Assembly (NCBI GenBank): GCA_018396865.1
Contig: JAGTRB010000003.1
Span: 8,575 to 72,574 of the forward strand
Direction of reading: 5' to 3'
From: Candidatus Bathyarchaeota archaeon
GTDB lineage: Archaea > Thermoproteota > Bathyarchaeia > TCS64
DNA length: 64,000 nucleotides
Shown here one piece after another: positions 1 to 64,000 of the stretch. Numbering within the stretch: position 1 is the first letter of the stretch; every line of letters begins with the position of its first letter. The position numbers and the translations under genes were made by a program. The notes under the pieces are model-generated. The model did not search any database and was not told where the DNA came from. It saw only the letters and a list, made by a program, of their open reading frames with translations.

Positions 1-13
1 ATCCCTCCCTGGG

Positions 14-1126
14 TTGTTGGCCGGTTCTCTCCTTGTCTTCATATTCAGCCTTGAGGACCTTGGAGCCCCCATAGTCTTCCACGGGCACCCCCTCACGAGG
101 AAATTGATATCCTTCCAGGTCTACTCCCGCTTCATAAGCGAGACCGGGGCGAGGTCCCCGGAGATAGCCGCCCTCTCCCTCATCCTCCTCGCCTGCGCCA
201 TCTCCGTCTTTCTCGTCATAAAGAACTATGTCTCCCTTAGGCCCTACGCCACCGTGAGCAGGGGTGGGAGGTGGAAGCCCAGGCTTAGGAGGCTAGGCCT
301 GGGGGGGATGGCGGCCGTATATCTGATGCTACCCCTACTGGTATTCTCGTCACTCCCTCAGTTTGGTGTCGCGGTTCTGGCCTTCTCCGAGAGGTGGGCT
401 GGGATGCTGCCGGAGGGTCCCACCATCTGGAATCTGGCCCAGATCTTCGTCAACCCAAAGGTCTCGAGGTATCTCATCAACAGCCTCATCTACGCCCTCA
501 TCTCCCTGGCCCTCATGGTCTCCATATCCCTAATGGCCTCCTACGCTACGAGTAGGCTTAGGTTCAGTGGGGTATCGCTTATAGATGCGTTGGTCACATC
601 TCCAATAGCCATTCCTGGAATAGCCATCGCCATAGCCTACTTCTACTTCTTCTCAAACCACTTTAGGGGCTCTCCCCTTGATCCCATAAACGTCCTTCAG
701 TTCAACCCCGCCCCGATACTTATATTGGGATACTCCCTGAGGAGGATGCCCTTCGCCGCGAGGGCAATATTCGCGGGCCTTCAGCAGGTCCATGTCAACC
801 TGGAGGAGGCTGCAATGAACCTTGGGGCTGGGAGGCTTAGGACGATAGCCAGGGTCACAGTCCCCCTCATCTCCCTTAACATCCTAAGCGGGGCCCTAAC
901 GAGCTTCGTCTATGTTGTTGGGGAGGTGAGCCTCAGCATAATAATTGGGGTCTTGAACATGGAGTACGCCCCAATGACGGCATACATGAGGGATGTCTGG
1001 CTCTCAGCGGTGGGCTCCCTCCAGATAGCTGCTGCCCTAGGCCTCCTCCTCATGCTCATGCAGCTCTCCGTCATCCTAATCACCACCGTTGGGCTCAAGC
1101 AGAGATATGCCTTCATGGGTGTATAG
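14..1126 (+). CDS. ABC transporter permease (5' end probably lies upstream of the window)
   Basis: Multi-pass hydrophobic ORF open from the window edge. EAA-type permease loop 'LEEAAMNLGAGRLRTIARVTVP'. Stop TAG 1124-1126 sits 1 nt before the ATG of the ABC ATPase. Confidence 0.8.
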   Translation: MLAGSLLVFIFSLEDLGAPIVFHGHPLTRKLISFQVYSRFISETGARSPEIAALSLILLACAISVFLVIKNYVSLRPYATVSRGGRWKPRLRRLGLGGMAAVYLMLPLLVFSSLPQFGVAVLAFSERWAGMLPEGPTIWNLAQIFVNPKVSRYLINSLIYALISLALMVSISLMASYATSRLRFSGVSLIDALVTSPIAIPGIAIAIAYFYFFSNHFRGSPLDPINVLQFNPAPILILGYSLRRMPFAARAIFAGLQQVHVNLEEAAMNLGAGRLRTIARVTVPLISLNILSGALTSFVYVVGEVSLSIIIGVLNMEYAPMTAYMRDVWLSAVGSLQIAAALGLLLMLMQLSVILITTVGLKQRYAFMGV

Positions 1127-1127
1127 C

Positions 1128-2195
1128 ATGGTCGAGGTTAGGCTTGAGGGTGTGACGAAGAGGTTTGGAAGGGTCGTGGCGGTGGATGACGTTACCCTAT
1201 CCGTTAGGGATGGAGAGCTTTTCACCCTCCTCGGGCCAAGCGGGTGCGGGAAGACCACAGTCCTGAGGATCATAGCGGGCCTAGAACTCCCGGACTCTGG
1301 GAGGGTCTACTTCGGGGATAGGGATGTGACATCCATGAAGGCCTATGAGAGGAGGGCGGTAATGGTCTTCCAGAACTACGCCCTCTGGCCCCACATGAAG
1401 ATCTATGACAACGTCGCCTTCGGCCTCAGGCTCATGGGACTGGGGAGGGATGAGATATCTAAGAGGGTAAGAAGTGCATTGGAGATGGTGAGGCTGGGGG
1501 GCCTCGGGGATAGGTATCCTAATCAGCTCAGCGGGGGGGAGCAGCAGAGGGTGGCCCTAGCCAGGGCATTAGTCGTGGAGCCTGAGGTCCTCCTACTAGA
1601 CGAGCCTCTCAGCAACCTTGACGCCAAGCTGAGGGTCGAGATGAGGGAGGAGCTGAGGAGGCTTCAGAAGGAGCTCAAGATCACCTCGATCTATGTGACC
1701 CATGACCAAGAGGAGGCTCTAAGCATATCCGACAGGGTTGCAGTCATGAATAAGGGGAGGATCCATCAGGTTGGAACCCCCCTCGAGGTCTATGAGAAGC
1801 CGGTCGACCCCTTCGTCGCCTCCTTCTTAGGGAGGGCCTCAACCATATACGGAGTCCTAGCCGGGGTTGAGGGAGGCCTAGCCCTAGTCGACTCTGGAGG
1901 CATGAGGTTCAGGGGGAGGCTTCTGGGGGGGGCTCCAGAGGGCTCAAGGGTTGTTGCCATATTCAGGCCTGAGGACTTCACATTCGGCTTAGGGGTTGAA
2001 GGGCTCAACGTGTTTGAAGGGGTTGTCGACACCGTGATGTTCCTAGGGGCCCACTTCCACATAAGGGTTCAAGTGGATGGCATGGAGCTCCTCGCCAGGG
2101 TTGAGCCCAGATTGGTGCCAGAAAAGGGGTCCAGGATCAAGCTTGTTATAGATCCTGATCAGGTGAAGGTCCTGCCCGCCCCCGATAAATCTTAA
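1128..2195 (+). CDS. ABC transporter ATP-binding protein (PotA/MalK/FbpC-like)
   Basis: Walker A 'GPSGCGKTT', ABC signature 'LSGGEQQRVALARAL', Walker B 'LLLDEPLS', H-loop 'YVTHDQ'. ATG 1128 preferred over the track start 1089 because it abuts the permease stop. Confidence 0.92.
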   Translation: MVEVRLEGVTKRFGRVVAVDDVTLSVRDGELFTLLGPSGCGKTTVLRIIAGLELPDSGRVYFGDRDVTSMKAYERRAVMVFQNYALWPHMKIYDNVAFGLRLMGLGRDEISKRVRSALEMVRLGGLGDRYPNQLSGGEQQRVALARALVVEPEVLLLDEPLSNLDAKLRVEMREELRRLQKELKITSIYVTHDQEEALSISDRVAVMNKGRIHQVGTPLEVYEKPVDPFVASFLGRASTIYGVLAGVEGGLALVDSGGMRFRGRLLGGAPEGSRVVAIFRPEDFTFGLGVEGLNVFEGVVDTVMFLGAHFHIRVQVDGMELLARVEPRLVPEKGSRIKLVIDPDQVKVLPAPDKS

Positions 2196-2221
2196 ATTAG
2201 AACTCCGAGAATGGGTCACAT

Positions 2222-4426
2222 GTGAGAGGCATTAAAACCCTCGCGATAATAATCCTCATCACACTCACCTCCCTCCCCATCCACCCTTTAAAGGGTGAGG
2301 AGCAGCTTCCGAGGTTTCTCCAGCCAAGGCTTGGAAACCCCTATCCAGCCCAGCCGGGGATGAGCCTCAATATAACCCTAAAAGCCCCCTCTGAGGCCTC
2401 GGAGTGGATGGTAGAGGCCTACTCCATCGTTGAGGAAGGTGGAGGTCTAACCCTAATGAACTACAGCCTACCCGTGGATGGGGCCTGGCTGGATGGGTGG
2501 AGTTGGAAGATCCAAGTGAGGATACCTGATGGGATGAGGCCAGCCCTATACTGGGTCAGGGCCATATACAAGCTAGCCGGAGGGCTAAACTCCATAGAGG
2601 AGCCGGAATCCCTTTGGATCCTTGATAGGTGGCCCAAGGAACTCACAATCCTCCAGTTGACAGATACCCACATAGGATACCAAGCCGAATCCTCTATGAG
2701 AACCCTCACCGGCCTTCTCATGGCCAAGCTCCTGAACGCCTCCATCATCCTCGTCACCGGAGATGTGACAGATACTGCGACAGACTCCCAGGCCCAGGAG
2801 TTCAGATCCCTCCTCCTCAACTATTCCCTCGGCACTCCCAAGTTCATAATACCTGGAAATCACGACCGAAAGACGGAGGCCTACGAGAAATATATAGGGG
2901 ATAGAAACTATGCCGTGGACATCGGCAGCTTCTCCATAATCGGACTAGACACAGGAGATGAGGGCTACATAGGCCCCGAGCTGATAGAATGGGCGAATAG
3001 GACCCTAAGATCTTTATGGGGGAGGACGAAGATCGTTATATTCCACCACCCCCTCTTCGACGGATCCATATATGGAACTCTGAACTTCAACGGGACGCTG
3101 AGCAGAACCTGGCTATACTCAAGCTGGAGGGGGGTTTATGAATACGCCTCGAGGCTTCTGGAGGTCCTCATGGAGAACAATGTCACTATCGTCCTTTCAG
3201 GCCATATCCACACCGACAGGATTCTCCAATTCAAGTACCTGAACAGAAGCATATACTTCGTCACCACCTCCACTACTGGGGCTGGGAGGCCCGAGTATAA
3301 CGGGGTTAGGCTCCTAAGGGTCGGGGAAGATGGCTCCGTTGAGATAAGAACCCCTCCCTGGAGGGGCCTCGAGGGGTACCCAAACTCCATCCCCGTGGAG
3401 CCTGTGGCCTCCATAACCTCGGCCGGCGAGGTGAGGCTTACAGGTGAGAAACCCCTATTCAGCTCGGTCTCCTCAATAGATGGTTCTTCCCTCAGCCTAT
3501 CCCTAAACTTGCCATTCGACTGGTTGAAGCTTGCCGGTAGAGTAATACTCCCAGTGAGTTGGAAGGCCCCTAAGGATGCCTACACCCTTTACCTATCGAG
3601 GGTTGAAAACGAAAGTTCGGCACGCCTTTTAGACGCCATGTCCGTGTCGGGCTTGAACTACTTCTTGGTTGATCTGAATCTTCTGGGGCCTTCAGGCCTG
3701 GTCTTCACGCTCTCAAGCTTTAAGGATATTCACCCCCCCTCAGCCTCCATAGCCTATACCGTCCCCTCCACTCCCTCAGCAGACTCCCCGATAACCGTCT
3801 ACCTCCAATCCAGGGATGAGGGGTGGGGGATCCTCTCAGTCATCCTCAGGGAAGAGCTCAGGTTAGGTGATAAGGTGGAAAAGAAGGATTACCCCGCAAA
3901 TAAGGAGAGAGGGGACCTATACTCCGTAAGGTTGCCAGGGTATCCACCCGGCTCCAATGTAACCCTGACCTGCATAGCCCTAGATGCAGCCCTGCTGGAG
4001 GGGAGAAGCTCACCCCTCACCATATCCCTCCCCCCTCCACCGGCACCCTCCTTCACCTTAAAGGCGCTTAACATCTCAAAAGAGGCTGTAGAGCCCAACG
4101 AGGAGATAATCATCAAGGTCACCCTAGCCAATGTCGGTAATGCTCAGGGCTCCCACAAGGTCTCCCTGAGGGTTAATGGGACGGAGCTGCAAACCCGAGA
4201 TGTTGAATTACCCCCCGGCATGGAGATGCCTATCGAGTTCAAGCTTAGGCTTGAGAAGGTAGGAACCTACATCATAGATGTGGATGGCCTAACCAGATCC
4301 TTAAAGGTCTCACAGCCCCCCTCAGAGCAGCCCATCGGATTAACCGTTCAGTACATAGTTATAACGGTAGTTCTAGCCTCTATCATCGCCGCCCTAGTCT
4401 TGTATATGGGAAGGAGAAAAAGATAG
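2222..4426 (+). CDS. Secreted/membrane-anchored calcineurin-like metallophosphoesterase with C-terminal Ig-like region and TM anchor
   Basis: Signal-like N-terminus. Motifs 'LQLTDTHIG', 'TGDVTD', 'IPGNHD', 'IFHHP', 'SGHIHTD'. Many N-x-S/T sequons. C-terminal TM 'VITVVLASIIAALVLYM' followed by RRKR. Confidence 0.75.
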   Translation: MRGIKTLAIIILITLTSLPIHPLKGEEQLPRFLQPRLGNPYPAQPGMSLNITLKAPSEASEWMVEAYSIVEEGGGLTLMNYSLPVDGAWLDGWSWKIQVRIPDGMRPALYWVRAIYKLAGGLNSIEEPESLWILDRWPKELTILQLTDTHIGYQAESSMRTLTGLLMAKLLNASIILVTGDVTDTATDSQAQEFRSLLLNYSLGTPKFIIPGNHDRKTEAYEKYIGDRNYAVDIGSFSIIGLDTGDEGYIGPELIEWANRTLRSLWGRTKIVIFHHPLFDGSIYGTLNFNGTLSRTWLYSSWRGVYEYASRLLEVLMENNVTIVLSGHIHTDRILQFKYLNRSIYFVTTSTTGAGRPEYNGVRLLRVGEDGSVEIRTPPWRGLEGYPNSIPVEPVASITSAGEVRLTGEKPLFSSVSSIDGSSLSLSLNLPFDWLKLAGRVILPVSWKAPKDAYTLYLSRVENESSARLLDAMSVSGLNYFLVDLNLLGPSGLVFTLSSFKDIHPPSASIAYTVPSTPSADSPITVYLQSRDEGWGILSVILREELRLGDKVEKKDYPANKERGDLYSVRLPGYPPGSNVTLTCIALDAALLEGRSSPLTISLPPPPAPSFTLKALNISKEAVEPNEEIIIKVTLANVGNAQGSHKVSLRVNGTELQTRDVELPPGMEMPIEFKLRLEKVGTYIIDVDGLTRSLKVSQPPSEQPIGLTVQYIVITVVLASIIAALVLYMGRRKR

Positions 4427-4503
4427 GATATTTTCGATCTCCGGGTTTTGAGTAGACCATAAAGCTTTGACATTATCGTTAAATGGTTTCTTTATGTAAC
4501 CCC

Positions 4504-4767
4504 CTATACATCCCCGTTCTCCCTAATTTTGATATCCTCGTAGGGAGCCACAACCCTCCTGTAGAACTCCTGCTTGACGCACTCCAGAACTCCCATAGCC
4601 CTGTTCAGGTGGAAGTACCTGAGAGGGTAGACCTCCTTCAATATCTTCGTGACAACGTAGTTCAGTTCTCCGTCGACCTCCTCAACTGGAAGAGCCTTCA
4701 GGATACCTATGAGTTCCTCTAGAACCTTTTCATATTTTGGCCTCCTATCCCTGCTTATATAAGGCAT
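4504..4767 (-). CDS. Small hypothetical protein (87 aa)
   Basis: Clean ORF with host-like codon usage, 55 nt downstream of and co-oriented with the 376-aa P-loop ORF. No motif I can name. The antisense ORF 4483..4722 is rejected. Confidence 0.5.
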   Translation of the reverse strand: MPYISRDRRPKYEKVLEELIGILKALPVEEVDGELNYVVTKILKEVYPLRYFHLNRAMGVLECVKQEFYRRVVAPYEDIKIRENGDV

Positions 4768-4822
4768 GATGTTTCCTCCCCTGGTAGGTTCTAGTAATCC
4801 CGATATTTAACGGGTTTTCGGG

Positions 4823-5953
4823 CTAGATCCACCTCGCTCCTTCCCGAGTAGGCTGGAAGGTCCCCCTAAGGAACTCGATAAGGTCCTTCTTCTCCTGGAA
4901 TATCTTCGTAGAGTACCACTCGAAGAAGGGGCTGGGCTCGTATGGGTAGTAGGCGTATACGAACTTCGCTAGGCTTCTAGCCTCGACCATCTCGCACATC
5001 ACCCCGGCTGAGAGCTGCTCTCTAGGGTGGTAGGCTACGACCGCGTAGCAGCTCTCGATGATCTTGTAGTCTATGTCTATTATCTGGGCCCTGATGTTCT
5101 TTATAGCCGCCTCCACCTCCCAGGAGTCGAGTTCATACTCCTTCAGCCCTTCAGCGTAACCGATGGAAACCCTTATTCTATTAGGTATGTTCATCCCCTT
5201 CTCTCTCGCCTCGTTCCTAACCCGCCTCCAGGCATCCACGATGCTCCAATCCTTTATCATGGAGGGGATGAAGACTGTGCAGTATGGCTGGATCTCGGAG
5301 GCGAACGCCTTGACCTCCTCTAGAAACTGGCTGGATTCTCCGGTTATTGGGTGGCTGAGGTAGACCTTCTTCTTATCCCCGTCGAATATGAGTTCTTTCA
5401 GGAGCCCTATGCCATGCTCTCGCGCCACTATGTAGAACTCCCTATGGGGGGTGAAGCTCTTTGAGAGGGTGTACACCCCCTTAATCTCCTCCCTCCTCCA
5501 CTGGGCCAGCTCTCCAATCGTGAACTGATGCTCCATCCACTGGGGGTCTCTCCTGAGCCTCTCCCTCACCCTGATGAGGTCGTCTATCACGACGATGAAT
5601 ATGTCTGGGTTGAGGCTCTTGACCTCCTCCTCCTTCAACCCCTCATACGACATCCCCCTCCACTCGAAGTGGTATGGGGTGCTTATTATGTGAACACCGC
5701 CACTCCCCTTAGTCTCCTCTATGATCCTCTTTATGGCCGCTTCCCTGAAGGCCTCAAGCTTATCAGGCTTGCTGTCATAGAAGTCCAACACATTCAGCTT
5801 ACTAAGATAGTAGCCTTCACTCCTAGCCTCCTCAACGATGTAGTCGAAGAGATGATAATAAGAGAACTCCTGCCTCCTCCTCAACTCCTCAAGATAATCA
5901 TCCCTACCGCTACCAGGCTGACCACAACAGATTACCACAATCCTCTCCGACAT
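4823..5953 (-). CDS. P-loop kinase-like N-domain fused to a Rossmann (nucleoside deoxyribosyltransferase-like?) C-domain
   Basis: Walker-A-like 'VVICCGQPGSGRDDY' at the N-terminus. Second half 'KKVYLSHPITGES' ... 'AVVAYHPREQLSAGVMCEMVEARSLAKFVY'. The long antisense ORFs here are low-complexity. Confidence 0.6.
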   Translation of the reverse strand: MSERIVVICCGQPGSGRDDYLEELRRRQEFSYYHLFDYIVEEARSEGYYLSKLNVLDFYDSKPDKLEAFREAAIKRIIEETKGSGGVHIISTPYHFEWRGMSYEGLKEEEVKSLNPDIFIVVIDDLIRVRERLRRDPQWMEHQFTIGELAQWRREEIKGVYTLSKSFTPHREFYIVAREHGIGLLKELIFDGDKKKVYLSHPITGESSQFLEEVKAFASEIQPYCTVFIPSMIKDWSIVDAWRRVRNEAREKGMNIPNRIRVSIGYAEGLKEYELDSWEVEAAIKNIRAQIIDIDYKIIESCYAVVAYHPREQLSAGVMCEMVEARSLAKFVYAYYPYEPSPFFEWYSTKIFQEKKDLIEFLRGTFQPTREGARWI

Positions 5954-6235
5954 CTACCACTATGCATAGCTATAAGCATACTAGCTGATAAGTTTGACTC
6001 AGAGGTCTCTCAGTAATCAAGATCCATCTAGTGAAAGATAATATGATGTTTCAAACTTCAACTGAAGAATTTCTCCCAGACTAATCGATGATAAAAAGGA
6101 AAGGTTTTAGAATGTATCCCGAATACCAGCGTCTCCCTTTTAGCAAGCAGGTTTCATGCGTGATGTCTTGAAGGAAATATCTCTAATTATAAATCTCTGC
6201 AGAGATGATCTCAGGGAGCGTCCTTGCGCGTTGCC

Positions 6236-7249
6236 ATGTACTACAGGAATGACGATATAAGGATAGTGGAAATGCCCACCCCTAAGATCGGGGAGGGTGA
6301 ACTGCTGCTCAAGGTAATGGCGAGTGGGATCTGCGGAAGCGATGTGATGGAGTGGTATAGAGTGAAGAAGGCCCCGAGGGTTCTGGGACACGAGGTGGCC
6401 GGGCTGGTCACAGAGGTAGGCGAGGGGGTCGCGAATTTCAGGGTTGGCGACAGGGTTGTGGTCTCTCATCACGTCCCCTGCAACACCTGCCGCCACTGTT
6501 TAAGGGGGGAGCACACGGCCTGCGAAACCCTCCACACGACCAACATAGACCCAGGAGGATTCGCCGAGTATGCTAGGGTTCCAAGGATAAACGTGGATAG
6601 AGGCGTCTTCAGACTTCCTGATGAGGTGAGCTTCGAGGAGGGGGTCTTCGTAGAGCCCCTAGCATGCGTCCTGAGGTCTCAGAGGAGGCTGGCGATCCGA
6701 CCTGGCGACACCGTTCTGATCCTTGGAAGCGGGGTCTCAGGCATCCTCCACATACAGCTCTCCAAGATATTTGGAGCTGGGAGGATACTAGCTACGGATA
6801 TAAACGAGTATCGACTAAGAGCGGCTGAAAAGTTCGGTGCCGACATCGCTCTAGACGGCAGAGGGGATATCACAGAACTACTCAAGGATCTTAATGATGG
6901 GAGGGGAGCTGACCATGTAATAGTCTGCACTAACGCCCTCCCAGCCATAAGGCAAGCATTCAAATGCGTCGATGATACAGGAAAGATCCTATTCTTCGCA
7001 CCCACACCGCCAGGCGTCGAGGTCCCTCTAGACCTCAACGACCTCTGGAGCAGGCAGATCACTCTAACGACCAGCTATGCCGCCGCTCCATCAGACCTAG
7101 CCTCAGCCCTTAAACTCATACGAGCAGGTCGAGTAAAGGTCAAGGATATGATAACCCATAGGCTAGGTTTAAAGGATACGGGTCTAGGGTTCAGGATCGT
7201 TGCAGAGGCCGGGGAATCCTTAAAGGTCATCGTAGAACCACATCGATAA
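6236..7249 (+). CDS. Zinc-dependent medium-chain alcohol/polyol dehydrogenase
   Basis: 'SGICGSDV', 'LGHEVAG', structural-zinc Cys cluster 'CNTCRHCLRGEHTAC', Rossmann 'ILGSGVSG'. ATG 6236 is 4 codons inside the track start 6224. Confidence 0.87.
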   Translation: MYYRNDDIRIVEMPTPKIGEGELLLKVMASGICGSDVMEWYRVKKAPRVLGHEVAGLVTEVGEGVANFRVGDRVVVSHHVPCNTCRHCLRGEHTACETLHTTNIDPGGFAEYARVPRINVDRGVFRLPDEVSFEEGVFVEPLACVLRSQRRLAIRPGDTVLILGSGVSGILHIQLSKIFGAGRILATDINEYRLRAAEKFGADIALDGRGDITELLKDLNDGRGADHVIVCTNALPAIRQAFKCVDDTGKILFFAPTPPGVEVPLDLNDLWSRQITLTTSYAAAPSDLASALKLIRAGRVKVKDMITHRLGLKDTGLGFRIVAEAGESLKVIVEPHR

Positions 7250-7440
7250 GCTTACGGGAAAACTCTCCTAATTCCAAAATAGTTGACAATGGATGTTATA
7301 ATGGAGAGAATTATTGTAATTTTCAAAAAGGATTTTAAAGGAGACTTTCAATCAATATTTTTAATTTTAGACAGTAGCCTTTCAACAAATGATCTTTATA
7401 ACATATAGAGTTGTAAGTCCATAGAGATTCAGAAGATTTT

Positions 7441-8127
7441 TCAGCAATTCTCATAGATCTCTTCGAGGCCAAGCCTCTCGGAGCGATATAGCGGATGGGC
7501 TATGCAGAAGTCGACTCCTCTGAGAAGTGCCTTCCAGTTCATAGATGGTGGTTCAGCTCCCTCGACCAGGGGCATCCACATCAAATGGGTCTTGAAGCAT
7601 GCCTCCGGATGTTTAACCCTATGCCTCATCCTCCTAGAGTCTATCGATTTGAATCCTAGGTATTCCATATGTCTCAGTTTGAACCAGGGGCTTGGATGTC
7701 CCTCTAGGGCAATCGTCGCGATGACCCTCGCATCTCCCACGGACTCCAAGACCCTCCTCATCAGAACCCTGCCGAAACCTCGACCCCCAGCTCTCCTCAG
7801 AACCCATATACAGTTTAATACCCATACATCTGAGCCGGATATTGGATATGCAGAGGCCTCCGCTGGGCTATACTCTACTTGGCCGACTGCCTCCCCATCT
7901 ACAAAAAGAACATACTTCTTAAGACCTTTAGGGATCGCCTCAGCTAGATACTCCCCCCTCTTCCTATAATGTCTAAATGGCATCGGGGATAAGCACCTGT
8001 AAAGGAGCCTCTCCCAGCCTGGATTTCTGATGACATCGACAATCTCGAGAACCGAATTCAAGATGGACAAGATCCCCGGTTCTAGTATAATAATAGTGAC
8101 GTTATAACATCTAAGCTTCTCTAACAA
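7441..8127 (-). CDS. GNAT-family N-acetyltransferase (start uncertain; ATG at 7983 possible)
   Basis: Acetyl-CoA motif A 'VLRRAGGRGFGRVLMRRVLE'. Track start is TTG at 8127. An internal 'MPFRHY' start gives a ~180-aa typical GNAT. Confidence 0.65.
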   Translation of the reverse strand: MLEKLRCYNVTIIILEPGILSILNSVLEIVDVIRNPGWERLLYRCLSPMPFRHYRKRGEYLAEAIPKGLKKYVLFVDGEAVGQVEYSPAEASAYPISGSDVWVLNCIWVLRRAGGRGFGRVLMRRVLESVGDARVIATIALEGHPSPWFKLRHMEYLGFKSIDSRRMRHRVKHPEACFKTHLMWMPLVEGAEPPSMNWKALLRGVDFCIAHPLYRSERLGLEEIYENC

Positions 8128-8163
8128 AAGTAGTAAGGTTAAGGTAAACTTTTGTCTTATCCT

Positions 8164-9006
8164 TTATTCTGCCTCAGCGGTTGCTGCTATGGTGATGGCG
8201 GCCCGTAGACCCCTTAGAGCCGTGGGATAATCGTTGAAGACGGCTTTCAGCGTTCTTCCATCTACCCTCTCGATGTAGGGGAGCACAGCTGCGGCGTCGG
8301 CCATCGACGGTGTGACGACCCTTAGCCTGAACTCAGTGGGTTCGGCAATCCTATAGGGTTTGATCTCTTTAGAGCTAGCTAATGCCTCGGCCACTGTCTT
8401 CTCGATGAGGGCCCTCGCCTTCTCAGGATGGAGGCACCTTGCAGAATATCTGCCTACACCCCACTTGACGATGGCTGTCTTGATCCCGGGAACCAAGCTC
8501 CTAGCCTCGGCGGCTACTGCTGAGTCTCCTGAGATGAATACAGATGGGACTCCGTACCAGCCTGCGAGGGCGGAGTTCAGGCCGAACTCCCCTGTCTCGA
8601 GGCCATTGATATATATGGCGTCAACAGTCCTACTCGAGATCGTATGGCATAGTATGCCATTTCTGGTGCCGTTCATAGCGTGGTATCCCACGTACAGGGC
8701 GGCGTCAAAGCTCCCATCGATCCCCTCCATCATAGATAGGGGCTTTGGCGAGCCCCTCACCAGCTGGGCTGCCTCGTGGACCTCCTCTGGCTGGAGGTTT
8801 CTCATCCTCCCATGGGCGTCGGAGACCACAACCTCATCAGCGCCAGCCTTGAGGGCCCCCTCAACCGCCGCGTTCAGGTCTCCCACCATGAGTTTTCTTC
8901 CCACCCCATACTCCTGGGGGTCACGGCCCACCTGGGACCAGTCGACTATCCCGCTGACCCCCTCCATATCTATGGAAATGAAAACCCTCTTGGGCTTCTC
9001 AACCAT
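8164..9006 (-). CDS. dppA: D-aminopeptidase DppA-like (peptidase M55)
   Basis: N-terminal 'RVFISIDMEGVSGIV', 'VVVSDAHG', 'YVGYHA' characteristic of M55. The antisense 228-aa ORF is S/P/T-rich and rejected. Confidence 0.85.
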   Translation of the reverse strand: MVEKPKRVFISIDMEGVSGIVDWSQVGRDPQEYGVGRKLMVGDLNAAVEGALKAGADEVVVSDAHGRMRNLQPEEVHEAAQLVRGSPKPLSMMEGIDGSFDAALYVGYHAMNGTRNGILCHTISSRTVDAIYINGLETGEFGLNSALAGWYGVPSVFISGDSAVAAEARSLVPGIKTAIVKWGVGRYSARCLHPEKARALIEKTVAEALASSKEIKPYRIAEPTEFRLRVVTPSMADAAAVLPYIERVDGRTLKAVFNDYPTALRGLRAAITIAATAEAE

Positions 9007-9205
9007 TTTCTCATCCTCACATAACCATATCTACTTTAAGATTTAAAATGGATCATTCTCGGAATCATAAGCCCTTTAATTGGATCTCGATTAATATATC
9101 CTTCGAATTGTCTGGAGGACTTGATGTTCTGCAACATTTTAAAGTATCTCTGATTTTCTTTTGGATGTGAGCCTCCGTCCCATCTTTCCATCTACTGGTG
9201 GGTTG

Positions 9206-9979
9206 ATGAGGGTAGCCTGCTTCATGTCAGGCTCTGGCACCAATGTTAGGAGGATAATCGAGGCCTCGCTGAGGGAGGGTTCAAGGTATAAGGTGGTTCT
9301 CATATTCACCGATGTGAAGGATGATAGGTTTGACGTGGAGGGGAATAGGATCTGCAGGGCCAGAGAGATCTCCAATGAGTTCGGGATCCCCTACGAGTGC
9401 ATAGACATCCTAGACTTCTACAGGAGCAGGGGATACGATTCCAAGAGGGTCCTGGCCATCCGCCCAGAGTATGACAAGGCAGTCGCCGAGCTGATCGAGC
9501 CGTATAATGTCGACCTCATCGCGCTCGGCGGGTACATGAGCATATTGACAAAACCGATCCTAGAGAGGTATGAGGGGAGGATAGTCAACGTCCACCCAGC
9601 CGACCTATCGGTGACAGAGAATGGCCGCAGGAAGTATACGGGCCTCCACGCTGTTAGGGATGCAATCCTCTCCGGGGAGAGATGGATCTACTCCACAACC
9701 CACATCGTTAGGGAGAAGGTTGACTACGGGGAGATACTTGTAAGGTCAAAGCCTGTAGAGGTAAGGCTCCCGGAGGGGGTTTCCCTGGAGAGGCTTAAGG
9801 TGGACAGGGATTTGCTGGAGGGGGTTGTGAGGGAGAACCAGGAGAGGCTGAAAGAGAGGGGGGACTGGGTGATATATCCTCTGACGCTCCAGCTGATAGC
9901 TGAGGGTAGATTCGCCCTCGATGGGAGGGGAGGAGTATATCTCGATGGTGTACCTCTACCTTATGGGCTGAGGCTCTGA
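9206..9979 (+). CDS. Formyltransferase family protein (PurN-like GAR transformylase)
   Basis: 'RVACFMSGSGTNVRRII' N-terminal loop, 'DLIALGGYMSIL', 'IVNVHPADLS' (formyltransferase NxHPS-type motif). ATG 9206 chosen inside track ORF 9161. Confidence 0.75.
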   Translation: MRVACFMSGSGTNVRRIIEASLREGSRYKVVLIFTDVKDDRFDVEGNRICRAREISNEFGIPYECIDILDFYRSRGYDSKRVLAIRPEYDKAVAELIEPYNVDLIALGGYMSILTKPILERYEGRIVNVHPADLSVTENGRRKYTGLHAVRDAILSGERWIYSTTHIVREKVDYGEILVRSKPVEVRLPEGVSLERLKVDRDLLEGVVRENQERLKERGDWVIYPLTLQLIAEGRFALDGRGGVYLDGVPLPYGLRL

Positions 9980-10429
9980 GATGGATGCGACTACGGCGTT
10001 GTTGAGGCGGATGACGTCCTCCACCCGAACCTCCAGGAGAAGGTCTCTGGATCCCCCTCCACAGAATATCTTCTCAAGCTTGGTCAACTCATCATCCACA
10101 ACCACCTTGACCCTCCCCCTGTAACCCAGGGAGGGGGTTCCACCTGGAGGGTAGCCGCTCACCGCCTCAGCCTCCTCAGGAGATAGAAGCCTCACATTCT
10201 TCACTCCTAGGGCCTCTGATGCCTTTCTGAGATTTACCCTCCTATCCCCGGGGATTATCAGCACAACGTGTTCTCCCCTGTCCGTGGCCGAGAGGAGGTT
10301 CTTTGTTATCCTGTGGAGCTCTATACCGGTGGCGGAGGCCGCATCCGCGGTGTGTACGGTCTCACTTTTGGAGATGAACCTATAATAGACCCCCTTGCTC
10401 TTGAGATACTCCTCTAGAGGGCTCTTCAA
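9956..10429 (-). CDS. YbaK/ProX-type aminoacyl-tRNA deacylase domain protein
   Basis: ~157 aa. 'HRITKNLL', 'LIIPGDRRVNLRKASEALG', 'VSGYPPGGTPSLG', 'FCGGGS', typical of YbaK/EbsC editing domains. Confidence 0.8.
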   Translation of the reverse strand: MKSPLEEYLKSKGVYYRFISKSETVHTADAASATGIELHRITKNLLSATDRGEHVVLIIPGDRRVNLRKASEALGVKNVRLLSPEEAEAVSGYPPGGTPSLGYRGRVKVVVDDELTKLEKIFCGGGSRDLLLEVRVEDVIRLNNAVVASISEPQPIR

Positions 10430-11478
10430 TGGTCATCCCTTAGGATGGGGCAAGTCATGCAGTGGGGTCCCCCTCCACCTAGGCTTAGCTGGCTTCCCGG
10501 GATCCTTATCACATCCAGCCCCCTCTCCTCAAGCTCCGCGATTATCCTCTCGTTCCACTCGTATGAGACGCACTTGCCTCCACCTATCCCAACAATGTTC
10601 GTACCGAACTGCCTCACCTCGGCGTCATCAGCATATATGAGCTCCATCCCCCTCTCCCTCAGGTAGTCCTCCACGAATACCAGCTCCACCCCATCCTCGC
10701 CGTAGAGGTAGGCCGGGTACAACTCAAGGGAGGGCTTATGGATCAGGGCGAGGTCGGGGGATAGGATCATCAGACCCCCGTCGAGGTGGACCCTGAATGA
10801 GGGGAGAGGCACGGCCAGGAGTTCTTTAACAGCCTTTCCAAGCAATGTTCTCTTAACCATCTCCAAGCCGACCTCGTTAGTTCTAGTGCCGAAGCCCATC
10901 ATGAGGGTCTTCCGGTCCAGGTATACGAAGTCTCCCCCCTCAACACTGCCCGGGGGCACCACTCTCAGGGCTATCGGGATGCCCAGCCTCTCCATAGCCT
11001 TCCCAACTAGGAGGGGCTCGGGATACCTCGCCTGATAGGCCATCCTCAGAACGAGAGCACCCAGATAGGTGACGCTGCAGACATCCCTGGTATAGACCAG
11101 GTTTGGGAGCCTCCCTGCGATCTCTCTGTCCCTTCCCTCGAGAAGATCTTCGAGGAGGATGACCTCAACCCCCTCCCCCCTGAGTGCCTCCGTGAAGGCG
11201 TCGTGCTCCATCTGGAACTTCCTCCAGTAGACCACATCCCTGAAGAGGTAGGCGTCCCGGTTGCTCGGTGTTATCCTCCTCAGCTCCTCGGTTGGCCTAT
11301 GCATCAAGACCTTCCTGAGCCGGCCATACTCCGTCTGAGCTCCAAACTCCAATCGACTAAACCCTCCACAAGGTCTATACCTTATCGATCCTCTACATAT
11401 AATCCCATCGCTTATGGGTGAGAGCAAGCATTCAGAGGATATGGCAAATCCACAGTCGGAACTGTTCAATGAACTCAC
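10426..11478 (-). CDS. Arginine deiminase/amidinotransferase superfamily enzyme
   Basis: 'EYGRLRKVLMHRP' entry motif, 'EGGDFVYLD', 'HLDGGL', C-terminal catalytic 'GGGGPHCMTCPILRD'. 4-nt overlap with the downstream gene. N-terminal ~45 aa and exact start uncertain. Confidence 0.75.
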   Translation of the reverse strand: MSSLNSSDCGFAISSECLLSPISDGIICRGSIRYRPCGGFSRLEFGAQTEYGRLRKVLMHRPTEELRRITPSNRDAYLFRDVVYWRKFQMEHDAFTEALRGEGVEVILLEDLLEGRDREIAGRLPNLVYTRDVCSVTYLGALVLRMAYQARYPEPLLVGKAMERLGIPIALRVVPPGSVEGGDFVYLDRKTLMMGFGTRTNEVGLEMVKRTLLGKAVKELLAVPLPSFRVHLDGGLMILSPDLALIHKPSLELYPAYLYGEDGVELVFVEDYLRERGMELIYADDAEVRQFGTNIVGIGGGKCVSYEWNERIIAELEERGLDVIRIPGSQLSLGGGGPHCMTCPILRDDH

Positions 11479-11609
11479 ATCCTATGGTGTAACCAGCTCA
11501 AATCGCAAGTCCTAGGAAGGCCGCAAAGCCTCGCGACGCAGAACTAAGATATCAAATCGAATTTCCAATAAATTTTTATATCAGTTTATTCTCTATAAAA
11601 ATAGTAGAG

Positions 11610-11940
11610 ATGAGATCTCTATCATTGCTATTGTTGAGTTTTCTCTCTCTTTTATCTGTGAGTATAACTGTAGCCGCACTTGTGGAGCCATATGTGTGGG
11701 TATGAGTATCAAACTATTTCAGGTGAGCTATATTTTGGTCAATCCCATCATTATTATAAGGAACCATATACTATCTCAGTAAGGATAGATGCTGTTGAAC
11801 CATCTGGAGCTAAACTTAGGGTAGCGATTTATGTAAATTATGTGGAGAAATGGTTTGGATACCTTGGGTCTGAAGAAAGTTCTCCGACAATCGTTTGCGA
11901 AGATCAAGAAACAATGGTGGATATATGCAATAACACATAA
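11610..11940 (+). pseudogene. Small secreted protein split between two frames (frameshifted pseudogene or +1 recoding)
   Basis: ATG 11610 opens a signal peptide 'MRSLSLLLLSFLSLLSVSITVAALVEPYVWV' that ends at TGA 11703-11705. The +1 frame continues from GAG 11704 as 'EYQTISGELYFGQ...' to the stop at 11940 (track ORF 11680..11940). Confidence 0.4.
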
Positions 11941-12013
11941 GGATATATAGAATACATCGGCCTTATAACTTGGGTTATGCATCGACTATAAAGATCAAAC
12001 CGAAGGTGATTAA

Positions 12014-12913
12014 ATGTTAGGGTTTCTTACCAAAGAGATTTTAATAGATAGATATAAGTTAGACTTATCCTTTAAAAATCATGTCGATAAATTTGTAATA
12101 AATATTTATAAATCATTTATAAGTCTTTTTTCCTTGTCAAAGATAATAAAGCAAACGGAAGAGCTAAGTGAAAAGAGATATCAAATTGAGAAGGGGCATC
12201 TTCGCGTTAAAAATCTCATCTGTCTAATTCTCTTTATTGGGCTGATTTTGGTCTCTGGTCTCTATATAGACCTATATCAGAGGTATAAAGCGCAACATGA
12301 TAACTTTCTAAAACAGGAAGAGGATCTCAGAATTCTGAAAGATAAATTTGATGATTTAACCCCAATCTTGGGCCTCATAAATATGTCATTGGAGAGGCCT
12401 CCAACCCCCTCCGACAGGAGCGTTGTGCTTGTCTCCGGCTACAGTATTGAGTACTGGGTTCGAAGGGTCGATTCGGACTTCACCAGGAGCGGGTTCACCT
12501 TATTCGCCATATTCTATGCCCCCTACGAAAGCTTAACCCTAAGGATGTATCTCTTCTTCTGGCATAGAGATGGCCTGGAAATACCATTAACCATCCAGAG
12601 GGGAAACGCACTCCGCAATGAGTCAGGCATATTTGTTGAGATGGGAAGCAACATAACCACCTGGCAGTCCCCGGTCATCTGGTCGATAAACGCCAGCAGG
12701 GTCGGGATATATGAGGCAACTCTACCCTCAAGGGGATGGTATACTTTGTCCATATCAGGCCCTATTCAAATACAGAGTCGAGATGATCCCCCGCCCTCGA
12801 CATCCCTTCACATCTCATACATTCCATACTTCGATGATCTTCAGATAAATGTAGATTTCAAACTCTTGAGAAATGGTGAGCCCATCATTTTTGCTATAGC
12901 GAGAAGATGGTGA
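12014..12913 (+). CDS. Hypothetical single-pass membrane protein
   Basis: TM 'LICLILFIGLILVSGLYIDLY'. Short coiled-coil 'KQEEDLRILKDKFDDL'. Beta-rich C-terminal ectodomain with N-x-S/T sequons. 5' half very AT-rich, 3' half host-like. Confidence 0.55.
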   Translation: MLGFLTKEILIDRYKLDLSFKNHVDKFVINIYKSFISLFSLSKIIKQTEELSEKRYQIEKGHLRVKNLICLILFIGLILVSGLYIDLYQRYKAQHDNFLKQEEDLRILKDKFDDLTPILGLINMSLERPPTPSDRSVVLVSGYSIEYWVRRVDSDFTRSGFTLFAIFYAPYESLTLRMYLFFWHRDGLEIPLTIQRGNALRNESGIFVEMGSNITTWQSPVIWSINASRVGIYEATLPSRGWYTLSISGPIQIQSRDDPPPSTSLHISYIPYFDDLQINVDFKLLRNGEPIIFAIARRW

Positions 12914-13089
12914 TAAAAATAGGATTTTTTCAAGGCCTTTAAATTTTAATATTTTCCATATCAGGCTTGTGGGTTTAACCTGCAAGATTGGCCCTTCCTG
13001 ATAGGAGAAACTGGGGGAGATTCAATCCGGCTTTAGGCTTCGGATATAGCTTTATACCCTTCATCAGCCGAAATTCAATGTGATCAGGT

Positions 13090-14868
13090 ATGCTCTACTC
13101 CACCCTTGTGGAGGCCTATCAGAGGCTTGAGGCAACCACCAAGAGGCTTGAGATGACTGACATCTTAGCGGACATGCTCAGGAGGGCAGACCTAGATGAG
13201 ATAGATAAGGTCATATACCTGACCCAGGGGAAGATCCACCCTGACTGGACTGGGGAGCCTGAGATAGGAATAGCTGAGAAGATGGCCATCGAGACCATAG
13301 CAAGAGCCTCAGGACTGGATAGAGAAGAGGTGGAGAGGCTCATGGCCGAGACCGGGGATATAGGCCTCGCCGCTGAGAGGGCTATGGAGAGGAGACGCCT
13401 GGGAAGGCTGGGGGGAGGCCAGCTCACGGTGTCGGAGGTTTACAACACCTTCGACCAGATCGCGAAGGAGTCTGGGAAGGGGAGCAGCGAGAGGAAGATC
13501 GATAAGCTCATAGGATTATTCTCCGAGGCCTCCCCCCTGGAGGTTCGATACATAACTAGGACTGTTGTTGGAACCCTCCGCCTGGGGGTCGGGGATATGA
13601 CTATACTCGACGCATTGGCCATCGCGTATACAGACTCCGCAGAGAATAGGGATATTCTCGAGAGGGCATACAACCTCACCAGCGACCTAGGATATGTCGC
13701 CAAGACCCTGGCCCGGGAGGGGCTGGAGGCCTTGGAGAGGGCCAAGCCGGTTCTCGGAAAGCCTATTAGGATGATGCTGGCCCAGCGCCTCTCCACGCCT
13801 CAGGAGATACTGGATAAGCTTGGGGGAGGGGGCTCGGCTGAGTACAAGCTGGATGGGGAGCGCTTCCAGATACACAAGATGGGAGATGAGATCCAGATAT
13901 TCTCAAGGAGATTGGAGAACATCACCTCCATGTATCCAGACGCGGTTGAGATGGCCAAGAGATACATAAGGGCTAAGGAGGCTATCATCGAGGGGGAGGC
14001 TGTGGCCATCGACCCTGAGACAGAGGAGATGAGGCCCTTCCAGGTCTTGATGCAGCGGCGGAGGAAGTACAGGATAGAGGAGATGATGGAGAAGTTCCCA
14101 GTCGCCCTATTCCTCTTCGAGTGCCTATACGTTGACGGCGAAGACTTGACCCTCAAGCCTTACAAGGAGCGCCGCAGGAGGCTCAAGGAGATTGTAGAGG
14201 AGAGCAGTAGGTTCAGACTGGTGAGGTCCATAGAGACATCTGATGCATCGGAGCTTGAGAGGTTCTTCGAGGAGGCCATTTCGGATGGCTGTGAGGGACT
14301 AATAGTCAAGTCCACGAGCGAGGACTCCCTCTATAGGGCAGGGGCGAGGTCTTGGATGTGGGTCAAGTTGAAGAGGAGCTACCAGAGCAGGATGGTGGAG
14401 CCTGTCGATCTAGTGGTCGTGGGGGCCTTCCACGGGCGTGGCAAGAGGGCCGGCAGCTATGGAGCCCTCCTCGCCGCGGTATACGACCAAGAGGAGGATA
14501 TGTTCAGGACTGTCTGTAAGGTTGGCAGCGGCTTCACGGATGAGGACCTTGAGAGGTTGCCGAAGGTTATGGAGGAGTACAAGCGCGCGGAGAAGCATCC
14601 AAGGGTCGACTCCATCATAGAGGCTGATATCTGGTTCACCCCCAGCCAGGTCATAGAGGTTATTGGGGACGAGATCACCCTAAGCCCAGTCCACACCGCC
14701 GCCTTCAACGCGATAAGGGTCAACTCTGGACTGGCTATAAGGTTCCCCAGGTTCACGGGGAGATGGAGGTCTGATAAAGCCCCTGAGGATGCGACCACCG
14801 TGGGGGAGGTCGTCGATATGTATAAATCCCAGCTCAAGACCATAGCTGGAGAGGCTGAGGAGAGGTAG
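13090..14868 (+). CDS. lig: ATP-dependent DNA ligase (Lig1 type)
   Basis: Adenylation motif I 'EYKLDGERFQIH', 'IIEGEAVA', 'LFLFECLYVDGEDL', 'EGLIVK', 'WVKLK'. Archaeal/eukaryal three-domain length of 592 aa. Confidence 0.95.
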   Translation: MLYSTLVEAYQRLEATTKRLEMTDILADMLRRADLDEIDKVIYLTQGKIHPDWTGEPEIGIAEKMAIETIARASGLDREEVERLMAETGDIGLAAERAMERRRLGRLGGGQLTVSEVYNTFDQIAKESGKGSSERKIDKLIGLFSEASPLEVRYITRTVVGTLRLGVGDMTILDALAIAYTDSAENRDILERAYNLTSDLGYVAKTLAREGLEALERAKPVLGKPIRMMLAQRLSTPQEILDKLGGGGSAEYKLDGERFQIHKMGDEIQIFSRRLENITSMYPDAVEMAKRYIRAKEAIIEGEAVAIDPETEEMRPFQVLMQRRRKYRIEEMMEKFPVALFLFECLYVDGEDLTLKPYKERRRRLKEIVEESSRFRLVRSIETSDASELERFFEEAISDGCEGLIVKSTSEDSLYRAGARSWMWVKLKRSYQSRMVEPVDLVVVGAFHGRGKRAGSYGALLAAVYDQEEDMFRTVCKVGSGFTDEDLERLPKVMEEYKRAEKHPRVDSIIEADIWFTPSQVIEVIGDEITLSPVHTAAFNAIRVNSGLAIRFPRFTGRWRSDKAPEDATTVGEVVDMYKSQLKTIAGEAEER

Positions 14869-14878
14869 AAGAGGAAGA

Positions 14879-15208
14879 TTGGTCGAGGAGATATCTCTAA
14901 AGGATTTCAAGAAGCTAGATCTAAGAGTGGGAACGGTAGCTGAGGTTGAGAGGATTCCGGGATCAGATAAGCTCTACAAGCTCAAGGTCGACATGGGAGA
15001 TGATATGAGGCAGATAGTCACAGGGCTTGTGGGATATTATACAGAGGAGGAGCTCAAGGGAAAGGTAATAATAGTTTTGACCAACCTCAAGCCAGCGAAG
15101 ATCTTCGGCGTATCCTCCAACGGGATGCTACTGGCAGCAGAGTTTAACGGTCAGCTGGCTCTCCTGACCACCGATAGAAGTATACCTAATGGAGCCAAGG
15201 TAACTTAA
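14879..15208 (+). CDS. tRNA-binding domain protein (CsaA/Trbp111/EMAP-like OB fold)
   Basis: 'FKKLDLRVGTVAEVERIPGSDKLYKLKVDMGD...RQIVTGL', 'SNGMLLAA'. TTG start 11 nt after the ligase stop. Confidence 0.8.
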   Translation: MVEEISLKDFKKLDLRVGTVAEVERIPGSDKLYKLKVDMGDDMRQIVTGLVGYYTEEELKGKVIIVLTNLKPAKIFGVSSNGMLLAAEFNGQLALLTTDRSIPNGAKVT

Positions 15209-15315
15209 CAATTTTTCACTTATATTTACAATAGAAAATTTGGAAATTATTGCTAACCATTATTATATAATAGCATTAAATATAGGAAATGAAAAAAGGG
15301 AGGGAACTGGATCTA

Positions 15316-15630
15316 TTAAGGGGGAGTTATCTTTATAGCCTGCACTGGACAGCTGTTCTCGCAAGCCCTACACTGGATGCAGTCAGATTCTCTTACGGGA
15401 TCAGACTTCTTATCGGAGGTGGGATGGCCTGGGGTCTCAGCCCACTCGTAGACGCTCATGGGGCAGACACTTATGCAGATGCCATGCCCCTCACAGATGT
15501 CCCAGTCGACGGCCACATTCGTGCCATGTATCCCAAGCTTCTTAGGAGGATCAACAGGTCCCCAAACACTGTGCCCCTGATGCTCTCCCACAACCTTTCT
15601 ATTCCTCTGGAAATCCTGATCTATAGGCAA
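15316..15630 (-). CDS. Zinc-containing dicluster (7Fe-type) ferredoxin, Sulfolobus type
   Basis: N-terminal extension 'RKVVGEHQGHSVWGPVDPPKKLGIHGT'. Cluster motifs 'CEGHGICISVCP' (C-x5-C-x3-CP) and 'CIQCRACENSCP'. Close by eye to the Sulfolobus zinc ferredoxin. Confidence 0.9.
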   Translation of the reverse strand: MPIDQDFQRNRKVVGEHQGHSVWGPVDPPKKLGIHGTNVAVDWDICEGHGICISVCPMSVYEWAETPGHPTSDKKSDPVRESDCIQCRACENSCPVQAIKITPP

Positions 15631-15759
15631 TTTTATCCCCCAGAGATATCCAAGAAAACTTTATAAACTTTTATCATTCGAAGCTTCTGAAGAATTCCTA
15701 GAAATTTCGAGTCATTAAACCTCAATCTGGAGTTATCCTCTGTGGAAGGCCCACCGGGG

Positions 15760-16290
15760 TTAGTATCTCTCTAGGTGGAGAACCTCTGAAACGGCTCTCC
15801 TCGGAGGGGCTGAGGGTGTCTCCGCTGGATATCCGATTGGGATGATCGATATCGGTCTGACGCCCTCTGGGGCCCCTACCGCCTTCGCGGCCCTCTCCTC
15901 GTCGAAGGCTCCAACCCAACATCCTCCGAGGCCGTTAGCCGTGGCCGTTAGGAGCAGATTCTCTATCGCGGCCGCGGTGTCTTGGATACAGTATAGGTCG
16001 GACCCTCTCTTTCCATACCTCCAGGAGGATCTCCCCGGCACTGCACATACAAGAAATACTAAGGGCGCCTCGGCTATGAAGGATTGGCCGTAGGCTGCAT
16101 CAGCCAGCCTCCTCTTTGTCTCCGGGTTCCTTACTGCAATGAACTCCCATGGCTGGAGGTTTCCAGCGCTTGGTGCCATGCATGCTGCCTTTACCAATAC
16201 CTCGATCGCCTCCTGTGGGAGTTCTCTCTTGGAGAAGGCTCGGATGCTCCTCCTATTTCTTATGATCTCAGGGATCTCCATGCCTCTCAA
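15760..16290 (-). CDS. Nitroreductase family (FMN) protein
   Basis: 'IIRNRRSIRAFSKRELP', 'APSAGNLQPWEF', 'ENLLLTATANGLGGCWVG'. Confidence 0.85.
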   Translation of the reverse strand: MRGMEIPEIIRNRRSIRAFSKRELPQEAIEVLVKAACMAPSAGNLQPWEFIAVRNPETKRRLADAAYGQSFIAEAPLVFLVCAVPGRSSWRYGKRGSDLYCIQDTAAAIENLLLTATANGLGGCWVGAFDEERAAKAVGAPEGVRPISIIPIGYPAETPSAPPRRAVSEVLHLERY

Positions 16291-16318
16291 AACAATCTCT
16301 TATATGGGTGTTAATCAA

Positions 16319-17458
16319 TTATTTGCTCCGGTGCCTCTCAAACCCTATATTTGAATATCTCATGGGTCTTCCTCTCTTAATGATGATAATAACAGTCAGG
16401 GCTATTATCCCCATAGAGACGATTATGATTATGGGAGCTAGGGGGGCTTCCGGGGAATTTTGGTCCATCTCTGAGGCGGTATCATAGCTCTTTATGTAGA
16501 GGCTTCCAGCCATCACGGCCTCCCTCATCTTTCTCGCCTCGCCTACATAGTCATATCTCGAGACATTTAGAGCTGTGACGATGAAGGGGCCATATTCCGG
16601 GGCCTCCAACAGAAGGGTTAGGGGTTCCTTCGCCCTTGTGAGGGTTAGGTCGATGGGGAGCCATCCCCACGGTGGTATGTATACTAGGGCCCAGCCGTGC
16701 CATCCAACCCCCCTCTGAGAGGTGCTCAGATGCCCTCCCCATGAAACCTTATCTCCGGTTATCCCCTCATTGAAGACCATCCCCAGTTGTAGTAGAGCCG
16801 GCACGCCTAATATACGGCACATGGTCACGAGGAGTATTGCCTGGTCATCGCAGTCCCCCCTCCCATAGGCTATCGTCTCGTTCGGGTACCGAGGGGTCTC
16901 GAAGCTTCCATAGGATATGGTTTCAAGCATCCAACTCAGGAGGCTTAGAACCATCCCCAAGACGGTCGATTGGTTTGCAGCCAGCCTCAGGGCCAGGGCG
17001 CGGATCCCCTCATCCCCTGTCGTGAAGGTTCCCGTCTCTATGGTGTACTCGTCAACGAGTTCCTTCGGGATCTCCGAGATCGAGCCAGCCCTCTCTGGAT
17101 CTATCCATGGTCTAGGCATCTCAGAGGTCTCGATCAAGTAGGTCACGGAGAAGTTGACGCTAGAATTTGGAGCAATAGTTAGGGGTATATCGAGAACTGC
17201 CAACTTGTTCCCATCATCGTCAAAGTAATCTTTGACTATCGAGTTTGTCAGGTTTATAATCCTGATGTTCTGCTTGCTATCGTTGTGGAAGAGGAGGATG
17301 GTTATGTCATCCACCGTCAACATGTAAGGCTCCTCCCCCCTATTCTCGAAGATGTACGTTGATGTGTATAGTCTCCTGTACGTCCGTCCCTCATAGGCCC
17401 CTCTAATCGGCGGTGTTGAGATCAGGAGGATTATAAGGAGGAGCTCCTTCAAGCTCAA
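16319..17458 (-). CDS. Transglutaminase-like (cysteine protease fold) surface protein
   Basis: Signal-like N-terminus. Core 'GRGDCDDQAILLVTMCRILGVPA', 'HGWALVY'. C-terminal TM 'IIIIVSMGIIALTVIIII'. Confidence 0.75.
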   Translation of the reverse strand: MSLKELLLIILLISTPPIRGAYEGRTYRRLYTSTYIFENRGEEPYMLTVDDITILLFHNDSKQNIRIINLTNSIVKDYFDDDGNKLAVLDIPLTIAPNSSVNFSVTYLIETSEMPRPWIDPERAGSISEIPKELVDEYTIETGTFTTGDEGIRALALRLAANQSTVLGMVLSLLSWMLETISYGSFETPRYPNETIAYGRGDCDDQAILLVTMCRILGVPALLQLGMVFNEGITGDKVSWGGHLSTSQRGVGWHGWALVYIPPWGWLPIDLTLTRAKEPLTLLLEAPEYGPFIVTALNVSRYDYVGEARKMREAVMAGSLYIKSYDTASEMDQNSPEAPLAPIIIIVSMGIIALTVIIIIKRGRPMRYSNIGFERHRSK

Positions 17459-17507
17459 TGCATGAGATCCTTGAGCGCTCGCCCCTTATCTGGATTATCG
17501 GAGTTGG

Positions 17508-18863
17508 CTATTCTACATGAACCCTGAGGAGGTCTATGTCCTCCCTGAGGTATGGAAGGAACTCCCTCACAGCCCTCTCAACATCCCTCGACTGGGTTAT
17601 ATAACGGCCTACTATCAGGATATCAGCTCCGGCATCCAAGGCCATCCTAGCCGTTGACGGCAGTATCCCCCCAGCAACCGCTATAAGGAGCCTCTTTTCC
17701 CTAAAGCTCTCCCTGATCTCCTTGATATAGCTCCACCTGGGCTCTGCGCCCCTCTGCTCGGCGTCTATGGAGCGGTGGAGAACCACACCGTCCGGAGGCC
17801 TCTCAAGGGCCTTGAGCCTTGAGACAGGGTCCGAGACCTCCATCATGTCTATAAAGGAGTAGATGCTCAGCCTGCGGGCCTCATATATGAAATCGTTAAG
17901 GGTTTCTGTGGAGGCTGCCCCTAGGGCGCAGACGGCGTCGGCCGTCTCGTTGAATGCTATGTCAACCTCAACCTTCCCAACATCCATGGTCTTCAGATCC
18001 GCTACGAAGAAGCTGTCTCCGACAATCCTCCTCAGCTCCTTTATCACCCCAACCCCATACCGCTTTATGAGGGGGGTTCCCACCTCGAATATTATGCTGT
18101 CGCTCTTAGGCACGGAGGCGAGAACCCTCTTCACAGCTTCAAGCTCCGGTATATCTAAGGCTATCTGGAGGTAGGGTGGACGCCAGAGCCTTGGAGCCCT
18201 GAACCTCACGAGGGGGTGGCGGGCCCTATCCTTCTCATACATCAACCTCTCCACCGACGGATAACCCTGGAGGGCTCGTGTTAGGGCCAGCTTAGTTGCG
18301 CTGTAGTTGTACTGGTAGATCTTCCTCTCATCCTCCGCTTTGGGGTGGATGAAGACACTTGCTATCACCACCCACTCCTCCGCAGCCTCCTCCGGGAGGA
18401 TCCCCTCTTCAAGGGCGTCCGCAACGGCCTTGGCGACTGCCATCTGGGCGGGGCCGAAGATCTTCCCCGCGTCCTCCATCCCCTTGACTGTAACCTTTGG
18501 GACTATTACGGTGAAGGGCTTTGCGGGAAGGTTGGGTCTGATGACGGAGAGGAGGGGGGTATGCCCAGCCGATAGGTTACTGAGAGACTGGGCGAAGGCT
18601 AGGCCCACAGGCCCCCACTTATCCCCGATAAGGAGATCCACATGGGCCACCTCATTTCCCTCTCCGACGAGGGCCTCTCCTATGAGGTAGACCCCCTTAG
18701 TGGATGAGGCCCTCTCCCTGAATTGGTCTATGGCTGCCCTCATAGCCTCGCTGACTGAGCTATATCTACCACCAGCCACAAGCTCCTCAAGGAACCTATA
18801 CTGCTCTTGGGTGATCCTCCCAGGAGCCCTTACAAGCCCCTTCTCCTCATCCATGCTAGACAT
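17508..18863 (-). CDS. fae-hps: Ribbon-helix-helix domain fused to formaldehyde-activating enzyme and 3-hexulose-6-phosphate synthase
   Basis: aa ~14-50 '[36 protein letters not shown]' (RHH pattern). Fae core '[20 protein letters not shown]', '[12 protein letters not shown]', 'YQYNY'. HPS/OMPdecase barrel 'YLQIALD', '[11 protein letters not shown]', 'IVGRYI'. Confidence 0.9.
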
Positions 18864-18916
18864 GCTTCCGAAGATCCATCCAACTATATAACCCTTATCA
18901 TCGTACGTGTCCTTTC

Positions 18917-18977
18917 AGTGTCACAAATGGGAACGCTAAAAAATTAAAGGCCTTGAATTTGGTCTCTAGTGTCACAA
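18917..18977. promoter_or_regulatory. Two copies of AGTGTCACAA (each containing palindrome GTGnCAC), candidate operator upstream of the RHH-fae-hps gene
   Basis: Identical 10-mers at 18917-18926 and 18968-18977 (51 bp apart), 54-114 bp upstream of ATG 18863. Minus-strand TATA-like TTATATA at about 18884-18890. Confidence 0.4.
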
Positions 18978-19108
18978 GCTAACTCTCTAGAGCTGGAAGG
19001 GCTAACTACCCCTCTAGGCGGGGTGGTATCTTGATATCATCACTGCTGATGGGGCATGAACTCATTTAAAATAAATCCTAGCACGAGTTAAAGAGATAAC
19101 AAATCGGA

Positions 19109-19573
19109 ATGTTCAAGAGAGAGGTCGATAAGCGGTTCGTCGACTATGTGGAATCGGCCATAATAGAGCTGACAAGGATCCACGATGTGCCCAAGCCCCC
19201 TCTCAAGGTATCCCTCTTCGGAAGCCTATATCTTCCGCTCCGAATATTTGGGACGCGGAGGATAATCATAAGCTCACGTTATCTCGACTACTGGGAGGTT
19301 GACGAGGATACGACGAAGATTTGCCTGAAATATACCATAGCCCACGAGTTCTGCCACTACCTCCAGGATCTAAGGGGAAGGATGCCCGTATTAAGGATAC
19401 CCCCGACGCGACCACCTCTAGGATACCACTTCCTCGAATACCTAAACCTGCTCACCTATGATCTAGAGAATGAGGCCAGGATCTTCGCTGAGGATTTTTC
19501 AGGTCTGAAAACTAGAGATTATGAGGAGCTTCTCAGAGGCTTGAGAAGGAAGAGGAGAAGCTCTCAAAATTGA
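19109..19573 (+). CDS. Small HExxH-motif protein (putative zinc metallopeptidase-like)
   Basis: 'YTIAHEFCHYLQD' HExxH motif, 154 aa, basic C-terminus. No other recognisable motif. Confidence 0.5.
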   Translation: MFKREVDKRFVDYVESAIIELTRIHDVPKPPLKVSLFGSLYLPLRIFGTRRIIISSRYLDYWEVDEDTTKICLKYTIAHEFCHYLQDLRGRMPVLRIPPTRPPLGYHFLEYLNLLTYDLENEARIFAEDFSGLKTRDYEELLRGLRRKRRSSQN

Positions 19574-19634
19574 TGGGGATTTAGATGGTTGGAAGGATCC
19601 TAAATCAGGTCATGGCTTTATCAAGCTTCATCCC

Positions 19635-20060
19635 TCAGGCCTCAACCATTAACCTAAGGGTAATCAACTGATCCTCCCTCTGGAGAAGCCTCAAAGGGGG
19701 CTCTGGGATATCGCATGCTGCCTTATCAGCCCTGATCATCAAGGTTCTTTCACAAATATAGCCACTTTTACGTACCACCATATCGGTCGGATGGCTTAAG
19801 GGGAGCCTTGGATCCCCAAAGCCCGATACCTTGAATGTGAAACCATCCACCTCCAATAGGAGATGTAGCCTAGCCCCATTCCTCCTTATCGCCTCCTTCA
19901 ACCCTGAGTTTAGATCCCTTAATCCCTTTTCAGCTGAGACAGCCACTATGCAATCTCCACGCACAGTCACGTTCTCCTCCTTAGTTATCATCAAGGTGGT
20001 TCTATGGCGGGCCCTTATATTCGGGTGCCCACGGGCTCTGAAAACCTCCACCAGACCCAT
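19635..20060 (-). CDS. DUF371-like conserved archaeal protein
   Basis: 'FRARGHPNIRARHRTTLMITKEENVTVRGDCIVAV' matches my memory of the DUF371 N-terminal pattern. 141 aa. Confidence 0.65.
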   Translation of the reverse strand: MGLVEVFRARGHPNIRARHRTTLMITKEENVTVRGDCIVAVSAEKGLRDLNSGLKEAIRRNGARLHLLLEVDGFTFKVSGFGDPRLPLSHPTDMVVRKSGYICERTLMIRADKAACDIPEPPLRLLQREDQLITLRLMVEA

Positions 20061-20127
20061 AGATTACCGTTCCAAGCTTTATTAGCAGAAAGGAAAATTT
20101 TTACGCTACCATCTCACTCCTTCTCTA

Positions 20128-20203
20128 GGGCTGGTAGATCAGTGGTATGATCGCCGCCTTGGCAGGGCGGAAGTCGCGGGTTCAAATCCCGCCCAGTCCA
20201 CCA
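20128..20203 (+). tRNA. tRNA-Ala (anticodon GGC), CCA encoded
   Basis: Hand-folded cloverleaf: acceptor GGGCTGG/CCAGTCC with the G3:U70 alanine identity pair, D-arm GATC/GATC, anticodon stem CCGCC/GGCGG with loop TTGGCAG, T-arm GCGGG-TTCAAAT-CCCGC, discriminator A, CCA. Confidence 0.9.
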
Positions 20204-20264
20204 CCCTTCGGTCCTAGTTTCGAGAACAACCCTTTTTAAGATTCTAAAATCTGATGGAGGCAGC

Positions 20265-20291
20265 CTCTAAAGTATCGCAAATACTTTAGAG
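20265..20291. repeat. Perfect 11-bp inverted repeat (hairpin CTCTAAAGTAT-CGCAA-ATACTTTAGAG)
   Basis: Read directly from the sequence, 62 nt downstream of tRNA-Ala in a 290-bp non-coding stretch. Function unknown. Confidence 0.8.
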
Positions 20292-20495
20292 AGATTAAGG
20301 CCAAAAAACGGGATTTTTCCATGACTTCGTTCTATGGTGAGGCTTACCCGCTTTCACTAACATATATTAATGCTCATAACGGCCAATCATCAGGGGCGGG
20401 ATATATACCGTCACTATCTCTCAAGTCCAATCTTAGAAGTCGATCCTACTTTTCTGCTTATACGTTTTAAGCGACCTTCATAAGATTAGATAATA

Positions 20496-20912
20496 TTAAT
20501 TAATCACTTCCCTCTTCTTTATTCCCATTACACCTATCAGCGATATTATAGCTGCAGAAATAATGTATATTGATGTTTTGAGATTTGGGCTTGAGTTAAT
20601 AGAGGAGAACGTGTAGACTCCAAATCCCATAACAATCCCTGTGGCGAACCTGACCTTGTTGTTGCTCTCTCTCAAGGCCCAGGATTGGGTCAGCCAGTCG
20701 TATGATAGGGGTATGACCGAGAGGAGGCTAAGGATCACCTTAAGATCTTCCCTTATCAGGGATAAGAGATTAACGCCGATTATGCTGGTTAGGGCTGTTA
20801 GGATTAGGAGGCTGGTCAGGTATCCTGAGCATCTGGAGCAGAACCTGAATTCTCTTCCCAGGATCCTCAATGAGAACCAGTGCCTATGGGCTATAAGCCT
20901 CCATAGCTCCAT
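20496..20912 (-). CDS. DUF2085-like polytopic membrane protein
   Basis: 'FCSRCSGYLTSLLIL' Cys motif followed by 3-4 TM helices, 138 aa. Confidence 0.65.
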   Translation of the reverse strand: MELWRLIAHRHWFSLRILGREFRFCSRCSGYLTSLLILTALTSIIGVNLLSLIREDLKVILSLLSVIPLSYDWLTQSWALRESNNKVRFATGIVMGFGVYTFSSINSSPNLKTSIYIISAAIISLIGVMGIKKREVIN

Positions 20913-20919
20913 CAGCCCT

Positions 20920-21483
20920 CTACTCCCTTATCAGCTTCTCGCCGCAGTAGGGGCAGAGGTTGAACTCCTTCAGAACCGGTTTACCACAGGATGGGCATCT
21001 GTCCGATATCGGTGGGGCGGGGATCCTCAATGGCTGGGAAGCCTTGAACTTGGCTATCCTGCTTTTAAGAGAGGAGTCGTATGTTGCCTTAACAACTGTT
21101 CCACCCCCTTCAACCTCTGTTAGTTCAAAGTATATCGGGCCAGAGCTGTCATCCATCCTAAAAAGCCTTGGAGGGACTGCCTCCCTGACAACGAATCTGG
21201 CCTCGACTTTACCTCCTCCAAAGGCCCTCCTGAACCTGGATGAGAAGGATCCTCCCCCCTCCCTCATCCTCTCCTCAGCCTCCCTCCTCCATTCTGAGGT
21301 CACGTTCTCGATCGCCTTAAAGGTCTCCTCAATATTCTGGACGGTATACCAAGTCTCGGTCACACTCTCACGCTGAGGAGCGGCTCCTCCCCTGGGCTGG
21401 GCCATCATCATGGCGCAGCATAACAGGGGAAGGATGAGCCACAAGATGTCCGTAGCGCCCTGATCCACGAACGGTGGCAACAT
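20920..21483 (-). CDS. Membrane-anchored protein with C-terminal zinc ribbon
   Basis: N-terminal TM 'ILWLILPLLCCAMMMA'. C-terminal 'CPSCGKPVLKEFNLCPYCGEKL' (CxxC-x10-CxxC). Confidence 0.6.
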   Translation of the reverse strand: MLPPFVDQGATDILWLILPLLCCAMMMAQPRGGAAPQRESVTETWYTVQNIEETFKAIENVTSEWRREAEERMREGGGSFSSRFRRAFGGGKVEARFVVREAVPPRLFRMDDSSGPIYFELTEVEGGGTVVKATYDSSLKSRIAKFKASQPLRIPAPPISDRCPSCGKPVLKEFNLCPYCGEKLIRE

Positions 21484-21788
21484 ATCAATTCAATGAATGT
21501 TATATCCACCAGATTTATTTAAAACAATGCCTAAAACCTACCTTAGTGGGTTTATAAACCCAAACTCTATTCTCCGTTAGAATTATCCTTCCATATGAAG
21601 AACTCATTATATCCCCCGAAACCAACCATTAATGTCGAGAGTGGGGCTTGTAATCTGGGTCTCCAATCGGGCCCATGTTGCTCACCCCGTGAAATAGGCT
21701 GCGGAGGCAACCTTAGAGGAGATGGATTGTTAAGTTTTAATTCGCAATCCTTTTAAATATGATGAATCCCTTATACTAAAGGAGACAA

Positions 21789-22769
21789 ATGAAAACAAAA
21801 ATAACTTTAATATGCTTCATTATGATATCAATATCAATTATGACAATTCCATCTTATTGTGCAGAGGAGGGGGGATGGATCTTATGGTATAAGGTGGAAG
21901 ACTTAAAGACGAAAAAGCTGATACTAGAAAAAGATCTTATTACAGGAAATGAAAAAATCTATGAATCTATATTTAGTGGTGCAGAATATAACGTGACTAT
22001 TTTTTTCAATATAGCGGTAACTGTACCCCGATCTGTTTTGAAAATTAATACATCATTAGAACGTGCAAGCTTGTTAGATAGGTTTTGGGAGCTTCACACT
22101 AAAGATTACCCCGTGGTTAATTATAATCCAAGTGAAAAAGTTGTAAGGTTTAATCAGGTTAAAGGAAACCTTACAATATCTATGTACGGAAGAATTCCTC
22201 AAAATATAACAGAAAAAACATTTAATGGATATGTTTTTAATAAGGCGGTTGATTATATTGTTTTAGAGTTAAGGGGTCCAAATGATGAAATGTTAGATAA
22301 TATCTCTTTCAAAGTGATAGATTCAAAGATTAATGAATATCAAAATTTGTTAAGGTCAAAAGAAAATGATTTAAAAAACATTAAAAATCAGGGAGTAATT
22401 AGTTCATATGTTAAACTATATGAAAAAATGTTAAACCAAGCAAAGGTTGAGGCTGAGATGGGATTTGTAGATAACGCCATAAAAATATTGAATTTATTGT
22501 CTATAGAAGGGGCTCCAAAAGAACCGACCCCCTCAATTTTAGAAATATTATTTTACCCTACTGTTTTGATATTGGTGGGTGTGATAGCATTTACTGGATT
22601 TATGTTTCAAAGAAGTAGAGGTAAATTGAATTATACCTTAATGGTGGTTGAAGAACAAGTTAAAGAGTTAGAGGGTCTTGGAGTTAGATTATCTAAAATA
22701 GATAAGAATATTTCGTCAAATCTAGAAGGTATTAAAGATAGGCTGAAAAGGTTGGTTGGGGTGTCCTGA
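21789..22769 (+). CDS. Island ORF A: type-I membrane protein (signal peptide, ~220-aa ectodomain, TM, cytoplasmic coiled-coil tail)
   Basis: Signal 'MKTKITLICFIMISISIMTIPSYCA'. Five sequons (NVT, NTS, NLT, NIT, NIS). TM 'ILFYPTVLILVGVIAFTGFMF' then 'QRSRGK'. Tail 'EEQVKELEGLGVRLSKIDKNISSNLEGIKDRLKRL'. AGGAG 6 nt before the ATG. 14-nt overlap with ORF B. Confidence 0.7.
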   Translation: MKTKITLICFIMISISIMTIPSYCAEEGGWILWYKVEDLKTKKLILEKDLITGNEKIYESIFSGAEYNVTIFFNIAVTVPRSVLKINTSLERASLLDRFWELHTKDYPVVNYNPSEKVVRFNQVKGNLTISMYGRIPQNITEKTFNGYVFNKAVDYIVLELRGPNDEMLDNISFKVIDSKINEYQNLLRSKENDLKNIKNQGVISSYVKLYEKMLNQAKVEAEMGFVDNAIKILNLLSIEGAPKEPTPSILEILFYPTVLILVGVIAFTGFMFQRSRGKLNYTLMVVEEQVKELEGLGVRLSKIDKNISSNLEGIKDRLKRLVGVS

Positions 22770-25425
22770 TTTGTCAAAACAGCCCTCTAACATAATTCAC
22801 CTAATAGGTTTAGGTTCAGCGGGGACGAATATAGTTGAAGCCTTTATTTCAAGTAAGAAAACCATGAACTTATTAGAAAATGAAAATACTCGCTTATCAC
22901 TTTTAGCTATAGATGTTGCAGATCCAGATATCAGAAGTTTACAGGAAACATATAGTAAAATATTAAAAGAGATGAAAGATAAAGGTATACCTAAAGAAAG
23001 AATTTCTCTCATAGCTCAATCCATAAAATTTCCAACTGCTGAAGCTATGTTTGATTTTATAAATGAAAAATATAAAGATCATTTAATTAGCGAGGGTGTA
23101 AATCTCAAGGAATATTCTTCATGGTTACCTTCAACAATGGCTATACCACCTCTGGCGGGAGGTGCCGGTAGGAGAAGAGCTCTGGCTAAGGCGATATACG
23201 CCTTAAACTACTACCAACTTGGAATCATAAGAAACTTCTTGAACTCCTTCAAGGAACAAGCCCTCTCATCGATAATGACCCCAATAGTCATAATCATATA
23301 TGGGATAGGTGGAGGGACCGGAAGCGGGATAGCCTTCGAGTTCGCTAGGCACCTCAGGAAGGTTCTAGGTTCAGGGGTTCCGATCATAGGGATATCCATC
23401 CTTCCATGTAGGGGGGATGACCCACCCGCTAAGGGCTGCTCGGCCTACTCCTCTCTAACCGAACTCTCACTGCTGTTGAATAAGGATTACAACGATTATA
23501 TATGCAAGAATTATGGTGAATTCTATAGAAACCCCTTCAACGCATTTATATGCATTCCACTAACTCCAGCATATTCAAATACAGGAAACATAATAGTAGC
23601 TAGAAAAGATATTGATGAAATGATTATAGATATAATATATATGTTGATGGATTTTGATTTATCTGATCTATTAGGAGGAATTGGAACTGAAGTAGGGTTA
23701 ACAGAAAATTTTATTCATACTATAAGTATGACAAAGGTTGTTTATCCAGTAAATGAATATATTGATGCTTTTAAAATATACTTAGATAGAATTCAAACTT
23801 TATACGAATTCAGAAAAGAGAAACTTGAAATAATAAACAATATTAATGAAATATTGATGCTAAGATATGATGATATAAAGGAAATCCTAAAAATGTATTT
23901 GATAAGAACAGGAACTTATGTGGAAGAACAATTTGATGAAAAAATTAAAACTATCATTAGGAGTTCCTCTAGATTTAATGAGGATTATTGGTTATATATT
24001 AAAGGGGTTGAAGATCAGATAAAAAACTGGATTAGTGAATTGTCAAAATTTTTGACAACAATAAAATTGACAGCTAAAACTGGAACAATAGAAGATGCCA
24101 TTGTAAATTTAACACTTCACAAAGAGGAATCAAGAGAAATGGAAAATCTCGAAGATCTATTAACAAATATCACAAAAACATACATTGAATTTCCAGAAAA
24201 AAAGGGCATAATTTTTGAAAGGTTAAAACAGTTAATCCCAAGTTCACAAATACTCACAATCAGACAGAAAAGGATTTTAGACGATTTAATGAACATTACA
24301 GAAATTGTGGATAAAACGCTACAGATCTTTAAATTATACAATGAATCAAGGTTTTTAACAGAAACATTAATTAGATATTATTCAGCAATTCCTGAAACTG
24401 AAACAATTTCAAGGGAATTGAAAGAAATTAGAACAGAACTTACATGCTTATACTATCTTGTCCAATTAATTTTAAAAACTCCATTAGATGAGGCTAAAAT
24501 AATCGATGAAAATTTGACTTACCTTCAAGGAATAATTAATAAGATCAGGGATGAAATTAACATAATAAATGAAGAAATATTAAGAATGGAGGAATCAAAG
24601 AAGAGAAAAGAATTCGACCGAATAAAGTTTGAACAAGAAATTGGCAGGTTATTTGGAATAGGTAGAAGAAAATATATTAAAGAAAAACTGGCTAAGTTAG
24701 AAATTGATATAAAAAGAATCGAGGAAGAAAAATCTTATTTAGAGAAAAATGCCAAAGAGTATAATGATTTACTAAGATCTTATAACAACTTGATGAGAAA
24801 AATTGAGGTCACTTCCGATTACAGAAGAAAGTTGAACAAGATCATAGAGTTACATAGAGCTTATCAAGATAAGATATCCGATATTCTTAAACCAAAAAAA
24901 TATTTTGAAAAGACTACTGAACTAACTGAAACGGAACAAGTAAAAATTGTATATAAAATTCTAGCAGAACAAGAGGAAGAATTATCAAGAGAAGGTATTT
25001 TGAAAGAAATTCTTGACATTGATCATTTTAAAGATTATATGAAAAGTGTGATAAGGATTTTCAGGACTCCAAGTTTTATGGGGCTAAATACATCATTTAA
25101 ATCAGATTACATATGGGTTACAGTTCAGACCCCTCAGGGTCTTTGGAATGAAGATTTAACTCAAGAGATTTACACCGTTCTTGCAGGATATATTGTGGGA
25201 GAAGTATCAAGAAATGTTACAATTAGGATAATAGATTCAAGGGATCCATGGACGATAAGGATTCTTGTTGTAGGTGGAAGAGGAAAACCTATGAATTTAG
25301 AAACATATGATGAAATGCAGGCGCTTTACATTAAATCAACAGAATTCGAAAAACAACTTTCTAGATCCTTTTTAATTGAACATGGAATCAACATTGAGAA
25401 CATTATCGATAAAATTAATGATTAG
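22756..25425 (+). CDS. Island ORF B: tubulin/FtsZ-superfamily GTPase with a very long coiled-coil region (889 aa)
   Basis: T1-like 'LIGLGSAGTNIVEAF' (nt 22807-22830 for GLGSAGTN). T3-like 'LAGGAGRRRALAKA'. Exact tubulin signature 'GGGTGSG' (nt 23308-23328). T7-like 'MDFDLSD'. K/E/I/L heptad-rich aa ~340-760. C-terminal 'YIWVTVQTPQGL...TIRILVVGGRG'. Start is TTG at 22756 or 22771. Confidence 0.8.
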   Translation: MGCPDLSKQPSNIIHLIGLGSAGTNIVEAFISSKKTMNLLENENTRLSLLAIDVADPDIRSLQETYSKILKEMKDKGIPKERISLIAQSIKFPTAEAMFDFINEKYKDHLISEGVNLKEYSSWLPSTMAIPPLAGGAGRRRALAKAIYALNYYQLGIIRNFLNSFKEQALSSIMTPIVIIIYGIGGGTGSGIAFEFARHLRKVLGSGVPIIGISILPCRGDDPPAKGCSAYSSLTELSLLLNKDYNDYICKNYGEFYRNPFNAFICIPLTPAYSNTGNIIVARKDIDEMIIDIIYMLMDFDLSDLLGGIGTEVGLTENFIHTISMTKVVYPVNEYIDAFKIYLDRIQTLYEFRKEKLEIINNINEILMLRYDDIKEILKMYLIRTGTYVEEQFDEKIKTIIRSSSRFNEDYWLYIKGVEDQIKNWISELSKFLTTIKLTAKTGTIEDAIVNLTLHKEESREMENLEDLLTNITKTYIEFPEKKGIIFERLKQLIPSSQILTIRQKRILDDLMNITEIVDKTLQIFKLYNESRFLTETLIRYYSAIPETETISRELKEIRTELTCLYYLVQLILKTPLDEAKIIDENLTYLQGIINKIRDEINIINEEILRMEESKKRKEFDRIKFEQEIGRLFGIGRRKYIKEKLAKLEIDIKRIEEEKSYLEKNAKEYNDLLRSYNNLMRKIEVTSDYRRKLNKIIELHRAYQDKISDILKPKKYFEKTTELTETEQVKIVYKILAEQEEELSREGILKEILDIDHFKDYMKSVIRIFRTPSFMGLNTSFKSDYIWVTVQTPQGLWNEDLTQEIYTVLAGYIVGEVSRNVTIRIIDSRDPWTIRILVVGGRGKPMNLETYDEMQALYIKSTEFEKQLSRSFLIEHGINIENIIDKIND

Positions 25426-25459
25426 AAAATTATAAGAATATTAATTCATAATAATTTCA

Positions 25460-26590
25460 CTACAAATCATGGTTTACTAAACTCAAAATATCTTTTAATT
25501 TTACTTCATCTATTATACCTTTTTTGGTTAAATACTCAATTGTTTCTCGGGCTTTCTCTTCTAATGAATTCAAAATTTTTTCTTCATTAAAACCTCCAAC
25601 TATAATCATAATATCTATTCTATCATTTACTTCGTTTATAAAGATGGGATCACTAATGTATATTACTTTTGGACTTGATTTTTCTCTTATCCATCTTATA
25701 AAAGCTGATTCGAGTTTTTCTTTGGTGATCTCTCCTCTTAATTTAACTGGAATCCTAGCTAATACATAAAAAATATATGACTCTTTTAAATCAAAATTTA
25801 AGAGCATTCTATATAACATTGAATTAAATATATTTTCGAGTGAATCATAAATTTTCAGGCTGCAACCAGTAGAAATCAATATCGTATATAATTTGATATC
25901 GAAGTATTTTGAAAATCTCATAAAATCATTCACAAAACCCTCTTTAGATAACATCAATTCTAAAATTTCATTCAGGATCATGCCCCCTTTAATTAAATTA
26001 CCTTTCCTGTCAACTCCAACATAGTCTTCCAGAAGGTCTCTGTTTATTATAAAGATTGGATAACATCCTTTATTTATGCACATGGCTATTGATGATATAG
26101 AATTAAAATGGGCATCGGAAGGTTGTTCTGGAGATGGTATCAAAGCTATAGGGATCGAATCTATTCTCCATTCCATTAACTTTGACGTTATATATGGAAA
26201 AAGACCACCTCCAACTCCATCCCATGTAGATGAAACTATTAATCCAGATTTTACCTTATGTAAAAGATTATCTTTTAAATCTAAATCTAATGACCTCCTA
26301 TTTTCAATATATTCATAAATATTAAAACAAAAATGTTCATCGAGATTATGGTCAACATCTATAAAACTAAAAAAATCTATTTTCTTAATGAAATTTTCCA
26401 TGAATAATTCACTTTTCTTACCAATAAAGAGAAACAAAATATCGTTAGATAATTTAAACAATGAATTTTTTAACAAAATATTGTTTGTATATCCACCTAA
26501 ACTTATGGATCCCCTTTCCGGTATCCTGAGTTTTAATAACCTAATATGCCCCAAAACACTTTCAAGTACATCAAATGACTCTATATTCAT
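25460..26590 (-). CDS. Island ORF C: divergent FtsZ-like protein with degenerate GTP-binding loops (376 aa)
   Basis: Collinear by eye with FtsZ: 'ILFLFIGKKSELFMENF' (T1 position, glycines lost), 'IVSSTWDGVGGGLFPYITSKL' (T4; nt 26201-26221 for DGVGGGL), 'IALIPSPEQPSD', 'IFIINRDLLEDY', 'NDFMRF', 'YVLARIPVKLRGEITKEKLE', 'IDIMIIVGGF'. Confidence 0.65.
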   Translation of the reverse strand: MNIESFDVLESVLGHIRLLKLRIPERGSISLGGYTNNILLKNSLFKLSNDILFLFIGKKSELFMENFIKKIDFFSFIDVDHNLDEHFCFNIYEYIENRRSLDLDLKDNLLHKVKSGLIVSSTWDGVGGGLFPYITSKLMEWRIDSIPIALIPSPEQPSDAHFNSISSIAMCINKGCYPIFIINRDLLEDYVGVDRKGNLIKGGMILNEILELMLSKEGFVNDFMRFSKYFDIKLYTILISTGCSLKIYDSLENIFNSMLYRMLLNFDLKESYIFYVLARIPVKLRGEITKEKLESAFIRWIREKSSPKVIYISDPIFINEVNDRIDIMIIVGGFNEEKILNSLEEKARETIEYLTKKGIIDEVKLKDILSLVNHDL

Positions 26591-26637
26591 CAGGTCACGA
26601 AGTAAACTTTTAAAGGCCTTTCAAATAAATATTTTGA
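26591..26637. promoter_or_regulatory. 47-bp divergent intergenic region with back-to-back TATA-like elements around palindrome AAAGGCCTTT
   Basis: Perfect 10-bp palindrome at 26612-26621 flanked by TTTTAAA / TTTCAAA(TAAATATTTT). Each A/T box lies within roughly 10-30 nt of the ATG it faces (ORF C 26590, ORF D 26638). Confidence 0.4.
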
Positions 26638-28992
26638 ATGAAGGCCATGCCCCAATTGCATGATTCAGCTAAATTCAACCAAAGACTCATTAAAATTTTT
26701 ACTTTTTCAGTTTCTTTTGCCGCTCTTAGTATGGGTCTTTCCTTCATTCCACTTCTCCCTCAACCTATACCATTGATAATATCTTTCATCATTTCATTTT
26801 TAATACTGAATAATCGCAGAGAAGGAATGATCATAGGAAGCTTTCTAATTGGATTAGGATTAATATATCATATGAGTCGAATAAACCTCATATTGATACT
26901 GGGAAGCACTGAAACTAAACTACTTTTTTTAAGTATTTTAATCGTTTTTTTTCTATTCACTCCAATAATTGCAAAAATATATGAAGATATTATAGCTATT
27001 TCTGTTGGAATCATAGCTGCCTCAATGCTTTTTTTCAATCAAACCTACTTTTTCGCAATACCCCTTATAATAGTTTTCGCAGGGATATACAAAAAACAAA
27101 GGATATGGCTAACATTATCATATTATGCAGTTATATCGATTCCCATACAAATAATGCAATACATAAAGTACATATACAATGAAGAATATCACACTCCGCC
27201 CCCTTTATATGTTCCATTATTAGAAATCTTTAATGATATACAGGAATCAATGAAAAAAATAAGCATAAATGAAATATCAAGAGTTTTAGAGATTATTGCT
27301 GGGCAGTTTAAATCGAGAACAGATTCATCTCTAAGATTTATGATAAATGCCATATCTGAATATTTAAACTCATTTCCAGGAGTTATTTTCTTTTTGATAA
27401 TAATGTTCAGCCTTGTTTCCATAACCGCCTACATAATCTCCAATTCATTAAAAATTATCGAAAGCATGGAGATAACAAAAAAATATTCAAAATTCCTAGA
27501 AATATTTTTCTCAGTTATCACTGTAACGATAATTACAACACTCTTCTATATATTTCTTATAATCCTTCAAGAACCATTATCCTACATGGCGGAAATAAAT
27601 ATTTTCAACATGATGATGGGCATTATTGGAACATTTATAACTACGATCCCAATTTCCTTCATAAATTATGAGATGAAAATCAGTACGATAATAGAAAAGC
27701 GATCAGAAATAATAAGAAGAAAATCTGAAAAATTTATAGAAAATTTGAAAGACTTCAATGAATTAATGAGAAAAATTAGTAACAATATTCCGATTAAGAT
27801 TGACTCACTCATAAGTGAGGCTGCTTCGATTAAGGAAAAACTTGTAGATATATTGGATAATATAGAATATGGAGTTTATGGGTTAAATGAATTGGAAAGA
27901 AAAATTTTAGCAATAGATACTGAAATAAATGATGAAGTATTAAATTTATACAAAAAATTAAATACTTTGTTGAATGAATATTATAGGAACGAGAGTTATG
28001 AGTTTAACACATTGCTAGATAATTATAAAAAAATAGGAATAGAAATAAAAGATGAGATATTTATAAATTATAAAGATGATGAAGAAATAGAAGCAAAAAT
28101 AGAGAAAATAAGGATGATTCTAAATAAAGAATGGAAATTGACTGAAAAAATTACAGGAACATATGAAAAAATATATAACATACTAAGAAATTATTATGAT
28201 CCTTCGCTTCCAGAAGAAAATTCTACTTTGACTATTGCAAAACAAAAGATTCAAGAAAGACAGTTTCCATGCGTTATCCTAGAGGCAATATATATTTCGA
28301 TTAACAATCTAGAAACGCAATACTCAAAGGAAATAACTAATACCTTAAATAGGTTAATTGAACTAATGGGTTCAACAAAAAAAATTTATACAAATAATGA
28401 AAAATCAAAGATTTTATGCAACGAAATTAATGATAGATTAATTGCAATTGAAAAAAAGGTGAATAATTTAAAAGAGATATTAGAGGAAAATGTTTTCAAG
28501 ATAACTAAGATAATAGAAGTAAATGAAATTGTAAATGATTATATAAAAGTTTACAAAGAGATATTTCAAATTATATATGATGAAATAACCCTAAAAGAAA
28601 ATCACATAGAAAAATTAGCTATCAATGAAGGAATAAAATTTATTAAAAACGATCAAGTAAAAGATAAAATAATTTATATTTTAGAAATTCTAAGAAAGCT
28701 CCCTATTTATAATATCAATGAAACTATTACTAATTTAGAAAAGTTTTTAATGCAGGTTGATGAATGTTTCGAAATTATATTTAATTATAATGAAACGGAG
28801 GAAATCCTACTGAACTATGAGATTTCAGAATCAATAATGAAAAAATTATTAAAAGAAAAGGGATTAATAAAAATAAATGAACTTCCATTCAAAGAAGAAA
28901 TTGCAAGAAAATATATGGAGATTTACAGTGAGAAGCATAAAAAAGATGTGTTATATGATAGTGAGAAATTGATAATTTATCGAAGGGATTAA
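26638..28992 (+). CDS. Island ORF D: ~10-TM membrane protein with ~440-aa cytoplasmic coiled-coil/helical tail (784 aa)
   Basis: Hydrophobic helices through aa ~340 (e.g. 'FTFSVSFAALSMGLSFIPLL', 'VIFFLIIMFSLVSITAYII', 'IFNMMMGIIGTFITTIPISFI'), then K/E/I/N-rich heptad-like sequence to the end. Confidence 0.75.
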   Translation: MKAMPQLHDSAKFNQRLIKIFTFSVSFAALSMGLSFIPLLPQPIPLIISFIISFLILNNRREGMIIGSFLIGLGLIYHMSRINLILILGSTETKLLFLSILIVFFLFTPIIAKIYEDIIAISVGIIAASMLFFNQTYFFAIPLIIVFAGIYKKQRIWLTLSYYAVISIPIQIMQYIKYIYNEEYHTPPPLYVPLLEIFNDIQESMKKISINEISRVLEIIAGQFKSRTDSSLRFMINAISEYLNSFPGVIFFLIIMFSLVSITAYIISNSLKIIESMEITKKYSKFLEIFFSVITVTIITTLFYIFLIILQEPLSYMAEINIFNMMMGIIGTFITTIPISFINYEMKISTIIEKRSEIIRRKSEKFIENLKDFNELMRKISNNIPIKIDSLISEAASIKEKLVDILDNIEYGVYGLNELERKILAIDTEINDEVLNLYKKLNTLLNEYYRNESYEFNTLLDNYKKIGIEIKDEIFINYKDDEEIEAKIEKIRMILNKEWKLTEKITGTYEKIYNILRNYYDPSLPEENSTLTIAKQKIQERQFPCVILEAIYISINNLETQYSKEITNTLNRLIELMGSTKKIYTNNEKSKILCNEINDRLIAIEKKVNNLKEILEENVFKITKIIEVNEIVNDYIKVYKEIFQIIYDEITLKENHIEKLAINEGIKFIKNDQVKDKIIYILEILRKLPIYNINETITNLEKFLMQVDECFEIIFNYNETEEILLNYEISESIMKKLLKEKGLIKINELPFKEEIARKYMEIYSEKHKKDVLYDSEKLIIYRRD

Positions 28993-28993
28993 A

Positions 28994-29908
28994 ATGCATT
29001 CATATCAGGGATATAAACAAGGTATAGGCGATATCAAATTAAATATATTTGATGATAGAATCGAAATATACCATGAAAAAGGGTATATAAAAAAGAGTAA
29101 AAAAATTTTAAAGGTAATTTATTTCTCAGAAATCGATAAAATTGAAACTAATAATAATGAGCTAATTATTTATTTTACTAACAATGAAATATATAATATA
29201 ATTTTTCAACAAAGAGAATCATTGAATAATATTTATGAAGTTTTGATAGATATCTTCTCGAAAGTAAACGATAATGCAAACCAAAAAATTTGTGGAACTA
29301 TGTTAGCCGATATAACTAAAAAATCTATTTATTTAATAGATCTTTTGTTCGACGTCATTTTAAACTTAAATGGTAAAATTGTCTGGAAAAATTTAGAAAA
29401 AAATTTAAAAGATATAAAGGAAGTTTATCAAGGAATTAAATCAACTTATAACAAATTTGTGGATCTCGATTTTAAGGAGATGGAGCGAAATATAGTTGAT
29501 CGTAATCCTGAAAAGATCCCTATGAATGTGTTTAATTTTATAAAAATGATATTGTCTTTTTATAGGAGTTTGGATAAAATTGATGATAAAGATTTAATTA
29601 TTTTGAAATCTAAATTTTTAGATTTTTTAATGATTGTTGAATCTGCTGTCTTATTAAATGATATAATCCTTGGTATAATTATAGGAGATGGACATGTCAA
29701 TGAAGAAATTGAGGTTTTTATCAATCTGACAAATTCACTATCTAAAAAAATTAATATTACTATAGAAAGAATTTATATAATAAATTTATTCGAGGAACTA
29801 AAATTTAAAGCAAAAGATTATCAAATAATAAATAAAATTAGGGATTTCTTGAAGGATCTAGCCATGAGATATTTATCTGAGGAGGGATCAAGGGTCTCCC
29901 TTCTATGA
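28994..29908 (+). CDS. Island ORF E: soluble 304-aa protein (beta-rich N-domain, helical C-domain)
   Basis: ATG 1 nt after the ORF D stop (TAA-A-ATG). N-terminal 'DRIEIYHEKGYIKKSKKILKVIYFSEIDKIETNNNELIIYFTNNEIYNIIF' looks like a small PH/GRAM-like beta sandwich (weak). The rest is helical. Confidence 0.6.
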   Translation: MHSYQGYKQGIGDIKLNIFDDRIEIYHEKGYIKKSKKILKVIYFSEIDKIETNNNELIIYFTNNEIYNIIFQQRESLNNIYEVLIDIFSKVNDNANQKICGTMLADITKKSIYLIDLLFDVILNLNGKIVWKNLEKNLKDIKEVYQGIKSTYNKFVDLDFKEMERNIVDRNPEKIPMNVFNFIKMILSFYRSLDKIDDKDLIILKSKFLDFLMIVESAVLLNDIILGIIIGDGHVNEEIEVFINLTNSLSKKINITIERIYIINLFEELKFKAKDYQIINKIRDFLKDLAMRYLSEEGSRVSLL

Positions 29909-29950
29909 GCTTGGCTTGATTTTTAAGCTTCAGCCCCTCCTTTAATTTGG

Positions 29951-31642
29951 GTGTTGGCCTTGTCATATCTCTGTCAGGAGAGGTTGTGGAGGGGGGCTGG
30001 GAGGGGATGCTGTGTGGCGGAGCATGGTATCGTCGCCTCAAAGCATCCTCTAATCGGGAGAGTGGGCATAGATGTGTTGAGGAGGGGCGGAAACGCGGTC
30101 GATGCCGCCGTCGCAGCGGCCTTCGTTGACTGCGTGGTTGAGCCCGCCATGAACGGCATAGGGGGAGAGGGCGTGATGGCCATCCACCTGTCCTCGGGAG
30201 AGGGTGTCATTATAGATTATGTTGGGAGGCCCTCGAAGGATTGCACTCCAGACATGTATGAGCTTCTTGAGGAGGTTGAGCCGGGCTGGATGGGGTGGAG
30301 GAGGGTGAAGGACGACGCCAACATAATAGGGCACAGGGCTGCGACGGTGCCAGGAACGGTGGCAGGGCTGGCTAGGGCCCTAGAGCTCTATGGCACGATG
30401 GAGCTGGGGGAGGTGATTGAGCCCGCTATCAGGGCTGCGGAAGAGGGGTTTCCCGTGGGCTGGTGGACAGTCTCCCATATCATCCAGACTATACATAAGT
30501 TCTACAGGTTCCCAGAGTGGAGGAGGCTCTTCCTCAAGGAGGAGAGGTACCCCCCTCTGCCTTATACGTATGCCAGGAGAGGGAGCCCAGACCTCCTAGT
30601 CAACAGGGATCTCGCGAGATCCCTCAGGCTCATTGCTGAGGAGGGGCCGGAGGCCTTCTACCGTGGGGAGATAGCGGAGGCCATAGCTAGGGACATGGAG
30701 AGGAATGGGGGTCTCATCTCCATGGAGGACCTGGCCATGTATGAGCCCATCGTCTCCAAGACCGCAAGGGGGGAGTACAGGGGCTTCGAGGTTTTATATG
30801 ATCCAAGCCATGCGGGGACAACCATGATGGAGATCCTCAACATCCTTGAGGGCTACAGCCTCTCGGACTACGGTTTCGGATCATACGAGCATCTCCATCT
30901 TCTGGCGGAGGCGATAGGCCTAGCCTACGCGGACAGGTTCAGGTATATGGGGGATCCAGAGTTCTTAAGGGTACCCCTGAGGGGATTGGCATCAAAGGCT
31001 TATGCCGAGGAGTTGAGGAGGCGTATAAGCCTCGAGAGGTCTCTTGAGCTGCGCCCCGGGGATCCCTGGCCCTATGAGGAGTGCACGACGGCCCTAGCCG
31101 TTGTGGACGGGGAGAGGAATGCCGTCGCCGTCAACCAGACCCTTGTAGATATATTCGGCTGCGGTGTGGTGGTGCCAGGGACGGGCATTGTACTCAATAA
31201 CGCCATGTATGGGCTTAACCCTGAGCCCGGCCACGCCAACTCTATAATGGGGAGGAAGAGGAGGATACAGAACGTCTGCCCGACGATATTGTTGGAGGAT
31301 GGGGGAACCTTCATGGCTTTGGGGGCTCCAGGTGGGAGGGCCATCCAGACTTCCATAGCCCAGACCATCATAAATGTTGTCGACTTTGGGATGGATATCC
31401 AGTCGGCCATTGAGGCCCCAAGGATCACGAGGGAGATCGGGGAGATACAGCTTGATAATAGGTTCCCGAGGGAAGTCTATCATAGGCTACTGGCCGCGGG
31501 CCATAAAGTGGCCTACATAGATAAAGAGATCGGGGGCTGGGGTAGGCCTGTAGGAATCGTTTTGGATAGGGAGAAAGGCCTATTATACGGAGGTGTGGAG
31601 AGCCACTTCCTGGGCTTCGAGTCCGAGGCGATAGGATACTGA
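29951..31642 (+). CDS. ggt: Gamma-glutamyltranspeptidase family protein (true start possibly GTG 30014)
   Basis: 'GIVASKHPLIGRVGIDVLRRGGNAVDAAVAAAF', 'GIGGEG', processing/nucleophile region 'NVCPTILLEDG', 'GAPGGRAIQTS'. Confidence 0.85.
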   Translation: MLALSYLCQERLWRGAGRGCCVAEHGIVASKHPLIGRVGIDVLRRGGNAVDAAVAAAFVDCVVEPAMNGIGGEGVMAIHLSSGEGVIIDYVGRPSKDCTPDMYELLEEVEPGWMGWRRVKDDANIIGHRAATVPGTVAGLARALELYGTMELGEVIEPAIRAAEEGFPVGWWTVSHIIQTIHKFYRFPEWRRLFLKEERYPPLPYTYARRGSPDLLVNRDLARSLRLIAEEGPEAFYRGEIAEAIARDMERNGGLISMEDLAMYEPIVSKTARGEYRGFEVLYDPSHAGTTMMEILNILEGYSLSDYGFGSYEHLHLLAEAIGLAYADRFRYMGDPEFLRVPLRGLASKAYAEELRRRISLERSLELRPGDPWPYEECTTALAVVDGERNAVAVNQTLVDIFGCGVVVPGTGIVLNNAMYGLNPEPGHANSIMGRKRRIQNVCPTILLEDGGTFMALGAPGGRAIQTSIAQTIINVVDFGMDIQSAIEAPRITREIGEIQLDNRFPREVYHRLLAAGHKVAYIDKEIGGWGRPVGIVLDREKGLLYGGVESHFLGFESEAIGY

Positions 31643-31666
31643 AAATAATGGAATCCAAGAAGCTCA

Positions 31667-31876
31667 TTATTTTCTCTCTTTCCGCCTCTTAAGATACCAG
31701 ATCCTCCCGCTTTTGCTGGTCTCGATGTAGAAGTCAGGGTTGTAGAAGAGCATCTCCTTGACGAATTCTCTCATGGTTGTTCTGGAGCCATCCGACCTGA
31801 ATATCACCTCATCAAGGTCCACGGTGACACGTTTAGCCCTCTTCTCCTCCAACCCGGAATCAACCATAGATTTCAA
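31667..31876 (-). CDS. Small hypothetical protein (69 aa)
   Basis: Host-like codon usage and basic C-terminus 'YLKRRKERK'. No recognisable motif. Confidence 0.4.
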   Translation of the reverse strand: MKSMVDSGLEEKRAKRVTVDLDEVIFRSDGSRTTMREFVKEMLFYNPDFYIETSKSGRIWYLKRRKERK

Positions 31877-31953
31877 GGCTGCATCCTCCTATAATTTTTA
31901 CTGTTCCACCGTAGCTTCATACTCCACCTCAAGCCTTCTCTAATAGCTCTGGA

Positions 31954-32340
31954 TCATACGCTCACAAGGTTGTCGAGGTCCTCCACAGCCCTAGTTCCAA
32001 GGGTGGCCATAAGCCTGCCTATTCTCCTCCTCATATCGGCTTCAACCCTGACCCCCCTGCTCTCTAGGAGTAGCAGCATCTCCCGATTGATCCTCCTGCC
32101 CTCCCTATCGAAGTCGCTCAGGATCAGGACCGTCCTACACCTCTCGGCCACCTCCTCCGCTAGGTCGATTTGGGCCTCATGTCTTGAGATAACCTCTATC
32201 TGGCCACGGTATCCGAGGCTCTTTAAGGCCTCGACATCCCTAGCCCCCTCAACAAGGACCGTGTCCACGATCTCCTCAGCCTCCCTTAGGAGAAGGCTGA
32301 GTTCGGTAATGGCCTGCTCCCTATCCCGCTTCAAGTTCAT
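31954..32340 (-). CDS. Small Toprim-domain protein
   Basis: 'VLVEGARDVEALKSLGY' (Toprim Glu) and 'LILSDFDREGRRI' (DxD). 4-nt overlap with the upstream glycerate kinase gene. Confidence 0.7.
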   Translation of the reverse strand: MNLKRDREQAITELSLLLREAEEIVDTVLVEGARDVEALKSLGYRGQIEVISRHEAQIDLAEEVAERCRTVLILSDFDREGRRINREMLLLLESRGVRVEADMRRRIGRLMATLGTRAVEDLDNLVSV

Positions 32341-33740
32341 TTTTCCATCCCCCTATCCCCTGAGACCAGGATCACCGCTAAATCGTTCACGTTTGTCCCC
32401 GTCGGCCCCGTTATTATCAGGTCTCCAAGCCTCTCGAAGAAGCTATAGGAATCATTCTCTCTGAGGTATCCCTCAGGCGAGATCCCGGTGGCTCTGGCTC
32501 TGCTTAGGGTTGAGCCGTCGACTATGGCTCCCGCCGCATCCGTAGGTCCATCTATGCCGTCGGTTGCAAGGCAGGCTATTGCGGCGTTGACCCCCTCTAT
32601 CTTGAGGGATGAGCTCAAAGCAGCCTCTTGGTTTCTTCCCCCCCTCCCTCTTCCAGTGACTGTCACCGTCGTCTCCCCTCCCGCTATTAGAGCTGCGGGC
32701 GGTGGGATGGGATTACCAGACTCGGCTATCTCCCTGGCTATTCCCCCGATAACGCCTCCGACATGCCTTGCCTCCCCCTCCAGCCTAGTGGATAGGATGA
32801 GGGTTTTGTATCCTAAATTTGAGGCTCTGGAGGCCGCCGCTCTGGCCGCAGTCATGTTGCTCCCCACGATGATGTTGAAAACTCTATCGAATATCTCGTC
32901 CCCCGGCTTCGGGGTCTCCTCAACCTCCCCCCTGAGGCCAGCCGCTATCCTTGATCTAATGGATTTTGCTACCCTATCCCATAGGCCATATTTCATGAGG
33001 ATCTCATAGGCGTCCCTGAAGGTTGTGGGGTCTGGGGATGTGGGGCCTGAAGCTATTACATCCAATGGATCCCCCACGACGTCTGAGATTATAAGGCCCA
33101 GGACGGTTGCAGGGTAGGCCCTCCTCGCCAGCTGTCCCCCCTTTATGGTGGAGAGGTGCTTCCTCACCGCGTTCAGTTCGTTTATGGTGGCTCCGCATCT
33201 AAGGAGCATGCCTGTAAGATCCCTCAACTCCTCTAGGTCTACACCTTGTGCGGGATCCGCCATCAGGGCTGATCCTCCCCCCGAGATGAGGACGATCACA
33301 AGGTCGTCTTGGTTTAAACCCTTAACCAGCTCGAGCATCTTCGCCACCCCCCTAACACCATCCTCCGCTGGGATGGGGTGGGATGCCTCATTCAGCCCTA
33401 TTCTATCGAGGGGGCTGCTTGGACTCGTGCCCTTTAGGATGTTCACCAACCCTGCCGTGATCCTATCTCCTATGAGCTCCTCTAAAGCTTCCGCCATTGC
33501 CCCTCCGGCCTTTCCCCCTCCGACGACCAGGATCCTCCTGAATCTCCCCATGTCGAGTTCTATTTCGCCTGCCCTGAGGAGGTCCCCCGCCCTAGTTAGG
33601 TGGCTCAGGATCGCTCTCCTCGGATCCACTTCCTCTACGGCTACGCTGAGTATGTCGAGTGCGTCGCTTCTAAGCTTCCTCAGCTCCGGTGAGAGCGAGT
33701 TCTCAAGCAGCTGGAGCTTATTCCTTATCTCCACTCCCAT
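32337..33740 (-). CDS. Glycerate 2-kinase (DUF4147/MOFRL family)
   Basis: 'VVGGGKAGGAMAEALEE', 'VLISGGGSALM', 'LRKHLSTIKGGQLA', 'IAGGETTVTV', 'LATDGIDG'. Confidence 0.85.
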   Translation of the reverse strand: MGVEIRNKLQLLENSLSPELRKLRSDALDILSVAVEEVDPRRAILSHLTRAGDLLRAGEIELDMGRFRRILVVGGGKAGGAMAEALEELIGDRITAGLVNILKGTSPSSPLDRIGLNEASHPIPAEDGVRGVAKMLELVKGLNQDDLVIVLISGGGSALMADPAQGVDLEELRDLTGMLLRCGATINELNAVRKHLSTIKGGQLARRAYPATVLGLIISDVVGDPLDVIASGPTSPDPTTFRDAYEILMKYGLWDRVAKSIRSRIAAGLRGEVEETPKPGDEIFDRVFNIIVGSNMTAARAAASRASNLGYKTLILSTRLEGEARHVGGVIGGIAREIAESGNPIPPPAALIAGGETTVTVTGRGRGGRNQEAALSSSLKIEGVNAAIACLATDGIDGPTDAAGAIVDGSTLSRARATGISPEGYLRENDSYSFFERLGDLIITGPTGTNVNDLAVILVSGDRGMEK

Positions 33741-33800
33741 TATGTAAGGTTGGAGGGGGTGGCCTGATTAAATAGTTATTGAGTGGATGTTATAGGTTTT

Positions 33801-36008
33801 CTACTCTTTCACGATGTACTCGCTGGCCTGCGGAGGCTCTGGTGGAAGACCCTTCCTCTCCCTCACCTTTCTCACTATATCGGGGAGCATGTTGTCTGGT
33901 ACTGGAGCCCAGTGGTCGAAGGTGCACTGCCAGAAGGCTCTTCCCGATGTGGCAGCCCTCATCTCGCTTGCAAGTCCGAGGGCCTCGGAGACTGGGATGA
34001 AGCCTGTCACAGCTATCAGGGGCCCCTTCTGCTCAACGCTGTATATGTTCCCCCTCTTCCTATTCAGCAGGGATGTAACATTACCCAGCTCCTCAGCTGG
34101 TAGGGTTACCTGTATCTTGTATATGGGCTCGAGGAGAGTGGGTCTCGCTGAGAGGAGGGCCGCGTATATCGCCTGCCTGGTGGCCGGCATTATCTGGGCC
34201 GGGCCTCGGTGGACGGGATCCTCGTGGAGCTGAGCATCAACCAGCGTGACCTGTACCCCCCTCACAGCCTCACCGGCGAAGGGCCCTGACTCCACAGTCC
34301 AGTGGAAGCCCCCAGCTATGTGGTCCTTAACCTCTCTGAGATACTGGATTCCATAAGTAGCGTCCACGAGGATGTTGGCGTTCTGGTCCACTGCGACAAC
34401 CTCCCTGGCATCTTTAGATGACCATCCAGCCTTCTCAACCAGGACCTCCAGCCTCATCCTCCTCGAGAGGGCCTCGCTCAGGGCCCCCTCCCTTATCAGG
34501 TCGATGACCTTCGGGTCTAATGGCTTCACCGTGAACCAGAGCTTGTTATGCTTGTTCGGGCTCTTCCCCATGAAGGGGCCCGCCTCCTCCCTTATCGACT
34601 CCCTATAAACTACCGTGGGCTCCGAGGCCTTCACCTCCACGTTGTACTCCCTCGCAAGGTCCTTGAGGGCTATCTCTAGGTGGAGCTCCCCGGCGCCGGA
34701 TAGTAGGTACTCCCCTGTCTCCTGGTTTATCACAGCAACAAGGTTTGGATCTTGGATGGTGAGCTTCGTCATCGCGTCTATCAATCTCGGCAGGTCCATT
34801 GGACGCTTGGGCTCGACGGCTATCGTGAGGACGGGCTCCGTGAAGTATTTGATCTGCTCGAAGCCAACGGCGCTATCCTTATAGGCTGGGCTAACTATGG
34901 TCTCCCCGGCCCTTCCCGCGTCTATACCGAGGAGGGCCACTATGTTCCCGCAGGGTATGGCATCAACCACCTCCCTGAACTGGCCCATGTATATACTGAC
35001 CTGCTGGGCCTTGTAAGACCTGTTTGCCATCAGGAGGTAGATGTCATCTCCCTTCCTTATGGTTCCGGAGAAGATCCTGCCAGTGTTTATAATGCCTGCT
35101 TGGGGATCTATGATGACGTTAGTTACACATATCACCAATGGCCCGTCATCATCCAGCTTGAGCATCGCCTTTCCTACCTCGCCATTAAGGTCGCCGCGCC
35201 ATATAGCCTGGAGCCTGAAGGGCTGGGCCTCCACGGGGCTGGGGAGGTGATGGACAACCATTTCAAGTATGGCCTCGTGGAGGGGAAGGAGCTTCTGGAG
35301 TTCCTCTACCCTACCCTCCCTGTAGAACTCGACTATGTCGTTGAACTTCAGACCCTTCCTCTTGAGCATTGGGAGGGTGAACCCCCACCTGTCAAGGGCG
35401 GAGCCGAATGCGACAGTCCCGTTGGCCGCGTTCACCGTCCACTTCTCCTTCACCTCATCTATGCCATATGTCTGGACTATGGTGTTGAACTGGTTTATGA
35501 TCCTCAGGAGCTTCTTCATGACGGCGTCAGCGTCCATCTTCAGCTCCTTTATGAGGCGGTCGAACTTGTTGATGTAGAGGACAGGCTTAACCCTCTCCTC
35601 GAGGGCTGCCCTGAGCCTGACCTCGGTCATTATCTGGAACTCCTCTACCGCATCTACTAGGAGGATACATCCATCCAAAGCCCTTAAGGCCCTTGTAACC
35701 TTCCCTGAGAAGTCGACGTGGCCTGGGGTGTCTATGAGGTTTATCACGTACTCCTTTCCATCCTCCTCATAAAGGAGGCTGATGTTCGCCGTCTTTATCG
35801 TGATGCCCCTCCTCTGCTCCTCCTCTAAGTAGTCTAATGCCCTCGCCTCCCCCGCCCTGCTCGGGGCTAGTAGGCCGGCCATGGCTAGGAGGCTGTCGCT
35901 CATGGTCGTCTTTCCGTGATCTATGTGGGCTATTATCCCGATGTTCCTGATGCGCTCCTTATTATGCATCAGCTTCAATATATCCTCGGTCTGTCTGAAC
36001 CTCGGCAT
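33801..36008 (-). CDS. fusA: Translation elongation factor 2 (aEF-2)
   Basis: G1 'IAHIDHGKTT', 'DTPGHVDF', 'NKFDR', diphthamide-region 'LHEDPVHRGPAQ'. 735 aa. The 302-aa antisense ORF is rejected. Confidence 0.97.
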   Translation of the reverse strand: MPRFRQTEDILKLMHNKERIRNIGIIAHIDHGKTTMSDSLLAMAGLLAPSRAGEARALDYLEEEQRRGITIKTANISLLYEEDGKEYVINLIDTPGHVDFSGKVTRALRALDGCILLVDAVEEFQIMTEVRLRAALEERVKPVLYINKFDRLIKELKMDADAVMKKLLRIINQFNTIVQTYGIDEVKEKWTVNAANGTVAFGSALDRWGFTLPMLKRKGLKFNDIVEFYREGRVEELQKLLPLHEAILEMVVHHLPSPVEAQPFRLQAIWRGDLNGEVGKAMLKLDDDGPLVICVTNVIIDPQAGIINTGRIFSGTIRKGDDIYLLMANRSYKAQQVSIYMGQFREVVDAIPCGNIVALLGIDAGRAGETIVSPAYKDSAVGFEQIKYFTEPVLTIAVEPKRPMDLPRLIDAMTKLTIQDPNLVAVINQETGEYLLSGAGELHLEIALKDLAREYNVEVKASEPTVVYRESIREEAGPFMGKSPNKHNKLWFTVKPLDPKVIDLIREGALSEALSRRMRLEVLVEKAGWSSKDAREVVAVDQNANILVDATYGIQYLREVKDHIAGGFHWTVESGPFAGEAVRGVQVTLVDAQLHEDPVHRGPAQIMPATRQAIYAALLSARPTLLEPIYKIQVTLPAEELGNVTSLLNRKRGNIYSVEQKGPLIAVTGFIPVSEALGLASEMRAATSGRAFWQCTFDHWAPVPDNMLPDIVRKVRERKGLPPEPPQASEYIVKE

Positions 36009-36342
36009 GGCTGATCTTAACCCTTCCCGACTTCGTATAGGAACGAACAGTTGCCTCTTTTAAACTATTCGTATTGCGGGTACCTGGGGAGATCTATGTT
36101 AGTCTCACTTTCCACCTCGATTTAAAACCAGTGTAAGTCTCAAGGGCACTCTCAACAGAATAATGAGAGGATCATGAAGCGCTCACCTCCAGGTCAAGAG
36201 GGATATTAAAGATAAGAGTTAAAATCTCTTCAAATCAAATGGATTTTAATATTTAGCTATTAGCCCTTATAAACCCCCTATGAAGAAGGCCTCTGTTGGA
36301 AAATAAATGGGGGATATTTAGTCGAGGCTTGAATATGGCTTC

Positions 36343-37362
36343 TTATCCCTCCTCGTGGATGAAGGCATAGGCGACGGGGGCTCCTGACTGAACCGCTTGG
36401 AGGCCTCCAGATGTCCCTAGGGATTGGCCGCATGGATAAGCCCAGGTGTAGCCGTCAACGGGCATTTCTATCACCTCGAGGACGTCGCCGTAGAGGTCAT
36501 AGACCTCGGCTAAGGCCTCCCCTTTCCTTATGAACTCCCCCGGCCTCTTGAAGAACCTGATAAGGCCGCCTCTACTGGCCCTGATCATCCCATAGAACCT
36601 GTTCACCCCTGAGACTATTGGGATCCCCTCTTGGGTCTCGATCTTGCCATCTATCATGTTGAAGGCTCTCATTATATTCAGAATCCCCCTAACACCAACG
36701 CTCGTTGAAGGCTCCGAGATCCATCTACCATCTATCAGCTCCTCGAGGATTACAGGGATCCCCCTCCTAGCGGCGAGGTTTCCGAGGGTTGGGGGTGAGT
36801 CCTCCCGGACCGGTTCATCTGAGTATATCGTGGTGACCCCGAAGGCCTCAGCCATCCTGATGAGCTTATCCTTTGTCTCAGGATTCCCTGTATTTATCCA
36901 CTGGTAGATGAGGGAGTCTGGCCGCGTGTTGCAGTGTATGTTGACAATGAGGTCTGACTTGCTCCAAGCCTCCCTCCACAGGGCGTATGCGAGCCTCTCC
37001 GTGGTGTTCCCATTTGGGTTGTCAGCCCTCACCCCTCCGACATCCAGGTTATCTATCCATGAGAGGTATTGGTGGTGCATGAAGGCCAAGGGATTTCCGA
37101 CTGGTATCCCTATTATAGCTCCTCTAAGCCCTTTGGGGTTAACCCTCTCCCTCATCACTCTCCTTATGACCTCTATCCCCTGTATCTCGATGCCGTGCTG
37201 GGTTGACATCAGGAGGAGCGTCGGCCCCTCCTCCAATCCGTTCATCACTAGGACCGGTATATCTATGCTGACTGTGTTAACAAGCTCTACGCCCTTTATA
37301 ACCCCCTTTTTCAGCTCCCCCTTTCTAGCCTTGACATCTCCAACCTCTATAACCTCAGGCAT
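36343..37362 (-). CDS. Succinylglutamate desuccinylase/aspartoacylase (M14-like deacylase) family protein
   Basis: 'GPTLLLMSTQHGIEIQGIEVIRRV' zinc-ligand region, 'NIHCN', C-terminal beta domain. Confidence 0.72.
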   Translation of the reverse strand: MPEVIEVGDVKARKGELKKGVIKGVELVNTVSIDIPVLVMNGLEEGPTLLLMSTQHGIEIQGIEVIRRVMRERVNPKGLRGAIIGIPVGNPLAFMHHQYLSWIDNLDVGGVRADNPNGNTTERLAYALWREAWSKSDLIVNIHCNTRPDSLIYQWINTGNPETKDKLIRMAEAFGVTTIYSDEPVREDSPPTLGNLAARRGIPVILEELIDGRWISEPSTSVGVRGILNIMRAFNMIDGKIETQEGIPIVSGVNRFYGMIRASRGGLIRFFKRPGEFIRKGEALAEVYDLYGDVLEVIEMPVDGYTWAYPCGQSLGTSGGLQAVQSGAPVAYAFIHEEG

Positions 37363-37488
37363 GGCAGATATCCTCCGAGATCGGGATTCTTGGATTAGAT
37401 ATAAGAGCCTTTGTAGAACCTAACGTCGGGCTATGGCTTTAAAGAGCTGGGCCCTCGCCTTGAAACCCTATTAAGGCTGTTAATAATC

Positions 37489-37526
37489 TATAATTTCGTG
37501 GATCAGTTATGATCCACGAAATTATA
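37489..37526. terminator. Perfect 17-bp inverted repeat with 4-nt loop (TATAATTTCGTGGATCA-GTTA-TGATCCACGAAATTATA)
   Basis: Read directly from the sequence. Lies 47 nt downstream of the purF stop (37573) and 127 nt upstream of the next co-oriented gene start (37362). The terminator versus operator role is not resolved. Confidence 0.5.
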
Positions 37527-37572
37527 TATGATGGCTTCTGCTGGCTATTTGGATGGGGATTCTTGATAATTC

Positions 37573-39021
37573 TCAATCCGGGGTTTCGTATATTCTCCCA
37601 TGCTCTCTTTCTCCTCTGGAGATGCGTTCCCTCGTCTCTTTGGCCAGTCTATTGGCGGTCGGTGTGGGATATTCCCCCGTCACGCATCCGAGGCAGAGGT
37701 CATTCATTCTCATCCCTGTCGCCTCCACGTAATCTTCAAGGGGCTGGTAGTTGACGCTGTCGGCCCCGAGCTCCTCCGCTATCTTTTCTGGGGTCAGCCT
37801 CGCTCCTATCAGCTCTTCATACGTGGCCATATCTATGCCGTAGAAGCATGGGCCTATAATCCTCGGGAAGGTTATGAATAGGTGGATCTCCTTGGCTCCT
37901 GCCTCCCTGAGGCGCTTAACAGCCGAGCGGGTTGTATCCCCCCTCACTATGCTGTCGTCGACGACGGCTATCCTTTTTCCTGCTATTTTGGGCTTGAGGA
38001 TATTCACCTTTCTATAGACGATATTCCTCCTCTCCTCAGCTCCCATTATGAAGGCCCTCTGGGTTACATATCTGTGCCTCCTCGTCGCCATCTCCCATGG
38101 GAGGCCTGACTCCTCGTGGAATCCATATGCAGCGTCGTTGGAGGTCTCGGGCAGGGAGATCACTATATCGCATCTGGAGGCGGTCTCCGAGTACCTTGAG
38201 GCTAGGTTAACCCCGAATCTCCTCCTCACCTCATAAACATACCTTTCGTCGAATATGGAGTCGGGGCGGGCGAAGTAGGCGAACTCGAAGGCGCAGAAGG
38301 CCCTCCTCCTGCAGGGGACGAGCTGCTCCCTATGGACTGAGGATCCATCCACCACGAGAAGCTCTCCGGGCTGAACCTCACCAACCCTCTCTATCCCGTT
38401 GATGTCTAGCCCTACACTCTCGGAGCTGAAAGCCTCAACGCCGTCTCCCCTACCATAGCATAGGGGCTTGAAGCCGTAAGGATCCTTGAATGCGAAGAGG
38501 GTTCCCTCATCCGTCAGGCCAGTTATAGAGAAGGCTCCCTCAGCCCTCTCCATGCACCCTTTAACCCCCTCCTCTAGTGATCCTGTCTCTCGGATCCCTT
38601 CTAGGAGGATCCTGCATATGACATGAACGTCGGATCCTCCGTTTCCAAACTCCCCTCGGAGATCCTTTAAATTGACTATATTCCCGTTGAGGGAGATGGC
38701 TACTGATTTTCCTCTCTCTGAGATGGAGATGGGCATTGCATCCCTTCTGAGAGAAGCCTCATCACACGCCCCCGAGGTGGCGTACCTGACATTCCCTATT
38801 CCAACTCCTCCTGAAAGCTCTCCAATCTCGGGTTTAGAGCTGAGGTGGGAGATCGGGGGGATGAGGCCCAGCTCCTTGAAAACCTTGATCCCCCCATCGT
38901 AGACAGCGAATCCATGGCTCTGATGACCTCTGTGGTTCTGGGCTAGAAGGCCCCAGTATAGGTAGGGGAGGGCCTCCCCCCTCTTCAAATGAACCCCGTA
39001 TACCCCGCACCCCTCCCGCAT
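37573..39021 (-). CDS. purF: Amidophosphoribosyltransferase
   Basis: N-terminal 'MREGCGVYGV' (Ntn Cys), PRTase loop 'VVDDSIVRGDT', C-terminal Cys pair 'CLGCVTGEYP'. ATG 39021 chosen inside track ORF. Confidence 0.93.
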   Translation of the reverse strand: MREGCGVYGVHLKRGEALPYLYWGLLAQNHRGHQSHGFAVYDGGIKVFKELGLIPPISHLSSKPEIGELSGGVGIGNVRYATSGACDEASLRRDAMPISISERGKSVAISLNGNIVNLKDLRGEFGNGGSDVHVICRILLEGIRETGSLEEGVKGCMERAEGAFSITGLTDEGTLFAFKDPYGFKPLCYGRGDGVEAFSSESVGLDINGIERVGEVQPGELLVVDGSSVHREQLVPCRRRAFCAFEFAYFARPDSIFDERYVYEVRRRFGVNLASRYSETASRCDIVISLPETSNDAAYGFHEESGLPWEMATRRHRYVTQRAFIMGAEERRNIVYRKVNILKPKIAGKRIAVVDDSIVRGDTTRSAVKRLREAGAKEIHLFITFPRIIGPCFYGIDMATYEELIGARLTPEKIAEELGADSVNYQPLEDYVEATGMRMNDLCLGCVTGEYPTPTANRLAKETRERISRGEREHGRIYETPD

Positions 39022-39025
39022 CCTC

Positions 39026-39973
39026 TCATCTCCCAAGGACCTCGTCCAAGCTCTTCAACTCGAATTCTTTGAGGCTTCTTCTCCCCGTTAGGACCTCATA
39101 TGAGGCGACACACCTCTTTGAGATCTCACATACCACAGGCCATGGTATCTCGGGCGGCGGCCCCTCCCCTAGGTATCCCACCCTTCGGCAGTACTCCCTC
39201 AGGAACTCCTTGTCCAGGCTATGGGCCTCCTGAGGGATCCCAGTCCTGTAGAACCTCTCATCCCAGAATCGCGCTGAGTCGTGCGTCGGTGGTTCATCTA
39301 TCTGGATGAGAAGGTCCCCTAACCTTCCATACTCGAGCTTGAAGTCGGGCAATATGATACCTTTCCTCCTAGCCTCAGCCCTGTAAAACTCATATAGCCT
39401 GTATGTTGCCTCCTCCAGCTCATCCCACTCACCCTTCCCCACTAGGCCAGCCTCTAGGGCCTCACGCCTCGATATCTCCCTATCATGGCCCACCTCACTC
39501 TTCGTCGTCGGTGTTAGAATGGCCTCGGGGAGCTCCTCGCCCATGATCAGCCCATCTGGCAGTCTAACCCCGCTTATAACCCTTACACCATCCCTATACG
39601 CCCTCCAGGCCGAGCCGTAGAGGTATCCCCTGCAGATCCACTCTATATCTATCCTCTCAGCCTTCTTCACCCTCATGGTCCTATCATCTATAGACTCTAT
39701 GAAGTGGTTTGGGAAGATCCCCTTAGTCCTCTCAAACCAGTATACCGATAGGGCGTGGATGCTCCTCCCCTTGTGGGGGATGAGGGTTGGGAAGACAACA
39801 TCGAAGGCGGATATCCTATCCGTCGTCACTATAAGCAGCTCCTCTCCCTTGTCGTAGAGGTCCCTAACCTTACCCCTCCTCGTGGGCCTCTCCAACCCAA
39901 GTAACTCTGATGCCTCCAGTACCTCCACGTACCCTCCCCTGAGGGGGTCAGGCACAAGCCTCCCTCCCATCAC
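39026..39973 (-). CDS. purC: SAICAR synthetase
   Basis: 'GKVRDLYD', 'IVTTDRISAFD', 'LPDFKLEYG'. Sits immediately upstream of purF. Confidence 0.9.
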   Translation of the reverse strand: MMGGRLVPDPLRGGYVEVLEASELLGLERPTRRGKVRDLYDKGEELLIVTTDRISAFDVVFPTLIPHKGRSIHALSVYWFERTKGIFPNHFIESIDDRTMRVKKAERIDIEWICRGYLYGSAWRAYRDGVRVISGVRLPDGLIMGEELPEAILTPTTKSEVGHDREISRREALEAGLVGKGEWDELEEATYRLYEFYRAEARRKGIILPDFKLEYGRLGDLLIQIDEPPTHDSARFWDERFYRTGIPQEAHSLDKEFLREYCRRVGYLGEGPPPEIPWPVVCEISKRCVASYEVLTGRRSLKEFELKSLDEVLGR

Positions 39974-40073
39974 CGGCTCCCCCGAGAGATTAACATCCTT
40001 TAAACATCCTGTCTATATATTAACATAGGTGGTTGGGGATTCTCTCCATGGGTTGGATAGGGGTTTCTGAGTT

Positions 40074-41384
40074 ATGGTGAAGGTCATCATAGTTGGAGCA
40101 GGTCCTGCGGGTCTATTCGCCGCCCATGAACTAGCGGGCTTCTGCGATGTCACAATACTGGAGGAAAGGGATCACGTCGGTGGATCGGGTCTATACTCCG
40201 ATGGGAAACTCAACTTCCATCCGAGGATAGGTGGAGATATCACCCAATTCATATCCGAGGATGATGCTTGGATGCTTATCTCATACATCAAGCAGATCTT
40301 CTCGGGCCTTGGAGTGGAGCTTCATCCTCCAGATGAGATAGGTGTGAGGAATCTAGAGGCTAAGGCCATCAAAGCTGGGATGAGGTTCGTGAGGATAGAG
40401 CAGAGCCACATCGGCTCCGACCATCTACCCTCGGTGATCGGTAGGATGAGGTCTATGCTCGAGAAGAAGGGCGTCGAGTTTAGGTTGGGGGTTAGGGTTA
40501 GGGACTTGATACTCGACTCGGGAAGAATAAAGGGCGTTGAGACCACTGAAGGGGTGTACCCCGCAGACGCCTTCCTCCTGGCCCCTGGGCGTATAGGTTC
40601 GAACTGGCTTGTGGTCCTCATGAGGAGGCTTGGGGTGGAAATGAGCTATAATCCCCTGGATATTGGTGTGAGGGTTGAGGTCCCAAATGAGGTCTTTGAG
40701 GAGATTATACAGGGGTATAGATGCTGGGACCCAAAGTTCCATATACATACGCCGAGCTACGACGACTTCTCAAGGACTTTCTGCGTCTGTCCGAGGGGCT
40801 ACGTCTTCAAGGAAGCCTACGATGAGGAGGTCTTCGGTGTGAACGGGCACTCCATGAGGGAGAGAGAAAGCCCCAACACGAACTTCGCCCTGTTGGTGAG
40901 GATAAGCCTCACGGAGCCCCTCGAGAATACGACAGAGTATGGGCGGAGGATCGCACAGTTAGCCAATACCCTAGGCGGGAGGAGGCCCATCCTCCAGAGG
41001 CTTGGAGACCTGAGGGGGCACAGGCGCTCGACTTGGGAGAGGATCGAGAGGAGCTACGTCGAGCCCACGTTGAGGGATGTGACCCCGGGAGACATATCTA
41101 TGGCCTACCCGAGCAGGATAGTCAGAGACCTATTGGAGGCCTTGGAGATCCTGGACAGAGTGGCGCCAGGGGTGAACACGGACTCGACCCTGATCTATGC
41201 CCCCGAGATCAAGTTCTACGCCATGCGGATAGAGACAGATAATCAACTCAGGACGACCATCCCAAACCTTTACGTTGCGGGTGATGGAGCAGGAGTTTCA
41301 AGGGGCATAATTGGAGCAGCAGCTACTGGGATCATAGCTGCAAGGGGGATAAAGGCCGCTCTCTCCAAGCCTAATCGCTCCTGA
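40074..41384 (+). CDS. FAD-dependent oxidoreductase (uncharacterised COG2509-like dehydrogenase)
   Basis: Dinucleotide fold 'VIIVGAGPAGLFAAHEL' and C-terminal 'LYVAGDGAGVSRGIIGAAATG'. Confidence 0.75.
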   Translation: MVKVIIVGAGPAGLFAAHELAGFCDVTILEERDHVGGSGLYSDGKLNFHPRIGGDITQFISEDDAWMLISYIKQIFSGLGVELHPPDEIGVRNLEAKAIKAGMRFVRIEQSHIGSDHLPSVIGRMRSMLEKKGVEFRLGVRVRDLILDSGRIKGVETTEGVYPADAFLLAPGRIGSNWLVVLMRRLGVEMSYNPLDIGVRVEVPNEVFEEIIQGYRCWDPKFHIHTPSYDDFSRTFCVCPRGYVFKEAYDEEVFGVNGHSMRERESPNTNFALLVRISLTEPLENTTEYGRRIAQLANTLGGRRPILQRLGDLRGHRRSTWERIERSYVEPTLRDVTPGDISMAYPSRIVRDLLEALEILDRVAPGVNTDSTLIYAPEIKFYAMRIETDNQLRTTIPNLYVAGDGAGVSRGIIGAAATGIIAARGIKAALSKPNRS

Positions 41385-41430
41385 TGAAGGGATCATCCTT
41401 TAATCGGAGGCTCGGGAGTTTACCAGTAGC

Positions 41431-42027
41431 TTGGTCTCAGGAGGTCTCAAGGAGAGGTTTGAGAGGTGGGTCGGCCCCAAGCTCAGCATCCTCACAGCTA
41501 TAGGTGTCACCCCAAACCTCCTCACCCTGATGGGCCTGAGCCTATCAGCCGCCTCAGCATGGCTCTATTTCAACTGGAGTTCCCATAGGCTGATGCTCCT
41601 GTTCGCAGCCGTCACACTCCTCCTCTCGGGCCTCTTTGACTCCATCGACGGGGTTCTAGCCCGTATGACCGGGAGATCCTCAATTCTGGGAGGCTTCTTG
41701 GACTCCCTCTCTGATAGGTACTCCGATGCCATGGTCCTCGGAGCCATAACGGCCTCGGGGCTATGCAGCCTGTCCTGGGGTCTAGCCGCGCTGGTGGGCT
41801 CGATGATGGTCAGCTATGCTAGATCCCGAGCAGAGGCCTCGGGGGTGGATATGAGGGCTGTGGGCCTAGCTGAGAGGGCTGAGAGGATCCTAATCCTATC
41901 AACGGCCACCTTATTATCGTATTTTAATTGGGAGGCCCTAGGCTGGGGGGTGGCCCTACTCGCGCTTCTCTCGCATATAACGGTTCTTCAGAGAGTTCTC
42001 CACTTTTATAATGAGGCCAAGATTTAA
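41431..42027 (+). CDS. CDP-alcohol phosphatidyltransferase (archaetidyl-serine/inositol-phosphate synthase-like)
   Basis: Signature 'DSIDGVLARMTGRSSILGGFLDSLSDR' (D-x2-DG-x2-AR-x8-G-x3-D-x3-D) and multiple TM helices. Confidence 0.87.
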   Translation: MVSGGLKERFERWVGPKLSILTAIGVTPNLLTLMGLSLSAASAWLYFNWSSHRLMLLFAAVTLLLSGLFDSIDGVLARMTGRSSILGGFLDSLSDRYSDAMVLGAITASGLCSLSWGLAALVGSMMVSYARSRAEASGVDMRAVGLAERAERILILSTATLLSYFNWEALGWGVALLALLSHITVLQRVLHFYNEAKI

Positions 42028-42050
42028 TTTAGTAGACAAAATAGAACCTT

Positions 42051-42341
42051 TTACCTTCTATGGCTGGCTCTGCTCATCCTCTCCTCCTTCCCCCTGACCT
42101 TCACGACTCCCCGGTGGACTGCGCAGCTTATGCAAAGGTACTTGGTTGTCCTCTCCCTAGATATTTGAACGCCCTGCTGTTCCAGCTCCTTCATAAGTCT
42201 CGGATCGACTATAGAGGTCCACCTGGTGACCTTCTTGGCCTTATCTCTTGGAACGAGAGCGTTACAGTAGCTGCATTGAACCATGCTCTGCCGTCCCTTA
42301 TCTCCCTTAGACCTGCCCCTGCTGATCCTCTTCTTCGGCAT
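42051..42341 (-). CDS. rps26e: Ribosomal protein eS26
   Basis: 'MPKKRISRGRSKGDKGR..VQCSYCNALVPRDKA' and 'YLCISCAVH' zinc-ribbon pattern of S26e. Confidence 0.93.
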   Translation of the reverse strand: MPKKRISRGRSKGDKGRQSMVQCSYCNALVPRDKAKKVTRWTSIVDPRLMKELEQQGVQISRERTTKYLCISCAVHRGVVKVRGKEERMSRASHRR

Positions 42342-42502
42342 CCGATCCTCCCTTGTTAGGAGGATCTTCTATAATATAAAGCATGTCAGTTCTCCATATC
42401 TCATGGGCGTGGTCTTATGCTAGCTTCTACCTTTTTTATCCATCTCAAATAAAGGCCTGCACAGGGAGGCCCCCCTCAATAATTCGGCCCCTCCCTCACC
42501 CT

Positions 42503-43132
42503 TCAGTAGCCTTCGAGGATCTTCTCAAGCACCTCGTAGTAGATGGTGTTCGCCACCTTCATGTAGCCTGCCTGGGAGAGGTGAACCCCGTCGCTGGAGA
42601 AGGTCTCCCTGAGCCTCCCAGCATCGTCGGACGTGGCTGAGAAGAGATCTGCTATCGGTATTCGGTGAGCCCTGCAGTGGCTCCTCAATAGATCGTTGAG
42701 CCTTCTTATCCTGGGTATGAACTCATCATATCCTAGGACTGATGTGAGGGTGCAGGCTATCGGCTTTATATCACACTCCAGAGCCTTCTCATAAATCCTC
42801 CTCAGATTTGAGTAGATATCCTCTGGCTCCTCCAGGGAGAATAGGTCGTTTATGCCTCCCCAGACGATTACATAATCGGGCCTCATTGGAGCAACCTGTG
42901 AAGAGAGCCTTTGAAGCATTCTCCGGGTTGTGTCGCCTAGGACGCCGAGATTTATGAAGGAGGCCTCGATATGGTTCAATCCCTTCCTGTGCAGCTCCCT
43001 ATAGACTATTGCCTCCAGAAAAGAGGTGTAGGGGAACTCCTCTCTCCCTGGTAGATATAACCCAGGAGGCTGGAATCCAACGGTCAGGCTATCTCCCAGG
43101 GCGGCGAACTTAAGCGGGATCCTCCGGGTCAT
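42503..43132 (-). CDS. SGNH/GDSL hydrolase
   Basis: Block I 'FAALGDSLTVG', block III 'VWGGINDL', block V 'SDGVHLSQAGY'. ATG 43132 preferred over GTG 43153. Confidence 0.8.
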   Translation of the reverse strand: MTRRIPLKFAALGDSLTVGFQPPGLYLPGREEFPYTSFLEAIVYRELHRKGLNHIEASFINLGVLGDTTRRMLQRLSSQVAPMRPDYVIVWGGINDLFSLEEPEDIYSNLRRIYEKALECDIKPIACTLTSVLGYDEFIPRIRRLNDLLRSHCRAHRIPIADLFSATSDDAGRLRETFSSDGVHLSQAGYMKVANTIYYEVLEKILEGY

Positions 43133-43246
43133 GGTGATCCCGAATAGGAGCACAACAGGGTATTTGACCTTTCCCCCAAGCCTCTTAAGCCATTATAAAT
43201 TAGCATCAACGACTCGGTCTAGGCTTAATGCATTTGAATCTGATCG

Positions 43247-43876
43247 TTATGGCCTCGCCTCCGCAATATGCCTAATAAGGTCGAGGGCCGCTGCCTTTGC
43301 TCCAACCTCTGCTGTTAAGGGTGTCTCTCCAGCTCCTATTATGATGGCATCTTCCTCCTCCACCTCCAACCCTTCCATAAGCCTCATTCGGATCTCTGCA
43401 GGGACCTCCACATCCACCCCCGGCATCTGGAGGGCTCCGCCTCTGTACACGAGGGTTGTTGCTCCACTAGCGCCTGCCTTTATGGCCATGTCTCGCTGCT
43501 CCACTCCTCTTCTTATAAGTCCAGCCGCCCCTTTAACGAGGACGGCGTGGTTGTATGGGCCGACTGTTATCTCGGTCTCTGGAAGCTCCATGGACGACAT
43601 AAAGCTTCTGATCTCCATAAGTACTTGCGATCCCTTATCAGATAGGCTCATCCCCCCTCTTGAAATCTCTATCAGCCCCTCAGACTTCAGGTGCCTAACA
43701 AGGGTTCTGACCACCCCCTCCCCGAGCCCCATTAATCTCGCCAACTCCTGCCTCCCAACAGATCCAGAGGATCCCAGGATCTCTAGGGCCTTCAGGACAT
43801 GGACTTCAGTATAGGTCGGGGCTCTTCCAGCGGAGATCCTCGAGGCCACCCTCCCCAAAACCTCGAAGCCCAACAC
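43247..43876 (-). CDS. Winged-helix regulator-like protein with C-terminal DUF4443-like domain
   Basis: 'VGRQELARLMGLGEGVVRTLVRHLKSEGLIE' wHTH. The 227-aa antisense ORF 43131..43814 is S/P/T-rich and rejected. Confidence 0.62.
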   Translation of the reverse strand: MLGFEVLGRVASRISAGRAPTYTEVHVLKALEILGSSGSVGRQELARLMGLGEGVVRTLVRHLKSEGLIEISRGGMSLSDKGSQVLMEIRSFMSSMELPETEITVGPYNHAVLVKGAAGLIRRGVEQRDMAIKAGASGATTLVYRGGALQMPGVDVEVPAEIRMRLMEGLEVEEEDAIIIGAGETPLTAEVGAKAAALDLIRHIAEARP

Positions 43877-43920
43877 ATTATCACCTCAAGAGATTTCAGG
43901 TTTAATAATCATATTAGGCT

Positions 43921-44373
43921 CTAGAATGAGGTGTAGACCCAGGCGACTATAGAGCCATTATTCAGCCTCCATCTGTCGCAGGCAACTGGGCCATACATCC
44001 AATCCCCCTTTCCAGGGTCGAAGTAGTACCAGAGCCAGAAGCGGTTCGGCTCCCCCCCAACTCCGTTTATTCGAGTTACAAAAGCTCCATAATCTCCTAT
44101 TATATATTCGACCTCTGCCACCCTCCTAGTAGCGTTGAGCAGGCTTGAATCCAGCGGGATGCGAGTGTTATTATACCAAACGACGCTTCCATTCCCATAG
44201 TCTATCTTCAGATTGATGATGATCGTGAGGCTCTCAAGATCCCTGAGAAGGGCCTCATAGCTTCTCCTATAAACCTCAGCCTGATTGTAATAGTTAAAGG
44301 CGAAGAGTGAAGCTGCTAGGGTTGTGCAGAGCAGAACTCCAGCAATCGACATCCATCCGCCTTTCGAGTTCAT
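43921..44373 (-). CDS. Membrane-anchored DUF4430-like protein
   Basis: N-terminal TM 'IAGVLLCTTLAASLFAF'. C-terminal 'FWLWYYFDPGKGDWMYGPVACDRWRLNNGSIVAWVY', the pattern I associate with DUF4430. Confidence 0.6.
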   Translation of the reverse strand: MNSKGGWMSIAGVLLCTTLAASLFAFNYYNQAEVYRRSYEALLRDLESLTIIINLKIDYGNGSVVWYNNTRIPLDSSLLNATRRVAEVEYIIGDYGAFVTRINGVGGEPNRFWLWYYFDPGKGDWMYGPVACDRWRLNNGSIVAWVYTSF

Positions 44374-44377
44374 CCCC

Positions 44378-44968
44378 TTACCCCTCCATTAGGTGAGATG
44401 GATCTAAGCCCCCTAAGGGCAGGCGTCTGAGGGCTGCCAGGAGTGGGGAGGCCCCCACGAAGAAGAAGACCGTGTTCGAGAGCTCATGGATGAGGGCAAA
44501 GGGGATCCCGGCTAACAGGACCACGCTTAAAGGCGTCCCGACGACTAGGCCCGTGACGATGTTTGTGAAGAGGTCGTAGATGAAGGTGAGGATGAACCCT
44601 ATGAAGGCGAACCTGGCATCTATAAACCAAAGCCGACCTGCTTCTCCTCCAGGGAGCTTTAAACCTCTAAGGAGGCCCCCAACTATTCCATACATGCTCT
44701 CTCCAAGGGATGTGGCTAGGAGGATGGGAAATGAGAAGCCGTAGGGGTTGATGGTCCCATATACCAGCCATGTCAGGAAACCTACAAGCCCACCAACTAG
44801 AGACCCAAACCTGAAGCCCGAGCAGAAGACTACAAGATCCATGAACTTGACATTAACAAGGCCTATCATGAGATAGTTGGTTGCCACACAGGTTGCTGTC
44901 AGGATGGCGATCAGGCCGACCATTCTGGCATTGCCTTTGTGGGTCATCTGGATGGATAATCCATCCAA
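44378..44968 (-). CDS. Polytopic membrane protein, ECF-transporter S-component-like
   Basis: About 6 TM helices, ~190 aa, directly upstream of the DUF4430-like gene (4-nt spacer). No sequence motif, so the assignment rests on size, topology and neighbourhood. Confidence 0.5.
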   Translation of the reverse strand: MDGLSIQMTHKGNARMVGLIAILTATCVATNYLMIGLVNVKFMDLVVFCSGFRFGSLVGGLVGFLTWLVYGTINPYGFSFPILLATSLGESMYGIVGGLLRGLKLPGGEAGRLWFIDARFAFIGFILTFIYDLFTNIVTGLVVGTPLSVVLLAGIPFALIHELSNTVFFFVGASPLLAALRRLPLGGLDPSHLMEG

Positions 44969-45588
44969 AGAGACATATTAACTTAACTAACGAGAGAAGA
45001 TTATCCTTTCGCCGATTTACTTCCTCAATTTAGCCATCACAGCCCTCACAACCACCTCCCTAAAATGCTCCTTATGATAATTTGCAACGCCTACAACATC
45101 CACCCTTGCCATCTCAGGATCCTCAGTTTCAGCATCCAGATCCACAAATCACGGGAAAAAGAACTTTAGGTTCCCAACGGTTGGGAGGACTGATCCGCCT
45201 TGGAAAACAGGCTCATTTTAAAAACGGGGTGAGAATCAAGCCTCTTTCACCGTCCCAGTAGCTGGGAATGATGAGGATGAGGAGTTATATCTCCACCAAG
45301 AGGGAGCGGAGGCTCCTTCAAAAATACCTCAAAGGGGAACATGATAACGAGATAAGAAAGACACTCTATAACGTTCGACGCTAAAGGCTCATCCTCCTCA
45401 TGGATGATTTCAGTTCTTGCTTCACAGCTTATCTCGAATTTAATTACAATGAGAAATCCCAATAGAGGGAATTGAAAAGGATGATTAATGCGAAGGGCCT
45501 CTAGGGGAACTAGATCCATCATTAAGGCATGAAGGCTCCATGCGATAGCATGCGGTAAGTTCACGGATAGGAGTTGAGCAGATATGAT

Positions 45589-45704
45589 TGGTCCCGCCCC
45601 CCGGAGTTGAACCGGGAACCCTCCGGTGTCTGCTCAATGGCTGGATGCCTTCGCCCTTTGGGCGAAAACTACAGCCGGATGCTCTACCATTGAGCTAGGG
45701 CGGG
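45589..45704 (-). tRNA. tRNA-Tyr (anticodon GUA) with 41-nt intron after position 37, CCA encoded
   Basis: Hand fold: acceptor CCCGCCC/GGGCGGG (the C1:G72 pair typical of archaeal/eukaryal tRNA-Tyr), D-arm GCTC-AATGGTA-GAGC, anticodon stem TCCGG/CCGGA, loop CTGTAG|intron|A, T-arm CCCGG-TTCAACT-CCGGG. The intron contains hairpin TTCGCCC-AAA-GGGCGAA and a CAGCC complementary to the GGCTG spanning the end of the anticodon stem and the start of the loop. Confidence 0.9.
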
Positions 45705-45750
45705 CCGATCTAATGAGCTTATTGGATTATTATAAATTTTAGGTTTACTT

Positions 45751-47625
45751 TTAAATTCTTCCAGAGATGTGATACCTCTTCGTGTGGCTTGGGAAGTACT
45801 CCTTGTTTCCCGGGATGTATAGGGCGTTGGAGTATTCCTCTATGAACTCTACGTCGACCAGTAGGTCTATGTAGACCATCTTCTCAGCTATCTCCCTGGC
45901 CTTCTCCCTCATCTCCATCGACATAAGCGCGGCGTAGGCCCCAGCTAGGGAGCCGTTCCCTATGGGGTGCACCTCGGCGTTGGGGAGTTCCGGGAAGATC
46001 CCTATCCGCGTCGCGTTCTCAATATCTGCATAGTTTCCGAAGGCTCCGGCTAGGTAGAGATGCTTAACGTCATATATGCTCAGCTTCAGCTTCCTCATGA
46101 GGACCGTTATGGCCCCGCAGGCGGCCGCTTTGGAGTCCATTATGTAGTCGAGGTCCTGCTGGGTAATGACTATGTCTCTGCCTATGGCGGTCTCGTCGGC
46201 TGGGACGACGACATACTCCAGGCCGTATGGCCCTTCCCTCACGAGCGGGGTTCTCCTTGGAACAAGTTTCCCCACGAAGTCCAGGAGGCCAACGTCGTAG
46301 AGTGATGCTACTAGGTCTATTATGCCGGAGCCGCATATCCCCTTCGGCCTGGTTCCCCCTATAACCGAGATCTCCGCCCTATAGGTTTCGGGGTCTATCC
46401 TCACTCTCTCTATGCCCCCCTCCGCCCCCCTCATCCCATGTCTTATTCCTCCCCCCTCGAAGGCTGGCCCTGAGGCGCAGCTGCTAGAGAATAGCCAGCT
46501 ATTGTTACCGAATATGATCTCGCCGTTTGTCCCCAGGTCGACGAGGAGGGATATCTCATCGGAGTCGTACATGCCTGAGGCTAGGACATCCCCCACAGCA
46601 TCGCCCCCGAGGAATCTGCTCACGTTTGGGAGGCAGTAGAGATAGGCCTCTGGGTTCACCTTTAACCCTATCCCCCCAGCCTTCCTTATTATTGGGCTTC
46701 TTGAGACCTCCACGTTCGCCTCTTCGAGGTATGTGGGATCCAGCCCGTTTAAGAGGTGGTTCATCACCGTGTTCCCCCCCACGCAGATGTCATTTATCTC
46801 GGAGGGCTCTATCTCCGCCTCTGAGGCAAGTCTATCTATGACTATGTTTATCGTCTCGACAACCGCTTTCTGCAGCTTTATGAGACCCTCCCTCTCACCA
46901 GCCACCGCTATCCTGGTGACGAGCTCCTCACCATAGGTTATCTGCCTATTCATCTCTGAGGCTCTAGCGAGGATCCTTCCGGAGTTTAACTCTACCAGCT
47001 CCCCTACCACTGTGGTGGTTCCCACGTCGAGGGCTAGGCCATAGTTTGACCCTGTATCGTCTCCGGGTTTAAGGTTCACCACCTCTGGGAACCCCCCTGT
47101 CCATGTTAGGGTGGCGGTTATAATCCCCAAATCGGCCATCCCCCGAAGCCTACCGTACATCTCATCTGTGATCCTGGGCTGTGGGCCTCTGTAGCCATCG
47201 AGCTGGAGCCTATAGTGTTCGATTGGGAAGAGAGAGCTCTTCACCCTTTGGACCCTAGCCAGATACTTTCCGGAGCTTGGGTTGGGCTTGGGGATCCTGA
47301 GCTCTGCCTCCAGTAGGATCTTGGGCTTCTCGATCCGGCTCTCAACAGGTATCGTGAAGGTGGAGTCGCTGAGTATCCTAGTCATGCAGGCTAGGTGGTA
47401 TCCCTGTTCAAGCTCCCTCTCGGTGAGGAGCTTCATCTCAGGCTCTTCGGAGACCTTCTCTATGCTACCTCTTTCCAGTATGACTTTACACTTCCCGCAC
47501 TTCCCCTTCCCCCCACATATGCTCTCTATTCCGACTCCAGCGTCTCTCAGTACCTGGAGTAGTATGTCACCCTTCTCGGCTTCAAGCATCCTGTTCAGCG
47601 GCTTCACGAGTACTCTGACCTTCAA
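45751..47625 (-). CDS. 2Fe-2S ferredoxin domain fused to ASKHA ATPase (RACo-like corrinoid activation protein, DUF4445)
   Basis: N-terminal 'ESICGGKGKCGKCKV' plant-type ferredoxin Cys pattern. ASKHA phosphate loops 'LALDVGTTTVVG', 'LVDLGTNGEI'. 624 aa. Confidence 0.78.
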   Translation of the reverse strand: MKVRVLVKPLNRMLEAEKGDILLQVLRDAGVGIESICGGKGKCGKCKVILERGSIEKVSEEPEMKLLTERELEQGYHLACMTRILSDSTFTIPVESRIEKPKILLEAELRIPKPNPSSGKYLARVQRVKSSLFPIEHYRLQLDGYRGPQPRITDEMYGRLRGMADLGIITATLTWTGGFPEVVNLKPGDDTGSNYGLALDVGTTTVVGELVELNSGRILARASEMNRQITYGEELVTRIAVAGEREGLIKLQKAVVETINIVIDRLASEAEIEPSEINDICVGGNTVMNHLLNGLDPTYLEEANVEVSRSPIIRKAGGIGLKVNPEAYLYCLPNVSRFLGGDAVGDVLASGMYDSDEISLLVDLGTNGEIIFGNNSWLFSSSCASGPAFEGGGIRHGMRGAEGGIERVRIDPETYRAEISVIGGTRPKGICGSGIIDLVASLYDVGLLDFVGKLVPRRTPLVREGPYGLEYVVVPADETAIGRDIVITQQDLDYIMDSKAAACGAITVLMRKLKLSIYDVKHLYLAGAFGNYADIENATRIGIFPELPNAEVHPIGNGSLAGAYAALMSMEMREKAREIAEKMVYIDLLVDVEFIEEYSNALYIPGNKEYFPSHTKRYHISGRI

Positions 47626-47675
47626 GCCCTCAACTCAAGGAGGATCTAAGGTTAAAAAGGTTAGTGGGCTCCACC

Positions 47676-48761
47676 CTAACTCCTCAATCCTAGGAATCTT
47701 GGTATCGTCTCCGAGTATGGGGGCCTCAATATCCCGGATTCTGTTATGAAACCCGTCACATATCTTGCAGGGGTTATATCGAAGGAGGGATTTCTAACAG
47801 GGGTATCCCTCCCCATTATTAGGACCCGTGATAGCTCCCCCGACTCGTTCAACCCGTAGACATACCTCACCTCCTCTTCACTCCTCTCCTCCACCTCTAT
47901 TTGCTCTCCACTGATGCAGTTCGGGTCGAAGGTCATCTTCGGGGCCGCGACGTAGAAGGGGATCCCATTCTCCGCGGCTAAAACTGCCTTCTCATAGGTC
48001 CCTATCTTGTTGGCGAGGTCCCCATTGACGGCCACACGGTCGGCTCCAACTATGACCATGTCCACCTCACCCCTCCTCATATAATAACCGGCAGCGTTAT
48101 CCACCATGACAATGTGGGGGATGCCTTCCTGTTCAAGCTCCCAAGCTGTGAGCATCGCCCCCTGGAGCCTCGGCCTTGTCTCATCGACCAGGACCAGTAT
48201 CCTCTTCCCCTGCCTATAGGCGAACCTTATGGGGCTCAGGGCGGTCCCATAGTCTATGAAGGCCAGGGCTCCCGCGTTGCAGTGGGTCAGTATCTTCATC
48301 CCATCCTTGATGAGGAGGCTGCCGAACTCGCCTATCCTCCTAGAGGCCTCAAGGTCCTCCTCGGCTATGGCATCTGCCTCAGAGACCACCCTCACCACTG
48401 GGTTCTCGGCCTCCCCAGCCGCCCCGAGGCACCTATCAACGGCGTGGAATAGGTTCACAGCTGTTGGCCTTGTGCTCCTAAATAGGGCGGCGGCCGACTC
48501 CAGATAGGGTTTAATATCCCCTTTTGGAAGCCCCTCAGCCTCTAGGGCTGCTTGGGCCATGCCGTAGGCTGCAGCCACACCTATGGCCCCAGCGCCTCTG
48601 ACGACCATCCTCCTTATTGCCTCCGCCGTCTCCTCATGCCTCCATGTGGAGGTTATCTCGAACCTGTGGGGGAGCTTCCTCTGGTCGATCATGTGGATCC
48701 TCCTCCCCTCCCTCCAGATGGTCCTGAACTCCTTTACCTCCCCTCCCACCTTGACCCTCAT
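47676..48761 (-). CDS. mtnA: Methylthioribose-1-phosphate isomerase (eIF-2B alpha/beta/delta family)
   Basis: 'IDQRKLPH', 'MVVRGAGAIGVAAAYG', 'ILTHCNAGALA', 'VDETRPRLQG', 'VIVGADRVAVNGDLANKIGTY'. Confidence 0.85.
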   Translation of the reverse strand: MRVKVGGEVKEFRTIWREGRRIHMIDQRKLPHRFEITSTWRHEETAEAIRRMVVRGAGAIGVAAAYGMAQAALEAEGLPKGDIKPYLESAAALFRSTRPTAVNLFHAVDRCLGAAGEAENPVVRVVSEADAIAEEDLEASRRIGEFGSLLIKDGMKILTHCNAGALAFIDYGTALSPIRFAYRQGKRILVLVDETRPRLQGAMLTAWELEQEGIPHIVMVDNAAGYYMRRGEVDMVIVGADRVAVNGDLANKIGTYEKAVLAAENGIPFYVAAPKMTFDPNCISGEQIEVEERSEEEVRYVYGLNESGELSRVLIMGRDTPVRNPSFDITPARYVTGFITESGILRPPYSETIPRFLGLRS

Positions 48762-48892
48762 CCTCTTTTCCCCAAACTTTACTCCTAACTCTCTGAGGGT
48801 TTAAAGGCCTGTGGCCCCTTGCCCTCCCACCCTAGGTTACTCTCAGAGGGTGAGGGGATAAATCTATAGAGGACCGTTAACCCTAACCTTTA

Positions 48893-49444
48893 TTGGAAGC
48901 CTTGAGTCCACCCCTCGATGATATATGCTTTGCTTATGAGAACAGCACTGTAAGGCTGATAGCGACGAGGGATATCCCCAGAATTGAGACTGCTGGGCTG
49001 GTGATAGAGGAGACGGCGGCGAACAGTGAGTTGAGGGTTAACCTATGGGTGGCCTGGGAGCTTGTGGAGGCAGGCCTAGCCCGCTTCACGGATGGAGGCA
49101 TAAGATCGGATGAGCTGATCCAAGCCCATTATCGTGAGCGCCTCCAGCCCCTAGGGCAGCTCTCCACCCTGCCCGACAGATTTTACGCTCAAGCATATAT
49201 CACCTTCAACCAGCTGGCTAAGGAGGCAAAGGGGGAGGAGGCCCGCCTGGCACACCTAAACAGGATGAGGGGGATGTTCAGGGATATACTTGAGAGCAGG
49301 ATAAACAAGATCGTTAGACTCGCCTCCTCAGAGGTAGCCTCCCCCCCAAAGGAGCTCCAGTCCGAGGAGGCTCAGCTCTTTAGGGAGCTGAATGTAAAGA
49401 TCTCAGCCTGGAGGAGGATGCTGAGGAGGGTGGGGGAGAGGTGA
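48893..49444 (+). CDS. GINS-like replication protein (Gins23-like position upstream of mcm)
   Basis: 'LRVNLWVAWELVEAGLARF' resembles the GINS 'LPLWLA..L...G.A' motif. The stop overlaps the mcm start (GTGA at 49441-49444). TTG start. Confidence 0.6.
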   Translation: MEALSPPLDDICFAYENSTVRLIATRDIPRIETAGLVIEETAANSELRVNLWVAWELVEAGLARFTDGGIRSDELIQAHYRERLQPLGQLSTLPDRFYAQAYITFNQLAKEAKGEEARLAHLNRMRGMFRDILESRINKIVRLASSEVASPPKELQSEEAQLFRELNVKISAWRRMLRRVGER

Positions 49445-51507
49445 GGACAGAGGCATTACAGGCCCAGCCCGAGGAGGCCTTTAAGGGGTTCATAGAAGGG
49501 TTCAGGGACGCTGAGGGGAGGCTGAAGTACGAGCAGGCCATCTCGGAGATGGCGGTGAGGGGGCTAAAATCCCTAATAGTCGAGTTCCAGGACCTATACA
49601 CCTTCGACTCCCCCTTCGCCAATAGCATACTAGAGAACCCCGAAGGCTACCTCCCCAGCCTCGAAGCCGCAGCCTTCTCCAAGCTCAGGATGAGGGACCC
49701 CGAGTACGCGAACAGGATTGGAGGCCTCCACGTCAGGATAAGGGGCCTCCCAGTCGAGACCCCCCTCCGCAGGATAGGGGCTGACTGCATAGGGAGGCTT
49801 GTGATGGTCAGCGGCATCATAGTCAGGGCGACAACGGTCACCCCGATCCTCATCAAGGCCGTATTCAGGTGCAACTCCTGCGGTGAGCTGAACCACGTCG
49901 AGCAGCCCTCCTCCTCAAGCCAGTATATGAGGATGCCCCAGAAATGCGTTCACTGCGGGAGCCGAAGGGGGTTCGAGCTCGAGGCGAGGGAGTCCATCTT
50001 CATAGATTCCCAGAGGATAACCCTCCAGGAGAAGCCTGAGGAGCTTCCCCCGGGGCAGCTCCCTAGGTCCCTGAACATAAGCCTCCTAGATGACCTGGTA
50101 GACGTGGCTAGGCCTGGGGATAGGGTTCAGGTGACCGGGACCATTGAGCTTCTCCCTAGGCAGGGTAGGGGTGGCCCCCTCCGCTCCTTCGACTTTCATC
50201 TGAAGGCGAACAGCGTCGATGTGATCGGGAGAGAGCTGGAGATGCTGGAGATAACCCCAGAGGACGAGTCTAGGATCAAGGAGCTTGCATCAGACCCATG
50301 GATCCACAGGAAGATACTCCAATCCATAGCTCCCTCGATCCACGGCTACGAGACCGTGAAGGAGGCGATCATGTACCTTCTATTTGGAGGGGTCCCAAAG
50401 GAGCTTCCGGACATAAGGATAAGGGGCGACATAAACGTCCTCTTGATCGGGGATCCCGGCACTGGGAAGAGCCAGATGCTTCAGTACGCGGCGAGGATCG
50501 CCCCTAGGGGTCTCTACACGACGGGGAGGGGCTCCACAGCGGCGGGCCTAACAGCGGCGGTTGTGAGGGAAGGAGGAACTGGAAGCTTCATCCTCGAGGC
50601 AGGAGCCCTGGTTCTAGGGGACATAGGGATCTGCTGCATAGATGAGATGGACAAGATGAGGGAGGAGGACAGGAGCGCCATCCACCCAGCGATGGAGCAG
50701 CAGGTGGTCTCCATAGCTAAGGGGGGGATAGTGGCAACACTTAACGCGAGGACCTCGATCTTAGCAGCGGCTAACCCAGCCCTTGGACGCTATAACCCGT
50801 ATCAGACCGTCGCACAGAACATCAACCTCCCAGTGACCATTCTGAGCAGGTTCGACCTGATATTCATACTCCAGGACAAGCCTGAAGCGGACAGGGACTC
50901 GAGGATGGCTGAGCACATACTGGACCTCCACAGGTCCGCCGGAAACCCGAGGGTAGCCCCCATAGATCAGGAGACCCTCAAGAAGTACATAAGCTACTCA
51001 AAGAGGATAAGGCCAGTCCTGACGGATGAGGCCTCCAGACGCCTGAGGGACTTCTATGTCAAGATGAGGGCAGCCTCCACCGAGGGAGGCGAGGCCTCGG
51101 CGATAAGCATAACCCCCAGGCAGCTTGAATCCCTGATAAGGCTGGCTGAGGCTAGGGCCAGGGTACACCTGAGGAGTGAGGTGACCACGGAGGACGCCGA
51201 GGCCGTCATAGCCCTAATGCAGAGAAGCCTAGAGCAGGTAGGAATAGACCTGACCACGGGTAGGATAGACATAGACATAATATACACCGGTAAGCCCAGG
51301 AGCCTACAGGTTCAGCTCCAGAGGGTTCTGAGCCTCATAGCCGATATGGAGAGATCGGCCGGTATGGTGAGGGATGAGGACCTATATAACGCCCTTCAGG
51401 AGGAGCACCAGATAGGAAGGGCTGAGGCCGCTAAGCTGATAGGGATCCTGATGAGGGACGGAACGATATACTCCCCCAGGCCAGGATTCTACAAGAGAAC
51501 GGCCTAG
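49441..51507 (+). CDS. mcm: MCM replicative helicase
   Basis: Zn finger 'CNSCG...CVHCGS', Walker A 'GDPGTGKSQ', Walker B 'CCIDEMDKM', arginine finger 'SRFDLIF', C-terminal wHTH. No intein (688 aa). Confidence 0.97.
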   Translation: MRTEALQAQPEEAFKGFIEGFRDAEGRLKYEQAISEMAVRGLKSLIVEFQDLYTFDSPFANSILENPEGYLPSLEAAAFSKLRMRDPEYANRIGGLHVRIRGLPVETPLRRIGADCIGRLVMVSGIIVRATTVTPILIKAVFRCNSCGELNHVEQPSSSSQYMRMPQKCVHCGSRRGFELEARESIFIDSQRITLQEKPEELPPGQLPRSLNISLLDDLVDVARPGDRVQVTGTIELLPRQGRGGPLRSFDFHLKANSVDVIGRELEMLEITPEDESRIKELASDPWIHRKILQSIAPSIHGYETVKEAIMYLLFGGVPKELPDIRIRGDINVLLIGDPGTGKSQMLQYAARIAPRGLYTTGRGSTAAGLTAAVVREGGTGSFILEAGALVLGDIGICCIDEMDKMREEDRSAIHPAMEQQVVSIAKGGIVATLNARTSILAAANPALGRYNPYQTVAQNINLPVTILSRFDLIFILQDKPEADRDSRMAEHILDLHRSAGNPRVAPIDQETLKKYISYSKRIRPVLTDEASRRLRDFYVKMRAASTEGGEASAISITPRQLESLIRLAEARARVHLRSEVTTEDAEAVIALMQRSLEQVGIDLTTGRIDIDIIYTGKPRSLQVQLQRVLSLIADMERSAGMVRDEDLYNALQEEHQIGRAEAAKLIGILMRDGTIYSPRPGFYKRTA

Positions 51508-51563
51508 CTCACTGGAATAAAAACTAGAATGAAGGGGTGTGAGGCCTCGGGGTTTTAGGTATT

Positions 51564-52136
51564 TTAACGCCTCCTGGGCTTGGTTATTATCTCCTGAACC
51601 CTTAGGTCGAAGATGTCGCTTAGATGAGCTGGCTTTATGACCACGGCGGTGTCAGCGCCCCGACCGGTTCCGGCTATGGCTATGACCTCTTTATCCATCG
51701 GGATGAGGCCGGCATCCGCGGCCATCGCCGTGATCTCGACACAGACCTTCATACCCTCACAGAAGAGCCTTAAGGTATTAGCCATGAGCTCGGCCGGCCC
51801 CAAGGTGTTGAACTTCTTCCTTATAGCCCTGCTCACACCTGCGAAGGCATGGCTCGCTGTAAGGATCTTGCCTCCCCCCCTCCTTATCCTCTCGGCCGCC
51901 TCCTCCTCAAGCTCCAGCTTTCCGGGCTCCCTGAACCCTGCTGAGTGGGTGACCACCACGACGTTGAAACCCTTGAATGTCTCCACCGCTTTTACCCCAG
52001 TGGAGCCCCGGGTGGACGCCACAACGATGTCCCTTATCCCGAGCTCCTCAGCCCTCCTCTTGGCAGCCTCCAGAGTCTGAGCTGTGTTGTTCTCCCCAGC
52101 CTCGAGGAAATAGGTTATGGATTTAACCTCAGACAT
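51564..52136 (-). CDS. Pyruvate-kinase C-terminal (alpha/beta) domain-like protein
   Basis: 'IVVASTRGSTGVKAVE', 'VVVVTHSAG', 'VIAIAGTGRGADTAVVIKPA'. Pattern recalled from stand-alone PK_C-like archaeal proteins, so confidence is moderate. Confidence 0.5.
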   Translation of the reverse strand: MSEVKSITYFLEAGENNTAQTLEAAKRRAEELGIRDIVVASTRGSTGVKAVETFKGFNVVVVTHSAGFREPGKLELEEEAAERIRRGGGKILTASHAFAGVSRAIRKKFNTLGPAELMANTLRLFCEGMKVCVEITAMAADAGLIPMDKEVIAIAGTGRGADTAVVIKPAHLSDIFDLRVQEIITKPRRR

Positions 52137-52208
52137 AAAACCACCTTAGACTGAAGTGAAGTCTCACAATTATTAATATTTCCATCTCTCTAGATTCTGA
52201 GGGGCTCA

Positions 52209-54476
52209 TTGAGGATCGCCGAGCTCGAGATACCAGACCAGGTCAAGGAGGTTCTCTCGAAGAAGGGGTACGTGGAGCTCTACCCAACTCAGGAGGATGC
52301 CATCAGGAGGGGGGTTCTCGATGGAAAGAGCCTGGTAATGGCGAGCCCAACCGCGAGCGGTAAAACCCTCATCGCCGAGCTCTGCGCCCTTAAACACGTC
52401 CTCGAGAGGGGTGGAAAGGCCCTCTATCTAACCCCCCTAAGAGCCCTGGCCTGGGAGAAATATGAGACCTTCCAAGCCTACTCCGGAATAGAGAAGAGGG
52501 GTGGAGGGGTTGTAAAGGTCGGGATAAGCACCGGAGACTACGACAGCTCCACCCCATGGCTTGAGAACTACGACATCATAATAACCACCAATGAGAAGTG
52601 CGACTCCCTCCTACGCCACAAGGCTCCCTGGCTGAGATTGGTCACCCTAGTAATAGCCGACGAGGTCCACCTCATAGGGGACGAGAGGGGCCCAACCCTG
52701 GAGGTGACCCTCGCCAGGCTAAGGCAGATGAGGCCCGACATCCAGATAATCGCATTAAGCGCCACCATCAGGAACACGGAGGACGTAGCCGAGTGGTTGA
52801 AGGCCGAGGCTGTAACCACCGAGTGGAGGCCGGTCGAGCTCAAGGAGGGCGTGTTATACAGGGATGCTATAACCTTCAGGGATGGGAGCCTGAAGAGCCT
52901 TAAGAGGCTCCATAGGGTGGACGCCCTAAACATGGCCCTAAACACCGTTATGGAGGGAGACCAGGCCCTGATATTCGTTGAGAGCAGGTTGAGGTCAATG
53001 AGCATGGCTAGGGAGGCTGCCAACGCCTTGGAAGGGATGGAGGGGGTCCTCCAACAGAGGTTGAGGAGAGAGCTCGAGAAGATCTCAGATGAGATCCTAT
53101 CCTACGGGGAGAGGACTCGGCTCTCGGACGAACTGGCTTCATATATCCTAAGGGGGGCGGCCTTCCACCACGCCGGGCTTAGGGCGGAGCATAGGAGGAT
53201 AGTTGAGGACTCCTTCAGGTCTGGAAAGATAAAGATCCTCGTCGCCACCCCCACCCTCGCCGCCGGGGTCAACCTGCCCGCCAAGGCGGTTATCATAGGG
53301 AGCTATCACAGGTTCACCCCTGGATATGGGATGACCCGAATCTCCGTCCTGGAGTATAAACAGATGAGCGGGAGGGCTGGGAGGCCCCAGTACGACGCCT
53401 ATGGAGAGGCCACCCTAATAGCCTCCTCCCAGGATGAGGCCGAGGAGCTGATGGAGTCCTACATCCTCTCAAAGCCAGAGCCCCTATACAGCAGGCTCGC
53501 CTCAGAGTCAGCCCTGAGAAGCCACACCCTCGCCGCTATAGCCTCAGACTATGCCCACACCGAACATGGACTCCTCGACTTCTTCGGCAACACCTTCTAC
53601 GGATATCACTACGGCCCCCTGGGCATAAGAGGCCTAATCACATCTATGTTGCTATACCTGGAGAGGGAGGGGATGATCCAGAGAAAGGGGGATTACATAT
53701 ACGCATCCGACTTTGGGAGGAGGGTCTCGGAACTCTACATAGACCCCCTATCCGCCGTGATCATCAGGGATGGGTTGAGGCTTGGGGCGAAGATGATCAC
53801 CGATTTCACATGGTTACACCTCATCTGCAGAACCCCCGACATGCGCCCCCTCCTCAGGCCAAAGAGGCGTGAATATGAGGAGGTCGAATCCTTCGTCACG
53901 GAGCATGAGGACGAGTTTGCCTGTGAGGTTCCAGACTACGACGACATGATAGAGTTCGAACAGTTTTTGGGAGAAGTGAAGACGGCCATCGTCCTCAAAG
54001 CGTGGATAGATGAGGCCTCCGAGAACGATCTCCTCGAGAGGTTCTCAGTTGAGCCCGGGGACAGGTACAGCGCCATCCTAAACGCGGAGTGGCTCCTCTA
54101 CGCCTCCCACGAGCTGGCAAGGGTTCTGGGAATCTCAAGCTACACCAGGCATCTATCACAGCTCACCGAGAGGGTTAAACACGGGGTCAAGGCTGAACTC
54201 CTTCCACTGGTCAAGCTCAGGGGTATAGGCAGGGTTAGGGCCAGGATGCTCCACGACGCTGGCTTCAGGACCATAGAGAGCCTGAGAAGGGCGCCTCTCA
54301 CCAGGCTCGCCGGTGTCCCGCTTATAGGGGGTAAGCTCGCCAGGCTGATAAAGGAGCAGGTTGGAGGGGTTGTGGAAGAGGAGGAGTGGAGACAACTAGA
54401 GGAGCTTGAGGCGGAGCAGAAGGCCCTGACAACCTTTATCGAAGAGGAGCCGGAAGAGGATAAAGAGATAAATTAA
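52209..54476 (+). CDS. hel308: Hel308/Hjm (Ski2-like) DNA helicase
   Basis: 'LYPTQEDAI', Walker A 'ASPTASGKT', 'ADEVHLIG' (DEVH), 'SAT', 'HHAGL', 'TPTLAAGVNLPA', 'QMSGRAGRP', C-terminal HhH 'LRGIGRVRARML'. Confidence 0.93.
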   Translation: MRIAELEIPDQVKEVLSKKGYVELYPTQEDAIRRGVLDGKSLVMASPTASGKTLIAELCALKHVLERGGKALYLTPLRALAWEKYETFQAYSGIEKRGGGVVKVGISTGDYDSSTPWLENYDIIITTNEKCDSLLRHKAPWLRLVTLVIADEVHLIGDERGPTLEVTLARLRQMRPDIQIIALSATIRNTEDVAEWLKAEAVTTEWRPVELKEGVLYRDAITFRDGSLKSLKRLHRVDALNMALNTVMEGDQALIFVESRLRSMSMAREAANALEGMEGVLQQRLRRELEKISDEILSYGERTRLSDELASYILRGAAFHHAGLRAEHRRIVEDSFRSGKIKILVATPTLAAGVNLPAKAVIIGSYHRFTPGYGMTRISVLEYKQMSGRAGRPQYDAYGEATLIASSQDEAEELMESYILSKPEPLYSRLASESALRSHTLAAIASDYAHTEHGLLDFFGNTFYGYHYGPLGIRGLITSMLLYLEREGMIQRKGDYIYASDFGRRVSELYIDPLSAVIIRDGLRLGAKMITDFTWLHLICRTPDMRPLLRPKRREYEEVESFVTEHEDEFACEVPDYDDMIEFEQFLGEVKTAIVLKAWIDEASENDLLERFSVEPGDRYSAILNAEWLLYASHELARVLGISSYTRHLSQLTERVKHGVKAELLPLVKLRGIGRVRARMLHDAGFRTIESLRRAPLTRLAGVPLIGGKLARLIKEQVGGVVEEEEWRQLEELEAEQKALTTFIEEEPEEDKEIN

Positions 54477-54496
54477 AGAGCCAGCTATATCCTAGG

Positions 54497-54922
54497 ATGA
54501 AATCATCCGATGAATATGAGAGCCATGGTTATATCCTGAGAATAGCTACAGATGAATGGCTTGAACAGGTCTACAGGCTTAAAAGATACTACCCCGGGCT
54601 GAATAGAAGATGGGATGAGGGCACGGTCATCCTCCTAGCGAAGAAGAGCGATGCTGGAGACTCCTTCATAGGATACGGCGTCGTGGATAGGGTGATGAAG
54701 CCCGAGGAGCTACCTCCAGATGAAAGGGCATACTGCGAGGGCCATGGATGGAGGTGCGCCATAATCTTCAAGGAACTACACAGGTTCGACCCTCCATACC
54801 CCATCAGGGAATCCATCCTCAAAGATGATCCAAGAAAAGGAAGATACCTCCACGGGGTCCGCCTCACGGCGGACGAGGTGAACTCCATCATAGAATCGGC
54901 GAAGAATTACACCAGAACATAG
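54497..54922 (+). CDS. Hypothetical protein (possible PUA-like/ASCH-EVE-type fold)
   Basis: 141 aa. 'GTVILLAKKSDAGDSFIGYGVVDRV' ... 'AIIFKELHRFDPPYPIRE'. The fold guess is from a weak pattern only. Confidence 0.45.
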   Translation: MKSSDEYESHGYILRIATDEWLEQVYRLKRYYPGLNRRWDEGTVILLAKKSDAGDSFIGYGVVDRVMKPEELPPDERAYCEGHGWRCAIIFKELHRFDPPYPIRESILKDDPRKGRYLHGVRLTADEVNSIIESAKNYTRT

Positions 54923-54943
54923 AAAAGAATTTTAATCAAGCAG

Positions 54944-55168
54944 GTGAATTCTTTAAAGATGGGGCTGACGGATGAGCAGAAGGCCATATTGAGGGCTTTA
55001 AGCCTCATGAAAGAGCCCGCTGGATGTAAGGAGATTGGAGAGAAGGCTGGGATACCTTGGAGAACAGTGATGGCTAGATTGAGGGGGTTGAAGGCCGAGG
55101 GATACGTTGAGACGCCTCTGGAAGGGAAGTACTCAATAACAGATAAGGGCAGGAAGGCGATCTCATAA
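54944..55168 (+). CDS. Small winged-helix DNA-binding protein
   Basis: 'LTDEQKAILRALSLMKEPAGCKEIGEKAGIPWRTVMARLRGLKAEGYVE'. GTG 54944 or ATG 54959 start. Confidence 0.7.
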   Translation: MNSLKMGLTDEQKAILRALSLMKEPAGCKEIGEKAGIPWRTVMARLRGLKAEGYVETPLEGKYSITDKGRKAIS

Positions 55169-55207
55169 CCCAAGTTTTTCTATTTTAGAATTAAATTTAT
55201 CAGATGA

Positions 55208-56680
55208 ATGTCTGAGATGGGCCTCTTAGCCGCTCTCCTAAGCAGGTCTGGTGAGGATATCTCGGAAAGGCTTCTGAGAATGATTAGGGTATCCTCAACC
55301 AGCATAGGAGACTGCTATGGATTTGCAACCCATGACGGTTCCATCATCCTCCCAAATCTGCCTGACGGATTGGAGATATCTTCTGACGCGATGCTGGGCT
55401 ACAAGCTGTTTAAGACGATGCCTCTAGATGGTCCCCAGCCCATCAATCAGCACGGATACTCCATGATACTGGAGGGTAGGCTATGGGACGGCTTAACCCC
55501 ATCAGATCTCGAGGAGGCAGCGGAAGAGCTTTCCCATGAACCACTAGAAGGGCTCAAGAAACTTATTGAATTTAGGGAAGGATCATTCGTCACGGCCATC
55601 CTGATGGAGGACAGGATCCTAATAGGAAGGGATCCCATCGGCCTAGTCCCAGTCTATTATGGAGATTCGGGGAGCCTCATAGCAGCTGCCTCGAACAGGA
55701 AGATGCTGTGGAGGATAGGTATGGAGGGGCAACCCCTCCCACCAGGCCATATAGCTGAGATGTCGAGGGAAGGGGTTCACCTTATGGAGGTGAAGACGCT
55801 GAGGAAGCCCAAGACTGGAGGAATGAGCCTCGAGGATTCCGCAATGGAGCTTGATAGGCTTATGATGGATGCGGTCGAGAGGCGTTCAAGAGGCCTAACC
55901 AGGGCCTTCCTCGGGTTCTCAGGTGGGATAGACAGCTCCTTACTGGCTTATTATCTGGACCTCTCAGGGGTTAGGGTCCACCTAATATGCGTGGGGCTTG
56001 AGGCCTCAGACGATGTTAGATTCGCAATGGAAGTAGCGGAGGAGCTGGGGCTTCCCATAACCTTGATCTCAATCGACGAGGGGAGGGTTAAGGAGGATCT
56101 TGATGATGTCCTCCTCAGCGTGGAAAGCTACAACCCCTTACAGATAGCCGTGGGCCTACCATTGTACTGGGCCGTTAAGGCGGCGGTTGAGCTGGGGGGC
56201 AGGGTATTCTTCTCGGGCTGCGGAAGCGATGAACTCTTCGGAGGCTATGAAAAATATGTTAGAAGAGGGATCTCTAGAGATGCTTCGATGGAGATGATGT
56301 TCCGAGACGTGGTTAATGCGCATAAAGCTAACTATGAGAGGGATTACAAGATCTGCGCAGATTTGGAGGTTGAGCTAAGAGCCCCCTTCACAGACCTGAA
56401 GCTGACCGAGTTTGGCCTATCCCTACCCCCAGAGTTAAGGCTCCCTCAAGAGGGAACCACCTTAAGGAAGCCTCTCCTAAGGGCCCTAGCTAGGAGGCTT
56501 GACCTGCCAGGATCGGTCATCAATAGACAGAAGAGGGCTGTCCAGTACTCCACAGGCGTAGCCGTAGCTCTGAGAAAGATCTCTAGGAGGGAGGGGAGGA
56601 GCATATCGACATATCTCATGGAACGGTTTGAGCGTTTAAAGGAGATATTCTTCAATCAAGACCTAAAAATTAAGACTTGA
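55208..56680 (+). CDS. Asparagine synthase-like PP-loop ATPase (no N-terminal Cys nucleophile)
   Basis: PP-loop 'FLGFSGGIDSSLLAYY' and 'SGCGSDELFGGY'. The N-terminus is 'MSEMGLL' rather than the 'MCG' of glutamine-hydrolysing AsnB. Confidence 0.78.
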   Translation: MSEMGLLAALLSRSGEDISERLLRMIRVSSTSIGDCYGFATHDGSIILPNLPDGLEISSDAMLGYKLFKTMPLDGPQPINQHGYSMILEGRLWDGLTPSDLEEAAEELSHEPLEGLKKLIEFREGSFVTAILMEDRILIGRDPIGLVPVYYGDSGSLIAAASNRKMLWRIGMEGQPLPPGHIAEMSREGVHLMEVKTLRKPKTGGMSLEDSAMELDRLMMDAVERRSRGLTRAFLGFSGGIDSSLLAYYLDLSGVRVHLICVGLEASDDVRFAMEVAEELGLPITLISIDEGRVKEDLDDVLLSVESYNPLQIAVGLPLYWAVKAAVELGGRVFFSGCGSDELFGGYEKYVRRGISRDASMEMMFRDVVNAHKANYERDYKICADLEVELRAPFTDLKLTEFGLSLPPELRLPQEGTTLRKPLLRALARRLDLPGSVINRQKRAVQYSTGVAVALRKISRREGRSISTYLMERFERLKEIFFNQDLKIKT

Positions 56681-56697
56681 AAACCAACGATCTCGGC

Positions 56698-57813
56698 TTA
56701 GAGGTTTTGGGTCAATTCGACCCTCAATCTCTTGGCTACCTCGGAGGTCCTCCTCAAGCATTCTAAGGCGCAGCCGTATGTCGGGAAGGCTCTCAGACCG
56801 CACTCCGGCCCCACATAAGGTATGTTCTCCGCCCCGAAGCGCCTTGTCAAGGCTCTAAGCCTGCTTTGAATGAGGTTTGGGTCCTCCAGGAACATGTCTG
56901 GATCGAGTCTTCCAGACCTTATCTTAGACCACACCTCACCTATTCTTTGTGGGAGGTCCTCAACTCTTCCAAGCCTCTCCGTTATGAGGGTGTCGAAGTC
57001 GGTTTTGCATACGCTCGCTTTAAGCCTCTTGCCAGTCTCCCTAATCCTTCTTAGTGTCTCCTTAGAGGTGTACAGTATATCATCGACATGGGAATCCACA
57101 ATTCCCAGATGCTCGACATCCCAGAACAGCCCGTCCGAGGTCTTGTGAAGGTGGATGCCGGCCTCCACCCCCTTTGAGGATGCGGCTCTACAGATCTCCT
57201 CCCACCCCTCCAGAAGGGCCACCCTCCCCTCGGAGCCGTGGTCTATGAGGGGGTCATTTAGAAAGCCGAAGACCGGCTCATCTATGAAAAGTAAGGCCGT
57301 CTCCCCCCTCCTTGCCTTGAACATCGTGTTGGAGGCTATCTCAGAGATGGCCTTTCCAAGCTCTCTAAAAAGCTCATCATATCTGTCTTGGAAGAGGGAG
57401 GAGAGGGTATAAGGGCCTGTAACACATATCTTTAACTCGAACCTATCCAGCCCTACGGCCTCGGCGATCCTCGACGCGTTCCTCTTGAGGGCTTCTACCT
57501 CAGGGATGACGGCGAAGGGCTTGGCCGAAATCTTGGATATGACTCTATAACCGTCACCTCTCCTCTCTATTCCCCTGATAATTTCTAAGAACATCTCGTT
57601 CATATCTCGAAGCTGAGGGTAGTTGGGCACATCCAACCCAGCTTTCAGCTTATCCAAGAAGGAGTTGACGACCTCCCCCTCAAATATCTTGACGTCCTCC
57701 AGCTCCCCAACGCCCACATCTGAGAGCAGACTCGAGTATTTCCTGCTTCCTCCTCGTATGATCTCCTGGCTTATCCTAAGGGGAATGCTCCCCACGTCGT
57801 AGGTTTTAAACAT
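56698..57813 (-). CDS. MetE-like (cobalamin-independent methionine synthase C-domain-like) TIM-barrel protein
   Basis: 'YDVGSIPLR', 'LLFIDEPVFG', 'GIHLH', 'YVGPECGL'. Similarity is by pattern only, and the canonical His/Cys zinc ligand set is not obvious. Confidence 0.5.
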   Translation of the reverse strand: MFKTYDVGSIPLRISQEIIRGGSRKYSSLLSDVGVGELEDVKIFEGEVVNSFLDKLKAGLDVPNYPQLRDMNEMFLEIIRGIERRGDGYRVISKISAKPFAVIPEVEALKRNASRIAEAVGLDRFELKICVTGPYTLSSLFQDRYDELFRELGKAISEIASNTMFKARRGETALLFIDEPVFGFLNDPLIDHGSEGRVALLEGWEEICRAASSKGVEAGIHLHKTSDGLFWDVEHLGIVDSHVDDILYTSKETLRRIRETGKRLKASVCKTDFDTLITERLGRVEDLPQRIGEVWSKIRSGRLDPDMFLEDPNLIQSRLRALTRRFGAENIPYVGPECGLRAFPTYGCALECLRRTSEVAKRLRVELTQNL

Positions 57814-57834
57814 GATGAGTCCACTATGTCACTA

Positions 57835-59094
57835 CTATATGATCTTCAATTTTCCATAGGCCAGGTCAATGCAGAACTGAGGTAGACGCTCGAACTCCCT
57901 GTTTACCACCTCCTCGATCTCTCCTGATAGCTCCTCCAACCTAACCCCCTCATCAAGTATTACTTGGGCAGAGGCTATCAGGGGCTGGTCTATTGACTGG
58001 CCTATCTTGCTCAGGAGCCAGACGTAGGCCTCTCTAACTCCAACGACGTTTTTGGATATCTCTTCGGCGATCTTGTAGCTGAGGACATTGTAGATCTTGC
58101 CGACGTGGCTGACGGGGTTCTTCCCCGCCGCCGCCTCAGAGGAGGTGGGCCTGTTTAGGGGGATAACCCCATTCACGTTGTTCCCCCTCCCGACTTGGCC
58201 AGAGTCTCCGCTATCAGCGGATGTGCCCAGAACTGTTAAGTAGAGGCCCCCTATCCCCCTCCCCTTGGCGTCTAGGACGTTAAGTTCCACGTTGTAGGAT
58301 TCGAAATCATAGTTTGAATGGATGAACTCCCTGATAGATTCCTCCACCTCCCCCTTGCTTCTGAAGTATTCCTCCTCAGAGTCTATGAAGCGGTCTACGA
58401 AGGCTATTGAGACCAGCAGGTTGACGCTCCTCCTCCTCCTCAGGCCCATTATCTTTATGTCCTCACCCGTCTCCGGATACTCCTTCTTAAAGGATGGGGA
58501 GTTGAGGTATTGCTCCAGGTTCAGCACCAGTCTCTCTAGCTCGGTCATCGGAGCATAGCCCACCGCAGCTGAGGTATCGTTAGCCCCGAGGAATCTTCCG
58601 CCCCGGTGGAATATGTCTTGGAGGGAGATGGCTCCCGGCTTTATCTCGCTCTGATACCTGACGTGAAGCTCGGGGTCTATGAATCGCATATTTTTTTTGA
58701 GCCACCTCTTTGTGCTGTTAAATGCGATCTCGTTGACTGGGATGGTCTCCCCTCCAGCCTCGAAGGTGGCCCTGTCTCCGTAGACTATGAGTATAGGCTT
58801 TATCACCTCCCCTCCCCCGAATCTAACGAGGCTCTCCCCAGCCGCCAGTAGGCCCTTATCCAGATTATGGTGGAGGATGGTTCCAAACCTCCTAAGGTAC
58901 TCCTTGGAGAGCTCTATGGAGACCTCGTTCATGATCGCGTCGCAGATGGAGTCAGGATGTCCAAGCCCCTTTCGCTCGCAGATCTCCAATGGCTGCTCCT
59001 CTAGAGGCTGGCTCTTCAGCTCAAGGATGACCAGATCCTTCAAAACATTCGCCTTCTGGTTTCCATGACTAAAAGAATAAAATCTTATAAACAT
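57835..59094 (-). CDS. mat: Archaeal-type S-adenosylmethionine synthetase (start may be downstream of 59094)
   Basis: '[16 protein letters not shown]', 'VGYAP', '[20 protein letters not shown]'. The first ~20 aa look like a non-conserved extension. Confidence 0.92.
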
Positions 59095-59179
59095 TTCATT
59101 TCTTCAATGGCCTTTTTCATTCCTAAAGGAATATCAGGCATGGGTCCGGCCACCCATCTGTTTTACAATTAAAATAGCT

Positions 59180-59557
59180 ATGGAGAAAACTCCAGTGAAT
59201 TGGAGTATTGGAGAAAAGGCTAAATCTTTTATTACCTCAGTGGTATGGGGTCGGTCCATGAGAGATACTACCCTTGGGGTTCTTATCAGCGTAGGGAGCC
59301 TCGTATGTATGGTTGGATACTTCATATGGGCCTTCGGCCCATACATAGGGTTGTCCCATCTCATCTCCAAGGAGTTAAGCGAGTGGGCCTTCAAAATACC
59401 CGTAGTCCTCGCAGTCTACGCGCTTCTGGTTATAGTTCTATGGATTGGTTACACGATGGCGACAACTCCACCCCCGCTCCCTCTGGAGAGGCCCCTTGAG
59501 TTTGAGAGGGAGGAGGTGAGCGTGATGAGGGATGACGATAAAGGAGCGGGGAAATGA
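59180..59557 (+). CDS. Small two-TM membrane protein
   Basis: TM helices 'LGVLISVGSLVCMVGYFIWAF' and 'IPVVLAVYALLVIVLWIGY', acidic tail. The competing antisense ORF 59134..59394 has no such features. Confidence 0.45.
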   Translation: MEKTPVNWSIGEKAKSFITSVVWGRSMRDTTLGVLISVGSLVCMVGYFIWAFGPYIGLSHLISKELSEWAFKIPVVLAVYALLVIVLWIGYTMATTPPPLPLERPLEFEREEVSVMRDDDKGAGK

Positions 59558-60382
59558 TCAGCAGTGGATCCTTGCGTCCACCCTAATCTTCCAAATCCTT
59601 GGACTATACTGGGAGACTCTAACCTCCTCAAGGAATTCGGCCCTCCTCCCAAACCTCTCAGAGGCGTTGGAGAGGAGCTCCTCAGCCTGGGAGAAGAGAT
59701 CCGGTTCTCTCGCCCAATGGTAGAAGTGGATTGTCCCCCCGCAGTTTAGGAGGGGTATCGCGAGATCTAGGAATTGGTGGGCCCCCTTAGGTAGTGGCAT
59801 CACTATCCTGTCGAAGGTGGTTCCGAGCTTTGGACAGATATCCCTAACGTCACCAAGTAGGGCTATGACCTTGTCCTGTACTCTGTTTAGATATATGTTC
59901 TCGAGGCAATATTTATGGGCATCTGGGTTTGACTCTATGGCTATGACCTTTACCTTCTCGTGGCGCTTTGCTATTACAATGGGGTAGGGGCCTACCCCGC
60001 TGAACATCACGAGGATCTCCTCACCATCCCGAACCTTCTCGGCCACCCTCCCTCTCTCCGTCCCCTCTCGAGGGGAGAAATAGACCTTCTGGGGGTCGAG
60101 TTTGAAGAGGCATCCAGCCTCCCTATGGATGACCTCCGTATTCTGGTCACCAGCTAGCACCCTGTACCTCCGAATCCTAGATTCTCCAAGCCTCTCAGAC
60201 TCCTTAACAAGGACGCTTTTAACATTCTTATGCCTCTCCATGATCCTCTTGGCCACCTCACCCTCAAAGTCTCTGAGGGCCCTGGGGATCTCGACAATCG
60301 CAACGGCTTTCTCCCTAGAGCCTATTATGTCGAAGGAGCGGGGTATGGGCCTCATCATTTCCAATGGGAGGATGCCCCTCAA
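59558..60382 (-). CDS. trm5: tRNA (guanine37-N1)-methyltransferase Trm5 family
   Basis: 'FDIIGSREKAVAIVEIP', SAM motif 'ILVMFSGVGPYPIVIAK', 'IESNPDA', 'DRIVMPLP'. Confidence 0.85.
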   Translation of the reverse strand: MRGILPLEMMRPIPRSFDIIGSREKAVAIVEIPRALRDFEGEVAKRIMERHKNVKSVLVKESERLGESRIRRYRVLAGDQNTEVIHREAGCLFKLDPQKVYFSPREGTERGRVAEKVRDGEEILVMFSGVGPYPIVIAKRHEKVKVIAIESNPDAHKYCLENIYLNRVQDKVIALLGDVRDICPKLGTTFDRIVMPLPKGAHQFLDLAIPLLNCGGTIHFYHWAREPDLFSQAEELLSNASERFGRRAEFLEEVRVSQYSPRIWKIRVDARIHC

Positions 60383-60435
60383 CCAACTTCCTGTAAAGGT
60401 GTTAAAAAAATTATATTGTGGTAAAAATCTAGTCT

Positions 60436-60726
60436 CTAGAATATCGTCTTTTCACCAATTTTTCTAGTTATTTTTCCTCTCACTCTTATCTCCTCGACTA
60501 TAAACTCCTCAGGCTCCACATCTTCTCTGGTCTTCCTTTTAACAGTCAGCCCACATATTCCGTTATCCAAAAGTCTTCTCTTATAGCAGACCGCATAATT
60601 ACAGCTCTTAATGTCACAAGGCTCGTTGGTCCAGTCGCACCAGGCCTGACCCTGTCTATACCTTAGGGCATTTTTAACACATTTAAAATCTCTACATCGA
60701 GGAGAACACATCTTCGTATCAGACAA
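60436..60726 (-). CDS. Cysteine-rich small protein (8 Cys in first 58 aa)
   Basis: Cys at residues 7, 11, 16, 30, 37, 42, 47 and 58. Basic/acidic C-terminal tail 'EEFIVEEIRVRGKITRKIGEK'. Confidence 0.55.
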   Translation of the reverse strand: MSDTKMCSPRCRDFKCVKNALRYRQGQAWCDWTNEPCDIKSCNYAVCYKRRLLDNGICGLTVKRKTREDVEPEEFIVEEIRVRGKITRKIGEKTIF

Positions 60727-61051
60727 TGTGTAAACCCCTTGGCTCCTAACCGAATAACTTTCAATATTTCCCCAACAAGGATAAATTTAAATCTTTATCG
60801 AGGTGTGGGCCATGGCATTATATGGGTGCACAATTGAAACCAACGGCTTGAGGAACATCCGGTCAACCCCGAGTAGGGTTTTTATAGTTTAATGAAAGGC
60901 CACTAGTTGAAATCTCAGGGTTTTATGAGAACAAGTTTCATATAATTAGCTCAATACTGGAAGATCCCTATTTTAGCTATTTATTTTGAGGGGCTAATAC
61001 ACCGATTTGATGCTATTTCCATTAGAGTTCCGGTTTAGTTTAAAGGGAGTG

Positions 61052-61807
61052 TTAAATATCGAATATCGCCTCAATTAGGTCGCTGTTCAGTTTCTCATAT
61101 TTCTCCGTGGAGCCTACATCGTACCAGAAGTCCTCCGTGACGTAAGCCTCCACCCTCCTTCCCTTTTTGATGAGGTGGGGTATGAGGTCGCCCATAATAT
61201 CCAGTTCATCTCTACCGGCGGCTAGCTCCCTAAGGTCTCCAATTACATGGGTGTTTAAGGCTACTATGCCTATCCCTGCGTATATGTCCAGTCTAGGCTT
61301 CTCCACCCACCTCTTTATGCTCCTCCCCTCCAGCTCTGCCACCCCAACTGGCACCTCGAACCCCCTTGCAAGGGCCAAGGTGGATGAGGAGCGGGATTCA
61401 AGGTGTTGGCGGAGCATCCTCGAGAGGTCTATGTTGGATAGGATGTCCCCGTAATATACCAGCAAGGTCTCAGCCCCATCGAAGGCCCCCTTCTCAGCGG
61501 CTTTTAGGAGGGCTCCTCCAGAGCCTCTCAGTGAGGGGTCATCCAGAAAATAACCTACTCTCATTCCAAATCTGCTGCCGTCATCGAAGTAGTTCTTGAT
61601 CTGCTCATGTTTATAGCCTACCAGGAGCCTAATATCGGTTATGCCATGGCGTTTAAGGTGATGGAGAATATACTCTAATAGGGGCTTCTGTCGGGTCCCT
61701 ATAGGTATCATGCACTTCTGGAAGTAGTAGGTGAGGGGGCGGAGCCTCTTTCCCTCCCCTCCAGCGAGGACTACACCTATGATCTCTTTGAATCCCCCAC
61801 AGGCCAT
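61052..61807 (-). CDS. Sugar-phosphate nucleotidyltransferase
   Basis: 'GVVLAGGEGKRLRPLT' pyrophosphorylase loop and 'YYGDIL'. Confidence 0.85.
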   Translation of the reverse strand: MACGGFKEIIGVVLAGGEGKRLRPLTYYFQKCMIPIGTRQKPLLEYILHHLKRHGITDIRLLVGYKHEQIKNYFDDGSRFGMRVGYFLDDPSLRGSGGALLKAAEKGAFDGAETLLVYYGDILSNIDLSRMLRQHLESRSSSTLALARGFEVPVGVAELEGRSIKRWVEKPRLDIYAGIGIVALNTHVIGDLRELAAGRDELDIMGDLIPHLIKKGRRVEAYVTEDFWYDVGSTEKYEKLNSDLIEAIFDI

Positions 61808-61916
61808 CTATTGTTTCTAATGATCTGCTCCCCGTTTTGAATATTTCCCTACCTAGAGGATCCATAACCATCCATGATACTATTTAAAATTGGGGAGTAA
61901 TCTCATTTGATCTGAG

Positions 61917-62363
61917 ATGAGGGTCTCTGAGGTCATGATCAGGAATCCCATCACGGTAGGTCCAATGACCCCCGTGGTGGAGGTGGCAAGATTGATGAGG
62001 GATAGGAAGATCTCCTCGGTCATCCTAACTAAGAATGAGAGGCCTGTCGGGATCATAACCGAGAGGGACTTGGTCTGGCGGGTCCTCGCGTCGGGGAGGG
62101 ATCCCGGCTCACTGACTGCCTTCGATGTCAGCAGCAGGCCTGTAATAGCAGTCCCAGAGCTGGCGGATGTAGAGGATGCCTTGGAGCTGATGAGGAGGCA
62201 CGAGATAAGGAGGGTTGTGGTTGTCGACAATCAGGATAGGGTTGTGGGGATTCTCACAACGGACGATCTTGGATACAACCTCAAGAGGATGTCGGAGGAG
62301 CTTGCTATCAAATATATAATCACGATGAGAAGATCTAAAGATGAAAAAGAGTCGAAAAGATAA
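61917..62363 (+). CDS. CBS-domain pair protein
   Basis: Two CBS repeats: 'VSEVMIRNPITV...ISSVILT...VGIITERDL' and 'VSSRPVIAV...IRRVVVVDNQDRVVGILTTDDL'. Confidence 0.85.
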   Translation: MRVSEVMIRNPITVGPMTPVVEVARLMRDRKISSVILTKNERPVGIITERDLVWRVLASGRDPGSLTAFDVSSRPVIAVPELADVEDALELMRRHEIRRVVVVDNQDRVVGILTTDDLGYNLKRMSEELAIKYIITMRRSKDEKESKR

Positions 62364-62392
62364 AAAGAAAATAAAATGTGCGATGGAGCTGT

Positions 62393-62584
62393 TCATCTAT
62401 ATCTCCGGCGCAGGGCTGGGGTTCTGGACCATCTCCTCCTTTCGAGATCCATCCTGCTTGATCTTCCACCCCCTCCTCCGATGATGTAGAGGAGGAAAAG
62501 GACGAAGAGGAGTATTAGAGGTAGGAGAGCCACCAGGGAGAAGGGATTGAAGATGGAGAGGCTGAAGATGGATTCTAGGTTCAT
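62393..62584 (-). CDS. Possible small single-TM protein (64 aa from ATG 62584)
   Basis: 'FSLVALLPLILLFVLFLLYII' TM followed by GGGGG and an Arg-rich tail. Starts 14 nt after the glycosyltransferase stop. Weak. Confidence 0.3.
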   Translation of the reverse strand: MNLESIFSLSIFNPFSLVALLPLILLFVLFLLYIIGGGGGRSSRMDLERRRWSRTPALRRRYR

Positions 62585-62597
62585 CTCATTTCTCCTC

Positions 62598-63584
62598 CTA
62601 CCAACCATTTCTCTTAGGAGAAAAGAATGATTTCCAGAAAATAATGGCTGTAGGCATTCTGAAGGCATAATAATATGGTAAAGATGAAATTATTTTTCTT
62701 ATTGGTATATTAATCTTTGAACCTTGATATATACAAACAAATGTTATAATTGAAAGATCAATAAATAAGAGGATCAATGATGAGATGATCATTCCTGAAA
62801 GTAGGAAGTATAATAAAAGACCCATCCATATAACATAGCCTACGCTCTCAGCTAACATCCAGGATATCATAATCTTCAGGCCGTTGGTCATCCTTTTTGA
62901 GTGCTTCTCCAGGACTGGTCTCCAAGATAACCATCGGCTTATCTGTCTGATATACCTCCTGAAGTTCTCGGGCTCTTCTGTGTACGCCAATGCCTCTGGG
63001 ACATAGGCGATCTTCCCTCCATCTATCTGGGCCTCCCATGTGAGGTCCATGTCCTCCACAACAGTCTCCTTTGGGATCCCGTTTTTCTTGATCCACTCTG
63101 TTCTCCACACGCTACAACATCCGGGACATACAAAGACTGCTCCCATATGTGTCTGAATCTTTTTATAGGTTGATTGGCTTTGAAGATATTCTATCAACCT
63201 AGACTTAGATATTTCTCCCCTGTCCTCTGCTGGGAGTACGGTTCCGGAGGCGCCTACAACTCCCTTAATGAAGGAACCAAGTATATTCTTAAAGTAATCT
63301 CTATCTAGATATGTATCTGAGTCCACTATGGCTACATATGGGGAATGTACATGTTCTAAGCCTCTCTCCACTGAGGCGGCCTTACCGAGATTCTTCTCAT
63401 TTCTTATGACCTTTAGATTAGATATCCTTTCTGAGAGCCTCCCAAGTATGAAGGATGTTTTATCCGTGCTGTAGTCGTCCACAACTATAATCTCGAAGGG
63501 CCTTAGGCTCTGGCTCTTAACAGACTTTATGCACTTTTCTATGGTTCTCTCCCCATTGTGTACCGGAATTATCACAGAGACCAT
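62598..63584 (-). CDS. Family 2 glycosyltransferase with C-terminal TM helices
   Basis: 'VSVIIPVHNGERTIEKCIKSV', 'IIVVDDYSTD', 'VAIVDSDT' (DxD), C-terminal hydrophobic helices. ATG 63584 preferred over track start 63671. Confidence 0.85.
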   Translation of the reverse strand: MVSVIIPVHNGERTIEKCIKSVKSQSLRPFEIIVVDDYSTDKTSFILGRLSERISNLKVIRNEKNLGKAASVERGLEHVHSPYVAIVDSDTYLDRDYFKNILGSFIKGVVGASGTVLPAEDRGEISKSRLIEYLQSQSTYKKIQTHMGAVFVCPGCCSVWRTEWIKKNGIPKETVVEDMDLTWEAQIDGGKIAYVPEALAYTEEPENFRRYIRQISRWLSWRPVLEKHSKRMTNGLKIMISWMLAESVGYVIWMGLLLYFLLSGMIISSLILLFIDLSIITFVCIYQGSKINIPIRKIISSLPYYYAFRMPTAIIFWKSFFSPKRNGW

Positions 63585-63686
63585 CGTACCTGGGACTGTA
63601 GTGGTGACGGTGCTCCCCCTCAAGAGGAGACCCACAAGGGATAGGGGAGGAAAGAGAGGCCCCAGGTACATGTTTCCCCCTCTATG

Positions 63687-63998
63687 TCAATATCTGAATC
63701 GACGGTTGGACTGAGGATATGGATAGACCGCTATCTCATCTGGGAGTTCAGCTGGCTTTGGAGCCTCCATCGAGGAGACGAGCTCCTCATATTGTTGTAG
63801 GAAGAGAAGCCCCCTTTGGGATGTGACATATGTTCCATCCTCCAGTGCCTCTAGAAATCCGCGAAGCACAAGGCTTCTGATATATCCCTCAACTATCTTG
63901 AAGTTGAGGTTCGCCTGGTAGACAATCCTGGTCTTCCTAGCTCCCTGCCTCGCGGCCCTGAGTATATCGGCGAATATATCGAGGTTGTTTCTCCTCAC
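63687..63998 (-). CDS. Winged-helix transcription regulator (COG3432-like); start at or just beyond window end
   Basis: 'RRNNLDIFADILRAARQGARKTRIVYQANLNFKIVEGYIRSLVLRGFLE', typical of small archaeal wHTH regulators. GTG at 63998. Confidence 0.7.
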   Translation of the reverse strand: MRRNNLDIFADILRAARQGARKTRIVYQANLNFKIVEGYIRSLVLRGFLEALEDGTYVTSQRGLLFLQQYEELVSSMEAPKPAELPDEIAVYPYPQSNRRFRY

Positions 63999-64000
63999 AG

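Follow-up and report, generated by a model that had tools for sequence, protein, structure and literature searches.

A conserved gene module of Bathyarchaeia encoding an FtsZl1/Tubulin_2 GTPase, a tubulin/FtsZ-fold protein with degenerate GTP loops, and two predicted membrane proteins

RESULTS

Gene organization of the locus

The window analyzed here, a 64,000-nucleotide stretch of a Candidatus Bathyarchaeota archaeon contig (JAGTRB010000003.1), has a compact cluster of five genes (A to E) between 21.5 and 29.9 kb; the surrounding genes are those of a core chromosome (DNA ligase, aEF-2, MCM, Hel308). Gene A (21789..22769, plus strand) encodes a single-pass membrane protein of 326 residues. Its 5' leader and putative promoter (21732..21788, plus strand) contain a TATA-like element, CCTTTTAAATA, and an AAGGAG ribosome-binding site; the promoter is assigned by analogy with archaeal promoter architecture, and the segment is nearly invariant among the window and the related loci L009, L007, and L005, despite near-saturated synonymous sites. 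The 305-bp spacer upstream has a G+C-richer central part that is unconserved and so yields no ncRNA candidate. Rfam gave no match within the island, and the two tRNAs found both lie outside it.

Gene B (22771..25425, plus strand) encodes an FtsZl1/Tubulin_2 GTPase of 884 residues. Database gene calls begin it at TTG 22771, two bases past the A stop codon; from the alternative start, TTG 22756, the protein has 889 residues, and only then do A and B overlap by the 14 nt reported in a first-pass annotation of this DNA. The remaining spacings given there were exact. Gene C (25460..26590, minus strand), which encodes a two-domain tubulin/FtsZ-fold protein of 376 residues, is separated by 34 bp from B and by 47 bp from gene D (26638..28992, plus strand), which encodes a polytopic membrane protein of 784 residues; gene E (28994..29908, plus strand; an accessory protein of 304 residues) starts 1 nt past the D stop codon. 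The divergent C/D intergenic region (26591..26637, 47 bp), as read from sequence, contains TATA-like elements TTTTAAAGG and AAATAAATATTTT and is probably the site of two promoters placed back to back, each with a very short leader.

B is an FtsZl1/Tubulin_2 protein with intact GTP loops

A Pfam search with B matched Tubulin_2 (PF13809) at 50.7 bits, against a gathering threshold of 27, over residues 16 to 338 of B and positions 2 to 345 of the 356 in the profile; Tubulin was matched at 40.4 bits, FtsZ_C (PF12327) was not matched, and the FtsZ equivalog TIGR00065 scored 14.5 bits, below its cutoff of 295. Homologues of B carry precomputed PF13809 assignments. PF13809 is the FtsZl1 family, known from predicted membrane-remodelling operons (Makarova and Koonin 2010, PMC2875224).

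With residues counted from TTG 22756, the N-terminal, tubulin/FtsZ-type nucleotide-binding domain of B (residues ~12 to 330) contains the T1 loop GLGSAGTN (residues 18 to 25, nt 22807 to 22830, plus strand) and the T4 loop GIGGGTGSG (residues 183 to 191, nt 23302 to 23328, plus strand). Both loops are invariant in 19 orthologues (alignment A2), as are the T3 and T5-like motifs. A helical coiled-coil region follows (residues ~332 to 711, nt 23749 to 24888, plus strand), where AlphaFold2 (AF2) predicted long helices at pLDDT 80 to 90, in agreement with the heptad periodicity; an α/β domain forms the C terminus (residues ~755 to 889). The Tubulin_2 score, the loops, and the helices support the earlier prediction, made from sequence, that B is a tubulin-signature GTPase with a long coiled coil.

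Modeled at full length from a shallow alignment (~60% identity), B gave a poor AF2 result (pLDDT 56.6), and Foldseek returned local, weak matches to TubZ, CetZ, and tubulin; the model was therefore left out of the fold evidence. Its C-terminal domain was predicted as mixed α/β at pLDDT <55. When this domain was considered as a possible displaced tubulin C-domain, hhalign placed the segment YIWVTVQTP...RILVVGGRG on the S7-S10 region of C', the counterpart of C in the rearranged loci described below, with an E value of 0.13. B has more than 750 homologues at full-length identities of 55 to 68%, the named ones being from Bathyarchaeia. The gene is under purifying selection (dN/dS of ~0.06 against L009), as are A, C, D, and E, for which dN/dS falls in the range of 0.1 to 0.3.

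C adopts a predicted tubulin/FtsZ fold without functional GTP loops

No Pfam or NCBIfam family matched C, TIGR00065 and PF12327 included. The AF2 model of C reached a pLDDT of 80 and a pTM of 0.81; the other four of the five models scored 52 to 57. A Foldseek search of the PDB gave CetZ as the best match (3zid; E value, 3e-14; TM score, 0.65 to 0.70), followed by TubZ, BtubA, FtsZ, and tubulin; E values for these five ran from 1e-14 to 1e-11, and there were 674 matches at an E value of <1e-3, and the best 50 of these were all members of the tubulin/FtsZ family. As modeled, C thus has a complete tubulin/FtsZ fold.

The loops are degenerate: on the minus strand, the T4 position reads STWDGVGGG (residues 121 to 129, nt 26204 to 26230), and the T1 position reads GGYTNN (residues 32 to 37). 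Throughout the C family, T4 takes the form TWDG(V/F)(G/S)S and T1 the form G(E/G)Y(P/T), and functional GTP loops are absent. The C profile nevertheless aligned with CetZ (E value, 0.0025), with TWDGVGS placed on GGTGS, and found distant relatives of 410 to 460 residues (E values of 1e-36 to 1e-5). Three of the 10 relatives tested scored clearly above the Pfam Tubulin gathering score and one scored at the threshold; most distant relatives of C retain a G-rich T4 (GGGTG or a close variant), and their profile matched CetZ/FtsZ in the PDB at 8e-15. A metagenome scan for relatives of C' returned two loci. Through these GTP-loop-bearing relatives, sequence comparison indicates that C is homologous to recognized tubulin/FtsZ members. 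The first-pass annotation had called C a second FtsZ-like paralogue, with degenerate loops. The model, the Foldseek matches, and the profile links uphold the shared superfamily fold and the loss of the loops; B and C are not close paralogues, and a profile-profile comparison of the two was not significant, its alignment being limited to the S4-T4-H4-S5 element.

A and D are predicted membrane proteins, and E is a rapidly evolving accessory protein

By hydropathy, A has an N-terminal signal or anchor (residues 7 to 25), an outside domain of ~220 residues, and a transmembrane helix (residues 250 to 268, nt 22536 to 22592, plus strand), after which comes a highly conserved cytoplasmic tail (residues 270 to 326, nt 22596 to 22766, plus strand). 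In alignment A4 no stretch is better conserved than this tail, whose consensus is MVVEDQIKELEGLTLRASKIDR...IKDRLKxLVG, and heptad periodicity runs over residues 262 to 326. D has ~9 to 10 hydrophobic helices within residues 18 to 343 (nt 26689 to 27666), six of them strong at a strict hydropathy threshold and the rest recognized by eye; they precede a cytoplasmic helical coiled-coil region of ~440 residues (residues 345 to 784), with heptad periodicity over residues 386 to 727. Hydropathy and periodicity agree with the earlier prediction that both proteins lie in the membrane and have coiled-coil tails, the heptads falling in the cytoplasmic part of each. A matched nothing in Pfam, NCBIfam, or the PDB, and neither D nor E matched a Pfam or NCBIfam family; profiles of A, D, and E found nothing significant in the PDB, where D gave weak coiled-coil matches only. 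No transporter family signature was found for D in Pfam, NCBIfam, or the PDB. E is the fastest-evolving member, with 44 to 70% identity inside the clade to which the window belongs.

A to D are a conserved module of Bathyarchaeia

At 88 Bathyarchaeia loci, tblastn recovered A in 85, C in 86, and D in 81, with constant order and orientation beside B; the misses were mostly at contig ends. The arrangement A-B-C(reverse)-D is thus syntenic in ~81 to 86 of the 88 loci, and in a wider count A adjoined B in 85 to 87 of 88 to 91 loci and D was present in 81 to 84. B is encoded in at least 238 species-level genomes, and the module is found in Bathyarchaeia in nearly all cases. A rearranged form, D'-C'-A'-B', occurs at four loci (L090, L091, L092, and L093), hosted by one Geothermarchaeales-like contig and three unassigned contigs, where the profile E values are 1e-31, 9e-38, 1.5e-37, and 6e-222; the C' of this version retains GGGTGS. 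E adjoins the cluster at 24 loci in a converged profile search, 15 times downstream of D and 7 times upstream of A, the two remaining loci being placed in neither position class by the script.

Fortuitous neighbors would not recur in this way: A, B, C, and D stand together across Bathyarchaeia and, rearranged, in a second lineage. The unit is nonetheless smaller than the five genes first proposed, since E moves or is absent; the functional unit is the four genes A to D, with E as an accessory. Our literature searches found no description of the A-to-E gene set. A to D are most probably a vertically inherited chromosomal module, nearly all of whose hosts are Bathyarchaeia.

The low G+C content is peculiar to one clade

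Measured in 500-nt intervals, the island (21500 to 29999) has a G+C content of 0.22 to 0.36, except at 23000 to 23499 (0.44), which encodes the Gly/Ala/Arg-rich GTPase core of B. The flanks range from 0.45 to 0.60 per interval and average 0.52 over the rest of the window, so that the drop noticed in the first pass is sharp and real, although the flank figure of 58 to 67% given there was overstated. The reported switch in codon choice was also found: GC3 is 0.22 to 0.27 in A to E and 0.57 to 0.73 in flank genes, and the G+C content at fourfold-degenerate sites is 0.245 in the island versus 0.65 in the flanks.

Such a sharp change is the sole support for a misassembled contaminant junction, and the two junctions refute that explanation, to which we assign next to no probability. 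The left one (DUF2085 and a gene for a 187-residue Zn-ribbon protein) recurs in NCBI, Logan, JGI (two), and ENA/GTDB assemblies, and the right one (γ-glutamyltranspeptidase) is seen again in both contigs that extend that far, L007 and L009.

The composition had also been taken as a sign of horizontal acquisition. At the other ~66 loci, however, cluster and flanks differ in G+C content by no more than ~0.05 (0.064 at one locus), including genomes of 57 to 64% G+C; in the window clade alone the cluster lies 0.19 to 0.24 below the flanks at the loci compared. The low G+C content is a peculiarity of the window clade and not of the module. Within that clade synonymous divergence is near saturation (pS of 0.5 to 0.7) and the dS of the island is similar to that of the flanks, yet the GC3 of the island is 0.22 to 0.39 in all four lineages. 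Recent acquisition, argued from composition alone, is therefore doubtful: the island has been coinherited with its flanks through near-saturated dS, and the same cluster has the host composition in all other sampled lineages.

A related idea treats the island as cargo left by a degraded mobile element, and B and C as a DNA segregation system like TubZ or PhuZ. The G+C drop and foreign codon usage suit this idea, as do the shared superfamily fold, the presence of TubZ structures among the top fold matches of C, and the existence of bacterial Tubulin_2 genes on Rhodococcus megaplasmids. No sign of such an element was found, and the first-pass annotation had likewise seen no integrase, transposase, flanking direct repeat, or phage or plasmid replication gene. 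A search for att-like repeats gave no direct or inverted repeat of ≥10 nt joining the two borders and a single 9-mer, expected by chance; there are no tandem arrays, iterons, or centromere-like repeats within the island, and Pfam detected no integrase, helix-turn-helix, or adaptor domain among A to E of the kind that TubR-tubC systems would lead one to expect. PADLOC defence models did not match the five proteins at an E value of ≤0.01, PHROGs gave one meaningless coiled-coil match, there was no phage match, and the plasmid matches, to bacterial Tubulin_2 genes, span 30% of B (the N-terminal domain) at ~30% identity. Every locus examined is chromosomal, in the window amid core genes; of the four core proteins, A and D are membrane proteins; and the island is coinherited with its flanks and has the host composition at the other ~66 loci. 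We regard this explanation as largely refuted already and as very improbable.

A better candidate, which addresses composition only, is that a Bathyarchaeon outside the sampled set, with ~28% G+C, supplied the cluster to the clade ancestor, either anew or in place of a resident copy, and that the island is an unameliorated relic. The gap of 0.19 to 0.24 is confined to the window clade, which forms a long separate branch in the B tree; Bathyarchaeia of low G+C content that carry the cluster are known (L047, L049, and L057, ~0.30 to 0.32); and synonymous changes in the island show a slight excess of AT-to-GC over GC-to-AT (134 versus 83). Against it, the B tree does not place the window clade within the low-G+C group that was sampled, the identity of B to distant lineages (58 to 60%) equals that of a flanking housekeeping open reading frame (55 to 61%), and low GC3 has persisted in all four lineages at the divergence noted above. 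Moreover, the equilibrium GC3 from polarized substitutions is ~0.33 for the island and ~0.66 for the flanks, computed from per-site rates in which parsimony bias would make the true island value lower still, so acquisition alone does not account for the AT-rich persistence. We hold a relic to be a real possibility and lean against it; more probably, the AT-richness is maintained by a substitution regime of the island's own while it is coinherited with the flanks. Two further causes were considered. Amino acid constraint was rejected, as the same proteins are encoded at 57 to 60% G+C in other lineages, and transcription-coupled deamination was unsupported, with A at 0.41 and T at 0.35 of fourfold sites and no T excess.

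DISCUSSION

A probable membrane-anchored tubulin-superfamily assembly

We consider it probable that A to D, with E as an accessory, are a vertically inherited module for a membrane-anchored, tubulin-superfamily GTPase assembly, whose low G+C content here is clade specific. B would be the GTPase, with its intact loops; it probably oligomerizes through its long coiled coil and probably works with C. Since C is without the glycine-rich nucleotide loops, it may be a noncatalytic partner, cap, or regulator, loosely like the nonexchangeable subunit of the tubulin heterodimer. The coiled-coil domain of D and the conserved cytoplasmic tail of A would anchor the assembly to the cytoplasmic membrane, and the outside domain of A could couple it to the envelope. 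The assembly would likely use GTP to shape or remodel the membrane or envelope, whether in setting cell shape, in a step related to division, or in forming vesicles. The first-pass annotation had proposed a membrane-tethered cytomotive filament system; the protein families and membrane partners of such a system are present, and its polymerization, like the protein contacts and the cellular process, we infer. A role in division is not required, since CdvABC and FtsZ homologues have already been reported for Bathyarchaeia by Kohtz et al. (2022, PMC9723716).

The same genes could instead specify a complex that transports, signals, or tethers at the membrane. B would then be a nonpolymerizing coiled-coil GTPase switch or tether that dimerizes through its heads, like large GTPases; C would serve in regulation as a pseudoenzyme; and the work at the membrane would fall to A and D. 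The long, stalk-like helical region of B and the large, polytopic D fit such a complex, and C, judged by its loops, should be incapable of the usual GTP binding. D, on the other hand, shows no transporter family signature, and B keeps 55 to 68% identity across the sampled Bathyarchaeia, as is typical of polymer-forming cytoskeletal proteins. That every characterized member of the tubulin/FtsZ superfamily forms filaments is established knowledge, and it speaks against a nonpolymerizing B. The authors of the FtsZl1 study made this argument for the family, and a reviewer of the same paper suggested transport or signalling roles (PMC2875224). FtsZl1 proteins are reported to have no recognizable T6-H7 elements or tubulin C-terminal domain (PMC2875224), so canonical protofilaments may not form, a point in favor of the switch or tether. 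On balance we find a nonfilamentous complex unlikely, and prefer the anchored assembly.

A bolder version of the anchored assembly, in which we place equally little confidence, makes B and C an obligate hetero-oligomeric polymer that is tethered by A and D and is the main shape or division cytoskeleton of Bathyarchaeia. B would lack, or have split off, the tubulin activation domain; the nucleotide-free fold of C would complete B in trans; and A and D would be two dedicated membrane anchors of the polymer. This version would also have the locus held at ~29% G+C in one high-G+C clade by a novel, region-specific selective or mutational regime, which, if true, would be undescribed for archaeal chromosomal genes.

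Relation to known systems

Like FtsZl1 proteins, B begins with an FtsZ-like GTP domain that bears GGGTGSG, continues into a long coiled coil, and ends in a further domain, and its gene likewise stands with membrane-protein genes; the family is experimentally uncharacterized. The C-terminal domain of FtsZl1 is mostly α-helical, whereas that of B is predicted, at low confidence, as mixed α/β. The partners differ as well. None of those known for the family (a vWA protein, a P-loop GTPase, an OmpA-like protein, and a Ser/Thr kinase) is present: A, C, D, and E gave no match to them in Pfam/NCBIfam at an E value of ≤1, and the neighbors at L001 to L008 are also without them. In their place are a loop-dead tubulin-fold protein (C), a single-pass protein (A), a polytopic coiled-coil protein (D), and E; FtsZl1 operon partners are known to vary by lineage (PMC2875224).

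The archaeal cell-shape proteins CetZ (PDB 3zid, 4b46, and 4b45) are the best structural match of C, with TM scores of 0.63 to 0.70, and the best PDB sequence match of the C and C' profiles, and they share the two-domain tubulin/FtsZ fold; the relation is one of best matches in structure and sequence. C differs in having TWDGVGS for GGGTGSG, in the loss of the T1 and T4 glycine loops, in its identity of 13 to 15%, in having no Pfam Tubulin match, and in that its gene always accompanies an FtsZl1 gene and those of two membrane proteins. As with α/β-tubulin and BtubA/BtubB, two divergent superfamily members lie side by side and are conserved as a pair, one with a competent catalytic site and the other outside nucleotide turnover, a likeness seen here at the level of genes. 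Unlike the subunits of those heterodimers, B is of FtsZl1 type with a coiled coil of ~380 residues, C is nearer CetZ, and the Geothermarchaeales-like C' still has GTP loops.

An uncharacterized FtsZ-like clade has been reported from Culexarchaeia, Thermoplasmata, Bathyarchaeia, and Geothermarchaeales by Kohtz et al. (2022, PMC9723716). The GTP-loop-bearing relatives of C (C'; 410 to 460 residues, many with an N-terminal zinc ribbon) are likewise tubulin/FtsZ proteins outside the named families, and one C' in a Geothermarchaeales-like contig fits the reported distribution; the two groups are set side by side by description. Partner genes and a degenerate Bathyarchaeia branch do not appear in the main text searched (PMC9723716).

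Significance

The case warns against reading every compositional island as a recent horizontal transfer; a chromosomal segment of 8.4 kb with its own substitution equilibrium through near-saturating synonymous divergence is unusual. Within the tubulin/FtsZ superfamily, FtsZl1/Tubulin_2 is the branch that has diverged furthest, and we found no characterization of its proteins in the literature searched. Bathyarchaeia are among the most abundant archaea of sediments, and their cell biology is essentially unknown. The four-gene module, in at least 238 species-level genomes, offers a concrete and testable set, namely an FtsZl1 GTPase, a pseudo-tubulin, and two membrane anchors, for which the Geothermarchaeales-like C' with its GTP loops provides a natural comparison with C. 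The polymerization of FtsZl1 proteins, and their route to the membrane, thereby become directly testable.

Gene layout and surroundings of the AT-rich island

The AT-rich island (21484-29950) carries genes A (21789-22769, +), B (22771-25425, +), C (25460-26590, -), D (26638-28992, +), and E (28994-29908, +). The five ORFs and their spacing match the description in the first-pass annotation; the 14-nt overlap reported between A and B holds if B starts at the TTG at 22756, but not with the database start, the TTG at 22771, which gives a protein of 884 aa. The sharp drop in G+C was confirmed, with values of 22 to 36% across ∼21.5 to 29.9 kb in 500-nt steps against a mean of ∼52% for the window; the single exception (0.44) coincides with the Gly/Ala/Arg-rich GTPase core of B. 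The flanks, previously put at 58 to 67%, measured lower, at 45 to 60%. GC3 is 0.22 to 0.27 in the five island genes and 0.57 to 0.73 in neighboring genes, and G+C at fourfold-degenerate sites is 0.245 in the island versus 0.65 in the flanks.

The 64-kb surroundings are those of an ordinary archaeal core chromosome, encoding DNA ligase, Fae/Hps, aEF-2, MCM, Hel308, and a RACo-type activase. A search for att-like repeats at the island edges found none, no tandem arrays were detected within the island, and Rfam gave no match there. Upstream of the island, 1.3 kb away from its border, is a tRNA-Ala gene (20128-20203). The left flank consists of genes for a protein of 187 aa that carries a zinc ribbon at its C terminus (20920-21483, -) and a DUF2085 protein (20496-20912, -), present in every member of the window clade (the window and the loci L009, L007, and L005/L010). 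Farther away, Rfam identified a 113-nt tRNA at 45592-45704 (-), which has no ARAGORN call; the length points to an archaeal tRNA with an intron.

Two intergenic blocks are nearly invariant across four diverged lineages: TTATTTAAAACAATGCC (21514-21531), ∼30 nt upstream of the divergent zinc-ribbon gene, and a 57-nt block (21732-21788) immediately 5' of gene A, with a TATA-like CCTTTTAAATA and AAGGAG. The spacer separating them is not conserved. The presumed promoter and leader of gene A are strongly conserved.

B belongs to the FtsZl1/Tubulin_2 family

An HMM search bore out the assignment of B as a tubulin-superfamily GTPase; it scored 50.7 bits against Pfam Tubulin_2 (cut-off, 27) and also passed Pfam Tubulin. 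According to Santana-Molina et al. (PMC9871819), Tubulin_2 corresponds to the FtsZ-like families that Makarova and Koonin described, and B falls in the FtsZl1/Tubulin_2 family, which is known but uncharacterized. Its orthologues already carry the NCBI name "tubulin-like domain-containing protein." Across 19 orthologues there is no variation in the T1 loop GLGSAGTN, the T3-like AGGAGRRRA, the T4 loop GIGGGTGSG, or a PCxGDDPPAKG block.

Residues 332 to 711 were modeled as long helices and show heptad periodicity; apart from this, the full-length model was of low quality (pLDDT, 56.6), and its weak Foldseek matches were given no weight. The C-terminal domain (24898-25422, residues ∼715 to 889) contains YIWVTVQTP and RILVVGGRG segments, which align to S7-S10 of the tubulin C-domain of C' (FSFLILRVP and DALLLLGG), the counterpart of C in a rearranged version of the cluster, at an hhalign E value of 0.13, which is not significant. 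This domain could be a displaced tubulin C-domain, in which case a coiled-coil insertion would have divided the tubulin fold of B.

On the actinobacterial megaplasmid pN1 of Rhodococcus aetherivorans (L089, 5100-8680), two genes whose annotation is tubulin-like domain-containing protein lie in tandem with a 105-aa ORF between them, and one has an N-domain that shares ∼30% identity with B. Pairing of tubulin-like genes is therefore seen in bacteria too.

C is a tubulin/FtsZ-like protein with degenerate GTP loops

C has no match in Pfam or NCBIfam. Its best AF2 model had a pLDDT of 80 and a pTM of 0.81, the remaining four scoring 52 to 57. The best match to this model was CetZ (E value, 3e-14; TM score, 0.65 to 0.70), followed by TubZ, BtubA, FtsZ, and tubulin, across the whole two-domain fold. 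The C family profile also matched CetZ (E value, 0.0025), with the C motif STWDGxGS aligned on the GGTGS signature. When 1.84 billion representatives were searched exhaustively with the profile, just 136 clusters matched, including a second tier of proteins of 410 to 460 aa that match Pfam Tubulin. Most of these retain a G-rich T4 loop (GGGTG or a close variant) and a GxGxxG T1 loop, frequently with an N-terminal zinc ribbon ahead of the tubulin part, and their profile matched CetZ, FtsZ, and tubulin in the PDB with E values down to 8e-15. From the fold, the CetZ profile match, and these relatives, we conclude that C is an offshoot, with degenerate nucleotide loops, of a non-canonical tubulin/FtsZ group; the first-pass annotation had described it as a second FtsZ-like paralogue with degenerate GTP loops.

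Many C orthologues from other Bathyarchaeia (P0148, P0150, and P0153 among them) carry an acidic, proline-rich low-complexity extension of 250 to 290 residues, N-terminal in most and C-terminal in P0153, which is absent from the C of the window and has no Pfam match. Basic-aromatic patches recur in it (KKKGIFGSFGKKKK, RFGFGKGGKK, and KKKGFFSFFSGLRKK). The sequence of the extension suggests a disordered linker bearing motifs that could bind membranes or partners; the extension resembles the linker-plus-anchor logic of FtsZ tails, an analogy that would fit membrane or partner tethering.

A and D are predicted membrane proteins

Hydropathy and heptad periodicity agree with the earlier description of A and D as membrane proteins with coiled-coil-like parts. 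A is predicted to have a signal or anchor at its N terminus and a single TM helix, and its predicted cytoplasmic tail of 57 residues is better conserved than the rest; D has ∼9 to 10 hydrophobic helices followed by ∼440 residues with heptad periodicity. E has no recognizable features. None of the three matched Pfam, NCBIfam, PDB sequences, PADLOC, or PHROGs.

The gene set is conserved across Bathyarchaeia and survives rearrangement

More than 750 homologues of B were found; the top 120 are full length and 58 to 100% identical, and those that are named come from Bathyarchaeia. When GTDB was scanned with a single genome for each species, at least 238 genomes carried a B relative, nearly all of them Bathyarchaeia. 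When co-occurrence of the five genes was checked by tblastn with the window proteins, A, C, and D were found beside B in 85, 86, and 81 of 88 loci, respectively, in a constant A-B-C(reverse)-D order and orientation, with the misses mostly at contig ends. E adjoins the cluster in just 24 loci, to which an iterated profile search added none. Its position is downstream of D in both the basal clades and the window clade, and elsewhere it precedes A. The genes flanking the cluster vary by lineage, from ribosomal protein operons (L002) to a tRNA synthetase and Drg (L001). B is far more conserved (55 to 68% identity) than A (29 to 46%), C (27 to 39%), or D (25 to 37%), and dN/dS values of ∼0.06 for B and 0.1 to 0.3 for the other island genes indicate purifying selection.

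A rearranged version was found on contig L090 (6058-13523), whose DnaK clusters at ≥90% identity with a Candidatus Geothermarchaeales protein. It encodes D' (784 aa), C' (458 aa; zinc ribbon plus Tubulin), A' (355 aa), and B' (857 aa) on one strand, and the window-family profiles recognize all four proteins (E values, 1e-31 to 6e-222). The same order recurs in contigs L091, L092, and L093; in L091, the D'-like part lies within a 2033-codon stop-free frame and A' is apparently frameshifted. G+C is 51% in L090, 46% in L091 (from the same sample), and 27 to 28% in the other two. The four-gene association survives rearrangement and deep divergence, strong comparative evidence that A to D form a functional unit. 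Because C' retains its GTP loops, their loss in the C of Bathyarchaeia is derived.

The low G+C of the island is confined to one clade

The G+C drop of 0.19 to 0.24 is confined to the window clade; L006 and L008 look the same. In ∼66 other loci the cluster follows its flanks within ∼0.05 (L033 differs by 0.064), and these include genomes of 57 to 64% G+C, which rules out the proteins themselves as the cause of the low G+C. A misassembled contaminant junction was likewise excluded, since the junction genes are the same throughout the clade, on the left in every assembly and on the right in both contigs reaching that far.

Synonymous divergence in the island tracks that of the flanks: dS against L009 is 0.29 to 0.53 in the island and 0.23 to 0.74 in the flanks, and pS against L007 and L005 is 0.5 to 0.7 in both. 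GC3 is 0.22 to 0.39 in the island and 0.56 to 0.77 in the flanks in every clade lineage. With L007 as the outgroup, synonymous changes at third positions were polarized along the branches of the window and L009. The island showed 134 AT-to-GC and 83 GC-to-AT changes (ancestral sites, 931 AT and 283 GC), and the flanks showed 29 and 54 (87 AT and 321 GC), implying equilibrium GC3 values of ∼0.33 and ∼0.66; parsimony bias would inflate AT-to-GC changes in AT-rich sequence, so this contrast is conservative. The island's own synonymous equilibrium persists despite co-inheritance with the flanks through near-saturating dS. No deamination-type strand asymmetry was found in the island.

In a neighbor-joining tree of B, the window clade forms a separate long branch near L002 (38% G+C), outside the sampled 30 to 32% G+C group. 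Identity to distant lineages is 58 to 60% for B and 55 to 61% for a flanking housekeeping ORF. The horizontal acquisition read from composition in the first-pass annotation is doubtful as a recent event, since island dS tracks the flanks and other loci sit at host G+C. Ancient xenologous replacement of the cluster from an unsampled AT-rich lineage is possible. With or without replacement, the low G+C could have persisted only under a region-specific substitution regime.

A candidate membrane-tethered GTPase module

The module combines two tubulin-superfamily proteins, of which B has intact and C degenerate GTP loops, with two predicted membrane proteins, A and D, whose cytoplasmic parts resemble coiled coils; the four strictly co-occur. 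We infer that the coiled coil of B would mediate its oligomerization and that tubulin-type longitudinal contacts would join B to C. The cytoplasmic domain of D and the tail of A may tether this assembly to the membrane, where GTP turnover by B could power assembly, disassembly, or conformational change and so shape the membrane or envelope. The main rival, less likely but viable given that T6-H7 and C-domain elements are not recognizable in FtsZl1, is a GTPase complex that forms no filaments and serves tethering, signaling, or transport.

CdvABC and FtsZ homologues have been reported in Bathyarchaeia (PMC9723716). The partners described for FtsZl1, a vWA protein, a P-loop GTPase, an OmpA-like protein, and kinases, are all absent here; the partners are instead a pseudo-tubulin and two specific membrane proteins. 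We found no description of this partner set or of its wide conservation in Bathyarchaeia in the literature searched, outside which most subscription journals lie. The module should interest those who study archaeal cell biology, and the composition of the island adds an evolutionary oddity.

Follow-up and report, generated by a model that had tools for sequence, protein, structure and literature searches.

ORF B, encoded in a 64,000-nt stretch of Bathyarchaeota DNA (the window), is a member of the tubulin/FtsZ superfamily, in which it represents the FtsZ-like-1 (FtsZl1, Pfam Tubulin_2) branch in its Bathyarchaeia form, and its helical insertion is located between strand S7 and an H9-like helix. 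As judged from homologue alignments and structure prediction, the earlier idea of an FtsZ-like C-terminal domain set apart by this insertion is largely right, with the refinement that the domain is split after S7 and not displaced as a whole. We favour, with moderate confidence, an account in which this split domain extrudes a helical arm and the protein belongs to a membrane-tethered filament system. The architecture itself is already known, being that of FtsZl1, a family that has been described but is unstudied. What is new for ORF B is the split-domain reading and the placement of the insertion at the M-loop position, together with the spread of the gene, the constancy of its A-B-C-D(-E) cassette, which encodes two membrane proteins, and the identification of ORF C as a tubulin-type fold without the signature. 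The cassette comprises the following features:

21789..22769, + strand: ORF A, 326 aa, bitopic membrane protein (from the sequence); B is preceded by a homologue on its own strand in 63/63 loci
22771..25425, + strand: ORF B, 884 aa, tubulin-superfamily GTPase of the FtsZl1/Tubulin_2 type, interrupted by a helical insertion
25460..26590, - strand: ORF C, 376 aa, predicted two-domain tubulin/FtsZ/CetZ-like fold (AlphaFold2, Foldseek), convergent with B
26638..28992, + strand: ORF D, 784 aa, polytopic membrane protein, divergent from C, in 63/63 loci
28994..29908, + strand: ORF E, 304 aa, fast-evolving and mostly soluble, beginning 2 nt past D
21700..29950, no strand: compositional island coinciding with the cassette, 23-35% GC (flanks 50-60%)

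The reading frame of ORF B is open without break from 22756 to 25425 (+). Between its two candidate TTG start codons, which the sequence-only reading had left as alternatives, TTG 22771 (884 aa) is most likely preferred over TTG 22756 (889 aa), because GGGGTG stands 8 nt upstream, the N-termini of homologues match and an identical database protein is called at 884 aa. Residue numbers refer to the 884-aa form and are lower by 5 than those of the sequence-only reading. Within the protein, the following parts can be told apart:

22792..23649, + strand: GTPase (Rossmann-type) domain, aa 8-293, strands S1-S6 (AlphaFold2, Pfam, Foldseek)
23308..23328, + strand: T4 signature GGGTGSG, aa 180-186 (read from the sequence)
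23647..23667, + strand: T7-like acidic loop MDFDLSD, aa 293-299, following a predicted H7-like helix (AlphaFold2)
23713..23742, + strand: predicted strand S7, aa 315-324, HTISMTKVVY, which opens the C-terminal domain and lies N-terminal of the insertion (AlphaFold2)
23746..25014, + strand: predicted helical insertion of ~422 aa, aa ~326-748, without counterpart in compact homologues (AlphaFold2)
25015..25290, + strand: C-terminal domain, continued, aa ~749-840; compact relatives have a homologous C-part (AlphaFold2)
25291..25422, + strand: predicted C-terminal helices, aa 841-884, carrying the conserved LSRS(F/Y)LIEHG motif (AlphaFold2, homologue alignment)

The tubulin likeness of ORF B is far above chance. 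Pfam Tubulin_2 (PF13809) matches aa 16-338 over profile positions 2-345 of 356 (E 2.2e-13; 50.7 bits, cut-off 27), and Pfam Tubulin (PF00091) likewise exceeds its cut-off of 33 (40.4 bits, E 5.2e-10). An AlphaFold2 model of the full-length protein, as had been suggested from the sequence, reached a pLDDT of 77.9 and a pTM of 0.70 for the entire chain, this being the best of five models (pLDDT 78), while the remaining ones lay at 62-67. Searched with Foldseek, it returned TubZ, CetZ2, Odin tubulin and FtsZ with probability 1.0 and E values of 7e-5 to 1e-3, the TM scores (target) being 0.4-0.5 over ~335 columns. The proposal that the N-domain is a tubulin/FtsZ GTPase, which hinged on matches to tubulin/FtsZ profiles, is therefore borne out by profiles and predicted structure alike.

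Two narrower assignments were rejected. ORF B is not a canonical FtsZ (the division protein), as the equivalog model TIGR00065 (cut-off 295.2 bits) yields only 14.5 bits and FtsZ_C has no Pfam match. Nor is it a eukaryote-type tubulin, artubulin or Odin tubulin, as Tubulin_C has no Pfam match either and tubulins appear in a PDB sequence search at E values of at least 1. TubZ, the Bacillus plasmid partition tubulin, is the best structural match (E 7e-5, probability 1.0) and resembles ORF B in its divergent sequence and in having an extended helical element past the core. However, TubZ is a compact protein of ~400-480 aa in which the C-domain is unbroken and only one C-terminal helix is present, and its partners, TubR and tubC DNA, have no equivalent in the context of ORF B.

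All the motifs quoted earlier for ORF B are present in the quoted order. GGGTGSG is placed between S4 and H4 in the predicted secondary structure, and an alignment of 41 homologues shows no variation at G180-G182, G184, S185 and G186 and hardly any at T183. It had been called the exact tubulin signature; the sequence is there, but S versus T in GGGTG(S/T)G is no marker of tubulin. The stretch IIGISIL is predicted to be S5 and is followed by PCxGDDPPAKG, which is invariant. Family-specific helical inserts lie between S3 and S4, the T3-like region has low AlphaFold2 confidence (pLDDT 42-50), and the GTPase domain ends with the H7-like helix 274-293. The acidic loop that follows, in which M293, F295, D296 and D299 are invariant (41 homologues), appears to fit T7 after H7 in position and chemistry, and MDFDLSD is similar to the DFAD motif of FtsZ. 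In the superfamily, acidic T7 residues switch on GTP hydrolysis in the adjacent subunit, a role that the loop of ORF B may share.

The FtsZl1 family was described as an FtsZ-like N-domain followed by an extended coiled coil and a C-terminal domain, with Huta_2051 of Halorhabdus utahensis as the type example (Makarova & Koonin 2010, PMC2875224). The AlphaFold2 model of ORF B has this architecture, with an extended helical region between its two domains. In both, the N-terminal GTPase domain carries GGGTG(S/T)G and, between T1 and T4, inserts peculiar to the family; a long helical or coiled-coil region makes up the middle, the C-terminal part is globular, and membrane proteins are encoded nearby. 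The layout that the sequence-only reading had thought unusual thus has a precedent, although a long helical module does lie within the C-terminal domain. FtsZl1 operons encode, in their majority, a vWA protein, a P-loop GTPase, an OmpA-like protein and a Ser/Thr kinase (PMC2875224), and because only “the majority” is reported to do so, this context is typical of the family and not defining. At ORF B the partners are instead A, C, D and E, in which Pfam and NCBIfam detect no vWA, P-loop GTPase, OmpA or Ser/Thr kinase domain. Whereas no FtsZ similarity was found in the C-terminal part of FtsZl1 and nothing could be aligned past H5 (PMC2875224), T7, S7 and a split C-domain can be identified in ORF B.

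In the AlphaFold2 model, aa 327-~765 are nearly all helix, with pLDDT mostly at 85-93, and the insertion consists of about a dozen helices, the longest of 40-56 residues, in agreement with the ~420-aa insertion proposed earlier. It is kept throughout the family and carries the motif RLKQLIPSSQ..T..QK (aa 484-500). The last ~130 aa are modelled as beta-alpha-beta-beta plus helices, the elements of the C-part being an H9-like helix (750-765), S8 (780-787), an H10-like helix (794-807), S9 (816-822) and S10 (828-838). In the C-domain of FtsZ, the elements follow each other as beta-[alpha]-beta-alpha-beta-beta, and the strands adjoin in the order S7-S10-S8. The predicted order of elements in ORF B, S7-[helices]-S8-H10-S9-S10, is the same.

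It is quite unlikely, in our judgement, that the C-terminal ~135 aa are instead an independent globular domain, ORF B then being a truncated GTPase with an incomplete fold, joined through a coiled-coil linker to an effector domain. This is how FtsZl1 was described in 2010 (PMC2875224), and no sequence method connects the C-part of ORF B with FtsZ_C or Tubulin_C. The alignment to ORF C, made by eye in the sequence-only reading, is reproduced by hhalign, in which the C-domain of ORF C gives the best, collinear alignment, but with E values of 0.03-0.16 it is not significant. Against an independent domain stand, as the strongest evidence, comparisons with compact homologues (~470-590 aa, mostly bacterial), in which the N- and C-parts of ORF B adjoin. 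They match aa 7-290 and aa 752-875 at a distance of ~80 residues (iE 6.5e-11 and 7e-5 for these matches in P0170 and P0190). A spliced HMM of the family in Bathyarchaeia, which joins aa 1-328 to aa 746-884 and leaves out aa 329-745, is collinear with 134 compact proteins (N-part ~1e-55; C-part E 1e-9 to 1e-15) and crosses the junction as a single-domain alignment in 13 of them, including P0314 with 229 bits. S7 of ORF B (HTISMTKVVY) aligns with WTVFDIAKYTHP of the compact homologues, in which an 11-aa loop and a 12-aa helix separate S7 from FSGLKxGFKTDYI; in ORF B, ~422 aa stand between S7 and FMGLNTSFKSDYI. The motif LSRS(F/Y)LIEHG is common to these relatives as HSWLL(D/E)xGV. The C-terminal ~135 aa of ORF B are homologous to the domain that comes directly after the GTPase domain in compact relatives. 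In addition, a 1069-aa Tubulin_2 protein (P0206) has a C-part like that of ORF B ~400 aa past its N-domain.

The compact “tubulin-like domain-containing proteins” of the P0190 family (~500-570 aa; Actinomycetota, Paenibacillus and others) have an N-domain homologous to that of ORF B (E 1e-30 to 1e-60), a homologous C-part and a C-terminal HSWLLxxGV, all collinear once the insertion is removed. Unlike ORF B, they have neither the helical insertion nor the acidic DFDxxD motif. They carry a Cys-rich C-terminal tail and are encoded as a paralogue pair with a ~100-aa gene between (two bacterial neighbourhoods, three loci).

Coevolution also argues against an independent domain, as it connects the strand ahead of the insertion with a strand past it. 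In mean-field DCA, the pairs 785-831 and 323-831 rank 1 and 2 of 106,953, beside the expected Rossmann contacts S4-S5 (172-206) and S4-H4 (175-195), and they keep ranks 1-6 of 106,953 under parameter changes. In the compact clade alone, 323-831 (S7-S10) and 785-831 (S8-S10) rank 2-3 of 106,953, with size compensation at the coevolving residues (F-A, Y-S, L-T/V). The signal for the ORF B positions stems from this clade, as the Bathyarchaeia-only alignment, with sequences too uniform, shows no coevolving contact. S7, S10 and S8 coevolve as neighbour strands of one sheet in the compact relatives, and both this neighbour order and the order of elements fit the FtsZ C-domain as we know it. Taken together, the homology to compact relatives, the place of the insertion and the S7/S10/S8 coevolution argue that S7 and aa 749-840 would re-form one C-terminal (“activation/intermediate”) domain of the FtsZ/tubulin type, with aa 749-840 presumably packed against S7 and the H7-like helix, as the second domain (S7-H9-S8-H10-S9-S10) is packed on H7 in the superfamily. 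Hence the earlier suggestion of a displaced C-terminal domain is retained in that the C-part belongs with the GTPase domain, but S7 stays N-terminal of the insertion and the domain is split.

In tubulin, the S7-H9 loop is the M-loop, which is the lateral contact element of protofilaments. The insertion presumably occupies the same position, with a 422-aa helical domain in ORF B in place of the short loop of tubulin. In the account that we favour, the helical module would be extruded from the S7-H9 loop as a built-in arm, pointing sideways from a head-to-tail, GTP-dependent protofilament. ORF B would polymerise, possibly with ORF C or capped by it, while its arms would use the cytoplasmic parts of A and D as docking sites. 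The A-B-C-D system may then act in envelope or membrane shaping and not as the primary division ring.

Alternatively, ORF B could be a dimeric or oligomeric GTPase switch, the helical stalk of which remodels the membrane with A and D and which forms no filaments. Such a protein would be dynamin-like in logic and not in ancestry, and its T7-like loop would serve only for GTPase activation within the dimer. We consider this rather unlikely, even though a GTPase domain, a long helical module that comes back to the G-domain, and partners in the membrane are what a switch would have, and the lack of DFDxxD in compact bacterial relatives points the same way. To our knowledge, however, characterised members of the superfamily all polymerise head to tail. 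Furthermore, the Bathyarchaeia family keeps the T7-like motif without variation and a second tubulin-fold gene always adjoins ORF B. For FtsZl1 in general, a membrane-remodelling role was inferred, and the possibility that it is non-filamentous was left open, which is compatible with a switch (PMC2875224).

The second tubulin-fold protein, ORF C, is represented in 63/63 loci by a minus-strand gene downstream of B. According to its AlphaFold2 model (pLDDT 85.5, pTM 0.86), it is a complete tubulin/FtsZ fold without the signature. Its best structural match is CetZ, the archaeal cell-shape tubulin-like protein (Foldseek, 3zid E 2e-15; 4b46 TM 0.74), with TM scores of 0.69-0.74 to CetZ1 and EcFtsZ; on both CetZ domains the model superposes at TM 0.66-0.74. 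The ORF C family profile matches CetZ with E 0.0023 over S4-S6, and the protein has no Pfam match, including Tubulin. Its nucleotide signature is degenerate, SSTWDGVGGG standing for GGGTGSG and GGY for the T1 glycines. In the family, the consensus is iGEYP and SSTWDGxGS, and the T4 region is invariant at W123 and G125 only. From these motifs, ORF C is probably not a canonical GTP binder. It has the two-domain fold of CetZ, but the T1 glycines and GGGTGSG are replaced (GEY/GGY and WDGxGS), and because these GTP-binding motifs and a Pfam Tubulin match are missing, ORF C was not filed as CetZ. Two adjoining tubulin-fold genes, one with a degenerate catalytic apparatus, are reminiscent of alpha/beta-tubulin, and by this analogy B and C might form a heterodimer, although ORF B has neither Tubulin_C nor a close sequence relation to those tubulins.

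The order A+ B+ C- D+ is found in 63/63 loci with room for neighbours. ORF A consists of an N-terminal signal/TM segment (aa 7-25), an outside domain of ~220 aa, a TM segment (aa 250-268) and a helical cytoplasmic tail of ~58 aa, and its stop codon ends one base ahead of the ORF B start. ORF D shows no fewer than 6 hydrophobic segments within aa 1-310, followed by a soluble C-terminal part of ~450 aa, which is probably helical. Neither A nor D matched a family in Pfam, NCBIfam or PADLOC. ORF E was detected by tblastn in only 12/63 loci, and the next ORF after D in L001-L004 has 301-310 aa. As ORF B is always flanked by A, C and D, a membrane-tethered filament system is proposed, and the A-B-C-D(-E) cassette probably is one. 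A genome scan found relatives of ORF B in 201 species genomes, the best 80 of which are almost all labelled Bathyarchaeia or Bathyarchaeota.

The base composition of the cassette could also indicate that a mobile element carries it as cargo, for example as a defence or partition module, which would explain the sharp low-GC island. The cassette has 28% GC and its flanks 50-60%, the change being abrupt at the borders, and a tRNA-Ala gene lies 1.5 kb upstream. In addition, TubZ-type relatives partition plasmids and phages. Nevertheless, we regard mobile cargo as very improbable. The ORF list shows no apparent integrase between 18 and 32 kb, PADLOC gives no match, and the cassette occurs once per scanned locus, set in a wide variety of chromosomal neighbourhoods. 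Within this lineage, synteny is kept and the cassette diverges in step with the DNA on either side of it, L005 and L006 having the same GC contrast and the same flanks, and in 44 of the 45 long Bathyarchaeia loci tested the GC content of the cassette equals that of the host.

The protein encoded by ORF B, the gene under study, was shown to belong to the tubulin/FtsZ superfamily, with the T4 signature and a T7-like motif intact. Its open frame lies in the window as follows:

22756-25425, + strand, ORF B, 889 aa counted from TTG 22756

The most likely start is TTG 22771, giving the 884-aa form used here for residue numbers. From the sequence, this codon is favoured because ORF A, the preceding gene, ends at 22769, GGGGTG is located 8 nt upstream of the codon, ten residues precede 'LIGLG' in the homologues' N-termini as they would with this start, and a database entry of identical sequence has 884 aa. 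Two Pfam profiles recognise ORF B above their cut-offs: Tubulin_2 (PF13809; 50.7 bits, cut-off 27; residues 16-338 in the 889-aa numbering) and Tubulin (PF00091; 40.4 bits, cut-off 33). An AlphaFold2 model based on an alignment of 41 homologues (pLDDT 77.9, pTM 0.70) retrieved TubZ, CetZ2, Odin tubulin, FtsZ and tubulins with Foldseek at probability 1.0 (E 7e-5 to 1e-3). The tubulin-like GTPase proposed in the sequence-only reading was thereby confirmed, and the motifs fall at the expected FtsZ/tubulin strands (S), helices (H) and loops (T) of the model:

'GLGSAGTN', after S1
nt 23308-23328, + strand, GGGTGSG, between S4 and H4
'IIGISIL', corresponding to S5, then the invariant 'PCxGDDPPAKG'
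'MDFDLSD', T7-like, after the long helix 274-293, with F295, D296 and D299 invariant

The T3-like 'AGGAGRRR' is conserved, and model confidence is low there. The serine of the signature had been taken as specifically tubulin, but S vs T is not diagnostic, the FtsZl1 family motif being written GGGTG(S/T)G (Makarova & Koonin 2010, PMC2875224). A canonical FtsZ was rejected, as TIGR00065 reached only 14.5 bits vs a cut-off of 295.

ORF B is a variant of the known, uncharacterised FtsZl1/Tubulin_2 family, itself one of the tubulin/FtsZ superfamily's most divergent branches. Its architecture had been regarded as unusual; the same layout already defines FtsZl1, described from 121 proteins, in which nothing was alignable past H5 and the C-terminal domain had no similarity to FtsZ/tubulin C-domains (PMC2875224). 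A role in membrane remodelling was proposed from vWA, GTPase, OmpA and kinase neighbours (PMC2875224), and Tubulin_2 proteins were again put aside in a 2023 survey as being without FtsZ_C and Tubulin_C. Literature searches found no experimental study of FtsZl1/Tubulin_2, no paper on Bathyarchaeia ORF B-type proteins or their gene cassette and no account of a tubulin-type cytoskeleton in Bathyarchaeia. PDB searches with single sequences and profiles found no solved relative, the sole match being the T4 motif of CetZ1. With the architecture itself known, what appears to be new for ORF B is the cassette and a split-domain reading, the first mechanistic reading of the FtsZl1/Tubulin_2 family.

This reading derives from the elements found past the T7-like loop in the AlphaFold2 model of ORF B:

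aa 297-303, short helix after the T7-like loop
aa 315-324, 10-residue strand, S7
between aa 324 and 780, ~440 helical residues in about a dozen segments, the longest of 40-56 residues (pLDDT mostly 85-93)
aa 780-787, strand, S8
aa 794-807, helix, H10
aa 816-822, strand, S9
aa 828-838, strand, S10, then terminal helices

Their order is the S7-H9-S8-H10-S9-S10 of the FtsZ/tubulin second domain, with a hugely enlarged S7-S8 region. It is probable that the C-terminal domain is split after S7, with the helical module protruding from the S7-H9 loop. An in-house heptad score applied to the proteins of the surrounding low-GC island was discarded, having flagged nearly all I/L/K-rich ones.

Compact homologues, mostly bacterial and lacking the helical insertion, provide the principal comparison. 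Only 159 clusters were retrieved when 1.84 billion representative proteins were searched exhaustively with ORF B, and their re-scoring revealed ~470-590-aa proteins that match aa 7-290 and aa 752-875 of ORF B, the two matches lying just ~80 residues apart (iE of 6.5e-11 for P0170, 7e-5 for P0190 and 4e-4 for P0213). The P0190 family, annotated as 'tubulin-like domain-containing protein', has at least 597 members, the named ones being from Actinomycetota (Pseudonocardia, Rhodococcus, Carbonactinospora), Paenibacillus and others. A spliced HMM, built after aa 329-745 had been cut from 202 Bathyarchaeia sequences, is collinear with 134 compact proteins (N-part ~1e-55, C-part 1e-9 to 1e-15), and a single alignment spans the junction in 13 compact proteins, such as P0314 (HMM positions 7-459, 229 bits). 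In the spliced-HMM alignment, S7 of ORF B, 'HTISMTKVVYP', pairs with 'WTVFDIAKYTHP' of the compact form, in which an 11-residue loop and a 12-residue helix, 'KWREVISSWIEH', follow. This helix is equivalent to 'HFKDYMKSVIRIF' (aa 750-763) of ORF B, and the next compact segment, 'FSGLKEGFKTEYI', aligns to 'FMGLNTSFKSDYI'. The alignment to P0314 hence places the extra material of ORF B in the S7-H9 loop, at aa ~326-748 (~422 aa). These boundaries were not taken from MAFFT E-INS-i, because it smeared the short linker over the insertion when long and short forms were aligned together. Among other relatives, a C-part homologous to that of ORF B lies ~400 residues past the N-domain in P0206 (Tubulin_2, 1069 aa) and directly after the N-domain in six more proteins of ~450-570 aa.

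Coevolution was analysed by mean-field DCA on a spliced-plus-compact alignment of 335 sequences and 467 columns. The top two of 106,953 pairs were 785-831 (S8-S10) and 323-831 (S7-S10), ranked alongside the Rossmann-expected pairs 172-206 (S4-S5) and 175-195 (S4-H4). Both stayed at ranks 1-6 under other weightings and at ranks 2 and 3 when the compact clade was taken by itself; within this clade the coevolving S7/S8-S10 residues show size compensation (F-A, Y-S, L-T/V). S10 therefore adjoins both S7 and S8, which fits the strand order of the FtsZ C-domain, reportedly 1-4-2-3 (Löwe & Amos 1998). DCA restricted to Bathyarchaeia recovered no known contact, the alignment being too uniform, and the 202 full-length Bathyarchaeia sequences (Neff80 = 33) yielded nothing but clade-specific noise in an APC-corrected mutual-information analysis. 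It is the compact relatives that supply the coevolution signal, which would extend to the split domain of ORF B itself by homology. The rival proposal that the C-terminal part is an unrelated effector domain is quite improbable: this part is homologous to the segment adjoining the GTPase domain in compact relatives, and the S7-S10 and S8-S10 pairs coevolve. The idea of a displaced C-terminal domain is upheld on these points and amended on another, since the domain would be split after S7 and not moved whole.

If ORF B does have a complete two-domain fold with an insertion between S7 and H9, the family becomes interpretable, with canonical longitudinal contacts and an altered lateral face. In that case, aa ~326-748 would define a precise deletion construct and the compact bacterial relatives would serve as natural minus-insertion controls. 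The S7-H9 loop is the M-loop of tubulin, which makes the lateral contact between protofilaments, and the 422-aa module would thus jut from the side of the protofilament. Within the insertion, the loop motif RLKQLIPSSQ..T..QK (window 24220-24273, aa 484-501) is invariant in 41 homologues, and only its 'LT' is retained in relatives at 27-40% identity; this loop is a candidate partner-binding site.

ORF B is accompanied by four genes:

21789-22769, + strand, ORF A, bitopic membrane protein
25460-26590, - strand, ORF C, tubulin fold
26638-28992, + strand, ORF D, polytopic membrane protein
28994-29908, + strand, ORF E

ORF A is predicted to have an N-terminal signal/TM segment, then an outside domain, a single TM segment and a cytoplasmic tail of ~58 aa. 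ORF D is predicted to have at least 6 hydrophobic segments ahead of a soluble part of ~450 residues. ORFs A, C, D and E had no match in Pfam, NCBIfam or PADLOC, and a defence system was rejected on the PADLOC result. The stop codons of B and C converge 34 bp apart (window 25426-25459) and a 47-bp spacer (window 26591-26637) separates the divergent genes C and D; as read from the sequence, this spacing implies three transcription units (A-B, C and D-E), the divergent promoter region between C and D being very compact.

The best 120 database matches to ORF B are full-length (877-909 aa, 58-100% identity), relatives were found in 201 genomes when one genome per species was scanned, and nearly all of the best 80 loci bear a Bathyarchaeia or Bathyarchaeota label. 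Gene order A+ B+ C- D+ was found in 63/63 loci with sufficient flanking DNA, at median identities to the window proteins of 34% (A), 58% (B), 35% (C) and 28% (D), and an ORF E counterpart of 301-310 aa follows D in loci with gene calls. Surroundings vary by genome, from ribosomal protein operons (L001) to CdvA and a deacetylase (L004). Two contigs assigned to bacterial MAGs (L026, DATGZD010000090.1, Candidatus Sulfotelmatobacter; L044, DATHCJ010000009.1, Limnocylindrales) carry a Bathyarchaeia-type gene at 58-59% identity, and both contigs are probably binning contaminants.

The AlphaFold model of ORF C is a complete two-domain tubulin/FtsZ fold (pLDDT 85.5, pTM 0.86). Foldseek matched it to CetZ 3zid (E 2e-15), with TM scores of 0.69-0.74 to CetZ1 and EcFtsZ and 0.71 (query-normalised) to beta-tubulin, and the ORF C family profile matches CetZ across S4-S6 (E 0.0023). 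ORF C was not classed as a CetZ because its family's nucleotide motifs are degenerate, with 'SSTWDGxGS' for GGGTGSG and 'GEY/GGY' for the T1 glycines. On its predicted structure, it is probably a cryptic tubulin-fold partner with non-canonical nucleotide binding. With hhalign, the B and C families matched over S4-T4-S5 only (E 0.018), and the broader spliced-plus-compact profile gave a collinear match to ORF C of 326 columns (E 0.034, probability 1.5%). The C-part of ORF B aligned to ORF C in the register proposed by eye in the sequence-only reading; the register was recovered, but the match is not significant (E 0.1-0.16). Because these matches are suggestive and not significant, homology beyond the common fold is not claimed.

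In the proposed mechanism, ORF B would polymerise head-to-tail in a GTP-dependent manner, its module would either space filaments or dock onto the cytoplasmic portions of A and D, and ORF C would cap ORF B or co-assemble with it. A filament plus membrane-tether function for ORF B is a tentative proposal when taken by itself; the joint statement of this function with the split-domain architecture is regarded as reasonably plausible. FtsZl1 polymerisation has been suggested to be novel in mode or absent (PMC2875224), and a GTPase switch that has a helical stalk and forms no filaments is an unlikely alternative for ORF B. With two membrane proteins and another, hidden tubulin fold alongside ORF B, the fixed cassette points to a cytoskeletal system that is widespread in Bathyarchaeia and has gone unstudied. 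Its most extensive form is doubtful: a lineage-wide membrane-anchored two-tubulin cytoskeleton, in which B and the signature-less C would form a heterodimer or a filament plus cap, with one partner catalytically degenerate as in alpha/beta-tubulin, and the 422-residue arm at the M-loop position of B would replace lateral contacts and link the polymer to A and D as spacer or adaptor.

All five ORFs lie in an 8.2-kb stretch (window 21700-29950) at 23-35% GC, vs ~50-58% for the genome and 50-60% for the flanks. This contrast is confined to one lineage, comprising the window, L005 (88% nucleotide identity) and L006 (76-80%), with flanks syntenic between them and an island divergence similar to that of the flanks; 44 other Bathyarchaeia loci have no GC contrast at the cassette. 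The next nearest ORF B homologues reach no more than 66-68% identity and belong to genomes of ~38% GC. Base composition suggests that the island may be an old, unameliorated xenologous replacement of the cassette from a very AT-rich relative, an origin that does not bear on ORF B function. That the cassette is mobile-element cargo is highly improbable, being contradicted by its chromosomal location and host-like GC across loci; no integrase stood out among the ORFs listed for window 18-32 kb. Upstream of the island, 1.5 kb from its border, is a tRNA-Ala(GGC) gene (window 20128-20203).

The compact relatives are encoded as paralogue pairs in Pseudonocardia and Paenibacillus, one member being 501-511 aa and the other 549-551 aa long, and a ~100-aa gene separates the two:

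L085, 6060-9656
L086 and L087, 6049-9650

Most of these paralogues carry a Cys-rich C-terminal motif such as 'GECIWGCACWVVVP', and the pairs are neighboured by CN_hydrolase genes and, in Paenibacillus, also by CobW, CbtB and a sigma-54 activator.
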